Position numbers and translations under genes: made by a program | Shown here: one piece after another, positions 1 through 49,907 of the stretch | Numbering within the stretch: position 1 is the stretch's first letter | Layout of the letters: each line of letters begins with the position of its first letter | Notes under the pieces: generated by a model | Seen by the model: the letters and a program-made list of their open reading frames with translations, nothing else | Told to the model about the DNA's origin: nothing | Database searches by the model: none | Source: Microcystaceae cyanobacterium | GTDB taxonomy: Bacteria > Cyanobacteriota > Cyanobacteriia > Cyanobacteriales > Microcystaceae | DNA: 49,907 bases | Assembly: GCA_041746575.1 (NCBI GenBank) | Contig: JBGTGT010000080.1 | Span: forward strand, 1 to 49,907 | Direction of reading: 5' to 3'

Positions 1-186
1 ACGAGGGCAATTATCTCAATTTTTTTGTCCATTCTCGTTGGGATTAGGAAAAGAAAAACAAATTCTTGATTGGGGGACTAGCCCCCCAAACCCCCCAGCG
101 GGGGACGGAGTGCCTCCCCCGCACCCCCTGCACAAAAAAAATTAAATAAAGAATTCTCGTAGATTTTCTGATGGTCGAACTCACGT
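1..186. mobile_element. MITE copy A (left end cut by the window edge)
   Basis: Reverse-complement similarity to 23277-23450. It ends in the TIR CGAACTCACGT (176-186), contains GC-rich hairpins and has no coding capacity. Confidence 0.8.
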
Positions 187-265
187 TAATTAATAACCCC
201 TACCTCTTTATTCTTAATTTGTCTTTTATAATTAAAGTGAATTTCTATCTAAAGAGAGATAAAAA

Positions 266-802
266 ATGCCAAATTCTATACCCGAATCTTCTTCGGTTTC
301 TGAGGTTAATGTCCCGCTTAAAATTGATTTTTTTCTGCGGACGTTACTTTCTTATCTCGCCAATACTTTAGAGGATGTAGTCGGACTACAGGATGCTTCT
401 GGATTTATTGCGGTGGTGGGCAATCTCATGGGGGAAGAGATCAATCAATATTACCGTGAAGCGTTAGCGATAGAGCATCTTTCTCGTGAACAGGTGGCTG
501 AGGTGATGGTAGATCTGAAGCGTCGTATTGACGGGGATTTTTATTTGATTGAACAAGATGAAGAAAAAATTATTTTGGGAAATCGTGTCTGTCCTTTGGG
601 TAGGATGGTAGAAGGTCACCCTTCTCTGTGTATGATGACTTCGAGTGTTTTTGGGGTCATCGCATCTCAGAATCTGGGTTATGCGAAAGTTGTCTTAGAT
701 CAAACCATTGCTAAAGGAGATGGCGGATGCCGTGTGATTATCTATCTTAAACCGACGGCCGAGGCTAATCTCGTAGAAGGTCGTGAATACTATCGTATTT
801 AG
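266..802 (+). CDS. Methanogen output domain 1 (MetOD1)/V4R-like protein
   Basis: Motifs LEDVVGL..ASGFI, VDLKRRI.GDFY, GNRVCP, LCMMTS.VFG, NLGYAKV, GCRVIIYL, with three conserved Cys. Confidence 0.75.
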   Translation: MPNSIPESSSVSEVNVPLKIDFFLRTLLSYLANTLEDVVGLQDASGFIAVVGNLMGEEINQYYREALAIEHLSREQVAEVMVDLKRRIDGDFYLIEQDEEKIILGNRVCPLGRMVEGHPSLCMMTSSVFGVIASQNLGYAKVVLDQTIAKGDGGCRVIIYLKPTAEANLVEGREYYRI

Positions 803-816
803 GGTCAAAGACGGTC

Positions 817-1852
817 ATGAATCCTGACTGTTGGCGCATTTTTGATGTTTTTCCTGAGCCTATTATCCTTGTCACCTTGGCAGGGACAATTGTTGGTGTC
901 AATAAAGCCGCTTATGGCTTATTTCCTTTGCTTTTAGAGCTAAATAGTCATTTTTTACCTGATTTACTGGGTATAGATGTCCAAAAGCTGGAGAAATGGC
1001 TCCGTGCTTGGGGTCGTAGCACTTCAATGGTTCAAGGTAGTTTACCCATTCGGCAAAAGGATGGCAGTTGTCTCAAGATTGCTTTAGAAGCGGCAGGGGT
1101 GCATCAAAGTCCGCAAAATCCTTTAGTTATCCTCCGTTTCCAGAAAAATCATTCGATGCTTCATAAGTTCGTTTCTTTAAATGAACGAGTAACCCATTTA
1201 CATCAAGAAATTGCGAAACAAAAAGTGATCGAGTCGCAGTTACGCATCCAATATCGCAAATTAATGTCAAAAAACCAGCATTTGGCTTCCTTAGCCTCTC
1301 AAGACGGTTTAACGGGATTGGCTAATCGTCGTCTATTTGATGAAGTGTTACTGGATTACTGGCAAGAAGCTGCCCAGCACCCCTATTCGTTGTCCATTAT
1401 TTTATTAGATATTGACCACTTTAAGCTTTATAACGATACCTACGGCCATCCTGAAGGGGATGTTTGCCTCAAAGCGGTGGCAAGCGATTGGCAGTCAAAT
1501 TCGCGAGGAACGGGATTTAGCGGCGCGGTATGGTGGGGAAGAATTTGTTATTTTATTGAGAAAAAGCGAAGAAAGTGCGGCGGTTAATGTTATCAGGCGT
1601 ATTTTTGCTGAAGTTCAACGGTTAGCGATTCCCCATCCCTGTTCGCCAACCAGCCCGATTGTGACGTTGAGTGGGGGGATCAGCACAATGGTTCCCCAAA
1701 ATATGCAAGATAATAGTGGAATTTTATTACAAAAGGCTGATATTGCCCTCTATCAAGCCAAAAAACAAGGACGAAACCGTTATATTACTTTAACCTCAGT
1801 TCGAGCTAAAGAATGGGTTAGTTATGAAGAGACAGGAGGTTTTAATTCTTAA
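817..1852 (+). pseudogene. PAS-like + GGDEF diguanylate cyclase, frameshifted near 1481
   Basis: ORF 817-1587 carries DGLTGLANRR and DIDHFKLYNDTYGHPEGD. The domain continues in another frame as QAIGSQIREERDLAARYGGEEF...ADIALYQAKKQGRNR. Confidence 0.85.
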
Positions 1853-4800
1853 GGCGTAAAAGATTGTTCTTAGTATAGGCTGATTTCTGGCACAATTGGC
1901 GATCTTCTGCCGAAATTTCGAGATTGGTCTTTAGATAATCCTCAACCCAATGGCAAGCATAGCGAACATTCTCAAGAGCGAGTATCTGCTCTAAATTCCA
2001 TAAAATCAACGTTTTGTCCTCGCCACCTGAAACTAAAAATTTGCTATCAGGACTAAAGGCAACGCGCCATACGCCAGATGAATGCAGGTCTAGTTTTTTT
2101 AATAAATTTCCCTGTTTATCCCAAATAATTACGGTATTGTCAGCACTACTAGAAGCCAAAAGCTGGCTATTAGGGCTAAAAGCCACCCCCCAAACTCCTG
2201 CTTGATGTCCAGTCAGCGTTTTTAGGAGATTTCCCGCTTTATCCCACAATTTAATAGTATTATCTTCACTGGCCGAAGCCAAAAGCTGATTATCGGGACT
2301 AAACGCTACTTCTCTAATCCGTGCTTGATGACCCTGTAGGGTATTTCGTAATTGTCCCTCCATTGACCACAATTTCACCATATTATCCCCACTCCCTGAA
2401 GCGAGCAGATTGCCATCTGGACTAAAGGCGACCGATTCCACCCTAGATCTATGACCTTTCAGGGTTTTTAGGAGATTTCCCTGTTTATCCCACAGTTTAA
2501 TCGTTTTGTCCACACTGGCAGTTGCGATTCTTTGACTATCAGGATGGATACTCACACCCCAAATCGCCCCGTTATGGGCTTTGATCTGCTTTAATAAGCG
2601 TCCTGATCTGTCCCACAGCTTAAGATTCCCATTTTGGGAAGCAGAGACCATTATTTGGCTATCCGAGCTAAATGCAACGCTGGTTACGGCACTGTTATGC
2701 TGACTTAACGTATTTTGAAAGTTGCCTTCCTTATCCCACAGTTTAATTGTGGTATCTCCCGACGCAGAGGCTAATTGTTGACCATCCGGACGAAAGGCGA
2801 GGTCAAAAATCACCGTATGATGACCTTTCAAGACGCGAAGCAAGGGATTTGCCAATTGCCACAGTTTTACGTGCTTATCATCAGAAGCAGAAGCTAAGAT
2901 TTGACCATTAGGGCTGAGATTGAGCGACCAAATCGAGGCATCGTGACCGTCTAGCGTCTGGCGTAAGTGGCCGTCTTTATGCCAAAATTTAATTAAATGA
3001 TCAGCCCCTGCTGTGATAACTTGCTCTCCATCAAGGCTAAAGATCACGGCAAATACTGAGGCTTCATGGTTAAAAACCGTTAATAATTGCCCCTCCCTTG
3101 TCCAAAGTTTAACAGTGGTATCATCTGAGGCAGAGGCTAAAATTTGACCATCGGGACTAAATGCAAGCCCCACTATCGTTCCTTCATGACCCCGAATCGT
3201 ATTCAGTAATTTTCCCTCAATCGTCCAAAGTTTGATAGTTTGATCCTCTCCTGCCGAGGCAATGACTTTCCCGTCTGGACTCATGACAAGGGCAACAATT
3301 GTTCCTTGATGATCTTTAAAGGTATTCAGCAATGTACCGTCAACTTTCCAGCGTTTAATCGTTTTATCTTCACTACCAGAGACTAAGGTCTTGCCATCGG
3401 GACTAAACGCTAAATCATATACCCCTGCTTGATGACCCTTCAAAATGCGCCATAAAATGCCATTCCGTTTCCAGAGTTTAATGGTATTATCGGTACTCCC
3501 AGAAGCGATAATCTGACCATCAGGGCTAAATTTGACCGACTCAACGCCTCCTTGATGGCCGTTTAGGGTATTTATTAATGTGCCGTCTTGTTTCCAGAGT
3601 TTTATCGTTTTATCTTCGCTGGCAGTTGCCATCGTTGCCCCATCAGGACTAAATGCTACATCCCACACCGTTCCTTGATGCCCCGAAAGACGATTTCTTT
3701 CGATAATACCAAAAATTGCTTGATTTATGACACGTTCGACCTTTTCTCTGGTTTTCAAGTCAATTTTATTGAGTTTTAACTGTAGAGATTGAGCTTTAAT
3801 AGCCGCCACCAAGGCATCCAGTTGTTGATTAGACTGCCAAAGGGCATCAGACGATTGAGCGATCGCTTTAAGCTCATCAAGGCGAGATTGGCGATAAAGA
3901 AAAAGATTCGCTACGCCTAGGGCAGATACCGAGAAGAAACCAAAGGTGATAACGCCTAATAACCATCTTTGCAACTTTATCGTTTTTTGTTCTTCTTTTA
4001 GCTTAGCTTCGACGGCAGCTGCTCGCTGTAATTCTAAGGTTTGCTGCATTTCTTGACGATCAATTTGTTCACTAGCCGCTAGATATTGATAGTCGATTTG
4101 GCTCAAACTTTTTCCCTGTGACCACTCTTGGGCATCTTTTAAGGCCAATCCTCTTAATAGTCTAGATTTATCGTTTTTTTGCGATTTTAACCACGCTTCC
4201 AAAGATTGAGAATAGGGGCGTAAAGCGTTAAGTTGTCTTACTGTCCAATCAATATTAAAAACCGCTTGATAAATAGGATTTTTTACCTGCAAAACGCCCT
4301 GTTTTTGTACCACTAAACCTGATAGCAATAACTTAATTTGTTCATGACTTTGATCAAGTTCAACCTGTCCTTCTCGTAGAATTTTTTGATAAATTTCTAG
4401 TAATCTTCCTTTATTTTGACGATGGTATTCTAAGCGAGCTTGAATGGTTCTTAAATGTTCAGGTTCATCCCGTGATTGCCATTGATTAATAATTTTCTGT
4501 TGTACAATTTTGCGAATCCATGAACCTTCAGATTTCAGCTTTTTTCTTTCTTCGAGACAGCTTTGACTCACCAAGCGACAGAGTTTTTGGGTTAAAAAAG
4601 GTTGTCCATTTGTCCAGTGCAAAATATGTTTCAATAAGGCTTGAGAATTCGCTCCTTCAATGGGCAATCCTTCTTGTAAAATTTGGGCTTCTGCAAAGGT
4701 AAATCCTTGCAATTCAATGGCAGTTCCTAAGTTGAAAGGGGTTCGATTTTTATCTTGAATTAAATCAGAAGGGGTGGTGACGCCAAAAAGAACAAAAGTG

Positions 4801-5321
4801 AGACGCTGATAGGAGGGATCTTCTGTTCTTTGATTATAACAAAAGCGAATAAAGGCAAAGAAATCATCCACTGAAAAAGGTAAGCTTAGAATATTATCAA
4901 TTTCATCTACAAAAATAATAATTTTATCTTGCTTAAATTGCTTTAAAATGAGATCACTAAACAAGCGATCTAATTGTTTTAAGGGCGAGAGATTTTCGAC
5001 TGATTGTAACCAGTGTTTTAAATTAACTGTTTCAAATAGATCAAACCCTCGCCATAGATCTCCAATGATGCTTAAATACCATTGACTAGGGCTAATATTC
5101 TCACTACCAATGCTGGTCATATCTAGATTAGCACAGCGAAATCCTACTGCTTCGAGTCGGTTTCGGGTACGGACTAAAAGCGAAGATTTGCCCATTTGTC
5201 GAGCCGTAAAAACATAGCAAAATTCTCCTCTCTGTGAGGCTTGATAGAGCGTCTTATCTGCTTGTCTTTCTACATAACAAGAAGCGGCTTTATGTAAGCT
5301 TCCCCCCACTTGGTACATCAT
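1842..5321 (-). CDS. AAA_35/STAND-like NTPase + TM helix + 14 WD40 repeats
   Basis: Walker A ARQMGKSS, Walker B IIIFVDEID, TPFNLG and WTNGQPFLTQ motifs, hydrophobic WLLGVITFGFFSVSALGVANLFLY, then 14 GH...KLW-type repeats. Confidence 0.9.
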   Translation of the reverse strand: MMYQVGGSLHKAASCYVERQADKTLYQASQRGEFCYVFTARQMGKSSLLVRTRNRLEAVGFRCANLDMTSIGSENISPSQWYLSIIGDLWRGFDLFETVNLKHWLQSVENLSPLKQLDRLFSDLILKQFKQDKIIIFVDEIDNILSLPFSVDDFFAFIRFCYNQRTEDPSYQRLTFVLFGVTTPSDLIQDKNRTPFNLGTAIELQGFTFAEAQILQEGLPIEGANSQALLKHILHWTNGQPFLTQKLCRLVSQSCLEERKKLKSEGSWIRKIVQQKIINQWQSRDEPEHLRTIQARLEYHRQNKGRLLEIYQKILREGQVELDQSHEQIKLLLSGLVVQKQGVLQVKNPIYQAVFNIDWTVRQLNALRPYSQSLEAWLKSQKNDKSRLLRGLALKDAQEWSQGKSLSQIDYQYLAASEQIDRQEMQQTLELQRAAAVEAKLKEEQKTIKLQRWLLGVITFGFFSVSALGVANLFLYRQSRLDELKAIAQSSDALWQSNQQLDALVAAIKAQSLQLKLNKIDLKTREKVERVINQAIFGIIERNRLSGHQGTVWDVAFSPDGATMATASEDKTIKLWKQDGTLINTLNGHQGGVESVKFSPDGQIIASGSTDNTIKLWKRNGILWRILKGHQAGVYDLAFSPDGKTLVSGSEDKTIKRWKVDGTLLNTFKDHQGTIVALVMSPDGKVIASAGEDQTIKLWTIEGKLLNTIRGHEGTIVGLAFSPDGQILASASDDTTVKLWTREGQLLTVFNHEASVFAVIFSLDGEQVITAGADHLIKFWHKDGHLRQTLDGHDASIWSLNLSPNGQILASASDDKHVKLWQLANPLLRVLKGHHTVIFDLAFRPDGQQLASASGDTTIKLWDKEGNFQNTLSQHNSAVTSVAFSSDSQIMVSASQNGNLKLWDRSGRLLKQIKAHNGAIWGVSIHPDSQRIATASVDKTIKLWDKQGNLLKTLKGHRSRVESVAFSPDGNLLASGSGDNMVKLWSMEGQLRNTLQGHQARIREVAFSPDNQLLASASEDNTIKLWDKAGNLLKTLTGHQAGVWGVAFSPNSQLLASSSADNTVIIWDKQGNLLKKLDLHSSGVWRVAFSPDSKFLVSGGEDKTLILWNLEQILALENVRYACHWVEDYLKTNLEISAEDRQLCQKSAYTKNNLLRLKN

Positions 5322-5333
5322 TTGTTTTTGACC

Positions 5334-6962
5334 TTACAAAACTTGGGAATCATCAGCCGTTATGGAATAATAAGTGGTGCAGTTTCGTCCTTTATTTTTT
5401 GATTGATAGAGGGCTTGATCTGCCCAGTCAATTAACTGATGCAAGCTATAATTTTCTTGAGGAATCATACTGACTAACCCAATGCTAACGGTTACCTTTT
5501 TAGTCGGATTTCTTGAGTAACGATGCTCAAGATTTAAAGCTTTAATGTTCTGACGAATGTTTTCTGCTAAATTAATCGCTCCTTCAAGGGATGTTTGAGG
5601 CAAAATAAGGGCAAATTCTTCTCCGCCAAACCGTGCCACCAAATCGCCTGCTCGTTTAAGAGAACGACTCAAAATCTGAGCAACTTGTTGCAAACAATGA
5701 TCTCCTTTAAGATGACCGTAAGTATCATTATAAAGCTTAAAATCATCGAGATCCAGTAAAATTAATGAAAGGTAACTTTTTTGACGTGTCATCCTTTGCC
5801 ATTCATTTCGTAGGCATTCCTCAAAATACCTTCTATTAGCAATTTGGGTTAAACTATCAATATTAACAATTGCTTTTAATGCTTGATTCTCTGCCTCTAA
5901 TTGCTCGACACGAGAACGATCTTTCGTCCTTTTTTGGCAAAGTTGTTGTGCAAAATATAGACGGTACAATTCACAAGATATCTGGCAGCTATTTCCTTTT
6001 AAATTTATTAAACCAATTCGATTGAGTTGAGAAGAAATATAAGGATCTAAAGTTTCGTTTTTTTGAGTTATTAATAATAATTTTAATCCCTCTAATAAAT
6101 CAGGATAGGATTGTACGGTATGCCATTGTATTTGCAGATGATCTCGATAAATTCCGCCTTGCGTGGGTGCTTCACGCAGTAGGGTTTCAAAAGATTGAAT
6201 ATTTTGACAATAATGATAAAGAAAAATGCTTACCAAATAGGGATGGCCTCCCGTCATTTGTTTTAATTGTAGGCTTTCTTTTTCTTCGTTCCAGAAAAGT
6301 CCGTAGCGACGCGCTAATTCGCTAATTTGTGATAAACTAAAAGGGGGTAATTCGAGGGGCAATCCTACATTGAAGGGGGATTGATGAATTTTTAAGGGAA
6401 TGTATATTTCAGTGGAATGAACCACAACTAGACGCAGTTTTTCAAAGGCTGGAATTTGTTTAGCTTGTTCATGCCAAAATCGTAATAAGGTAAAAAAATC
6501 CTCAGCAATTTTTGGGTATTCAAATAATAAATTAACTTCATTTAAGGCTAAAACAATCGGCGCATTTCGGCTTTTAAGAATATATTCTTGTAAATAAAGA
6601 GTACTGCTGGACTTACTACCGATGATATCATGCCAATATTCAGATAATTGAGGAGCCAACTGTAATCCTTGGGCAATTTTGAGACAAAACCACTGTAAAA
6701 ATTCATTTGAATTATGATAAACTGCCTTATCTGCTTCTAGAAAATCAATGGTCACAACACTATAGTTTTTTTTCCGAGCATGATCAAGAATTCTAATTAG
6801 GAAAGAGCTTTTTCCTGTTTTTTGGGGAGATTTAATCCGAACTAAGCTTCCTAGTTTTTCGATCTCTCGGTAAGCTAAAGATTCAAGGGGAAAACGTTCA
6901 ACGTAAAAAGGAGAATTGAGAGGTACAGGATAGTTGAGAAAAGAAAAGTCCATTAGCGACAC
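5334..6962 (-). CDS. AAA_35/STAND-like NTPase fused to GGDEF diguanylate cyclase
   Basis: SPQKTGKSS, SPFNVG and TGGHPYLV motifs. C-terminal DSLTQIANRR, RAGD I-site and RFGGEEF. Confidence 0.9.
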   Translation of the reverse strand: MSLMDFSFLNYPVPLNSPFYVERFPLESLAYREIEKLGSLVRIKSPQKTGKSSFLIRILDHARKKNYSVVTIDFLEADKAVYHNSNEFLQWFCLKIAQGLQLAPQLSEYWHDIIGSKSSSTLYLQEYILKSRNAPIVLALNEVNLLFEYPKIAEDFFTLLRFWHEQAKQIPAFEKLRLVVVHSTEIYIPLKIHQSPFNVGLPLELPPFSLSQISELARRYGLFWNEEKESLQLKQMTGGHPYLVSIFLYHYCQNIQSFETLLREAPTQGGIYRDHLQIQWHTVQSYPDLLEGLKLLLITQKNETLDPYISSQLNRIGLINLKGNSCQISCELYRLYFAQQLCQKRTKDRSRVEQLEAENQALKAIVNIDSLTQIANRRYFEECLRNEWQRMTRQKSYLSLILLDLDDFKLYNDTYGHLKGDHCLQQVAQILSRSLKRAGDLVARFGGEEFALILPQTSLEGAINLAENIRQNIKALNLEHRYSRNPTKKVTVSIGLVSMIPQENYSLHQLIDWADQALYQSKNKGRNCTTYYSITADDSQVL

Positions 6963-7233
6963 TTATTTTAAAGTTTGAAAATTAAATATAAGATTTTAAA
7001 TGAGATGACGATAATTTAGGGCTATAGGTTATTATTGTACAATCTGTAAAAATTAGGTCATAAATAATAAATGATTTATAGATTGAAATTAATTTTATTT
7101 TTAAGGATGCAAGATGTTTATTAACGACCTCACTCCATTTTACATGATCCCAATAAGATCCTCAGCTTAACCATTTATTATAACTTAATCCCCCCGTCAT
7201 TTTCTGTTCTTTTTTAACACGAAGAACGGGTGA

Positions 7234-8463
7234 CTATCTCAGCCATAAAATTAAGGTTTGTAAACTCCCGACTAAAAACCCTAAAATTCCCCCTAAATTT
7301 ACAATCGCTTGGAGTTCATTTTTAACAATGCCTTGCGTTGCCATTTCTAATTGCTCTGATGAAGTCGCTCTAATTCGTTCAATAATCACTTGATCAATAG
7401 ATAAAATAGGAATAGCTTGAGTTACCAGTTTTTCTAAATCTTCCTCCAAATAACGTTCTAAAATTAACGCTAATTCTGAACTAATAACGCCCAAAGAAGT
7501 AGAAACGGCGGTTGACGCTTGCAGACGATTGACCACTAAAACCGCTAAATTATCCCAGTCAATAGAGTCCCCTAAATTTTTAATAACTTTTCCGCCGCTT
7601 TCCTGAATGTACGCTCTTACAGTATCTCTTGTCGTTTTGCGAAGTTGTTTAACGGTCGAAACAGGCAAATTTTGGAGAGAAAGACTTTGGAGCCATTCTC
7701 GTAAACGCCCTCGAACTTCTAAAGATAAAATCAACTCTTTCAATCGAGTATTGGCCAATTCTCTTTCATCAATACAGAAGCTTCTCAGGCGAACTAACGC
7801 ATTGCGAATGCCAAAAATATTAGCAACTACCCAATAAGTTCCACTGGTTTTTTCCCGAAATCCTTCATCAATAACTTTAATATTTCTATCGGTTAGAAAA
7901 TCAATTAAAGCCAGTCGTAAAAAATCAGGGGGAATGACTTTATCTAATAACCAATCAGATAATTGTCTTGATTGCATATTGTTTAACTTAAACTCTAGCA
8001 AAATTTGATCAAAAATCTGATTAATTTGCGCCTCTAAAAAGTCTTGTTTTCTGGCTAAGACTTTTAAAATTCTTGGTAAAGATTCTCCAAAAAGATCCTT
8101 TAAGACATTAGCTAAAATTTGTGCTGTTTTTTGTTGTTTATCTTCTCGAATCTGTTTAATCGCTAAATTTAATAACCAAGTAATTGCCTCTTCCACTCGT
8201 TCCGTTTTTAATAAACGTTTAGCGAGTCGCTGTAATTCTTCAGGGGTGAGAAGCGACCCCATTATTGTATCCGAAACTCGCTTCGCTAGGCGTTCTTGAT
8301 TACGAGGAATTAAACCGGGGGTAAAGGGAAGACGACGCTTACCAAAATGAATTGCTCGATAAGGGCGAAAAAGCATTTTTATAGCAATATCATTGGTAAA
8401 ATAACCAATAATTGCTCCGGCGATCGGGGGAAGTACCAGTGTCCAAAAATTTACCGTATCCAA
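7234..8463 (-). CDS. DUF445 family membrane protein
   Basis: N-terminal [27 protein letters not shown] and C-terminal [13 protein letters not shown]. Confidence 0.85.
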
Positions 8464-8493
8464 GGTTTTCTAACTCAATTAACAATAACAATA

Positions 8494-9207
8494 TCAACGT
8501 TTTGTCAGGACTAAAACTCCCATCAATCCTCCCGCAATTGGATAATGAATCGCTTTCTGGAAACCGGCATCTAAGGCTAACTTAATCTGTTGAGATCCCG
8601 TGAGAAATCGTTCCAAACTGGGATGAATATAAGCGTATTCATGGGTTAAATTAAAATGCTTTGCTGTGGGAACAACAAGGGTTTTAAGATACCATTCTTG
8701 AAACTTCAGAAGCCCTTCATTTTGAGGACGATTAAAGTCTAAAATAGTCGCTTTTTTGCCCCCTTTTAAAACGCGATACAATTCTGATAAACAAAGGGGA
8801 ATATCAACCACATTGCGCAATCCATACCCCATCGTAGCACAGTCAAAGCTGTCATTCGGGAAAGGTAAATGGAGGGCATCCCCCCCTTGCCAACGCAGAG
8901 GAAGATGAGGATATTGAGCCTGATGACGCTGTTGGGCAATCTTTAATTGGGCTTCTGAGAAATCTAGCCCCACCACTTGACCTGACTTACCGACTTGATT
9001 GGCTAAAATTTGGCTTAAATCGCCACTGCCACAGCAAATATCCAAGCATTTATCGCCTAACCTAGGTTCGCACCACTTGACTGCCATTTTCTTCCAGATA
9101 CGATGTTGTCCTAAGCTTAACCAATAATTGAATTGATCATAGACAGGGGCAATCCGATCAAACAAAGCTTGAATTTCAGGGGCAGAAGGAGAATGATTTG
9201 AGGTCAT
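8494..9207 (-). CDS. menG: UbiE/MenG-family methyltransferase (phylloquinone pathway)
   Basis: LFDRIAPVYD, SAM motif LDICCGSGD, GYGLRNV. Confidence 0.85.
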   Translation of the reverse strand: MTSNHSPSAPEIQALFDRIAPVYDQFNYWLSLGQHRIWKKMAVKWCEPRLGDKCLDICCGSGDLSQILANQVGKSGQVVGLDFSEAQLKIAQQRHQAQYPHLPLRWQGGDALHLPFPNDSFDCATMGYGLRNVVDIPLCLSELYRVLKGGKKATILDFNRPQNEGLLKFQEWYLKTLVVPTAKHFNLTHEYAYIHPSLERFLTGSQQIKLALDAGFQKAIHYPIAGGLMGVLVLTKR

Positions 9208-9338
9208 TGGTATCTAAAAAGAGGGACTTTACTTTATTTTAAGGGAATCTTTAACCAACGCCTCCACAGAGGGAAGACTTTACGCTAAGATATTTTTTGT
9301 GTAAAGCATTTTGTTTATAGATAAGGCGTATCTGTCCT

Positions 9339-9614
9339 ATGGAATTTTTGCTAACGGTTGCTGCCAGTTTTATTCAAATCTACTCTGTCCTCATTATCGT
9401 TAGAATCCTTTTATCTTGGTTTCAAACGGCGGAATGGGCTTATGGTATTATGTCTTTTTTAAGCCCTGTCACCGATCCCTACCTCAATATCTTCCGTTCT
9501 TTTATTCCCCCTCTCGGTGGAATTGATTTTTCCCCGATTTTAGCTATTTTGCTGCTGAATTTCTTAGGCAGCTTCTTAAATAGTTTAGTGGGTAGTTATG
9601 CCATGGGATTTTAG
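9339..9614 (+). CDS. YggT/YlmG family membrane protein
   Basis: RILLSWF...TDPYLNIFRSFIPPLGGIDFSPILA. Confidence 0.9.
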   Translation: MEFLLTVAASFIQIYSVLIIVRILLSWFQTAEWAYGIMSFLSPVTDPYLNIFRSFIPPLGGIDFSPILAILLLNFLGSFLNSLVGSYAMGF

Positions 9615-9617
9615 GGA

Positions 9618-10094
9618 TTAATCATGGTTAAAATTGGCGAAATCGTCCTCATCTTGGTAATAGTAGGGGCGAACTTTACTACTAAAGCCCGACGCTTTGA
9701 ACTGCTTTAATTGTAAGGGAGTGGGTTGATTAGCGGGAACAGAAATTCGGATCTCAAAGTCACTTACCCCCGGTGGCACTTCTGCAATCGTTCCCACCCG
9801 CGTCCGATTGGGCATGACGGTATTATTGTTCGCATCATAGATTCTGCCGAAGACATCGGCATCATAGACCGTTTTTCCTGACGGATTTTTTGCTTTTCCT
9901 TGGACTAAATAACAAGTTGCTGCCATATTTGAACCACTACCCACATTGCCCTCTGCATATTCTGCAGGACAATTAGTATAGGAAATATTAGAAAGTTGGA
10001 TTGAGACAGCCGCTAAAGCAGGTAAAGGAAATAAACAGCAAGCTAAGCTCAATATTCCTGCTAAAATGATGATTATTGACGAATGACTTCGCAT
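9618..10094 (-). CDS. Secreted hypothetical protein
   Basis: Signal peptide ending PALA-A, two Cys, and VYDADVFGRIYDANN. Confidence 0.7.
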   Translation of the reverse strand: MRSHSSIIIILAGILSLACCLFPLPALAAVSIQLSNISYTNCPAEYAEGNVGSGSNMAATCYLVQGKAKNPSGKTVYDADVFGRIYDANNNTVMPNRTRVGTIAEVPPGVSDFEIRISVPANQPTPLQLKQFKASGFSSKVRPYYYQDEDDFANFNHD

Positions 10095-10255
10095 TAGGAT
10101 CTCCCAAGCTTTACCGATCTTTCCGCTAGTATATCAAGTCCGGAGAGATTTTTCGGCGAGGCAGGAATCGTGACTATTAAAGAAAGTTTAAAGTGTTAAG
10201 CCTCTCCCTATGATGGGTTCACAATAACAGTGTTACTGTCAAGCAAAGAATCTCC

Positions 10256-11422
10256 ATGAAATTAGCCCCCCGTGTTGGTCAAGTGCCTCCTTCAATTACC
10301 CTTGCCATTTCTGCAAAAGCAAAAGCGATGAAAGGCGAAGGCATTGATGTCTGTAGTTTCAGCGCAGGAGAACCCGACTTTGATACGCCACAACATATCA
10401 AAGAAGCCGCTAAAACAGCCTTAGACGAGGGAAAAACCCGTTATGGGCCGGCCGCAGGTGAACCCAAGTTAAGAGAAGCGATCGCCCAAAAATTGCTCAA
10501 AGAGAATAACCTTCATTATGAGGCGCAAAATGTCATTGTCACCAATGGGGGTAAACATTCCCTTTATAACCTGATGGTTGCCCTAATTGCCGCCGGGGAC
10601 GAGGTGATTATCCCCTCTCCTTATTGGCTAAGTTATCCCGAAATGGTGAAGTTGTGCGATGGCACACCGATTTTCGTGGAAACAACTGAGGAAAATGACT
10701 ACAAAATTACCCCTGAACAGCTAAAACAAGCGATTACTTCCAAAACCAAATTATTTGTCTTCAATTCCCCCTCTAACCCCACTGGAACGGTTTATACGCC
10801 TGAAGAAATTAAAGCCATTGCTGATGTTGTTGTCGATGCAGATATTTTGGTAGTATCTGATGAAATTTACGAAAAAATTCTCTACGATGGGATAAAACAC
10901 CAGAGTATTGCTTCTTTTGGCCCTGAAATCTTCCAACGAACCATCATTAGTAATGGATTCGCCAAGAGTTATTCGATGACAGGGTGGCGCGTGGGATACG
11001 CCGCCTCAGCATCAACAGACTTAATTAAAACGATGGGCATTATTCAAGGACATAGTACCTCAAATGTTTGTACGTTTGCTCAATATGGCGCAATAGCGGC
11101 TATAGAAGGCTCACAGGATTGCGTTGAAACGATGTTAGAAGCCTTTACGAAGCGACGCACCTTAATTGTTGACCGAATTCAAGCGATTCCCAAACTGAGT
11201 TGTTCAACCCCAATGGGGGCTTTTTACGTCTTTGTGGATATTAGTCAAACAGGCTTAAAATCCTTGGAATTTTGCGAAAAATTTTTAGAACAACAGCAAG
11301 TAGCGGCCATACCGGGCGTTGCCTTTGGCGCAGACCAATGTGTCCGTTTCTCCTATGCCACGGATCAGGCTACGATAGAGAAGGGAATGGAACGATTAGC
11401 CCAATTTGTTGCCACTCTCTAA
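10256..11422 (+). CDS. aspC: Aspartate aminotransferase (class I/II PLP enzyme)
   Basis: [23 protein letters not shown] and the PLP-Lys motif [14 protein letters not shown]. Confidence 0.9.
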
Positions 11423-11445
11423 TATCTGTAAACGGGGGAAAGATC

Positions 11446-11931
11446 ATGGCCTATCGCAAAATTTTAGCCGCAATTGATCGTTCCGAGCTAGGACAGCAAG
11501 TCTTTGAACAAGCTTTAACGATGGCAAAACAAGAGAAAGCCGCTTTGATGTTATTTCATTGTCTTCCCCTCGAAAACGCCAGCTTAACGCCTTATACCAC
11601 CCTTTACAGTGAGGATATTACCCAGTTTTCCCGTTCTATCCGAGATCAACTTACCTCAGAAACCAAAGAAATTCAAATTTGGTTAGCAGAATATACTCAA
11701 ATTGCTAGTAATCAAGGAATAGCGGCAGAATGGGACTGGAAAATTGGTGATCCAGGACGTTGGGTACGAGATATCGCCCAAAATTGGCAAGCCGACCTAA
11801 TTGTCACGGGTCGTCGCGGATTACAGGGCATTGCTGAAATGTTTCTCGGCAGTGTGAGTAATTATATTGTCCATCATGCTCCTTGTTCCGTTCTAGTGGT
11901 GCAAGCGGAAGAAAAGGCAGTGGACAAATAA
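11446..11931 (+). CDS. Universal stress protein (UspA family)
   Basis: MAYRKILAAID...ADLIVTGRRG..EMFLGSVSNYIVHHAPCSVLVV. Start moved to ATG 11446 to avoid overlap with aspC. Confidence 0.9.
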   Translation: MAYRKILAAIDRSELGQQVFEQALTMAKQEKAALMLFHCLPLENASLTPYTTLYSEDITQFSRSIRDQLTSETKEIQIWLAEYTQIASNQGIAAEWDWKIGDPGRWVRDIAQNWQADLIVTGRRGLQGIAEMFLGSVSNYIVHHAPCSVLVVQAEEKAVDK

Positions 11932-11949
11932 CGAATTTTTGATTATAAT
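11921..11949 (+). promoter_or_regulatory. Sigma70-type promoter of tRNA-Leu
   Basis: TGGACA (11921-26), 17 bp spacer, TATAAT (11944-49), located 16 bp before the tRNA. Confidence 0.7.
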
Positions 11950-11965
11950 AAGAAATTGTGCAATT

Positions 11966-12046
11966 GCGGACGTGGCGGAATTGGTAGACGCGCTAGATTT
12001 AGGTTCTAGTATCTTTGATGTGAGAGTTCGAGTCTCTCCGTCCGCA
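11966..12046 (+). tRNA. trnL: tRNA-Leu, anticodon TAG (CCA not encoded)
   Basis: Acceptor stem GCGGACG/CGTCCGC, D-arm TGGCGGAATTGGTAGACG, anticodon arm CTAGA-TTTAGGT-TCTAG, long variable arm, T-arm GAGAG-TTCGAGT-CTCTC. Confidence 0.97.
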
Positions 12047-12193
12047 TTCTCTCTAAAGGCTTAGAGGGTGAGGGTTAACGGAAATAACCCATTAACGCTG
12101 AGTCTCTTATTTTGCCCCTGTTGCTTTATTGAGGTGACACTCGAAACTACAGTAAAGGCGTTTTGGGAAATATCTTGAGAAATATAGGTACTA

Positions 12194-13996
12194 TTAACGA
12201 AAATTTAAAGAAAAAGGTAATCGAGTATAAACGCCTTGCGGATCGTCTAAACTGCGAAGGCTAGCTAATTCTTCCTTGAGTTTGAGCCATTCTAGCGTTA
12301 AAGGATCAAGAGATTGGCGAATATCAGGGCGGGATAATTGCTTAAAAAAGAGTTCTTCTAAGGATTTTTCTTGGGGATATTCAACAATTTCCCAATCTTT
12401 GCCTAATTCTGCCTGTGAAACGGCATAATCAATGGCCGCCTGTAATCCGCCGATTTCATCCACTAAGCCGATTTTCTGAGCATCTTCACCCGACCACACT
12501 CGTCCTTGAGCAATTTCTGCCACTTTGCTCTTTGATAGATTACGAGAGGTGGCTACTTTTTCTAAAAATAAATCGTAGATGCGATTCACGGATTGTTGGA
12601 AAATGGCTAACTCTTGGGAGGTTTTCGGACGAGAAAGACTGTTAAGGGTTGCTAAGGGAGATGTTTGTACGCTATCCCACGTGATGCCATTATTATTTCC
12701 TAATTCTTGAACATTTAAGAGTAAGCCAAATACGCCAATCGATCCTGTCAAGGTGTCTGGTTGAGCAAAAATGTGTTTAGCTCCCGTTGCAATCCAATAG
12801 CCACCAGAAGCGGCGACATTTCCCATCGAAACAACAACAGGCTTCTTCTGACTGATTAACTGAACTTCTCTCAAGATAATATCAGAGGCGGTGGCACTGC
12901 CCCCCGGACTGTTAATGCGAAGGACGACAGACTTTATCTCATCATCTTGACGAATGGTTCGTAGGGTTTTGGCAAAGCTTTCGCCCCCAATATCGTTAAT
13001 TCCCCCTTCTCCGTTCACAATTGTGCCATCTGCATAAACAATCGCCACTTTACGACTAGAAATGGGGGCTGATACTCCTTTAACAGGAACATCCACATAA
13101 TCGGCAAGAGAAATTTGACGAAAGCTATTGTCTTCTTCGTCATCGCCGTTAGGTTGGCCTGTCAGGGTTCTCAAATCGGTAATTACTTCATCTAAATAGC
13201 CGATTTTGTCAATTAAGCCTGCTTTTTGGGCTTGTTCAGCGGTCAGGATACCTTGAGTATTAGCGAGAGTTTGCAGTTTAGCTGGGGCAATTTTGCGGTT
13301 TTTGCTGACATTTTTAAGAAAATTTCCCCAAATATCGATTAGGAGCGTTTCTACTTGCTGTCTGTTCTCTTTACTCAAGTTCTGACGGGTATAGGGTTCA
13401 ACGGCAGCCTTAAATTCGCCCACTCTAACTACCTGCACCCCAATACCGTATTTTTCCATTGCTCCCGCATAAAACATTTGTTCTGTGCCAAGTCCATTGA
13501 ATTCCAGGTCTCCCATCGGGTTAAGAATAATAGTGTCGGCTAAAGTGGCTAAATAATATTCTTTTTCGCTTAAATCTACGTCATAAGCAATAATTTTTTT
13601 ACCTGTCGCTTTAAAGCGTTCTAAAGCTTGATAAACTTCTTGTAGTGTACCATAACCATTACCGATGTCTATTCCTCGCCCGTCGAGAAAAATCCCTAAA
13701 ATTCGTTCATCTTGGGCGGCTTTATCAATGGCAGTTAATAGATTGCGTAAAGTGATTTGATTGATTTCTTCCCCTGATAAGGCTTGTCCTAAGGTTATCG
13801 TGGGTTTGCGATCGCGAATACTGGTAGAGAGATCAAAAACCAAAAAAGATTTGTCTTGAACTGGCGGAGTGGACTCAGATGAAATCAGCGTTAAGATCAG
13901 CAAAAATAAACTACTAACCCCGACGGTGGATAAAATAACCACTGCTGTCATCGTGCCAAGGGTGCTCGCCAAAATTTGTTTAAAAAATTGATTCAT
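12194..13996 (-). CDS. sppA: Signal peptide peptidase SppA (protease IV, long type)
   Basis: RVGEFKAAVEPY, LRINSPGGS, SMGNVAASGGYW, TGSIGVFG, AQGRVWSG. ATG at 13996. Confidence 0.92.
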   Translation of the reverse strand: MNQFFKQILASTLGTMTAVVILSTVGVSSLFLLILTLISSESTPPVQDKSFLVFDLSTSIRDRKPTITLGQALSGEEINQITLRNLLTAIDKAAQDERILGIFLDGRGIDIGNGYGTLQEVYQALERFKATGKKIIAYDVDLSEKEYYLATLADTIILNPMGDLEFNGLGTEQMFYAGAMEKYGIGVQVVRVGEFKAAVEPYTRQNLSKENRQQVETLLIDIWGNFLKNVSKNRKIAPAKLQTLANTQGILTAEQAQKAGLIDKIGYLDEVITDLRTLTGQPNGDDEEDNSFRQISLADYVDVPVKGVSAPISSRKVAIVYADGTIVNGEGGINDIGGESFAKTLRTIRQDDEIKSVVLRINSPGGSATASDIILREVQLISQKKPVVVSMGNVAASGGYWIATGAKHIFAQPDTLTGSIGVFGLLLNVQELGNNNGITWDSVQTSPLATLNSLSRPKTSQELAIFQQSVNRIYDLFLEKVATSRNLSKSKVAEIAQGRVWSGEDAQKIGLVDEIGGLQAAIDYAVSQAELGKDWEIVEYPQEKSLEELFFKQLSRPDIRQSLDPLTLEWLKLKEELASLRSLDDPQGVYTRLPFSLNFR

Positions 13997-14276
13997 GAAG
14001 ACAAGATCAATCAAATGAAAAGGTTGTGTTCCTTTATGGTAGCGATAATCTTAGCAAAAAGAAGGAAAAAGAAAGATGACGAATTTTCCCCTTGTCTATA
14101 ATGTCCTTCGCGGGAGAGATATACTAAAAGCGATCGCTATTTTAACCTTTTAGAAGTGCGTCTGTAGCAAAAACCTGTAACCTAACTGGGCTTAAGAAAA
14201 CATTTAGAGATGAATCAATGAGGTGTTAAAGATATTTTCGTCTTTTTTTTAATTATTAATTATTAGGTCAGTTATT

Positions 14277-16097
14277 ATGGCATCTTTTCGGGATATATTG
14301 GGGTACTATCGTCAATATCGTCGAATTGCTTTATTAAGTATTATCGCTTCTAGTCTGCTAGAAATTAGCGATTTAGCGATTCCTTATATCATGGGACAAA
14401 TCTTAAATGTTTTGTCTCGTCAACCCGTCGATTCTCTAATTCAAAGCATCGTTAATACTGTTGCAAGTATAACCCATTTCCCCCCCAATCAAGGATTATT
14501 TTTAGGAGTTTTATTAGGAATTATTTGCTTATTTACGGTAGTTAAAGCACCCGTTCAACCTTGGTTAGGGGCATGGTTTCATTGGCAAATTGCCTTAAAA
14601 GCACGGCGAGATCGACTCCATCAAATTATTGGAAAACTTTTGACACTTCCTCTTTCTTTTTATGATGAAAATAATCCCGGAAGATTAGGAACTCGTATTA
14701 CGAGAGGCGTCGAAAATCATCTCTGGAGTTATCCCGAAATTACGGGGCAATTGATTCCTAAAGTTTTTCGGATACTGGGAATATTGCTAGTATTGGCACT
14801 TTTGCAATGGCGAATTTCCCTAGGGGTTACAATTTCTTTTATTTTAATTTTAGTTTTTAGTTTAAAAGCTTTAAATCGCTTAATCGATCAAGAAGAATTA
14901 CTAGAAAAATATCAAGAAAATACCCAAAGTCATACTTCAGAAATTATTACTAATATTAAAACGGTTAAGGCTTTTGGCGCAGAAGCTAGAGAATATCAAC
15001 GACAAAAACAAAGAATTGAACGGGAATTTAAATACGTTAATTATCGTATTCATAAAGGCTATGTAAAACTTTTAACATGGCAAAAAACGGTGATTCAACT
15101 TTCTCTTTTTTTTGTGATTATTTTTACTTTAATTCCCACCGTTCAAGGGTCAATGTCTATTGGTCATTTTATTACCATTTTTACCTTATCTAGTATTGCT
15201 TATGCTGAACTCGATCCCATCACTCAATTTGTAGAAGTGTTATCCCGTCGTTATGCGTCCCTTCTACGCTTACATGAACTCATGGAATTGCCATCTGGAC
15301 AAGATGCGGCCAACTTAAGTTTAACCTCACTTAAACAGAATCCCTATCACTTTACAGGTAAGATTGACTTTAGAAATATCAGTTTTGGTTATGATGCAAA
15401 CCGCTTAGTTTTAAAAGAGATTAATTTCTTGATTAAACCCTGTCAAACGGTTGCTTTAGTGGGACGTTCAGGATCTGGAAAATCCACCTTAGTTAAGTTA
15501 TTATTTCGTTATTTTGAACCCACCAGTGGACAAATTTTGATTGACGGACAAGACCTTCAATCGTTAGATATTACCTTCTATCGCAGACGGTTAGCTATTG
15601 TTCATCAAGATGTTGATATTTTCAATGGAACATTGTTAGATAACTTAACCTACGGTAATCCTGAGATTCCTTTTTCGGCGGTAATCGAAGCGGCAAAAGT
15701 GGCAAAAGTAGATGATTTTATTCACGATTTACCCAACGGTTATTATACAATTGTTGGAGAAAGAGGGGTGCGTTTATCGGGGGGACAAAGGCAACGATTA
15801 GGTATTGCGAGAGCCTTAATTGTGAATCCCGATATTCTCATTTTTGATGAGGCGACATCGAGTCTAGATTCCGAATCAGAGCGTTCAATTCAATCAGCTA
15901 TGCAGAACATTTTAGGAACTCGCACGACTTTAATTATTGCTCACCGCCTAAGTACTATTCGGGAAGCAGATACGATTATTGTGTTAGATAATGGCAAAAT
16001 TGTTGAAGTGGGAACGCATCAAGGATTAATGAGTCATCAAGGTATTTATCATCGTCTTCATACTTTACAAGAAACTGGGGAAATTTATGAGCAGTAA
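14277..16097 (+). CDS. ABC exporter, fused permease/ATPase
   Basis: N-terminal TM domain, GRSGSGKST, LSGGQRQR, IFDEATS, IAHRLST. Confidence 0.92.
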   Translation: MASFRDILGYYRQYRRIALLSIIASSLLEISDLAIPYIMGQILNVLSRQPVDSLIQSIVNTVASITHFPPNQGLFLGVLLGIICLFTVVKAPVQPWLGAWFHWQIALKARRDRLHQIIGKLLTLPLSFYDENNPGRLGTRITRGVENHLWSYPEITGQLIPKVFRILGILLVLALLQWRISLGVTISFILILVFSLKALNRLIDQEELLEKYQENTQSHTSEIITNIKTVKAFGAEAREYQRQKQRIEREFKYVNYRIHKGYVKLLTWQKTVIQLSLFFVIIFTLIPTVQGSMSIGHFITIFTLSSIAYAELDPITQFVEVLSRRYASLLRLHELMELPSGQDAANLSLTSLKQNPYHFTGKIDFRNISFGYDANRLVLKEINFLIKPCQTVALVGRSGSGKSTLVKLLFRYFEPTSGQILIDGQDLQSLDITFYRRRLAIVHQDVDIFNGTLLDNLTYGNPEIPFSAVIEAAKVAKVDDFIHDLPNGYYTIVGERGVRLSGGQRQRLGIARALIVNPDILIFDEATSSLDSESERSIQSAMQNILGTRTTLIIAHRLSTIREADTIIVLDNGKIVEVGTHQGLMSHQGIYHRLHTLQETGEIYEQ

Positions 16098-16232
16098 GCG
16101 ATGAGAAATGGGATTATTATTAAAGACCGAAATCGCATCTCAGGGATTAACCTAATAAGGTTTTTCTTGCTAAAATCTTAAAGCTGAAACTATAATCTTG
16201 GTAAAGATCGTTGATTGGAGGTTAATGGCACG

Positions 16233-16574
16233 ATGGAACTGATTGTAGCGAGTTTTCCCAAAAAATACCGAGCAGATGAAGTCATGCTTGAGCTACTGAA
16301 AGCAGAAGAGGAATTACTAATTAATCTAGAAGATGCTGTTGTCGTCACCGAGAATACTGGGGGGAAGGTACGAGTCAAACCCTATTTTGACTTAATTGCA
16401 GAAAGTCGAGGTAAAAAAAGCGAATTTTTGGGAACTTTTATTCAAAACCTTTTCAAAGCGGATACTCAAACGGCTTTAGCGAAAATTGGACTTGATCGAG
16501 CCTTTTGTGATCAAGTAAAAATGTCAATTCCTGCGAATAGCTCAGCCATCTTTATCCTAAATCATAATAAATTC
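16233..16574 (+). pseudogene. DUF1269-like protein interrupted by IS1
   Basis: ADEV..EL...LINLEDAVVV...GKVRVK...IGLD..F...SSAIFIL, then the frame runs into the IS1 TIR at 16575. Confidence 0.6.
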
Positions 16575-17299
16575 GGGCGTTGGTGAATGCGTAATGCTTG
16601 AAAAAGAAATGGGGAGAGTACTGAATCTTAAATAGTGTAATAGTAAGCGGAGGGAATATTTTAGGAGAATAAGGGATTTAGAGTAGAAAAGAGTTTTGCG
16701 AGGCAATCGAGCTAAGTAATGCCGAAGACGAGTGTTTTCTCCCTCGACTCGTGTCATATACGTTTTACATATAAGATGATCTTCTGGTTCAATGTACATG
16801 GGATAAACTTTCCACCCATCACTGACAGACCAAAAGCTTTGCCAGCATTGATAATTTGCATGAGTAGGTTCAAAAGTGGCATGAGAGCGATCGCCAATGT
16901 TCCCCAGCAAAATCCCCTTGTTTTTGTGATTAACAACTGTCCAAATCCAAAGTTTGTTCTTTTTGTAGCCAACAAAAGTGGGTAGCTCATCTATTTCGGT
17001 AACTTCTGGTATTTCATTTTCTTGTGGGTCGTCAGATCAAGATTCTCCAGCCTTTTTTAGCCAATTGATCATTGTGGTATGGTCGATCCCAGTTACTCTG
17101 GCGATCGCTCTAAATCCCATTCCATTGAGATACATTTTTAAACAAAGTTGTTTAACTTCTGTTGGATCTGCTCTAGAAATAGGCTTACACCTGAATGATT
17201 GTTTTCCTCGATGATTTACAGTTAGGGCAGTCCATTACTTCACCAGAATTTTTTAACTCTTATTCTAGACTTCATAACATTTCGCATTCACCAACGCCC
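16575..17299 (-). mobile_element. IS1-family element, decayed transposase
   Basis: 22-bp TIRs GGGCGTTGGTGAATGCGTAATG / CATTTCGCATTCACCAACGCCC (1 mismatch). InsA remnant MDCPNC...MYLNGMGFRAIARVTG and InsB SDGWKVY..TRVEGENTRLRHYLARL, broken by stops and frameshifts. Imperfect 8-bp flanks ATAAATTC/TTAAATTT. Confidence 0.9.
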
Positions 17300-17373
17300 T
17301 TAAATTTACTGTTGGCCGATAATTGCACGATGATGAATTGAATTATTTCTTTAAAGGAAAAAATTTTGTTAAA

Positions 17374-17700
17374 TCAAATGTCTTCCACTTCCAATCGGGC
17401 GGCAGTTACCGCATCGAAGGCGAAGGCAAAAACAACCGGCATCGGGCATTTTAGTCCCCAACTTAACAGGAAAGAAAATAAAGAAATACCAATAGCTATA
17501 CCTAACCAAAGCTTTTCTTCAAAACAAAATCCTTTTTGCGCTTTAATTAAGCGTAAGACTTTAGCAGGAATCGGTTCAGGCATAACGGCGTGGGGAGGAA
17601 ATGCCCAGTAATGATTGTAGCGTTCTCTCACTAAATCTGTCCAACCATGCTCATCGCACCATTCTTGAACCCACTCATCGGCAAAATGTCTCATACTCAT
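17374..17700 (-). CDS. Hypothetical membrane protein
   Basis: WVQEWCDEHGWTDL..YWAFPPHAVMPEPIP plus C-terminal hydrophobic helices. Confidence 0.7.
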   Translation of the reverse strand: MSMRHFADEWVQEWCDEHGWTDLVRERYNHYWAFPPHAVMPEPIPAKVLRLIKAQKGFCFEEKLWLGIAIGISLFSFLLSWGLKCPMPVVFAFAFDAVTAARLEVEDI

Positions 17701-17941
17701 AAATTTGCTGAATGCACTTCACTGAACTTTTATAATAGCAAGCCCTTTTTCGCTTGTTTTTACCGTCAATAAAACTTAATATAGTAATTATCATACTTAT
17801 AAAATACAATCAAAATGTTAAAATCTTAAGTAAAAATGCTTATCAATATAAAATCTTTTACCTGAGAAAGCTCAACAAAAATAAAAACAAAAGACAAAAT
17901 TTGTTTAAATTAATTCGAAAAAAGAACAGGAGAGCGATAAA

Positions 17942-18373
17942 ATGACATTAACCTTATACGAGGCAGATTATCATCAGTGGATTAAAACCACCGTTAACCA
18001 ATTACGAAAAGGAAACTTTCATCAAGTGGATTGGGATAATTTAATTGAAGAGATAGAAAGTATGGGAAAGAATCAAAAAAGGGCTTTATTAAGTCTTTTA
18101 ACCCGTCTTTTAGAGCATCTTCTCAAATTATCTTACTGGGAAGCTGAGAAAAAACAATCTAGTTCCCATTGGGCTGCTGAAGTTGTGAATTTTCGAGCGC
18201 AAATTCAAAATCTCTTAGAAGATAGTCCTAGTTTAAAAAACGAACTTGCTGGAATGTATATCAAGGCCTATTCTGTTGCGAGTAAATCTATTTCAAAGCT
18301 GTTTGATTTACCAGAGAATACTCATATTTCTCTAGAACAATGCCTTGATGAAGATTGGTTTCCGACGGATTAA
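17942..18373 (+). CDS. DUF29 family protein
   Basis: LYEADYHQW...VDWDNLIEEIESMG...LLEHLLKL...LLEDSPSLK, with RBS AGGAG. Confidence 0.9.
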   Translation: MTLTLYEADYHQWIKTTVNQLRKGNFHQVDWDNLIEEIESMGKNQKRALLSLLTRLLEHLLKLSYWEAEKKQSSSHWAAEVVNFRAQIQNLLEDSPSLKNELAGMYIKAYSVASKSISKLFDLPENTHISLEQCLDEDWFPTD

Positions 18374-18412
18374 TCCGAGCTTGTATATTTTTAATTTAAA
18401 GGAAGATCATTT

Positions 18413-19885
18413 ATGACCGCAACACTTGAACATCAAACCACCAACTTACCCAGCATTAGCGGTTTAGAAAGTGAAATTCAAAGAGTTACCCAACACAATG
18501 ACCTCCTTTACTTAAACAAAACCCCTCTCAAATTAGACAAAATTCAAGCCGCCTTTGCTTGCGCTTTGCATATGCACCAACCCACGATTCCAGCAGGCTA
18601 TGATGGGTCATTAATTTGCAATTTGCAATATATGTTTGAACATCAAGGAGAAGGAGATAACCATAATGCAGGGGTTTTTGCTGGGTGTTATAGTCGTATG
18701 GGAGACTTTATTCCTGAATTAGTGGGAAATGGCTGTCAACCTCGCATTATGTTAGACTATTCTGGCAATCTCCTTTGGGGACTGCAACAAATGCAACGGG
18801 ATGATGTTTTAAATAACCTCAAACGCCTCGCCTGTGACCCCCAATATCAACCCTATGTAGAATGGTTAGGCACAATGTGGAGTCACGCCGTTGCGCCTTC
18901 TACACCGATTCCCGACCTTAAATTACAGATGCTGGCATGGCAGCAGTATTTTGCTTCGATTTTCGGTTATGATGCCCTCAAACGGGTCAAAGGGTTTTCT
19001 CCCCCTGAAATGCACCTTCCTAATAATCCCGATACCCTCTATCACTATATTAAAGCCCTTAAAGAGTGCGGTTATCGCTGGTTAATGGTGCAGGAACATT
19101 CGGTTGAAACGTTGGAGGGTTCAGGGTTACCTCATGACCAAAAATACGTCCCGAATCGGTTAATTGCCCGCAATTCCCACGGGGAAAAAATAAGCATTAC
19201 GGCGTTAATTAAAACCCAAGGGTCAGATACCAAGTTAGTTGCCCAAATGCAACCTTACCACGAGGCAAAGGGGCGAGGATCTCAAAAAATCGCTAATAAA
19301 GCGATTCCCAGTTGTGTGACTCAGATTGCCGACGGTGAAAATGGGGGCGTAATGATGAATGAATTTCCCCGTGATTTTATGCCTCCTTGGTACGAAATAA
19401 AGGAAAATGGCATCAAACATGAAGGTGTCGTCGGAATTAATGGCACAGAGTACCTAGAACTGCTGGAAGCGTCAGGTATCACCGAATCTGACTTTCCGAC
19501 GTGTCAGGCAGTGGGACAACATAAGATTTGGCAAAGGATTGGTCTTAATCATGTTACCCCAGAAGCCGTACAAAATGCGATCGCTGACCTCAATAAAAAT
19601 GACCCCCAATTTCAGATGGATGGGGCATCTTGGACTAATGATTTAAGTTGGGTCAAAGGCTATGAAAATGTCTTAGAACCGATGAATGAATTAAGTGCTT
19701 TATTTCATCAGAAATATGATCCTTTGGTCTTACAAGATCCTAGTATAACAAAAACGCCAGATTATCAAGAAGCGTTACTTTATACGTTACTGTTAGAAAC
19801 AAGTTGTTTTCGTTATTGGGGACAAGGAACGTGGACAAATTATGCCCAAGAACTATTTCGTCGAGGTAAGGCATTCGTCCAGTAA
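18413..19885 (+). CDS. Glycoside hydrolase family 57-like protein
   Basis: ALHMHQP, GFSPPEM and ADGENGG, resembling GH57 conserved regions. Confidence 0.8.
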   Translation: MTATLEHQTTNLPSISGLESEIQRVTQHNDLLYLNKTPLKLDKIQAAFACALHMHQPTIPAGYDGSLICNLQYMFEHQGEGDNHNAGVFAGCYSRMGDFIPELVGNGCQPRIMLDYSGNLLWGLQQMQRDDVLNNLKRLACDPQYQPYVEWLGTMWSHAVAPSTPIPDLKLQMLAWQQYFASIFGYDALKRVKGFSPPEMHLPNNPDTLYHYIKALKECGYRWLMVQEHSVETLEGSGLPHDQKYVPNRLIARNSHGEKISITALIKTQGSDTKLVAQMQPYHEAKGRGSQKIANKAIPSCVTQIADGENGGVMMNEFPRDFMPPWYEIKENGIKHEGVVGINGTEYLELLEASGITESDFPTCQAVGQHKIWQRIGLNHVTPEAVQNAIADLNKNDPQFQMDGASWTNDLSWVKGYENVLEPMNELSALFHQKYDPLVLQDPSITKTPDYQEALLYTLLLETSCFRYWGQGTWTNYAQELFRRGKAFVQ

Positions 19886-19921
19886 TTTAAGTAAATCTGT
19901 TGTAGATTTTTATATTTTAAG

Positions 19922-19947
19922 GGCGCAATCTTTTGTGCCTTTTTTTT
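19922..19947 (+). terminator. Rho-independent terminator between convergent genes
   Basis: GGCGCAA-TCTT-TTGTGCC followed by T8. Confidence 0.65.
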
Positions 19948-19949
19948 AT

Positions 19950-20147
19950 TTATTCTTCAACCGTGTGACCTGCTTCTTCAATAATTTGTTTTATATTTTC
20001 TTCAGAGCTATCAGCATCAACCGTCACGATTTTATTCGCTACATCTACAGAAACCTGTGCCGAAGGTTGAGCATTATTAATTGCTTTAGTAATGGTATTA
20101 GCACAAGCCTCACAAGCAATGCTAGGAACTTTTAAGTTAATAGTCAT
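19950..20147 (-). CDS. atx1: HMA-domain copper chaperone (Atx1/CopZ-like)
   Basis: VPSIACEAC...IEEAGH, 65 aa. Confidence 0.85.
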   Translation of the reverse strand: MTINLKVPSIACEACANTITKAINNAQPSAQVSVDVANKIVTVDADSSEENIKQIIEEAGHTVEE

Positions 20148-20178
20148 AATGGATAAATCTCTCCAAATTATTAGGTAG

Positions 20179-20427
20179 CTACCATTTTAAAGTAGCGGCA
20201 TCCTTGCCTTGTTCTTTTCTTATTTTAGCATCTTTTTCAAACCACTGAATCACTTGTTTGTGGTTTAAATCTTCGATAGAACATTGGTAATCTTGAGCAA
20301 TCATTTGCAATAACCTTAAAGAGGAAAGGGTGAGACGGGTCAAAAACTTATCAGAATTAGACAATAGGGCGGCATCAACGTCGCTGGATTCTTCAGGAGT
20401 AAGAAATTGATTAGAGTCGTTCGTCAT
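20179..20427 (-). CDS. Hypothetical protein
   Basis: Intact ORF co-oriented between sufR and the chaperone with 20- and 31-bp gaps. Confidence 0.7.
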   Translation of the reverse strand: MTNDSNQFLTPEESSDVDAALLSNSDKFLTRLTLSSLRLLQMIAQDYQCSIEDLNHKQVIQWFEKDAKIRKEQGKDAATLKW

Positions 20428-20447
20428 AATTTAGACAAAAAATAAAA

Positions 20448-21098
20448 TTAAACTTTTTTTTGAATTAAATAACCGCAATTATGCTCTCCATCATTTAACC
20501 AATGAGTTCTTTCAATGCTACAGTCTGGTAAAACCGCAGAAAACATTTCTAATTCATGGCCGCAAACCGTTGGAAAGGATTCAGCAACCTCTGAAATAGC
20601 ACAGTGATGTTCTGCTAAAACATACCCTTCTTGGGAGTCTTTTTTGTCGTTGACTGCGTATAATTCTGCCATGTAACCTTCTTCTTGGCGTAGTTCAACT
20701 AACTTTTTTACTCTTGTTTCTAATGACCCTTGACCCACTTTTTGACAGTATTCTTCCGCTTTTCTTTGCCATTGTTTCTTTAAAACTTCCCCGACTTGTT
20801 GTTCTCCCATCGTTTCTATTAGGGTATCCAAAAAAGATACGGCAAACTCACTATAACCATGGGGAAACTGTTCTCGTCCTTGTTTACTGAGATGATAAAT
20901 ATGTTGGGGTCTTCCCATTTCTTGTTTAATAGCTTGATGTTCGATTAATCCGTCAGTTTCCAAGTCTTTGAGGTGACGACGAATCGCTTGTGGACTAATA
21001 TCAAGGGTTTCAGCCAATTTTTGAGCAGTGGCTTGTCCTTGCTTGAGGAGATATTGTAGAATATCCGTTTTGGTCGAGGGAAGATGGGTTAAGGTCAT
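20448..21098 (-). CDS. sufR: Fe-S cluster transcriptional regulator SufR
   Basis: HTH ISPQAIRRHLKDLE..GRPQHIY, LRQEEGYMAE, Fe-S ligand region EHHCAI..VCGHELE..GEHNCGY. Confidence 0.92.
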   Translation of the reverse strand: MTLTHLPSTKTDILQYLLKQGQATAQKLAETLDISPQAIRRHLKDLETDGLIEHQAIKQEMGRPQHIYHLSKQGREQFPHGYSEFAVSFLDTLIETMGEQQVGEVLKKQWQRKAEEYCQKVGQGSLETRVKKLVELRQEEGYMAELYAVNDKKDSQEGYVLAEHHCAISEVAESFPTVCGHELEMFSAVLPDCSIERTHWLNDGEHNCGYLIQKKV

Positions 21099-21148
21099 GG
21101 GTTTGAGGGGCTAAACCAACAATTATCATGGAAAAGGAAATCGTCACT

Positions 21149-21178
21149 TTGACAACCAACTTGTTGTTAATCTATTTT
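21149..21178 (+). promoter_or_regulatory. SufR-type operator CAAC-N6-GTTG overlapping a -35 box
   Basis: TTGACAAC-CAACTT-GTTGTTAA with the core at 21153-21166. TTGACA at 21149-54 and TATTTT at 21173-78. Confidence 0.7.
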
Positions 21179-21202
21179 AAGCCACCTGACCCCTTTTGTG
21201 AT

Positions 21203-21988
21203 ATGGATACCGTGATTACAACACAACAACTCATTCAATGGAAGGAACACCATCGTCCTATTGTCGCTTTAACGGCATGGGATAGCATTATAGGTCAATT
21301 ATTGGATAAAGCAGGGGTAGATATTGTTTTAGTGGGGGATTCCTTAGCCATGGTTGCCCTTGGTCATCCAAATACCTTACCCCTTACTTTAGACCAAATG
21401 GTTCATCATGCTTCCGCCGTCAGCCGAGGGGTAAAAAGAGCGTTCATCGTCTGCGATTTACCGTTTTTGAGTTATCAAGAGAGTATCAGCCAAGCCATTC
21501 ATTCAGCCGGTCGAATTTTAAAAGAAACAGACGCAAAAGCAGTTAAATTAGAAGGAGGACACCCTGCCATGATTGAAACCATTTCTCGTTTAACAGCCAT
21601 TGGCATTCCGGTAATGGGTCATGTGGGATTAACGCCTCAATCGGTACATCAGTTAGGCTATCGACAGCAAGGAAAGACCGAAGCCGAAGCAGAGCGTATT
21701 GAGAGAGAAGCGATTAATTTGGCTGAAGCAGGGGCTTTTTCCATCGTTCTAGAACATATTCCTACAGATTTGGCTACTCGAATTACACAGAAAATTCCCA
21801 TTCCCACCATCGGCATTGGTGCGGGAAAAGGGTGCGATGGACAAGTATTGGTAACTGCGGATTTATTAGGTTTATCCCCGAAAATGCCGCCTTTTGCTCA
21901 ACCTTATTTGAATTTGCGCCAAGTTATTGTCGAAGGCATCCAGAAATTTGCGAAAGATGTACGAGAGGGACAATTTCCCCAATCCTGA
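21203..21988 (+). CDS. panB: 3-methyl-2-oxobutanoate hydroxymethyltransferase
   Basis: [42 protein letters not shown]. Confidence 0.95.
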
Positions 21989-22075
21989 ATAAATCGATAA
22001 ATATGGCTTCTGGGCAAGATTTAGAGATTAAAGTAAGAGTGACGCTTTATGATTCTATTAATCTGATTTTCTCCT

Positions 22076-22939
22076 ATGTCCACTGCTCAAATTTTAGACG
22101 GAAAAGCCTTAGCGCAAGATATTCAAACAAAACTCAAAGATCAAATTGCCGAATTACAGCCAAACAAAGGCCGTCCTCCCGGTTTAGCGGTTTTGATGGT
22201 AGGGGATAACCCTGCTAGTGCGGTTTATGTAAGAAATAAAGAAAAAGCCTGTGCAAAGGTGGGAATTGCTTCTTTCGGTCACCACTTTCCGGCGGATACA
22301 TCTCAAGAAGAACTGCAACAGATGATTAAAGACCTTAATCGAGATCCTCAAGTGGATGGTATTCTGGTTCAGTTACCTTTACCTCCTCATTTAGATGCCG
22401 TTCAACTGTTGTTAACCATCGACCCTAATAAAGATGTAGATGGCCTCCACCCCACCAATTTAGGGCGATTAGTGCGGGGAGAGAAAGGATTACGCAGTTG
22501 TACCCCAGCCGGTGTTATGCGTCTTTTAGAGGCTTATTCGATTGAGATGGCGGGTAAAAATGCTGTGGTTCTAGGACGTAGTATTCTAGTGGGTAAACCG
22601 ATGGCGTTTATGTTACTAGAAAAAAATGCCACTGTTACGATTGCTCATTCTCGCACAAAGCGTTTAGCAGAAATGACGCGTCAGGCAGATATTTTGGTGG
22701 CGGCAGTAGGTAAACCCCAAATGATTACGGCTGATATGGTGAAACCTGAAGCGATTGTGATTGATGTAGGAATTAGTCGTCTTGAAGATGAGCAAGGAAA
22801 AGGATATTTAGTCGGAGATGTAGATTATCCATCTATTTTACCCATTGCAAGTTATATTACCCCCGTCCCCGGTGGTATTGGTCCCATGACGATTGCCTTA
22901 CTTTTGAGTAATACGGTTTTGAGTTATGCTCTTCGATAA
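22076..22939 (+). CDS. folD: Methylenetetrahydrofolate dehydrogenase/cyclohydrolase
   Basis: [48 protein letters not shown]. Confidence 0.95.
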
Positions 22940-23010
22940 TTAACCCTAAAAAAAATGACCTCTCCTCGGATGGGAGGAACTTTTGCGCTAAATTGAGCCA
23001 TTATTCTTTC

Positions 23011-23175
23011 CTAATCGCCAAATTCCCAACAAAACACAATGACGAGAATAGCGATCGCAAAATACTTTAACACGAATGCTGAGAAATGAATCAAACTTTC
23101 TGGCCAAAAACCAAATAAATTGGAAAAAAGCCAATTACTAGATAAAATAACTAAAATTGCGAGAATGACAGCCAT
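23011..23175 (-). CDS. 54-aa two-helix membrane protein (absent from the ORF track)
   Basis: Translated by hand: MAVILAILVILSSNWLFSNLFGFWPESLIHFSAFVLKYFAIAILVIVFCWEFGD*. Contains a HIP1 site at 23051. Confidence 0.55.
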   Translation of the reverse strand: MAVILAILVILSSNWLFSNLFGFWPESLIHFSAFVLKYFAIAILVIVFCWEFGD

Positions 23176-23276
23176 TTTCTTTTTGATTTCATGTCGTTAA
23201 TGCTGATCAGATTGACGGGATTGCCATAAAATTAAAAATCTGACACTTATCTCTTTAATCCTACCCCATTAATTCT

Positions 23277-23450
23277 ACGTGAGTTCGACCATCAGAAAAG
23301 CTACGAAACTTCTTCATTTAATTTTTTTTCATTTATTTTGTGCAGGGGGTTTGGGGGGCTAGTCCCCCAATCAAGAATTTGTTTTTCCTTTCCCAATCCC
23401 AATCAGAATGAACAAAAAAATTGAGATAATTGCCCTCGCCGAACTCACGT
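23277..23450. mobile_element. MITE copy B, 174 bp
   Basis: 11-bp TIR ACGTGAGTTCG/CGAACTCACGT, flanked by the direct repeat TAATTCT (23270-76, 23451-57). Second copy at 1-186. Confidence 0.88.
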
Positions 23451-23530
23451 TAATTCTAGCTCAAAATAAAACGAGGAATTTGAATCCCAGTTCATTAAAC
23501 GTTTAACGGTTGAGGGTGATTGAAATCATT

Positions 23531-24463
23531 ATGGCTAAATTCTCTTCTTATTATTTAATTCAAAAAAATTGGTTAACTGAACTTTTGAACTGGCAAGTTT
23601 CTGTTATTCCTGCTATTCTTCCTAGAATTTTAATTTGTTTTTTATTTTCTCTTTTTGTCTCTTTTTTATACGAAAACGGAATTAATATTGCCTTACCCAT
23701 TCCTAGTGGCATTGTTCCTAGCATTGTTTTAGGTTTGCTCCTCGTTTTTCGGACAAATACAGCTTACGATCGTTTTTGGGAAGGACGCAAAGCATGGGGA
23801 AATATTATCAACACTGTCCGCAATTTATCCCGTAATATTTGGGTTTCTATTGCTGAAAACTCTCCTGAAGATAGAACGGAAAAAATCATTATCTTGCGTC
23901 TTATTGTCGCTTTTGCAGTGGCTCTGAAGCTACGGTTGAGAGATGAAAAGATTAATGAAGAATTAGCTAAATTGATGCCTCATCAATGGTATGAAAAACT
24001 AAAATTAATGAATACCCCTCCTTTAGAAATTGCCTTTTGGATTAACGATTACTTACAAGAAAAACATCGCCAAAATAAACTAAATACTTATCAATTAACT
24101 TCAGCAATTCAATTATTAGATAATTTAGTAAATATGATGGGGTCGTGCGAAAGAATTTTAAAAACCCCCATCCCCCTTGCCTATGCCATTCACTTGAAAC
24201 AGTTAGTGTTAATTTATTGCTTAACTCTTCCTTTTGAATTAGTAGATGAACTCCATTGGGTTACTGCTCTTGTCGTTTCTATTATTAGCTTCACCGTTTT
24301 TGGTATAGAAGAAATCGGTCGAGAAATTGAAAATCCTTTTGGTTACGATGCTAATGATTTGCCCCTAGATCAAATTTGTGATACCATGAAAAGAAATATT
24401 GAAGATTTGATTACGCTAGCTCCTTGTTTGCGTTATTGGCAGGATAGAAATATTCTCAATTAA
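23531..24463 (+). CDS. Bestrophin family channel
   Basis: LLLVFRTNTAYDRFWEGRKAWG, CERILKTPIP, IENPFG.D.NDLPLD. Confidence 0.92.
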   Translation: MAKFSSYYLIQKNWLTELLNWQVSVIPAILPRILICFLFSLFVSFLYENGINIALPIPSGIVPSIVLGLLLVFRTNTAYDRFWEGRKAWGNIINTVRNLSRNIWVSIAENSPEDRTEKIIILRLIVAFAVALKLRLRDEKINEELAKLMPHQWYEKLKLMNTPPLEIAFWINDYLQEKHRQNKLNTYQLTSAIQLLDNLVNMMGSCERILKTPIPLAYAIHLKQLVLIYCLTLPFELVDELHWVTALVVSIISFTVFGIEEIGREIENPFGYDANDLPLDQICDTMKRNIEDLITLAPCLRYWQDRNILN

Positions 24464-24472
24464 ATTTTAGCC

Positions 24473-24979
24473 ATGAACGAACCGACTCAAAATAAACTGC
24501 AACAGGCAACGTCTGCTTATCACCAATTAAAACAAACGCTCCAAAGTGTCATTTTAAGCACCCTCGATGCTCAAGGAAATCCCTACACCAGTTATGCTCC
24601 CTTTGTTATGGATGAAGCCAGCAATATTTACCTTCTAGGCAGTGAATTAGCCGAGCATACTCAACACTTATTAAAGACACCGAAAGCCAGCGTTTTATTC
24701 ATTGAAGATGAAGCAAAAGCGGCACAAATATTTGGTCGTTGTCGCCTTACCTTTCAATGTCACTCCACTGAAATTCAACGAACAGAAACTCTTTGGACTG
24801 AGATCATAGATAAATTGCAAAAACGCTTGGGTGAAACCGTTACAATGATTGCCTCTTTGCCCGATTTTCATCTCTTTAAACTCACCCCTCAAACGGGTCG
24901 TTTTGTTCTGGGATTTGGCGCAATTTATAACATTAATCCCGATAATTTAGATCAATTAGTTCCCGCTCGAATCCGATAA
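24473..24979 (+). CDS. HugZ/pyridoxamine 5'-phosphate oxidase-like protein
   Basis: PYTSYAPF, SELAEHT, SVLFIEDE..QIFGRCRL, GRFVLGFG. Confidence 0.8.
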   Translation: MNEPTQNKLQQATSAYHQLKQTLQSVILSTLDAQGNPYTSYAPFVMDEASNIYLLGSELAEHTQHLLKTPKASVLFIEDEAKAAQIFGRCRLTFQCHSTEIQRTETLWTEIIDKLQKRLGETVTMIASLPDFHLFKLTPQTGRFVLGFGAIYNINPDNLDQLVPARIR

Positions 24980-25003
24980 AAGCCTTATTAATCAGGCGAA
25001 ATT

Positions 25004-26785
25004 TTACCCTTTCTCGCCACCGTCTGATTTAATGGCAAATACGTGTAACAGGGTGTCAATTCCTTTTAATTTCAAAGGGGGAACCCGTTCTATTTCAGAA
25101 GCATCTAGATAGGTCGCCACCCTCTCAGACACCCAAATCTGGTTAGCCGGAGCCGCCTCTTGTAAACGCGCCGCTAAATTGACCGTTAACCCGATCGCTG
25201 TATAATCAGAACGTTGACCTCCGCCGAACATTCCGACCACTGCCGTTCCCTGATGAATCCCACAACGCATCTGTACAAAGGGAACATCTAAGGTATCCAC
25301 CCAACCCCGCACTTTCCAGGTTTGATTGAGTTGAGCTAAGCACAAATAAAGCTTCCGACTGACCTTTACCGCTTTTTTTGCCTGTTCTTGCCAACCTAAC
25401 TCCTCTGGCGCGCCAAATAGGGCAACGATGGCATCCCCAATAAATTTATCCACCGTTCCCCCTTCTTGAAAAATCGCTTTTGTCATGGTTTCCAAATATT
25501 CATTGAGTAACGTCGCCACAATCTGAGGGTCAAGTTGCCCTGACAAGGGGGTAAAATCCACTAAATCAACGAACAAAACCGTTATTAAGCGAGTTTCTGG
25601 GGTTAAATCAAGGCTTAATTCCCCTAACGCCACTTTATTTACCATTGAACTCGGTAAAAATCGCTTTAAGACCGATTCTGTAAGATATAAATTCAGTTGC
25701 TTAACCTGTTGTTCACTTTCTCTTAATTGTTGTGCTTGCTTTTTCGTGGTTTCATAAAGACGAGATTGCTGAACAGCGATCGCCGCTTGAGCCGCCACGG
25801 CTTGAACCAATTCCACCTCGGAAGCTGACCAATTTCGCGAATTTTCAGTCTGCCTTAGAGAAATACTGCCAATAATTTCTTGTTCGACCTTCAGAGCCAC
25901 AATCAATAACGCTTTCGCCCGTTTCTGTAAGGGCAAGTCAAAACAAATCAATTCAGGGTGACGATTAATATCGTCTAAAATAACAGGATTTCCTGTGGTC
26001 ATTAATTGTTGTAAAACAGGATTTTCAGCAATGGGAACTTTTGATTGGGGTAAAGTCAAGGTATTTTCTTGAAAACGGTCGTATAAGCCCACACACTCTA
26101 CAAAAGACGATGTTTTATCCCAAAGCGATAAGGCACAACCATCCACCTGTAACGCTTGCCCCAATTGATGAGTAATGGACTTAAAAATGGTTTGAGCATC
26201 CAAACTAGAGCGAATTGCAGAGGTAATAGCATAAATTAGACTTTCTCGTTGTGCCAAGGACTTTAATTGATAATAGGCTTCCGTTTGCACCAATAGCAAT
26301 TGAATTTGATTAACGGTTAACCCAGCCAGTTGAATCTCAAACGGTGTCCACTGACGGGGGGATTGGCTATCATGAAAAGCGAGTCCAGCAACGCATTCTT
26401 GATTGAGTTGTAGCGAAAACAATAAAGAAGCCTTAATGTAGAACTTATCAAAAATTTCAGAGAATTCTAGCTGAGATTGTTCGCTATTGCCCCCATTAAA
26501 AACCGCATAATTCAAGGAATTCAACGGCCATACAGTTTGCTCAACAGACAGCAACGGCCAAGGATGCGCTTGAGGATGACGATAAATCAAACTTCTCGGT
26601 AGGATAAAATTTGCTCTAAAAGGACGCAGGATAACATAATCTACTCTAAGCATCTGCCCCACCGTTTCAATGAGCGTTTGTAGGCTTTTAGTCAGAGAAT
26701 AGGGGGTTTGTACCTGAAAAGAACTGGCCAAACAATCAAACCAAGTCGCAAGCGAATCTGAATAAAGCACTTCCTTAGCAGACAT
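25004..26785 (-). CDS. GAF-GAF class III adenylate cyclase
   Basis: Two GAF domains (RQWTPFE, RNWSASE). Catalytic LFVDLVDFT, VDKFIGD, YTAIGLTVNLAARLQ, where the Lys/Thr pair indicates ATP specificity. Confidence 0.88.
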   Translation of the reverse strand: MSAKEVLYSDSLATWFDCLASSFQVQTPYSLTKSLQTLIETVGQMLRVDYVILRPFRANFILPRSLIYRHPQAHPWPLLSVEQTVWPLNSLNYAVFNGGNSEQSQLEFSEIFDKFYIKASLLFSLQLNQECVAGLAFHDSQSPRQWTPFEIQLAGLTVNQIQLLLVQTEAYYQLKSLAQRESLIYAITSAIRSSLDAQTIFKSITHQLGQALQVDGCALSLWDKTSSFVECVGLYDRFQENTLTLPQSKVPIAENPVLQQLMTTGNPVILDDINRHPELICFDLPLQKRAKALLIVALKVEQEIIGSISLRQTENSRNWSASEVELVQAVAAQAAIAVQQSRLYETTKKQAQQLRESEQQVKQLNLYLTESVLKRFLPSSMVNKVALGELSLDLTPETRLITVLFVDLVDFTPLSGQLDPQIVATLLNEYLETMTKAIFQEGGTVDKFIGDAIVALFGAPEELGWQEQAKKAVKVSRKLYLCLAQLNQTWKVRGWVDTLDVPFVQMRCGIHQGTAVVGMFGGGQRSDYTAIGLTVNLAARLQEAAPANQIWVSERVATYLDASEIERVPPLKLKGIDTLLHVFAIKSDGGEKG

Positions 26786-26968
26786 CGTCCATCAAAAAGC
26801 TGAGTGAAAGGGTTCTTTGTCTAGATTGCCCCTTTTGTATTCTACTCTTTCTATTGAGATGAAATCCGTTGAGTAAAGCTTTAGAATAAGAGTTACAATG
26901 CGGGAATCCCTCTGGATTTTTCCTTGATTTCTGCTGATTCCTGAAGTTGAACTTACTAATCAGCCTCA

Positions 26969-27595
26969 GTGAATCTTTACTATCCTCACCCCATGATGTT
27001 AGGAGTAACCGTGGACTTCTGCTTCTCATCACTAAAACCTACTGCTTCTGTTCCAAACCCCGCCATTTGGGTTAATTCGCCGGCCTTAGATATTCGTACC
27101 TTACAAATTCAAGATCTGAGAATGGTAACCGAGGTGTTAGCGAATAGCTTTCATTCCTCTCAAGGCTGGAGTTATTGGTTATTTCCTTTGATTAAATTAG
27201 GCATTTACGAAGATTTACGTCACCGTTTACGCCAAGCTAATCCTAATTATCAGTGTATTGTCGCCCGTTATGGTCAGGAACCCATTATCGGTACGGCAGA
27301 AATGTCTCTGCGTCCATCTATTGGTTTTACGGCTTTTCCCTATCTGTCTAACTTGGCGGTGAGTCTAACCCATCGACGACGGGGGACTGCTCGGCAATTA
27401 TTACGGCGATGTGAACAAATTGCCCTAGACTGGGGGTATGATGTCTTATTTCTCCATGTTCTAGAGGATAATACGGCGGCTCAAAAACTCTATGAAGCCA
27501 ATGGTTATCAACTCTGTCGCGAAGAATGGTGTCTCAGCGATTGGCTATTTCATCGCTCTAGGCGATTATTGTTATCCAAAAAATTACGTTCCTAA
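26969..27595 (+). CDS. GNAT N-acetyltransferase (start uncertain)
   Basis: YLSNLAV..HRRRGTA..LHVLEDN.AAQKLY...GY. Confidence 0.85.
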   Translation: MNLYYPHPMMLGVTVDFCFSSLKPTASVPNPAIWVNSPALDIRTLQIQDLRMVTEVLANSFHSSQGWSYWLFPLIKLGIYEDLRHRLRQANPNYQCIVARYGQEPIIGTAEMSLRPSIGFTAFPYLSNLAVSLTHRRRGTARQLLRRCEQIALDWGYDVLFLHVLEDNTAAQKLYEANGYQLCREEWCLSDWLFHRSRRLLLSKKLRS

Positions 27596-28017
27596 TGGTT
27601 GAATCTTCGTTTTCGGCGACGCTTGAAGAATCCCTTGCTCTGCTTAAATCCTTCAGTGGTGTCACCCCGAAAGGACTAACCTCAGAAAACGAAAAACAGC
27701 GACTCCGTCAAGCGATTTGTCAAATCGTGACTCTCTCAGAGGGGGAAAATCTGGGAATTTGTGCGGATACGGTCGAAGAAGCTCTAGACAGCTTAACCCA
27801 ATATCTTCAAGCGTTAGCTTACCCTCCGCTTTCCCCTGCGCCAGACCTCCCTCATCTGACGGAAGCAGTCTATTTAAAATATAATACGCAAAAGCAACGC
27901 TATTATTTAGACAGGTATTCTGGGGAATATCGCGGGGTTTTATTGGCGATCCAAGGAGAATATGAATCGATTACGGGAACTTATGGTTATTTTCCCCTTG
28001 ATTTATTCAAAGATTAA
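27595..28017 (+). CDS. DUF1824-like protein
   Basis: NLGICAD...VYLKYNT..YY...Y.G.YRGVL..GTYGYFPLDLF. Overlaps the GNAT stop (TAATG). Confidence 0.75.
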   Translation: MVESSFSATLEESLALLKSFSGVTPKGLTSENEKQRLRQAICQIVTLSEGENLGICADTVEEALDSLTQYLQALAYPPLSPAPDLPHLTEAVYLKYNTQKQRYYLDRYSGEYRGVLLAIQGEYESITGTYGYFPLDLFKD

Positions 28018-28022
28018 CTTTT

Positions 28023-28211
28023 TCATTCTTCATAATCGCTGTCAATTACGACCGCTAGCGTGGCTTCGTCGATATGAATGAATAGAAGATTCGGCCGACA
28101 ACAAACTTGGCAATCTTCTCCGTAACATTGTTCTCTGCCTGCACTTAGATCAACAAAAGTGGTATTGATTTCTCCACAAAAAGCACAAGTGTAATCAGCC
28201 GTGGTTTGCAT
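28023..28211 (-). CDS. CPXCG-type cysteine-rich zinc-ribbon protein
   Basis: CAFCGE..VDLSAG.EQ.Y.EDCQVCCRP. Confidence 0.8.
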   Translation of the reverse strand: MQTTADYTCAFCGEINTTFVDLSAGREQCYGEDCQVCCRPNLLFIHIDEATLAVVIDSDYEE

Positions 28212-28380
28212 CGTTAAAAATAATTAAAATTCGCTATCAAAAGAGAAGTTCAAGCTTAGATAACCCTTGCTTCGGTTAAGAAACCAAATTAGGGGTTTAA
28301 AAAAAGTAATAGGGTGGCGTTATGGCTTTTTTCGGGCTTAATTTTGCCTTTAGTATTCCACCCTAAGAGGGATATTTGGT

Positions 28381-28851
28381 TTAATTATTGGCGGCAGCCA
28401 ACATTTCTTTGAGCTGTGCCAGTTGATCAGCCCAACGGGGATCCGGTTGAATAGATTCAGGCTGCTTATTGCTAGGGGTGGCACTGCGATTTTTCGGCTT
28501 TTTACCGCCACTCCCACTCTTTTTGCGATTTTCTTTGGGGGTAGGGGCTTCAGTGCCGATTGCACCTTCACCTTCTTCTTCGCTTTTCGTTTTCGTGCGG
28601 GGTTGCGCCCTTTCAATCCGGAGGGAGGTCTCCATAAAAGGCTTACCATTGTACTCCTCGATAAACTTATCGGCCTCCTCTTCACTGGCTACAGTGACAA
28701 AGGCAAATCCCCGACATTTACCGGTTTTACGGTCTTTAATAACCTTAGTGGACACCACGGATGACTCTTCTGCTTCACCAAAGACTTCTTGTAAAGCTTG
28801 GCGTTCAATCGGTTCTTTGGGCAAGTTACCTACATATAAACGAACAGACAT
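28381..28851 (-). CDS. RRM RNA-binding protein (Rbp3-like)
   Basis: RNP2 LYVGNL, RNP1 RGFAFV, C-terminal QPDPRWA. Confidence 0.9.
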   Translation of the reverse strand: MSVRLYVGNLPKEPIERQALQEVFGEAEESSVVSTKVIKDRKTGKCRGFAFVTVASEEEADKFIEEYNGKPFMETSLRIERAQPRTKTKSEEEGEGAIGTEAPTPKENRKKSGSGGKKPKNRSATPSNKQPESIQPDPRWADQLAQLKEMLAAANN

Positions 28852-29284
28852 GAAAAAACCTCCGATAATGGATCTTAAAGAAAAATGGTTGTTTTTTGAA
28901 CATTAAATCATAAGACCAGTATTCCAGAAAAAGCAAGGTAAAAAGGTCAGAAAGTCCGACAACTGGGATTTCTTGACTTTTGCGATTGCTCATGGTAAGA
29001 CTGGCTCTTGTTATCAAAGTAGCCTAACCTCTAAAGCTCAAATTGGATAAAACTTTGTGACATGTTATTTTATTTCAGTCAACGGTGATTTGAATAGGCG
29101 GACTAGCTTGGCAATATATCTGCCCTTATAGATTATTGCAGATACCTTTACAAAGTGCAATCACAAGCGTTTAAACTTTCAGCCCCCTTTGAGATTATCG
29201 GCTTGGATGCCCCATTGAGCCAAAAAAATGAGAAGCCTTGAGAGAAATAAATTTAATAAAATGGCATCAATAAACTGAATCTAA

Positions 29285-30137
29285 CTAATAAATCTCGTGA
29301 ATAATGCCATTTTTGCCTTCTTGCTTAACTTTATACATTAAAGTATCCGCTAGTCTGATCATCTGATCTAACGAATTGGGTAAATTTGTAAAGGTGACAA
29401 TCCCCATGCTAAAGCTTACTGGAAAACCTTCTTTTTGCACGGACTCTCTTAATTTTTTCTGAATTCGTTCAACAGTTTGTTGAGTATTCTGATAGTGACT
29501 TTCCAACAAGAGGATGGCAAATTCATCGCCGCCGAGACGAGCGACAATATCCGTCGTTCTTAACCCTTGCTGAATGGTATCCGTAATCAAGCAGAGAAGT
29601 TGATTGCCAACTGTGTGTCCCAATGTATCGTTTACAGTTTTAAAATGATCTACATCTAGATAGATTAAGGAAAAAGGGTGACGATATCGTTCAAATCGTT
29701 GCCTTTCAGCTTCTAATAAGACCAGAAAAAAGCGATAATTAACAACTCCAGTTAACGTATCCGTTCTGGCTAATTTTTTTTCGGTTTCATAGGCTTTTTG
29801 GAGTTGGGAAAGCAAATAAGAAATCGTTATAAAAAATCCCAGTCTGATCGACATATTCCAGTAAGCTATCCAGACGTATTCAGGAATCCCTGTATGTAGA
29901 TAACCGATTAACCAAATAACGCCACTGAGCAGAGAAAAAAAAACCATTTTTTTGGTCAATTAGCCATGTCACCATTACAATAGGAATCACATAAAAAAGC
30001 GACATGGATAAATCAATAACAATATAATAATCGACGAAACCAATTAAAAAAGTTAAGAAAAGAGCGATGCCATAGATTTGCCACTTAACCACTTTTTCGA
30101 GATTTCTGATGAGAGCAAGCATGAGACGGGTCATCAT
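29285..30137 (-). pseudogene. Membrane-bound GGDEF protein split by a frameshift in a homopolymer tract
   Basis: ORFs 29880-30137 (TM helices) and 29285-29959 (TM + RTTD..RLGGDEF) overlap across the A9 run (29935-43) and T7 run (29947-53). Confidence 0.8.
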
Positions 30138-30266
30138 TGTAATTAATACTTCAATGGATTTTAGGAATCATTAATAACAGTTGAAAAGGGTATCACAAAT
30201 TATTAATATAGTTTATAATCAAGAAAAAATCAATAATCTATTTGACCCACGGTACTTTTACTTTCT

Positions 30267-32024
30267 ATGCAACTTCTCAGCGACCAACTGAATCAGCGTT
30301 TTCAGGATGCGTTTACTCAAGCGTTTGGTACGAAGCTTCAACCCATCACTCCTTTAGTCGTTATCGCCACGAATTCTAAATTTGGGGACTATCAATGTAA
30401 CGTAGCCTTACCCTTAGCCAAAACCCTCAAAAAGTCCCCGCGAGACATTGCTCAGACTTTAATTGATTATCTAGAGATCGAAGATATTTGTGAAACACCC
30501 GAAATTGCTGGGGCAGGGTTTATTAATCTAAAATTAAAATCGAATTACCTCGAAAAACAACTTCAGCAAATTCAAGCCGATGCTCGTTTAGGCGTCGAAA
30601 AAGCACAACCCGTCCAACGCGTTGTTATTGATTTCTCCAGTCCCAATATTGCGAAAGATATGCACGTAGGTCATTTGCGATCTACTATTATTGGGGATTG
30701 TATTGCTCGCATCTTAGAATTTCGGGGTCATGATGTTTTACGACTGAATCATGTCGGAGATTGGGGAACACAGTTCGGGATGTTAATTGCCCACTTAAAA
30801 GAGCAATATCCCCATGCTTTAACGACAGCAAATGCTTTAGAGATTAGAGATTTGGTGACCTTTTATCAACAAGCTAAACAACGTTTTAAAGAAGATGAAG
30901 CTTTCCAAGAAACAGCTCGAAAAGAAGTGGTTAAACTTCAATCAGGAGAACCAGAAAGTCGTCAGGCGTGGCAATTGCTTTGTGAGCAATCTCGCTCTGC
31001 CTTTCAAGATATTTATCATCAATTAGATATTCATCTACAGGAACGGGGAGAATCTTTCTATAATTCCCTATTACCCGAAATGGTAAAATCATTGGAACAA
31101 AGGGGCTTACTGACCGAAGATCAAGGGGCAAAATGCGTCTTTTTAGAAGGATTTACCAATAAAGCCGGTGATCCCCTCCCCTTAATTGTGCAGAAATATG
31201 ATGGCGGTTATAATTATGCCACCACAGATTTAGCAGCTTTAAAATATCGTATTGAGCAGGACAAAGCAACCCGCCTCATATATGTTACTGATGCTGGACA
31301 ATCAAATCATTTCGCTCAATTTTTTCAAGTAGCAAAACGGGCAGGATTTTTAACGGATGACATTGAAGTAGTTCATGTTCCTTTTGGCATTGTTTTGGGG
31401 GAAGATGGTAAAAAAATTAGTACCAGTTCAGGAGAAAGTGTTAAGCTCAAAGATTTACTTAATAAATCGATTTTATTTGCCCGTCAAGATTTAGAAACTC
31501 GCTTAAAAGATGAAGGAAGAACGGAAACAGAAAACTTTATTAATCAGGTTTCTACAGTGGTGGGAATCAGTTCGGTTAAATATGCCGACCTCAGTCAAAA
31601 TCGCACGAGTAAGTATATGTTTAGTTATCAAAAAATGCTAGAGTTGCAAGGCAATACTGCCCCTTATATGCTTTATGCCTATGCCCGAATTCAAAGTATT
31701 AGTCGAGAAGGTCAAATTAATTATAGTGAATTAACTAAAACGGCCTCGATTCTTTTAAAAGAAACTGAAGAAATTGAATTAGGCAAATCACTTTTACAAT
31801 TTGGAGAAGTCATCCAAGAAGTTGAACTAACTTTGTTTCCCAATCGTCTTTGTGATTACTTATATGAACTGAGTAAGCAATTTAATCGTTTCTACGAAAA
31901 TTGTCCTGTTTTGAAAGCGGAAGAACCGATTAAAGCCTCAAGATTGTTGTTGTCTTATCTCACAGCACAAACCTTAAAACTAGGCTTATCTTTATTGGGA
32001 ATTCCAGTTTTAGAACGAATGTAA
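30267..32024 (+). CDS. argS: Arginine--tRNA ligase
   Basis: FGDYQ, DFSSPN, HIGH motif [32 protein letters not shown]-terminal ERM. Confidence 0.96.
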
Positions 32025-32080
32025 AATTCAAAAGTAACTGACTTAATTTATCTTAATTTCTTCTCGACTCGCTAATAAAT

Positions 32081-32473
32081 TCATAACCATTTCTGTAAAG
32101 CGGGAGGAAAGGTTATTTTCTGCCGAGTTTGAGAATTAATACAAATATGGCGTGTTTTCGCCGTAACGATTGTTTGATGAGGATAGCGATTAGATTCTAA
32201 TTGATAAGTCATTTCAAAGGTATTTTCGGTTAAGCATTGAGAAGAAAGCTCAATCATTAATTTATCTCCCCAATAAAGGGGACGAAAAAAGTCAATTTCA
32301 CTATGGACAATTGGCAAGGCAATTTCTTTCTTTTCCAACCATTCTTGTAGAGATAACCCTTGACTTTCTAAAGCATATTCATAAGCTTCATGACAAATCG
32401 AAAGAACGTGGGCAAAATAGACAACACCCGCAGCGTCAGTATCTGCTAAACGAATCGTTCGATGATAAATCAT
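32081..32473 (-). CDS. Hotdog-fold acyl-CoA thioesterase, probably DHNA-CoA hydrolase
   Basis: RLADTDAAGVVYFA..ICHEAYE..LPIVH..DFFRPL. Confidence 0.75.
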   Translation of the reverse strand: MIYHRTIRLADTDAAGVVYFAHVLSICHEAYEYALESQGLSLQEWLEKKEIALPIVHSEIDFFRPLYWGDKLMIELSSQCLTENTFEMTYQLESNRYPHQTIVTAKTRHICINSQTRQKITFPPALQKWL

Positions 32474-32825
32474 AAGTCGATTGATTATAATAAATGATAG
32501 GGTTAGAGCGTAAAAGGGAGCAGAGTGTTAATCCCTTTTCAATTACCTCCTCTTAAACGCCAGACTTCTACTTTCTAGGTCATACCTTAATTCTATTCCA
32601 CATTATAGGGGAATTTAAGGGGAGAATGTCCTTACGCCTTATCAAAAAAAATTGAGAAAAAAGACCCTTAATCTGTTACCCTATGGTGAACAATGTCCAA
32701 CAATGGAAAAAACGAACAAGACATTTTAAAGCATAAAAGTAGGGTTTTTAACCCTTCAGCTGAGCAACAAGTTAAGTGAATCACCAAAAAGACGATCATT
32801 ATTTTTAAATAAGGAGATTAAAAAA

Positions 32826-33779
32826 ATGGCAGAGCGACCGATTATTTTAGGAATTGTAGGAGACAGCGCGGCAGGAAAAACAACCTTAACCCAAGGGATT
32901 GCCAAAATTTTAGGGGAAGATCAAGTAACCATTATTTGTACCGATGATTATCATCGTTATGATCGCAAACAAAGAGCGGCAATGGGAATTTCAGCTATTC
33001 ATCCTGACTGTAATTATTTAGATATTATGCAACAACATTTGAGCTTATTACGGACAGGACAAGCCATTTTAAAGCCAATTTATAATCATTCAACCGGAGA
33101 ATTTGACCCACCCGAATATATTAAACCCAAGTCCTTTGTTATTGTAGAGGGATTATTAGGCTATGCCACTAAAGGGATGAGAGGAAATTATGATGTGAAG
33201 GTCTATTTAGCTCCTCCTGAAACATTGCGCACGACATGGAAAGTGAAGCGAGATACCCGAAAACGAGGTTACACAGAAGAGGCCGTTTTAGACCAATTGA
33301 GACAGCGAGAACCTGATTCTGAAGCTTTTATCCGTCCTCAACGTCAATGGGGAGATATGATCGTTTCTTTTTATCCTCCCGAACAAGAACAGCAACAGAG
33401 CGATGTGGTATTAAATGTAAAACTTGTGCTACGTCCAACGATCACCCATCCTGATTTTAGTCTGATTTTAGATGCCAAGGGGAGTCATTTAGGAGAAGCA
33501 ATTCGTTTAGAATTAGATCGGGACATGGCAAAACCGGTAGACGTCCTCCAAGTAGATGGTCATGCGACTCAAGAACAGGTCACTGAACTTGAACGAATTC
33601 TGTGTAATGAAGTGCCTTATTTACGACAATTTTGTAGTTTGGAAGGGAATCAAGACATCGGTAAAGTGGTGGGGACAACCGGAGAAATTTTACAAAGCTA
33701 TCCTTTAGCATTAACGCAATTGTTAATTACCTATAATATGCTTAAAGCACTACGAATCAATAAAACCCAGCTTGCTTGA
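32826..33779 (+). CDS. Phosphoribulokinase family protein, non-canonical paralog
   Basis: GIVGDSAAGKTT, DDYH, KPIYNH.TG, VEGL, WKVKRD..KRG, FIRPQ, with RBS AAGGAG. Confidence 0.8.
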   Translation: MAERPIILGIVGDSAAGKTTLTQGIAKILGEDQVTIICTDDYHRYDRKQRAAMGISAIHPDCNYLDIMQQHLSLLRTGQAILKPIYNHSTGEFDPPEYIKPKSFVIVEGLLGYATKGMRGNYDVKVYLAPPETLRTTWKVKRDTRKRGYTEEAVLDQLRQREPDSEAFIRPQRQWGDMIVSFYPPEQEQQQSDVVLNVKLVLRPTITHPDFSLILDAKGSHLGEAIRLELDRDMAKPVDVLQVDGHATQEQVTELERILCNEVPYLRQFCSLEGNQDIGKVVGTTGEILQSYPLALTQLLITYNMLKALRINKTQLA

Positions 33780-33791
33780 GCAATGAACTTA

Positions 33792-35429
33792 TTAAGATGC
33801 TTGTTTTCTTTCTGCTAATTTTAAGCGGATTTCTTGATGAAACTCTTTAGTAATGGGATAAAAATAGGCTAAGATTAAGCCAATCGTTAAAAAGAAAGCG
33901 GGTAAAGGGGCGATCGCTAGACGAATAGCCCATAAAGCACTTTCAGGTTGAACAGGAACAGGTTGACCCGGAATCTGTTCAATAAATCCCGACGCTTCTA
34001 AGGCAATTCCTACTAAAAATAAGCCTAACGCTAAACCGACTTTTTGCAATAAAACCATGAACGCGTAAAATACCCCTTCCCGTCGTTTACCCGTTTCGAG
34101 TTCATCTAATTCAATCACATCGGGAATCATTGACCAAGGAATAAGATAGGCAACTGAAACCCCACAACCGGCTAAAACGGCTAACAAAAATAATAAAGTA
34201 TTTTGCCCAGGTTGAATTAAAAAGAGTCCAATTTGGGCGATAATCCATAACCCCATCCCCATCATATACACGGTTTTTTTGTCTAGTCTATCACTAATTC
34301 TTTGCCAGACAAATAACATGACTAAAGCGGTTCCTTGAACCCCCAAAGCAACAAAGGGGAAAAACTGCGCAGTCAACCCCATCCAACTCACTACAAAATA
34401 AATCAAAATTGAAGCGGTTAATTGTACGCCCAGCCAAGAACATAAATAAATACCAATTACAAAAAGAAAGGGTTTATTCCGAAAAACAATTTTCAATTGT
34501 TCTAAAAAAGGAATGGCGGATCCTTCTATTAACGTTTTAGTTCTGCTTTTTGTCGCTAAATGAGATTCAACCACAGCCCAGCGAAAAGTACTTCCTGCTA
34601 AGATAATTAACCCCCCCATAATAATCGTAAAAACGGCGATAAAATCAATCTTATTTTCGCCACCGACTAAAACACTGGTCATTGGAATTCCACGCAGAAT
34701 TCCATAACTAAGACAAGCAATTCCCAACCCCATTAAGGCAATTCCTAGGGTGTGTTTTTGAGAAAGATTAAGAATTGGCATTTGTCCCCGTTCTTGAATG
34801 CGAAAAGCAGACCAAAAGAGGGTCAATGTGCCTAAAATTGAGCAAGAAATTCCTAAGACTAAAAAGCCCATTTTGCCATCGCCGTAGGTTTGAATAGCCA
34901 CTAACGCTAGGATTAGCGATAAAATACTGCCCCCAATGGAAAAGAGAAAACGAAAACTATTTAAACGGGTACGCTCATGATAATCTTGGGTTAATTCAGG
35001 GGTTAAAGCAGTATAAGGTAAATTGACCGTTGTATAGGCAAGATTAAAAAGAATACCAATGACAACGTAATAAAAAAATAGCCCCCAAATATTAAAATTT
35101 CGCTGTTCACTAAAGGTGGGAACAAGCCACTGTAAACAGTACAATAAAGCAAAAGGAATTGTCCCTATAATAATCCAAGGTAAACGACGACCCCAACGGG
35201 TACGGGTGCGATCGCTCAATACCCCCACAAAGGGATCATTAATCGCATCAGAAATCTTACCAATCATTAGAATACTTCCTGCTAAACCGGGTGGAAGTCC
35301 TGCTACATTGGTAAAGAAAAAGAGTAAATAAAAGACTAATATATTGGCTGCAATTGCAGGGGCAAAATCGCCTGATCCATAGGCTAATTTAGTAGTCCAA
35401 TGCAATTTTTCGGAAGAAGAATCTGTCAT
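33792..35429 (-). CDS. GPH/MelB-family MFS symporter
   Basis: KLAYG.GD, DAINDP..G..SDRTRTRWGRR.PW, PYTALTPELT, PDVIE.DE..TGKRREG. Confidence 0.9.
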   Translation of the reverse strand: MTDSSSEKLHWTTKLAYGSGDFAPAIAANILVFYLLFFFTNVAGLPPGLAGSILMIGKISDAINDPFVGVLSDRTRTRWGRRLPWIIIGTIPFALLYCLQWLVPTFSEQRNFNIWGLFFYYVVIGILFNLAYTTVNLPYTALTPELTQDYHERTRLNSFRFLFSIGGSILSLILALVAIQTYGDGKMGFLVLGISCSILGTLTLFWSAFRIQERGQMPILNLSQKHTLGIALMGLGIACLSYGILRGIPMTSVLVGGENKIDFIAVFTIIMGGLIILAGSTFRWAVVESHLATKSRTKTLIEGSAIPFLEQLKIVFRNKPFLFVIGIYLCSWLGVQLTASILIYFVVSWMGLTAQFFPFVALGVQGTALVMLFVWQRISDRLDKKTVYMMGMGLWIIAQIGLFLIQPGQNTLLFLLAVLAGCGVSVAYLIPWSMIPDVIELDELETGKRREGVFYAFMVLLQKVGLALGLFLVGIALEASGFIEQIPGQPVPVQPESALWAIRLAIAPLPAFFLTIGLILAYFYPITKEFHQEIRLKLAERKQAS

Positions 35430-35610
35430 TTTGTGATCCAATTTTTAGGGATAAGTTACTAATAGTTAGCGGTAAGCTGTTGTGCCAATAAACTCCCGAT
35501 TGATAAATCATTCTTTTGCCGTCTGCCGCTTTTTAACCAGCAATTTAGGCATCGGCTCAGATCAGGTTCATTTTATAATAACAATAACCGATATCAGCGC
35601 AAAAATTCTT

Positions 35611-36450
35611 TCAATTTCGCCAAATAACATCAGAAACTCGACTAATATCTCGCATTTGTGCCACATCATGCACTCTCAGAATATCTACTCCTCCTGCGAT
35701 CGCTCCACTACAGGCGGCACCTGTTCCCCAAATTCGCTGTTTAGGGTCGCTTCGTCCTAAAATCTGACCGATAAAGCTTTTACGGGATAGTCCAACCAAG
35801 ATAGGACAATTTAAAGCTTTAAATTCTCTTAAATTTCTTAATAATTGAATATTTTGCTCGTAATTCTTGGCAAAACCAATCCCCGGATCGATGAGGAGAT
35901 GATGAGTGGGAATCCCTAGATTTTGCGCTTTTTGAATTTGAATTTGTAAAAATTGTTTGATTTCTTCGACTAAATTGTTATAATCGGTTAGTTCTTGCAT
36001 CGTTTGTGGATTTCCTCGAGTGTGCATTAGAATGACCGGCACTTCTAACCGAGCTACGGTAGCTAACATTTTGGGATCAAATGTTCCTCCAGAAATATCA
36101 TTGACGATGTCAGCCCCAGCGGCGATCGCTTGTTCAGCTACCTTTGCCCTTGTCGTGTCAATAGAAAGCGGAATTGAGCTATTTTTTCGTATTTCTTGGA
36201 TAATAGGAATTACTCGCTCTAACTCTTCCCCTAATGCGATTTCTTGCGCTCCTGGGCGGGTAGATTGTCCCCCGATATCAATAATATCTGCCCCTTGTGC
36301 TTCAAGCTGGTGCGCCCGATTTAAGGCAGTTTCTAAGTGATTAAATTCTCCACCATCACTAAAGCTATCTGGGGTAACATTGAGAATACCCATAATATAG
36401 GTTCGTTTTCCCCAGATAAAAGAAAAATCTCCAATTTTTAGCTCATTCAT
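35611..36450 (-). CDS. folP: Dihydropteroate synthase
   Basis: MGILNVTPDSFSDGG, DIGGQSTRPG, IDPGIGF, SRKSF, LRVHDV. Confidence 0.96.
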   Translation of the reverse strand: MNELKIGDFSFIWGKRTYIMGILNVTPDSFSDGGEFNHLETALNRAHQLEAQGADIIDIGGQSTRPGAQEIALGEELERVIPIIQEIRKNSSIPLSIDTTRAKVAEQAIAAGADIVNDISGGTFDPKMLATVARLEVPVILMHTRGNPQTMQELTDYNNLVEEIKQFLQIQIQKAQNLGIPTHHLLIDPGIGFAKNYEQNIQLLRNLREFKALNCPILVGLSRKSFIGQILGRSDPKQRIWGTGAACSGAIAGGVDILRVHDVAQMRDISRVSDVIWRN

Positions 36451-36459
36451 GCCAAAAAG

Positions 36460-36660
36460 TTAGCGACCTAACTCACTCCACAACGTCGCTTGATGGGGAA
36501 TCACGGTGGTTTCCGCCGCAGGAGATTGATTGCCCGTTTCCCCTTGACTGAGATAAACACGGGTAGCAGTATAACCCACAATAAACATCGAAAAGGCAGC
36601 GAGACTTGCCGCTAAAACCCGATCTGCGCCAGAAATTTGAGTGGTGTTGTAGTTGTTCAT
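36460..36660 (-). CDS. Small single-TM hypothetical protein
   Basis: 66 aa with one hydrophobic segment; ends 9 bp before the folP start. Confidence 0.6.
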   Translation of the reverse strand: MNNYNTTQISGADRVLAASLAAFSMFIVGYTATRVYLSQGETGNQSPAAETTVIPHQATLWSELGR

Positions 36661-36738
36661 AAGTATTTACACTGAATTTTAACGTCCATTTTTATTATCT
36701 CAGAATTTTCTGTATTCAGTGATACTGTTTATAAAAAT

Positions 36739-36891
36739 TTAGTTTTGATGAGGTGGGTTAACTGAAACTGATTGTAAAACCTGATCAGTAAGAGAGAGTG
36801 GGAGATCAGCGCGGTGAGAAATTACTCCGTGGTTGATACCTGCCATTAATCCAATGATACCGGGCAAAATAAGGGACGTTAAGGTGTTCAT
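36739..36891 (-). CDS. Small hypothetical protein
   Basis: MNTLTSLILPGIIGLMAGINHGVISH..LP.SL..Q from ATG 36891. Confidence 0.5.
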   Translation of the reverse strand: MNTLTSLILPGIIGLMAGINHGVISHRADLPLSLTDQVLQSVSVNPPHQN

Positions 36892-37120
36892 GCAAACCGT
36901 ATTTGAAACTAGCCTCAGTTTCTCAAGGGAAAGACGATCATTCTGTAACAAAACTTACGATTTCTTGAACCGTTAAGCGTGATGATGTCATCTAATCATT
37001 GGTTTGATGAACAAATTACAAGATTGACCCTATCCATTGTAAAACGCCGCGTGATAATTTTCCCATAACTGGACTTAAAAATAGGCGTTTGTCAAAACTG
37101 GAAAATAGAAAACCAAGTTG

Positions 37121-39139
37121 TTACCAAATTCTGCCTTTATTATCCTCTTGTGTAGGGGTATCAGTGGAATCTTTCTGTTCTGATTCGTTAGTTTCTGAGG
37201 ACGGATTTTCGATAACAAATACAGTGGTAAATGTATTACTAGACTGACCAGATTTATCCTGTGCTTGTCCTTCTAATTTATAGTTACCGGGAGGTAAAGG
37301 TTTAAGGGATAAATTAAACTGATAAAGATTTTTTTGAGAAGTAGTTGTTGTTAAACGATTAAGAGTAAAGGTTTGTTGTTTTTGCTCATCTTGATAAAGT
37401 GTTAAGAAAATACTACGAATATCATCAGGATTTTGGTCACTGACTGTTCCATTTATTTTAATGATGTCGGGGGAACTTTGTTCAATTTTAAATTCAAAAT
37501 TTTGAGGCTCAGCGTTAACTTTAAAATTTAAGGTTTCTATGGCACTTTTTTGGTTGTTTTTATCGATTCCTTGAGCTTTAATTTGGTAATTGCCCGCGCT
37601 CACTCCTTTCAAATTATAACGAAAGGTTACTTGATTAGTATTGTCCTCAGAGGAAGTTAATTCAGTTGATGAAAGATCGTTTAAAGATTCTTCTTTTTTG
37701 GTTTCAGCGTTAACTAACCAAAAGTGGATTTTGGCTAAATCTTGCCAGCCGTTTTGATCAGAAATTTGACCTTCAATTATAATCGGTTGGTCTGCCTCAT
37801 AATCAGTATTTGTTGTTAATCCTTTACTTAACTGTAAGCCTTCGGGAGGCGTATTAATTATTAAATCAATCGAAAAAGGTTCAGAGACAATATTTGCTTC
37901 ATCGTAGGCAACTCCTGTTAAGGTGTATAAATTTGCTCCTAACTTTTCAGTGAAAGTATAATCAAAGCTTAAACAATATTTATCGTTCGCCTGAATTTTA
38001 AATTGTTGAATATTAAAAACTTTAATTGGGGTTTCTTGAGATAAGGTTAATTGAATTTTTCTTAAATCCGTATGCTTATTTTGATCGCACACTCTACCGT
38101 TGATAATTTGAATTGCTTCCCCTTGGTTGACTAAATATTGATTATTTAACTGATTTCCAGCCAGAGAAAAAGCTAATTCCTGCGGGGGGTGATTTCGTTG
38201 ATAAAACCAATAAGATAACCCCGACGCAAAGATTAAACTGCCTAAAAATATACTTAATAGTCCTTGATAATTTCTTTTTTTCTTTTGAGTAGAAGAACCT
38301 AATAAATTTAACCATTCTTGCACGGTTTTAGTTCGTTTTTTCGGTTCAATTTCTAATCCTTTATGTAAGGCGTGATAGCTTTTACGACTTAATTGAGGAT
38401 TCAACTTTTTAGCAGAAACTAAAGTTTCGCCTTTACCGACGATTCCCTTCCGTTTTAAGGCACTAATGGGATGGGTTTTTGTTACCATATAATAGAAGGT
38501 CGCCGCTAAACTATAAACCTCGGAATATTTACCAATTTTATCCCTTGAAAGGTGTTGTTCTATGGGGGCATATCCGGGAGTAACAGGCACATTTGTATTG
38601 ACGGTTTCTAAGGCAATTGGTACTGATGTTTGGGATGAATATTCCTTTAAGTCGGTAGCATTACTAAAATCAATTAAGGTTGCTTTTTGTCCATCAGAAG
38701 AAATGATAATATTTTGGGGACTGACATCTAAATGTAGAATACTTAATTGATGGAGATAAATTAAGGCTTCTCCCAATTGTCGAATGATATGAATAGCAAA
38801 ATCTTCTTTAATTTCTTGAGTATTGAGCCAATCCTCTAAGGTAATACCTTCTAGATATTCCATTACTAAATAAGGAATATTCTCAAGGTAGATAACTTCA
38901 TAAAATTGAACAATATAGGGATGATTGAGGCTTTGTAAAGCTTGAATTTCATGGTTAAATTGATTGATAATTTCAGGAGAATTGAGGCTCACTTCCTTAA
39001 GGGTTTTAATCGCCGCCAAACGATGTTGACCAAACTTTGCTAAATAGACAGTATAATAACGACTGTGGGCAATTTCACGTTCAAGGGTATAATAATATTG
39101 TTGTCCTTTTAAAGCTTGACCGATTAAGGATTTCATCAT
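37121..39139 (-). CDS. Hanks-type Ser/Thr kinase-like protein with TM helix and about 3 Ig-like repeats
   Basis: AAIK, YLVMEYLEG, HLDVSPQN, LIDFS, TPGYAPIE. TM GLLSIFLGSLIFASGLSYWFY. Repeated G..SDQN..D...GNY units. Confidence 0.85.
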   Translation of the reverse strand: MMKSLIGQALKGQQYYYTLEREIAHSRYYTVYLAKFGQHRLAAIKTLKEVSLNSPEIINQFNHEIQALQSLNHPYIVQFYEVIYLENIPYLVMEYLEGITLEDWLNTQEIKEDFAIHIIRQLGEALIYLHQLSILHLDVSPQNIIISSDGQKATLIDFSNATDLKEYSSQTSVPIALETVNTNVPVTPGYAPIEQHLSRDKIGKYSEVYSLAATFYYMVTKTHPISALKRKGIVGKGETLVSAKKLNPQLSRKSYHALHKGLEIEPKKRTKTVQEWLNLLGSSTQKKKRNYQGLLSIFLGSLIFASGLSYWFYQRNHPPQELAFSLAGNQLNNQYLVNQGEAIQIINGRVCDQNKHTDLRKIQLTLSQETPIKVFNIQQFKIQANDKYCLSFDYTFTEKLGANLYTLTGVAYDEANIVSEPFSIDLIINTPPEGLQLSKGLTTNTDYEADQPIIIEGQISDQNGWQDLAKIHFWLVNAETKKEESLNDLSSTELTSSEDNTNQVTFRYNLKGVSAGNYQIKAQGIDKNNQKSAIETLNFKVNAEPQNFEFKIEQSSPDIIKINGTVSDQNPDDIRSIFLTLYQDEQKQQTFTLNRLTTTTSQKNLYQFNLSLKPLPPGNYKLEGQAQDKSGQSSNTFTTVFVIENPSSETNESEQKDSTDTPTQEDNKGRIW

Positions 39140-39413
39140 AGATTTCTCTTTAAACGATTTCTTTCTTTATAAATGAGAGTAGGGGAAGCAAATAGCGATA
39201 TTATTGAGATTAATTATAGATCGGGAGTGATTGCCGACCTCAGACTGGTTAATAAAATAAATCTTAAGAGATTTAAACGTCTTTCGGTTAACGGATTTTG
39301 AAAAACGATCAATGGTTAGATTCTGTCAAAACAAATTGCCACCCGACACGATATTTCAAGACTTTATTAATCAATAGGCTCTTAAAAGTATTTTTAATCT
39401 CAGATTTTTCCTC

Positions 39414-40751
39414 CTATAAAATCTCTCGTCCTGTTAAAATTCCTCGCACTTCTAACATTGCCGAATAGGTAGGAAGAATGTGTAAAGTTTCATCCTCTGG
39501 GGTGTAATCCAAGGCAGTTTGAATCGCTTCTTTTAAGTCCTCTTTAATCATTAAATTCATCGGCGTATCATTGTCCCCTTGACTATACTTTAATCTTAAA
39601 GCCATATCATAAATGCGATCTCCACTCACCACCAAATTTCCCCCTAGCTTCACTAATTTTTCCGTATCCACATCCCAAATCCAAGAAACATCCGTGCCAT
39701 CAGGAATACGGTCATTTAAAACCAGTAAAGTAGTTGAAGCTTTCCCCTTCATTTTAATATCATTTATAGTGCGAATCGTTTCATTCATACCAACGGGATT
39801 TTTTGATAATAAAATTCTAATGTGTTTGCCTTGAACTGTTAATTCTTCAGCACGGCCAAACGCGGCACGGAAGTTTTTGATAGAGTCAAAAATAATGTCT
39901 TGATTAACTCCTAATTCTTGCGCTACTAAGCCCGCCGCTAAACTATTATATTTATTATAAACGCCAATTAAAATCTGTGGCCAATCTTGAGAATGAAAGG
40001 CCGGTTGACTTTTTTGGAAACCACAACTCTGACATTTAAAATCCCCTAAATGGGATAAATAAACCCCTCGATAATCCAAGAGATAACCACAACTAGGACA
40101 GTAAATAGAGTCAACTGCATGAGGAATTTCCTCTAAATATAAATTCGGTTCACTCAAGCCAAAATAACGCACAGGTTGACTAATATGTTGTCCGAAATGG
40201 GATAAAGTAGGGTCATCTGCATTAACAATGACGACGGTTTGATTGGATAACGGTTTAATCGCTGTTTGCCAACGCTGACAGATAGTATCAACTTCTCCAT
40301 ATCGGTCTAATTGGTCGCGAAATAAATTCAACGCTAAGATAATTTTGGGGTCACATTCCTTGAGTAAAAGGGGTAAAATATTCTCATCAACTTCTAAGAT
40401 AGCGTAATCTGCATTCAGTGTTCCAATTAAATTTGTATGAGCCAACAAAGCTGTGATTAAACCATTAATTAAATTCGCCCCCGTTTCATTGTGGGCAACC
40501 TGCCAACCCTCTTTTTCTAAGATAGAGCGCAATAGTAATGAAGTGGTTGTTTTGCCATTCGTGCCAACAACTAAAATCACTCCTTGCTTGACTTGTTTGC
40601 ATAATAAACGAAGCAAATGAGGATGAAACCGACGAGCAATTTCACCGGGTAAAACACTAGCTGCCCCTAATTTTAATAAACGAACCCCAGACGTTACAAT
40701 TTTAGCTGTGGCAACCGCTAACGCTAACCGAATTCTATCCACTGATTGCAT
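39414..40751 (-). CDS. MurT-like Mur ligase (DUF1727 C-terminus)
   Basis: GTNGKTTT, LEVDE, NLFRDQLDRYGE, CPSC/CQSC zinc ribbon, LSKNP.G, DGTDVSWIWD, LPTYSAM. Confidence 0.85.
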   Translation of the reverse strand: MQSVDRIRLALAVATAKIVTSGVRLLKLGAASVLPGEIARRFHPHLLRLLCKQVKQGVILVVGTNGKTTTSLLLRSILEKEGWQVAHNETGANLINGLITALLAHTNLIGTLNADYAILEVDENILPLLLKECDPKIILALNLFRDQLDRYGEVDTICQRWQTAIKPLSNQTVVIVNADDPTLSHFGQHISQPVRYFGLSEPNLYLEEIPHAVDSIYCPSCGYLLDYRGVYLSHLGDFKCQSCGFQKSQPAFHSQDWPQILIGVYNKYNSLAAGLVAQELGVNQDIIFDSIKNFRAAFGRAEELTVQGKHIRILLSKNPVGMNETIRTINDIKMKGKASTTLLVLNDRIPDGTDVSWIWDVDTEKLVKLGGNLVVSGDRIYDMALRLKYSQGDNDTPMNLMIKEDLKEAIQTALDYTPEDETLHILPTYSAMLEVRGILTGREIL

Positions 40752-40921
40752 AGATTAATTTTGCTCCCTTCATCCTAAATTTTTCATCAAGGTGATAGAC
40801 GAATCCTAATCATTTTAGTTAGCAACATCCCCTATAATTTACCATTAAATACGGTGTAGGGGTTCGGGGCTTGCGCCCAGAATGAGTAATCCCTTATTGT
40901 TGCTACTTTATATTAAATCTT

Positions 40922-41659
40922 ATGAATAAACAAAGAAAAGTAATATTTTTAATAATATTAAGTGTTTTTTATGTCAGTTGTTCCCAATCTCAACCACAAG
41001 CTACTCCTAATCCGTCCTCTGCTCCTTCCCATTCTGTTGTTGCCAGTGACCCCCAAGCCGCTGCAAATTATCGTCAAAAAGGCTTACAATATCGAGCAGA
41101 AAAGCGATACTCTGAGGCGATTAAAGCTTTAGAACAATCTACTCAATTAAATCCTAATTACACAGCAGGATGGGTAATTTTGGGGTGGACTTACCACTTA
41201 GCAGAGAAGCCCCTAAACGCAATTACAGCACTTCAAACTGCCCTTACTCAAGATTCGCAAAATGTTGAAGCTTTAAATGCTTTGGGTATTGTATATCTGG
41301 TGAAAGGTGATTTAGCTAAAGCGGTAGAAACCCATTCAAACGCTCTGAGCCTAAAAAAAGATAACGAAATTGCTCACTATAATCTAAATTTAGCCTATGA
41401 TCGCCTGAAACAATATGATAAAGCGATCAAACAGGGTCAAAAAGCGATCGCACTCGAACCCCAAAATCCCCATCCTTGGGTCGCCTTAGCTCTTGCCTAT
41501 TGGGATAAAGGAGATAAAACTAAAGCAAAAGAAAACTATCAGAAAGCTATTGCTCTAGATAACCGTTATCGTCAAAAAAATTACTTAAATTATCTTAAAG
41601 AGGCGGGTTTTAGTCCAGACCAAATTGAACGAACGAAACAAATGATATCGCAATTCTAG
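40922..41659 (+). CDS. TPR-repeat putative lipoprotein
   Basis: Lipobox-like FYVSC, Pro/Ser linker and several TPR motifs. Confidence 0.8.
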   Translation: MNKQRKVIFLIILSVFYVSCSQSQPQATPNPSSAPSHSVVASDPQAAANYRQKGLQYRAEKRYSEAIKALEQSTQLNPNYTAGWVILGWTYHLAEKPLNAITALQTALTQDSQNVEALNALGIVYLVKGDLAKAVETHSNALSLKKDNEIAHYNLNLAYDRLKQYDKAIKQGQKAIALEPQNPHPWVALALAYWDKGDKTKAKENYQKAIALDNRYRQKNYLNYLKEAGFSPDQIERTKQMISQF

Positions 41660-41787
41660 ACTCATGATGTACACCTTAATCATGATGCCCGATGCCCAAA
41701 AACCGAAAACGCCGTATCTCATTTAATAAGAAAACTTGTTCCATTAAATCGCTATATAATCAAGCTAACCATGCAATCTTAAAATAA

Positions 41788-43059
41788 ATGGCCGCATCAG
41801 CATTTGTGCAAGGGGTGATAGGAGCGTCTAGTCTGGCGATAGGAGCTTCTGTAGGGGTATTTTTACGACCACATCGCATTTTTTCGGCAACAGTGATGGC
41901 TTTTGGCAGTGGAACATTAATTGCAGCCTTAGCCTTTGAAATTGCCAGTAAAGTTTTCGCCGAGTCAGGATTTTGGCCGTTGGTCATAGGTTTCACCATC
42001 GGAGGCGTTTTATTTACATTTTTTACTGAATATATTGATAATCATGGAGGATTTTTACGGAATCCTGCCTCTAGTCGTCGTTATCTCTTAGAACATCGAG
42101 AGAATAGCCCTGAAAGTGTACTAGAACGCATCTCCCACGTAGAAGTTCTTCGTCATCTTCCCGAAGCGGAAAAAAAAGCCCTTGTTGGTGTATTAAGCCC
42201 AATTTACGCTAATTCTGCTGACACTCTCTGTCGAGAGGGAGACGAAGGAGATTGTCTTTATTTTATTATCTCAGGTCAAGCCTATGTGTGGAAAGGGCAG
42301 AGAAAAATTGCCATTTTGAATGAAGGCGATATATTTGGCGAAATGTCTCTTTTGACAGGTGAACCTCGCTCAGCAACCGTGATTGCTCAAACTGACATGG
42401 AATTGTACCAACTCAATCGAGATAATTTTACCCAAGTCTTAAGTCATTCTCCTTATCTTGCTTGGGCGTTAAGTCGAGTCTTGGCGCGTCGTCTACAACG
42501 CTCGGTAGAATCTCAAGTTAAAGAAAGTCCATCCCTACAAGATTGGGAAAATCGCTTAATGGAGACCATCGAAATTGACCGATTAATCTATGAAGATCCC
42601 CAAACATTGGCAAAATTAGTTAGAAGATCTGCTCCTCTGGCGATTATGGTCGGTACACTGATTGATAATATCCCCGAAGCCTTAGTGATTGGTATGAATA
42701 GCGGACTCAATCATATCGGATGGTCATTTTTGGTAGCCGTATTTATTTCCAACTTCCCCGAAGCCTTATCCAGCGCATCCGGCATGAAACAAGCAGGCAC
42801 GCCTAGATATCACATTTTAGCCCTTTGGTACGGAGTTGTCGTTATGAGTGGCGTCATGGCCATGGGCGGCCATTGGTTACAGTATAGTACCTCAACATTA
42901 GTCATCGCGATCGCTCGAGCCACCGCCGGAGGGGCAATTTTAGCGATGTTAGCCAGTACCATGATGCCAGAAGCCTACGAACTAGGAGGCAGTTCCGTAT
43001 CCTATTCGACGATTGCCGGATTTTTAGTCGGTTTTCTCGTTGCGTCTTTAGGTTTTTAG
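41788..43059 (+). CDS. ZIP/GufA-like metal transporter with inserted cNMP-binding domain
   Basis: MAFGSG, DNIPE, SNFPE, AGGAILAM..TMMPEA. Internal EGDEGD..FGEMSLLTGEPRSATV. Confidence 0.8.
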   Translation: MAASAFVQGVIGASSLAIGASVGVFLRPHRIFSATVMAFGSGTLIAALAFEIASKVFAESGFWPLVIGFTIGGVLFTFFTEYIDNHGGFLRNPASSRRYLLEHRENSPESVLERISHVEVLRHLPEAEKKALVGVLSPIYANSADTLCREGDEGDCLYFIISGQAYVWKGQRKIAILNEGDIFGEMSLLTGEPRSATVIAQTDMELYQLNRDNFTQVLSHSPYLAWALSRVLARRLQRSVESQVKESPSLQDWENRLMETIEIDRLIYEDPQTLAKLVRRSAPLAIMVGTLIDNIPEALVIGMNSGLNHIGWSFLVAVFISNFPEALSSASGMKQAGTPRYHILALWYGVVVMSGVMAMGGHWLQYSTSTLVIAIARATAGGAILAMLASTMMPEAYELGGSSVSYSTIAGFLVGFLVASLGF

Positions 43060-43119
43060 CGATGATTAATACTACCTGCTCAAGGCGTTTTAAAGCGTTA
43101 TTTTATAATACCGTCTTCA

Positions 43120-43288
43120 GAATATTTCTGGATAGTGTGATTATTTGGCATTTTATCCCGAAAGTTTCTATCTATCCTCGGAAAATGTAGGGAAAGTTTC
43201 TGGATAACATTCCCTACAAGGGGATTATACGGAAACTTTCTGCTTTTTGTCCCATAGGGGTTGACTATCCAGAAAAAGTCGGTACAAT
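43120..43288. promoter_or_regulatory. Array of TATCCNGAAA-like motifs ending in a sigma70-like promoter
   Basis: TTTCTGGATA at 43125 and 43197, TATCCCGAAA at 43154, TATACGGAAA at 43226, TATCCAGAAA at 43266. TTGACT (43261), 16 bp spacer, TACAAT (43283). Confidence 0.5.
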
Positions 43289-43294
43289 AAATAG

Positions 43295-43384
43295 TTATGC
43301 CGCAAATCAGTATTGCTGTATTTCCTCATCCAAACCTATGACAAAGCTCACGGGGTTACATAGGTTTGGGATGATTTGGTTTTT
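43295..43384 (+). ncRNA. Candidate ~90-nt sRNA or leader ending in a strong hairpin
   Basis: Lies downstream of TACAAT. Stem CCAAACCTATG / CATAGGTTTGG followed by TTTGGTTTTT. Confidence 0.3.
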
Positions 43385-43446
43385 CCCCTAGTTTTTAGGA
43401 GAGTCAATTAAAGGGTGATCGCCAATAGATAAATTTGTTGATTTTT

Positions 43447-44263
43447 TTAAAGAATTGCTGAGAGGTCTCGATAATTTAGATAATAAATTAATAATTCAAT
43501 CGCTAAACTTAGCATTTCTTTCGATTTAGAATAACACAAAGTTTTTCGGTGTAATCTAGCTAAATAGTGTCTGAGTCGTCCGTTCTCTCCTTCTACTCTT
43601 GTCCTGTAAGTTTTACTGATGATCTGATCTCCCTTTGGGATAAATTGAGGGTACACTTTATATCCATCCGTGAGCCAAAAATAACACTTCCAACTTTTTA
43701 CTTTTAGCCACAATTTCTCAAATGTTTTGGCACTTCTATCTCCTAGTTCCCATTCTAAAATTGAAGAGTAATTTTTTCCTAAAGCTGTCCACAGACAGAT
43801 TTTATTCGTTTTTTTCTTATATATGTCTGCAATTCATCTAATTGCCCTACTAAGGGAATTTTGTAATTTTTCTTTTTTTTAATGCTTCTTTTCCAGCCTC
43901 TCTTACCCAACGGATCACTGTATTGTGATTGACTGCGGAGTTGCAGTCATCGGTACTCTGCCTTTTTAAGGCAGAGTACCGATGACCTTAGTCACTCTTT
44001 CAATTCCCCTAAATCCCCTACCATTTAAATACATTTCTAGACATTTTGCTTTGACTTCTTGAGAATAGTCTGTAGTTGAATAAGATTCTATAAATTGACG
44101 ACCACACTGTTTACACTGATAGTTTTGTTTTCCTCTACGATGACCATTTTTTCTAATGTCATGATTTCTGCATTTTGGGCAATTAATTTGATTTTCTTTC
44201 ATGGCGATCGCTGTTTAAAAAATTTCCTCTTTATCATATATCATCCCACAGGAATGCAACACC
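43447..44263 (-). mobile_element. IS1-family element, pseudogenised, left end eroded
   Basis: InsA CPKC..IRKNG.RRGKQNYQCKQCGRQF..MYLNG.GFRGIER and InsB TDGYKVY..TRVEGEN.RLRHYLARL. Putative end GGAATGCAACACC at 44251-63. Confidence 0.85.
43930..43986. repeat. Double-hairpin insertion (53 bp) in IS1 insA
   Basis: Perfect 19-bp inverted repeat 43946-64/43968-86 and 7-bp stem 43930-36/43943-49. TGAC duplicated at 43930 and 43983. Confidence 0.9.
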
Positions 44264-44268
44264 AAGCT

Positions 44269-44541
44269 CACTATTGGGACTTAAACGATAACAAGAGTAA
44301 AATTAGGGTATAATCGTTATCAGATCATAATTTCACGTCGAGATAACCCATAAGAGAGAGACAACCCCCGCAGCCATGCCACCCTGCTTTGAAAAATGGT
44401 GTCAGCGTTTCGATGATTGCTTCTCAACCAAAGCTCAGAAAACTGGGTTTAGAAATTACCTAGTCGGATTATTAGGAGAAAGTGAGCGGACAAACCTGAC
44501 CCAGATGGCGAATAATGCGGTAAGAGTAGTTTATAACCGAT
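44269..44541 (+). mobile_element. IS701-family left end and transposase N-terminal stub
   Basis: (RETTPAA)MPPCFEKWCQRFDD..FRNYL.GLLGESER.NLTQMA.N resembles cyanobacterial IS701 transposase N-termini and breaks off at about 44540. Left boundary approximate. Confidence 0.75.
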
Positions 44542-44544
44542 CAG

Positions 44545-47500
44545 ATGGTTTATCGTTTCAACACACAGAATAAAATTGCTAGTGTGCGCGATCGCTTGGG
44601 CAATACGACTCAATATATCTACAATGAGTTGGGAAATCTCCTGAAAATCATCGATCCAGTGGGATTAGAGACGACTTTTACCTATAAGGATGGTAAGGTG
44701 ACTAAAATCACCGATCCAGCTCATCGAGAGACGCTGTTAGGGTATGATTTGGCGGGAAATCTGATTAAAATTACCGATCCCGATGGCACATCTCGCACTT
44801 GGCAATATGATAGTGCGCGCCACATGATCTCGGAAACCGATCAACGAGGCAATTTTGAACAGACTTTCTATGATTTTGCTGGACGAGCCGATAGCGCAAT
44901 TCGTAAGGATGGATCTACCTTAGATTTTAACCCAGTTCAGGTACAGGGGTTATCTCAAAGGAATTTAACAACCAATCCCGTTACTGCGCCTTCTGCCTTT
45001 CAATTAGGGGCAGTTGAGTCGGTTTATGTCGATGCTAATGGCAAGAAGAAGACAACCCAGTTGGATCAGGCGGGACAGTTGGTGTCTTCCTTTGATGAGG
45101 TGGGGATGTTACCGTCAGTGGAACGCAATGAGGACAATTTAGTCACTCAATATCGGGATGCCAGAGGAAATTTGACAACGTTTACTTATGATGAGAAGGG
45201 AAATTTATTAATTCAGCAGGATTCTCTGTCGTTTGGCGGTCAATTTATTGATATTTCTCAGACGGGAACGCCGATGAGTGAGATTAATGGAGAGGATGAT
45301 GCTAGTGCTTTTGTCTCTCTTCCGTTTGTCTTTGATTTTTATGGTCGAAGTTATACACAAATTGCTGTTAGTTCTAATGGGTTACTCAGTTTTGGGGGAA
45401 CGAACAGTAGATGGGGGAATGAATCACTTGATAGTAATCCCTTTGGATTATTGGGTCTGCCTTCAATTTTACCTTTTTGGGATGATTTAGAAGCTAGCAG
45501 TGATGAGGGGGCAAATGCCTCGATTTATACTCAAGTTTTGGGAGAGGAAGGCCATCGGCAATTTGTGATTCAATGGCAGGAAATTGAGGCTTATTATTTT
45601 GGTGATGAAACGGGTGAGATTACGTTTCAAGTCATTTTAACAGAGGGAACAAATGGCCTTCAATTTAATTATTTAGATGTGGAATTTGAGGGAAATACGG
45701 ATGTTGTTCATGGTCAAGGAGCGAGTGCAACCATCGGCATTTGGAACAGTAGTAATGAGTTTCAGCAGTATAGTTATAATGAGGCGAAGTTACGGAATGG
45801 GTTATCTTTAATTGTTTCAGAATCAGGTTTTATTGAAGCAAATGGCTCTGGGGGTGGTATAGGCGGTCGTTATTATACTTATGACCCCGTTTTTAATCAA
45901 TTAACGAGTATGACGGATGAATTGGGTCGTCAAATGCTGTATGAGATTGACCCCAATAATGGCAATGTTTTGGCAATGACTCAGGTAGTTGGGGAAGTAG
46001 GGGGAAGTGATGACCTCGTTACTCAATTTACTTATACGAGTCTGGGGTTAGTGGATTTAATGAGAGATCCGTTGGGTGGAGTGACGGATTATGATTATGA
46101 TGCGATAGGAAGACAGATTAAAGTTACCTATGCTTTAGGAACTGTTGATGAGGCGTTTGTTCAGTACGAGTACGATTTAGCGGGTAATCAGACTGCGATC
46201 ATTGATGAAAATGGCAACCGAACGGAGTGGCAATATGATGCGTTAAATCGTTTGATTAAGGTCATTGAAGCTGACCCAGATGGAGAGGGAATTTTAACGT
46301 CTCCCATCACAACTTATACCTATGATGCTGATGGAAATCTATTAACGACAACCGATCCAGAAGACAATATTATCACCAATGAATATGATGTTTTAAATCG
46401 TCTAGTTAAAACGACGGATTTTCTTAATCAAGTGACTACGTTTACCTATGATTCTTTGGGGAATCTTTTATCGGTTGTTGACCCGTTAGGAAATGAAACC
46501 CAAAATATTTATGATGAGCGAAATCGTCTGATAAAAACGATTGATCCAGAGGGAGAAATTAGCCAGTTTAGCGATGATTTAGATAATAATTTAATTTCGG
46601 TCATTGATTCGGTCAATAATCAAACCACTTTTGCCTATGATGCTCGAAATCGTTTAATTCATGAGACGGATTCCTTGGGAAATACGACTTTCTATGAATA
46701 TGATGCGGTTGATAATTTAATCGCTCAAACTGACCGGAATGAGCGTCGTATTAAGTACCAATATGATGAGATTAATCGCCTAATTAATGAAAGTTGGGTA
46801 GGGACAGAACAGGTGATTAATTATAGCTACGATAAGGCGAGTAATTTGATTTCTCTTGTGGATCAATATAGTTCATTAAGCTTTAGTTATGATCAGCGCG
46901 ATCGCCTAACATCGGTTGATAATTTAAGAACTCCTAATGCGCCTCATTTGGTTCTTACTTACACTTACGATAATGTCGGGAATATGTTATCAATTCAAGA
47001 TACGATTAATGGGTTGGTTAGTGGCACAAATTCTTATAGTTATGATGGTTTAAATCGGCTGATTCAGTTAACTCAAAGTGGCAATGAGGTTAGGGAGAAA
47101 CGGGTTGACTTTGCCTATAATGCGATCGGTCAATATACTTCCCTGAATCATTATTCAGATTTAGGAGGAAATCAATTAGTTAATCATACCGGTTATAGTT
47201 ATGATTCTCTTAATCGGTTGACGAATTTAAGTCATAGTAATAGTCAGTCAGAGGTGGCTTTTTATGAGTTTGTTTATGATGCGTCGAGTCGGATTACTCG
47301 AATAACGGATAGAGATGGAGGGACAGATTATACTTATGATGACCGTAATCAGTTAACGGGAGCTAATCATAGTAATGTTAATAAATCGGATGAATCCTAT
47401 AGTTATGATGCCAACGGGAATCGAATTAGTTCTAGTGTTCATGGGGATGACTATCAGACAGGGTTAGGAAATCGGTTAACATCTGATGGGGTTTACAATT

Positions 47501-48609
47501 ATGAATATGATAATGAAGGAAATCTCATTAAACAAACAGAAATTGCCACTGGAAATATACAAGCGTTTGAATGGGATTATCGCAATCGTTTAGTGGCTGT
47601 TATTGAGCAAGATTCGGGAGAAAATGTCGTTCAGCGTGTTGAATTTACTTATGATGCTTTTGATAGACGGATTAGTAAAACAGTAGATACCAATCTTCAA
47701 GATAATCATGAAGGGATAGTGACGCATTTTGTTTATAACGGGGAGGATGTTTATCTAGAATTTGTGAATGATGATGGGGTAGCAGGCGTCAATCAATCTG
47801 TTTTAAGTCAGCGTTATTTACAGGGTGCGGGTGTTGATGAGGTTTTAGCGCAAGAGGATGGCGAAGGCAATGTTATTTGGCTGTTAACGGATCATTTAGG
47901 AACGATTCGGGATTTAGTTGATGATGAGGGAGCATTGGTTAATCATTTAGTTTATGATTCTTTTGGACAAGTAATAATAGAAACTGATCCTAATATTGAT
48001 ACTCGTTATTTGTTTACGGGACGGGAGTGGGATGAGGAAATTGGGTTATATTATTATCGAGCGAGGTATTATGATGCTGAGATAGGCAGGTTTATTGGTG
48101 AAGATCCCATTAGTTTTGCAGGAGGAGATGCTAATTTATATCGCTATGTTGGGAATAGTCCTTTAAATGCGACAGATCCAACAGGAATGATTGATGAAAA
48201 TTTACTTGAAGCATTAAGAAAAGAGCTTGATTGGTGTTATCAAAAATTTGGTACAGATAAAAATAGATTTAAACCAGATCCCGCTCCTCCTAAAAACTCA
48301 TGTGATGTTAGAGAAGAAGGATTATATCAAGATCCATATCACAAAACAAGCCTAACCAAAAATCCAGAACAATGGTTACAAAATTTTGATCGAAGAAGGG
48401 ATCTTTTTGAAAATGTATATAAAGATAATGATATCAGTCATAAAAATCATCTAAAGCAAAAGTGCAGAGAAATTGAAAAAAGAATTCGAACGTTAGAACA
48501 AGATAGAAATCGAGAAAGAAAGCCACCAAGAAATGAGTTTAAACTACCCGATATCAACTTTCCTCCTATTCCTAACCTTTTTCCTCGTCAAAGACCTAGT
48601 ATCATCTAA
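44545..48609 (+). CDS. RHS/YD-repeat polymorphic toxin, N-terminally truncated (possible pseudogene)
   Basis: Numerous YD repeats and RHS core FTGREWD..GLYYYRARYYD...GRF..EDP....G..NLYRYV.NSP....DPTG. 140-aa tip from 48187. The ORF starts mid-repeat. Confidence 0.9.
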   Translation: MVYRFNTQNKIASVRDRLGNTTQYIYNELGNLLKIIDPVGLETTFTYKDGKVTKITDPAHRETLLGYDLAGNLIKITDPDGTSRTWQYDSARHMISETDQRGNFEQTFYDFAGRADSAIRKDGSTLDFNPVQVQGLSQRNLTTNPVTAPSAFQLGAVESVYVDANGKKKTTQLDQAGQLVSSFDEVGMLPSVERNEDNLVTQYRDARGNLTTFTYDEKGNLLIQQDSLSFGGQFIDISQTGTPMSEINGEDDASAFVSLPFVFDFYGRSYTQIAVSSNGLLSFGGTNSRWGNESLDSNPFGLLGLPSILPFWDDLEASSDEGANASIYTQVLGEEGHRQFVIQWQEIEAYYFGDETGEITFQVILTEGTNGLQFNYLDVEFEGNTDVVHGQGASATIGIWNSSNEFQQYSYNEAKLRNGLSLIVSESGFIEANGSGGGIGGRYYTYDPVFNQLTSMTDELGRQMLYEIDPNNGNVLAMTQVVGEVGGSDDLVTQFTYTSLGLVDLMRDPLGGVTDYDYDAIGRQIKVTYALGTVDEAFVQYEYDLAGNQTAIIDENGNRTEWQYDALNRLIKVIEADPDGEGILTSPITTYTYDADGNLLTTTDPEDNIITNEYDVLNRLVKTTDFLNQVTTFTYDSLGNLLSVVDPLGNETQNIYDERNRLIKTIDPEGEISQFSDDLDNNLISVIDSVNNQTTFAYDARNRLIHETDSLGNTTFYEYDAVDNLIAQTDRNERRIKYQYDEINRLINESWVGTEQVINYSYDKASNLISLVDQYSSLSFSYDQRDRLTSVDNLRTPNAPHLVLTYTYDNVGNMLSIQDTINGLVSGTNSYSYDGLNRLIQLTQSGNEVREKRVDFAYNAIGQYTSLNHYSDLGGNQLVNHTGYSYDSLNRLTNLSHSNSQSEVAFYEFVYDASSRITRITDRDGGTDYTYDDRNQLTGANHSNVNKSDESYSYDANGNRISSSVHGDDYQTGLGNRLTSDGVYNYEYDNEGNLIKQTEIATGNIQAFEWDYRNRLVAVIEQDSGENVVQRVEFTYDAFDRRISKTVDTNLQDNHEGIVTHFVYNGEDVYLEFVNDDGVAGVNQSVLSQRYLQGAGVDEVLAQEDGEGNVIWLLTDHLGTIRDLVDDEGALVNHLVYDSFGQVIIETDPNIDTRYLFTGREWDEEIGLYYYRARYYDAEIGRFIGEDPISFAGGDANLYRYVGNSPLNATDPTGMIDENLLEALRKELDWCYQKFGTDKNRFKPDPAPPKNSCDVREEGLYQDPYHKTSLTKNPEQWLQNFDRRRDLFENVYKDNDISHKNHLKQKCREIEKRIRTLEQDRNRERKPPRNEFKLPDINFPPIPNLFPRQRPSII

Positions 48610-48653
48610 TATTTTTGTCACTTGTTGATTAACTATATTTGGAGTATTTAATA

Positions 48654-49487
48654 ATGACATCTCAAGAATTATTAGAACAATACGCTCAAGGAATAAGAAA
48701 CTTTCGCAGTGTTGATCTCAGAGAGTTAAAACTAACTCAAATTAATTTAACTGAATCTAATTTTGAACGTGCTATTTTGAAAAATGTTGATTTGACAGAA
48801 ACTAATTTAGAATTCACTAATTTTAATTTTGCAGATTTGAGTCATTCTGTCTTAAAAAAAACTAAATTTAGTCAATCTTGTTTAAGAAAAGCTAATTTAT
48901 ACAAATCTGATTTAAGGGAGGCTGATTTCTTAGCTGTTCAAATGTCTGGAGCTAATTTGTGTGAAGCAAATTTATATGGCATTGAGCTTTCTTTATCAAA
49001 ACTAAGGCAAGTAAATTTAAGAAGAGCTAATTTAACAAAAGCTTGTCTTTTAGAATCAGATTTATTTATGGCTGATTTAACTCAGGCTATTTTATATCAA
49101 GCAGATTTAGGAGATACAGCATTTCGTTTTGCCAATTTAACTCAAGCCAATTTACAAGAGGCAAATCTAATAGACGCAAGATTATCTGATGCTATTTTAA
49201 CTGAAGCTAACTTAACTCGCGCAATATTATACTTAGCTGATTTAAGTAGATCCAATTTAACGAATTCTCAGTTGTGTGAAAGTAATTTATGTGAAGCAGG
49301 GCTAAAAGGTACAATTTTTAGAGGAAGTAATCTTAATAGAGCTAATCTTTGGATGGCTGATTTTACAGAAGCAGATTTTACTAATGCTAACTTAACAGAT
49401 GCAACCCTTCATTTAGATGATTTTTTAAATAAAGCTATTATCAAAAATACTCAAATGCCAGATGGCACTTTTTTAACTCGCCCCTGA
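48654..49487 (+). CDS. Pentapeptide-repeat protein (candidate RHS immunity)
   Basis: Continuous A(N/D)L.. pentapeptides, N-terminal ELLEQYAQG.RNF, C-terminal NTQMPDG, GGAG RBS at 48641. Confidence 0.88.
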   Translation: MTSQELLEQYAQGIRNFRSVDLRELKLTQINLTESNFERAILKNVDLTETNLEFTNFNFADLSHSVLKKTKFSQSCLRKANLYKSDLREADFLAVQMSGANLCEANLYGIELSLSKLRQVNLRRANLTKACLLESDLFMADLTQAILYQADLGDTAFRFANLTQANLQEANLIDARLSDAILTEANLTRAILYLADLSRSNLTNSQLCESNLCEAGLKGTIFRGSNLNRANLWMADFTEADFTNANLTDATLHLDDFLNKAIIKNTQMPDGTFLTRP

Positions 49488-49532
49488 ATCAAAATGCCAA
49501 ACAGACTATGATAGTCGGTTCATTATGTTCAT

Positions 49533-49765
49533 TTACAATAATGTCGGGAATATGTTATCAATTCAAGATACGATTAATGGGTTGGTTAGTGGCACAAATT
49601 CTTATAGTTATGATGGTTTAAATCGGCTGATTCAGTTAACTCAAAGTGGCAATGAGGTGAGGGAGAAACGGGTTGATTTTGCCTATAATGCGATGGGTCA
49701 ATATATTTCCCTGAATCGTTATTCGGATTTAACCGGAAATCAATTAGTTAATCGTACCGGTTATA
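49533..49765 (+). pseudogene. Orphan RHS fragment duplicating 46965-47197
   Basis: Gapless 233-bp match at constant offset 2568, with 11 mismatches counted by eye. Confidence 0.9.
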
Positions 49766-49907
49766 TCCCTCTTCTGTCACTCTCCGAGTTTTAGGAATAA
49801 GAAATGAAGAAGTTTATCCAGAAGAGTAAAATGGTTGAAACTGATTTATGGCATTAATTAAATCATGAAAGCCTAAGCCTAAAGATGAATTAGGAAAAAC
49901 CTCTAAC

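Follow-up and report, generated by a model that had tools for sequence, protein, structure and literature searches.

Gene pair and protein domains

The window, i.e. the whole stretch of 49,907 nucleotides of Microcystaceae DNA that was analysed, carries two adjoining genes on the minus strand, where all features given below also lie. Gene 1 (5334..6962), the first of the two, encodes a class I AAA_35 NTPase, followed by a coiled coil and a GGEEF diguanylate cyclase. Gene 2 (1842..5321) encodes a protein of 1159 aa, with a class A AAA_35 NTPase, a helical region, a transmembrane (TM) helix and 14 WD40 repeats. Both open reading frames were recovered, and Pfam AAA_35 scored above its cut-off in both products (425 bits in the cyclase protein, 113 bits in the receptor), in agreement with the first-pass annotation of two co-oriented AAA_35 genes 12 bp apart. 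At the intergenic gap of 12 nt (5322..5333), an AAGG overlaps the stop codon of gene 1, which makes translational coupling of the pair plausible. Promoter and terminator scans of the locus stayed at chance level (16 vs 15.1 and 3 vs 4.4, respectively). An assembly artefact was ruled out, since 2/4 runs contained the entire stretch on a single contig with 0 differences; these runs may be the window's own source.

The gene 1 product has 542 aa when read from a GTG, or 539 aa from an ATG at 6953. This ATG, at codon 4, is probably the start, and the database protein has 539 aa. The class I STAND-type module (5949..6932), recognized by Pfam and by fold match, consists of the NTPase, a helical domain with the motif GGHP, and a winged helix. 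Its Walker A motif reads SPQKTGKSS (6804..6830), with the G and the K each kept in 147/147 members of the GGDEF-bearing clade. The Walker B motif, read directly as LALNEVN (6531..6551), has Asn for Asp at two positions, as had been noted earlier along with the kept GKSS. Arg161 (6480..6482; 158 in the 539-aa numbering) is invariant, lies in the predicted interface described below and is a candidate trans-acting arginine.

A helical stalk, or coiled coil (5865..5930; AF2 helix 328-363), leads into the GGDEF domain (5382..5864), which carries DxDxFK, NDxYGHxxGD, RxxD (aa 437-440) and GGEEF (aa 446-450), the RxxD five residues ahead of GGEEF. With GG[DE]EF, metal- and GTP-binding residues, the N-terminal stalk and the RxxD I-site all present, the motifs and the AF2 helix confirmed the intact cyclase and preceding coiled coil of the first-pass annotation. 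The catalytic motif was kept in 116/120 homologues and RxxD in 84/120. The stalk and GGDEF domain of WspR were the top fold match of the protein (Z 28.5), and an NCBIfam search returned only the generic GGDEF above cut-off.

In the receptor, the class A STAND-type module (4239..5315) has the Walker A motif TARQMGKSS (5181-5207) and the Walker B motif FVDEID (4896-4913). It is followed by a conserved linker with many near-invariant columns (3954..4238), whose charged end resembles a coiled coil when the sequence is read by eye, without computation. The single TM helix (3897..3953; aa 457-475, KD 1.93) probably has its N-terminus inside. Sequence-based prediction placed a TM helix between the NTPase and the WD40 region in 104/106 homologues, and positive charge was higher on its N side in 85/104. 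Both results support the topology suggested earlier, in which the WD40 repeats would be outside the cytoplasm, either in the periplasm or in the thylakoid lumen. The repeats (1995..3704) were counted as 13 stretches by Pfam, as 13 by regular expression plus one KFW-ending repeat by eye, and as 14 by HMM. Together with the hydrophobicity profile, these counts upheld the described receptor with VDEID, one TM helix and 14 repeats. The count, rather than folding, suggests two propellers. The sole cysteines beyond the TM helix, C1123 and C1144 (1890..1955), are a C-terminal pair kept in 97/104 long homologues and form a probable disulfide.

Two old NTPase subfamilies

The NTPase domains of the two genes are 19% identical (62/328), one belonging to class A and the other to class I, both of them old AAA_35 subfamilies. 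In the class A Walker B, D was found in 239/239 and E in 237/239 members. Among the 147 GGDEF-bearing class I members, the two Asn were each found in 136 and the E between them in 140; the D[DE] form is absent here (NEVN). The substitution in question is thus conserved, and NE.N is a mark of the GGDEF-bearing clade rather than decay. The 19% identity and the conserved NE.N also ruled out that the domains arose by recent duplication and that one copy then decayed. The Walker A GK[ST] was kept in 147/147 class I and 237/239 class A members, with A, N, S or T nearly throughout in place of the first Gly of GxxxxGK. This missing Gly is a family trait of both Walker A motifs. Of the motifs described as intact, GKSS and the receptor Walker B were confirmed. 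Class I is not a decayed helper, given its Walker A G-K in 147/147 members and its invariant Arg.

The G and P of the GxP motif in the helical domain were invariant in both classes. In each, the module of NTPase, GxP helical domain and winged helix matched those of 2qen, 2fna and the NODs of NLRs. The MNS clade proteins PABY2304 (2qen) and SSO1545 (2fna) have the closest NTPase folds to both domains (Z 19.4-20.5, rmsd 4.1-4.6 Å, 299-311 residues), class I reaching Z 20.1 and 19.7, respectively. NLR NODs matched at Z 16-17.5. These archaeal MNS proteins differ from the domains here in being stand-alone ATPases with 14-15% identity to them. A family search at E ≤ 0.01 found only AAA_35 and, weakly, AAA_22, and a search of solved structures found none related in sequence to the class A domain (best E 0.48).

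Pairing, fusions and cargo

Across 11 cyanobacterial genomes, a class A domain was found within 1.5 kb of 18/47 class I domains, where 0.23 were expected, and a second class I domain near none of the 47. This count includes the window's own pair, ten other genomes picked for few contigs, and a prior removal of five rows (three fragments and two weak hits). Three natural fusions join class A and class I in one chain (L137, L138, L139). In 35 pairs, the pairwise identities of the partners correlated at r 0.92, against 0.44 at best in 2000 permutations. The class A partners of the NE clade clustered in the tree (support 89), and the window's class I domain was on a long branch (0.89); trees were a quick tree and FastTree, with 52/56 near-identical Nostoc pairs left out. 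Since neighbouring genes are inherited together, such mirrored trees do not prove binding.

Pairing was not obligatory. No class A domain lay within 1.5 kb of 29/47 class I domains, and 13/29 assessable loci had no adjoining partner gene. Among 40 sampled relatives, nine had a full-length class I-GGDEF gene, and 11/13 such genes (L124-L136) were without class A directly downstream. The two genes could be co-transcribed paralogues acting separately, with the class I domain only dimerizing its own cyclase. The many lone class I-GGDEF genes speak for this, as does the largely kept ATP-site face of class I itself (mean conservation 0.70), which makes class I-class I contacts possible. We regard it as improbable, as class I adjoins class A and never class I in the count above, fusions join the two classes, and the predicted complex described below passes. 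In addition, the product of a lone class I gene may still have a partner: in one genome (G007), the closest class A homologue sits on another contig.

The cargo was sorted by class. Class I proteins carried GGDEF, TIR, CHAT, trypsin, kinase or receiver domains, as the suspected swapping of effectors would have it, and class A proteins WD40, CHASE2, a periplasmic binding protein or GAF; outputs are on class I and sensors on class A. Some other class A/class I pairs carry a transcription factor as output. No GT4 or HEPN effector was found among the 31 proteins that were scanned. In L140 and L141, a single class I gene precedes four and two class A receptor genes, respectively. Tandem class A repeats in P0122-P0124 suggest that class A may also work with itself.

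In 6/16 paired GGDEF loci, the receptor had a short tail only and no WD40 repeats, some receptors ending ~35 residues past the TM helix, so the propeller is dispensable. Another 56 pairs, mostly from Nostoc, lacked both GGDEF and WD40. These losses of either domain, like the lone class I-GGDEF genes, speak against a fixed WD40-to-cyclase device. Co-conservation of the two genes thus held for pairs and fusions, and failed for obligatory pairing and an obligatory WD40 partner. Loci L044-L123 are the best 80 of 571 and dominated by Nostoc; in the scoring, a frameshifted pair (L054) was counted as unpaired without GGDEF, and a partial GGDEF (L047) as GGDEF-bearing.

Distribution and the question of a defence role

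AAA_35 was above the family cut-off in 18/20 genomes sampled from the class to which the window belongs, and in 0/40 elsewhere in the phylum sample. It is often multi-copy, with 13 in the window's genome, which has six class I and seven class A. A named cultured strain, Acaryochloris marina MBIC11017, carries the pair (L052; AM1_1056). Searched at the DNA level, 60 genomes yielded short fragments only, and these were left aside.

A conceivable role of the pair is in anti-phage or cell-contact conflict: the propellers would detect an invader at the envelope, and c-di-GMP or the swapped effectors would trigger defence. Such a role would suit the fold similarity to NLR NODs, the TIR, CHAT and trypsin domains on class I proteins, and the patchy presence of the pair, with class I-GGDEF in the minority of relatives mentioned above and away from DUF445 in 5/5 relatives checked. 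We found no sign of it, however, and hold it to be very unlikely. No PADLOC model matched the NTPase domains, which rules out a known defence system, and the one weak match was of Cas10 to the GGDEF part. On its other side, the locus is flanked by housekeeping genes (DUF445, UbiE-type methyltransferase), and most cargoes are ordinary signalling domains. Known STAND sensors, moreover, encounter phage proteins within the cytoplasm, and the WD40 repeats are predicted to lie outside it.

Predicted complex of class A and class I

Modelling of the hetero-oligomer predicted a direct contact between the class A and class I NTPases, with a score of 0.74 vs 0.01 for the best control. In calibration, the mark was reached by 116/157 solved complexes and 2/215 mismatched pairs, which holds roughly here. 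Runs shared at least 90% of contacts, and the partner pLDDT was 87. In this 1:1 prediction, the invariant Arg face of class I docks onto the class A ATP site, with R41 and E140 of class A and R158, E162 and N195 of class I at the interface (539-aa numbering for R158). With unrelated proteins as controls in place of paralogues, the score could also reflect a head-to-tail contact that is generic to AAA+ proteins.

The contact was predicted without propellers in the model. Together with the pairs that persist with a receptor ending ~35 residues past the TM helix, this would fit a receptor that binds its partner merely as a constitutive membrane anchor or scaffold placing the output, with ATP governing assembly and the WD40 part attached to structures of the envelope, but not switching activity. 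We consider this unlikely, although less so than a defence role: in other class A proteins, the sensor domains CHASE2, periplasmic binding protein and GAF fill the WD40 position, and one class I gene before four or two receptor genes suits the integration of signals.

Proposed mechanism

We favour, with some confidence, a two-subunit cyanobacterial module in which an outside signal controls the oligomer of a class A receptor and a class I cyclase, probably without the usual kinase relay. This best explains the observed domains, motifs, pairing, fusions and cargo sorting, together with the modelled contact. Class A would be a single-pass receptor, with the NTPase inside and the WD40 propellers outside, and class I a soluble subunit with the output attached, in this case a diguanylate cyclase borne by a coiled-coil stalk. 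The NTPases are predicted to dock head to tail, with the invariant Arg/Glu helix and SPFN loop of class I reaching the class A ATP site, which has the full Walker B. Class I, with its P-loop kept, probably binds nucleotide and hydrolyses it poorly. As the donor Arg and Asn are present in both classes, the assembly probably grows beyond the dimer into an oligomer in which A and I alternate. At the propellers, a ligand would presumably bind or cause clustering, and this would act through the TM helix on the nucleotide state or on oligomer assembly. The cyclase stalks would then meet and more c-di-GMP would be made, under RxxD feedback, if control runs in this direction and the ligand does not instead turn synthesis off or just localise the enzyme.

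Comparison with known systems

The closest parallel is the nSTAND2 operon, rather than a true NLR. Kaur et al. 2021 (PMC8195603) describe an active STAND gene adjoining another whose NTP motifs are altered, a conserved arginine in both subunits, a predicted hetero-oligomer and variable effectors on the altered subunit. An active and an inactive STAND gene, with the effector on the inactive one, are common to both, class I being inactive as judged from its motifs. nSTAND2 is a different NTPase family, however, with eroded NTP motifs where here the Walker A G-K is invariant and NE.N conserved; here, moreover, the active role falls to a membrane receptor, and a second messenger is the output. Among the first 30 of 104 places listed in PMC8195603, the nSTAND2 rows are proteobacterial TPR+HEPN proteins; its MNS-labelled rows, for 30 of 61 places, are mostly Chloroflexi FGS fusions, with one Aeromonas protein.

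Apaf-1/CED-4, plant NLRs, NAIP-NLRC4, bacterial Avs and MalT share the NOD-type module (fold Z 11-17.5), and Apaf-1 has a double WD40 sensor, like the class A receptor. In contrast to NLRs, Apaf-1 and Avs, sensor and NTPase are predicted on opposite sides of the membrane (104/106 homologues), and the effector is C-terminal on a separate NTPase subunit with 19% identity, instead of N-terminal on the same chain; the class A chain begins at the NTPase, without an N-terminal effector. An Apaf-1-type release of cis autoinhibition cannot apply, as the TM helix parts the propellers from the NTPase. From the split NLR-like sensor/helper system first put forward, we retain the STAND fold, the gene pairs and the predicted contact, without a cis release or a decayed helper.

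The MNS clade also includes the Npun2340/2341 family (Leipe et al. 2004), reportedly a family of cyanobacterial gene pairs. PMC8195603 names this family as well. WspR and PleD-type cyclases, the best sequence and fold matches, share the helical stalk and GGEEF with RxxD; their input is a phosphorylated receiver domain, whereas here it is a STAND-type NTPase. Hat (slr0143) of Synechocystis PCC 6803 presumably has an N-terminal domain, a hydrophobic linker and a thylakoid location, which would fit the class A receptor; we know of no cyclase partner of Hat. It is described as a WD-repeat protein tied to the control of high-affinity inorganic carbon transport (Hisbergues et al. 2001, as cited in PMC2951903 and PMC6113231). 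Its link to class A is a lead only.

Implications

In the literature searched, mostly outside subscription journals, we came across neither an account of AAA_35 pairs with GGDEF nor a functional study of AAA_35 proteins, and no publication dealt with membrane receptors or cyclase outputs of the MNS or Npun2340/2341 family. Neither AAA_35 nor PF14516 appeared as a label among the rows listed from the PMC13581612 supplements.

More tentatively, class A and class I AAA_35 proteins may give cyanobacteria a general signalling system alongside their two-component relays, based on alternating STAND oligomers with composite ATP sites and several receptors per output. This broader view is possible but falls short of even odds. 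The present pair would then represent the c-di-GMP branch of this system, and would be the first case in which a second messenger is controlled by a STAND oligomer that is driven across a membrane. If the pairing model is true, AAA_35 proteins are the receptor and output halves of one device, and STAND NTPases serve transmembrane signalling. The pair would then also be a new input route for c-di-GMP, which governs motility, biofilm and aggregation.

Gene pair and AAA_35 subfamilies

Two AAA_35 genes lie 12 nt apart on the minus strand, the cyclase gene first. Gene 1 (5334-6962) encodes 542 aa with an AAA_35 domain (Walker A SPQKTGKSS, Walker B LALNEVN) and a GGDEF domain, whose GGEEF and RxxD I-site stand at canonical spacing. 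Gene 2 (1842-5321) encodes 1159 aa with an AAA_35 domain (Walker A TARQMGKSS, Walker B FVDEID), one hydrophobic helix (aa 457-475) and 14 WD40 repeats. The arrangement and the make-up of both proteins agree with the first-pass annotation.

A second GGDEF gene (817-1852, plus strand), convergent with the receptor gene, is interrupted near 1490-1500 by a frameshift that leaves two overlapping ORFs (817-1587 and 1412-1852), with the GGEEF in the second frame; the frameshifted sequence was identical in all contigs compared. Directly upstream, a MetOD1 (methanogen output domain 1) protein (266-802, plus strand) found no counterpart in 5 relatives when used as query. Further along the plus strand, a cNMP-binding domain and a weak match to ZIP transporters share one 423-aa protein (41788-43059), and a 1354-aa product contains 11 RHS repeats (44545-48609).

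The 13 AAA_35 domains of this genome split into two score groups, class I (six domains, >420 bits) and class A (seven domains, 103-129 bits); those of the window share 19% identity. Walker B was almost invariant in class A (D 239/239, E 237/239). The NEVN substitution singled out earlier proved conserved: GGDEF-bearing class I proteins had an invariant Walker A G-K and N-E-x-N at Walker B (136, 140 and 136 of 147), all motif counts being drawn from best-hit lists of non-independent sequences. Class I lineages beyond this clade mostly retained the Asp, with a variable following residue. This conservation pattern marks NEVN as a selected feature of its clade and class I as a group that departs from the canonical Walker B.

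AF2 models of both proteins' domains had pLDDT values of 91 and 86. The closest NTPase folds to both domains were the archaeal ATPases PABY2304 and SSO1545 (Z 19.4-20.5), followed by plant NLR NODs (Z 16-17.5), then ORC/Cdc6, MalT and CED-4; because of this ranking, the modelled domains are placed with the MNS-type STAND NTPases. WspR matched the stalk and cyclase part (Z 28.5). By the two features examined, the pair is no NLR; the NLR-like system originally proposed was upheld in part.

Cargo and topology

Effector swapping was evident in class I, which carries GGDEF, TIR, CHAT, trypsin, Ser/Thr kinase, receiver or short HTH-like heads. That the pair is a defence system seems improbable. Class A carries WD40, CHASE2, periplasmic binding protein or GAF domains; other class A domains terminate large kinase-NTPase-GAF-PAS-like proteins (architecture read partly by eye). 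CHASE2 and binding-protein domains take the place of WD40 in other class A proteins, a positive-inside bias surrounds the receptor helix in 85/104 homologues, and a terminal Cys pair is present in 97/104, which together argue at the sequence level that the propellers lie outside the cytoplasm, as had been suggested. A receptor acting as a constitutive anchor is possible, if unlikely.

Some proteins (P0122-P0135) have two or three class A domains in tandem, and some of these end in a histidine kinase, CHASE2, TPR or GUN4 domain. At other loci (G000 C54, 3925-14881; L137, L151, L155, L156), a ~2000-aa kinase protein with a class A domain at its end has a class I gene several kb upstream. The genes between are unrelated (RPE65-family in L137 and L151, YcaO in L155), and the two may form a regulatory pair that flanks biosynthetic genes.

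Predicted NTPase contact

When both NTPase domains were modelled as a complex together with ATP and Mg, three runs gave a score of 0.74, a mark reached by 116/157 solved complexes and 2/215 mismatched pairs; the best control scored 0.01, and as the controls were unrelated proteins, the difference speaks to contact, not partner choice. The hetero-oligomer proposed earlier gains a predicted contact but not partner specificity. The runs agreed on at least 90% of contacts (partner pLDDT 87). The class A side of the predicted interface is the ATP-site face (aa 6-11, R41, 67-91, E140, 286-295); on class I it is the opposite face, which includes R158, E162 and N195 (539-aa numbering), residues 99-100% conserved across 234 domains. 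As modelled, the two domains meet head to tail, as in AAA+ oligomers. The class A counterparts of the class I Arg and Asn are just as fixed, so an alternating oligomer would fit.

Genomic pairing and distribution

In 11 genomes (that of the window, own pair included, and ten chosen for few contigs), a class A domain lay within 1.5 kb of 18/47 class I domains (0.23 expected), 17 of them on the same strand; none of the 47 adjoined another class I domain. Class I preceded class A in 13/18 same-strand pairs within 1.8 kb. Both classes were found on one chain at three loci: trypsin-I-A (L139, 2609-6754), A-I (L138, 12759-15041) and A-cyclase-I (L137, 12337-15051), the last with a nucleotide cyclase between them. 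Independent action of the two proteins appears improbable to a similar degree as a defence role. In genome G034, a single class I gene stands ahead of four genes for class A receptors, of which three carry WD40 and one is short-tailed, plus another WD40 gene (L140, 2986-19896), apparently a many-sensors, one-output array; L141 has a single class I gene ahead of two class A receptor genes. In the class A tree, the partners of the NE clade cluster with one another, and partner identities correlate over 35 pairs (r 0.92), a mirrored divergence that common descent of neighbour genes can explain.

Full-length class I-GGDEF genes occurred in 9/40 sampled relatives and were not found in the two genomes of the same genus (completeness 92% and 77%). 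At 11 of the 13 full-length loci in the 40 relatives, a class A gene directly downstream was absent. Of the 31 GGDEF-bearing loci, 10 had a WD40 receptor as partner and 6 a short-tailed one, 13 were unpaired and 2 lay at contig ends; another 56 pairs, mostly from Nostoc, had neither GGDEF nor WD40. A conserved reduced pair in Nostoc (L056-L123) consists of an HTH-like head with class I (NEVH, no GGDEF) and a class A-TM partner with a tail of ~35 residues. In genome G007, pairing in trans is possible, because the closest receptor homologue stands alone on a separate contig. The pair did not adjoin DUF445 in any of 5 relatives. Co-conservation stood for the neighbouring and fused class I and class A domains; the 13 unpaired GGDEF loci and the losses of WD40 or GGDEF count against a fixed WD40-to-cyclase device.

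Proposed mechanism

GGDEF domains require dimerisation. We consider it most likely, with some confidence, that the receptor NTPase brings the NTPase that bears the cyclase into an oligomer with composite sites beneath the membrane; events at the external propellers would alter its assembly and, in turn, dimerisation of the cyclase stalks. The class A/class I pair possibly corresponds to the Npun2340/2341 family of Leipe et al. 2004, and the Hat protein may be among its members. The pair resembles the nSTAND2 pair (Kaur et al. 2021, PMC8195603) in its way of working, but differs in its family, membrane receptor and second-messenger output. Our literature search, which covered mostly non-subscription journals, returned no description of an AAA_35 pair with GGDEF. 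Unstudied so far, going by the literature searched, the pair is real and spread widely within one class of cyanobacteria, and it is a variant form of paired STAND systems.
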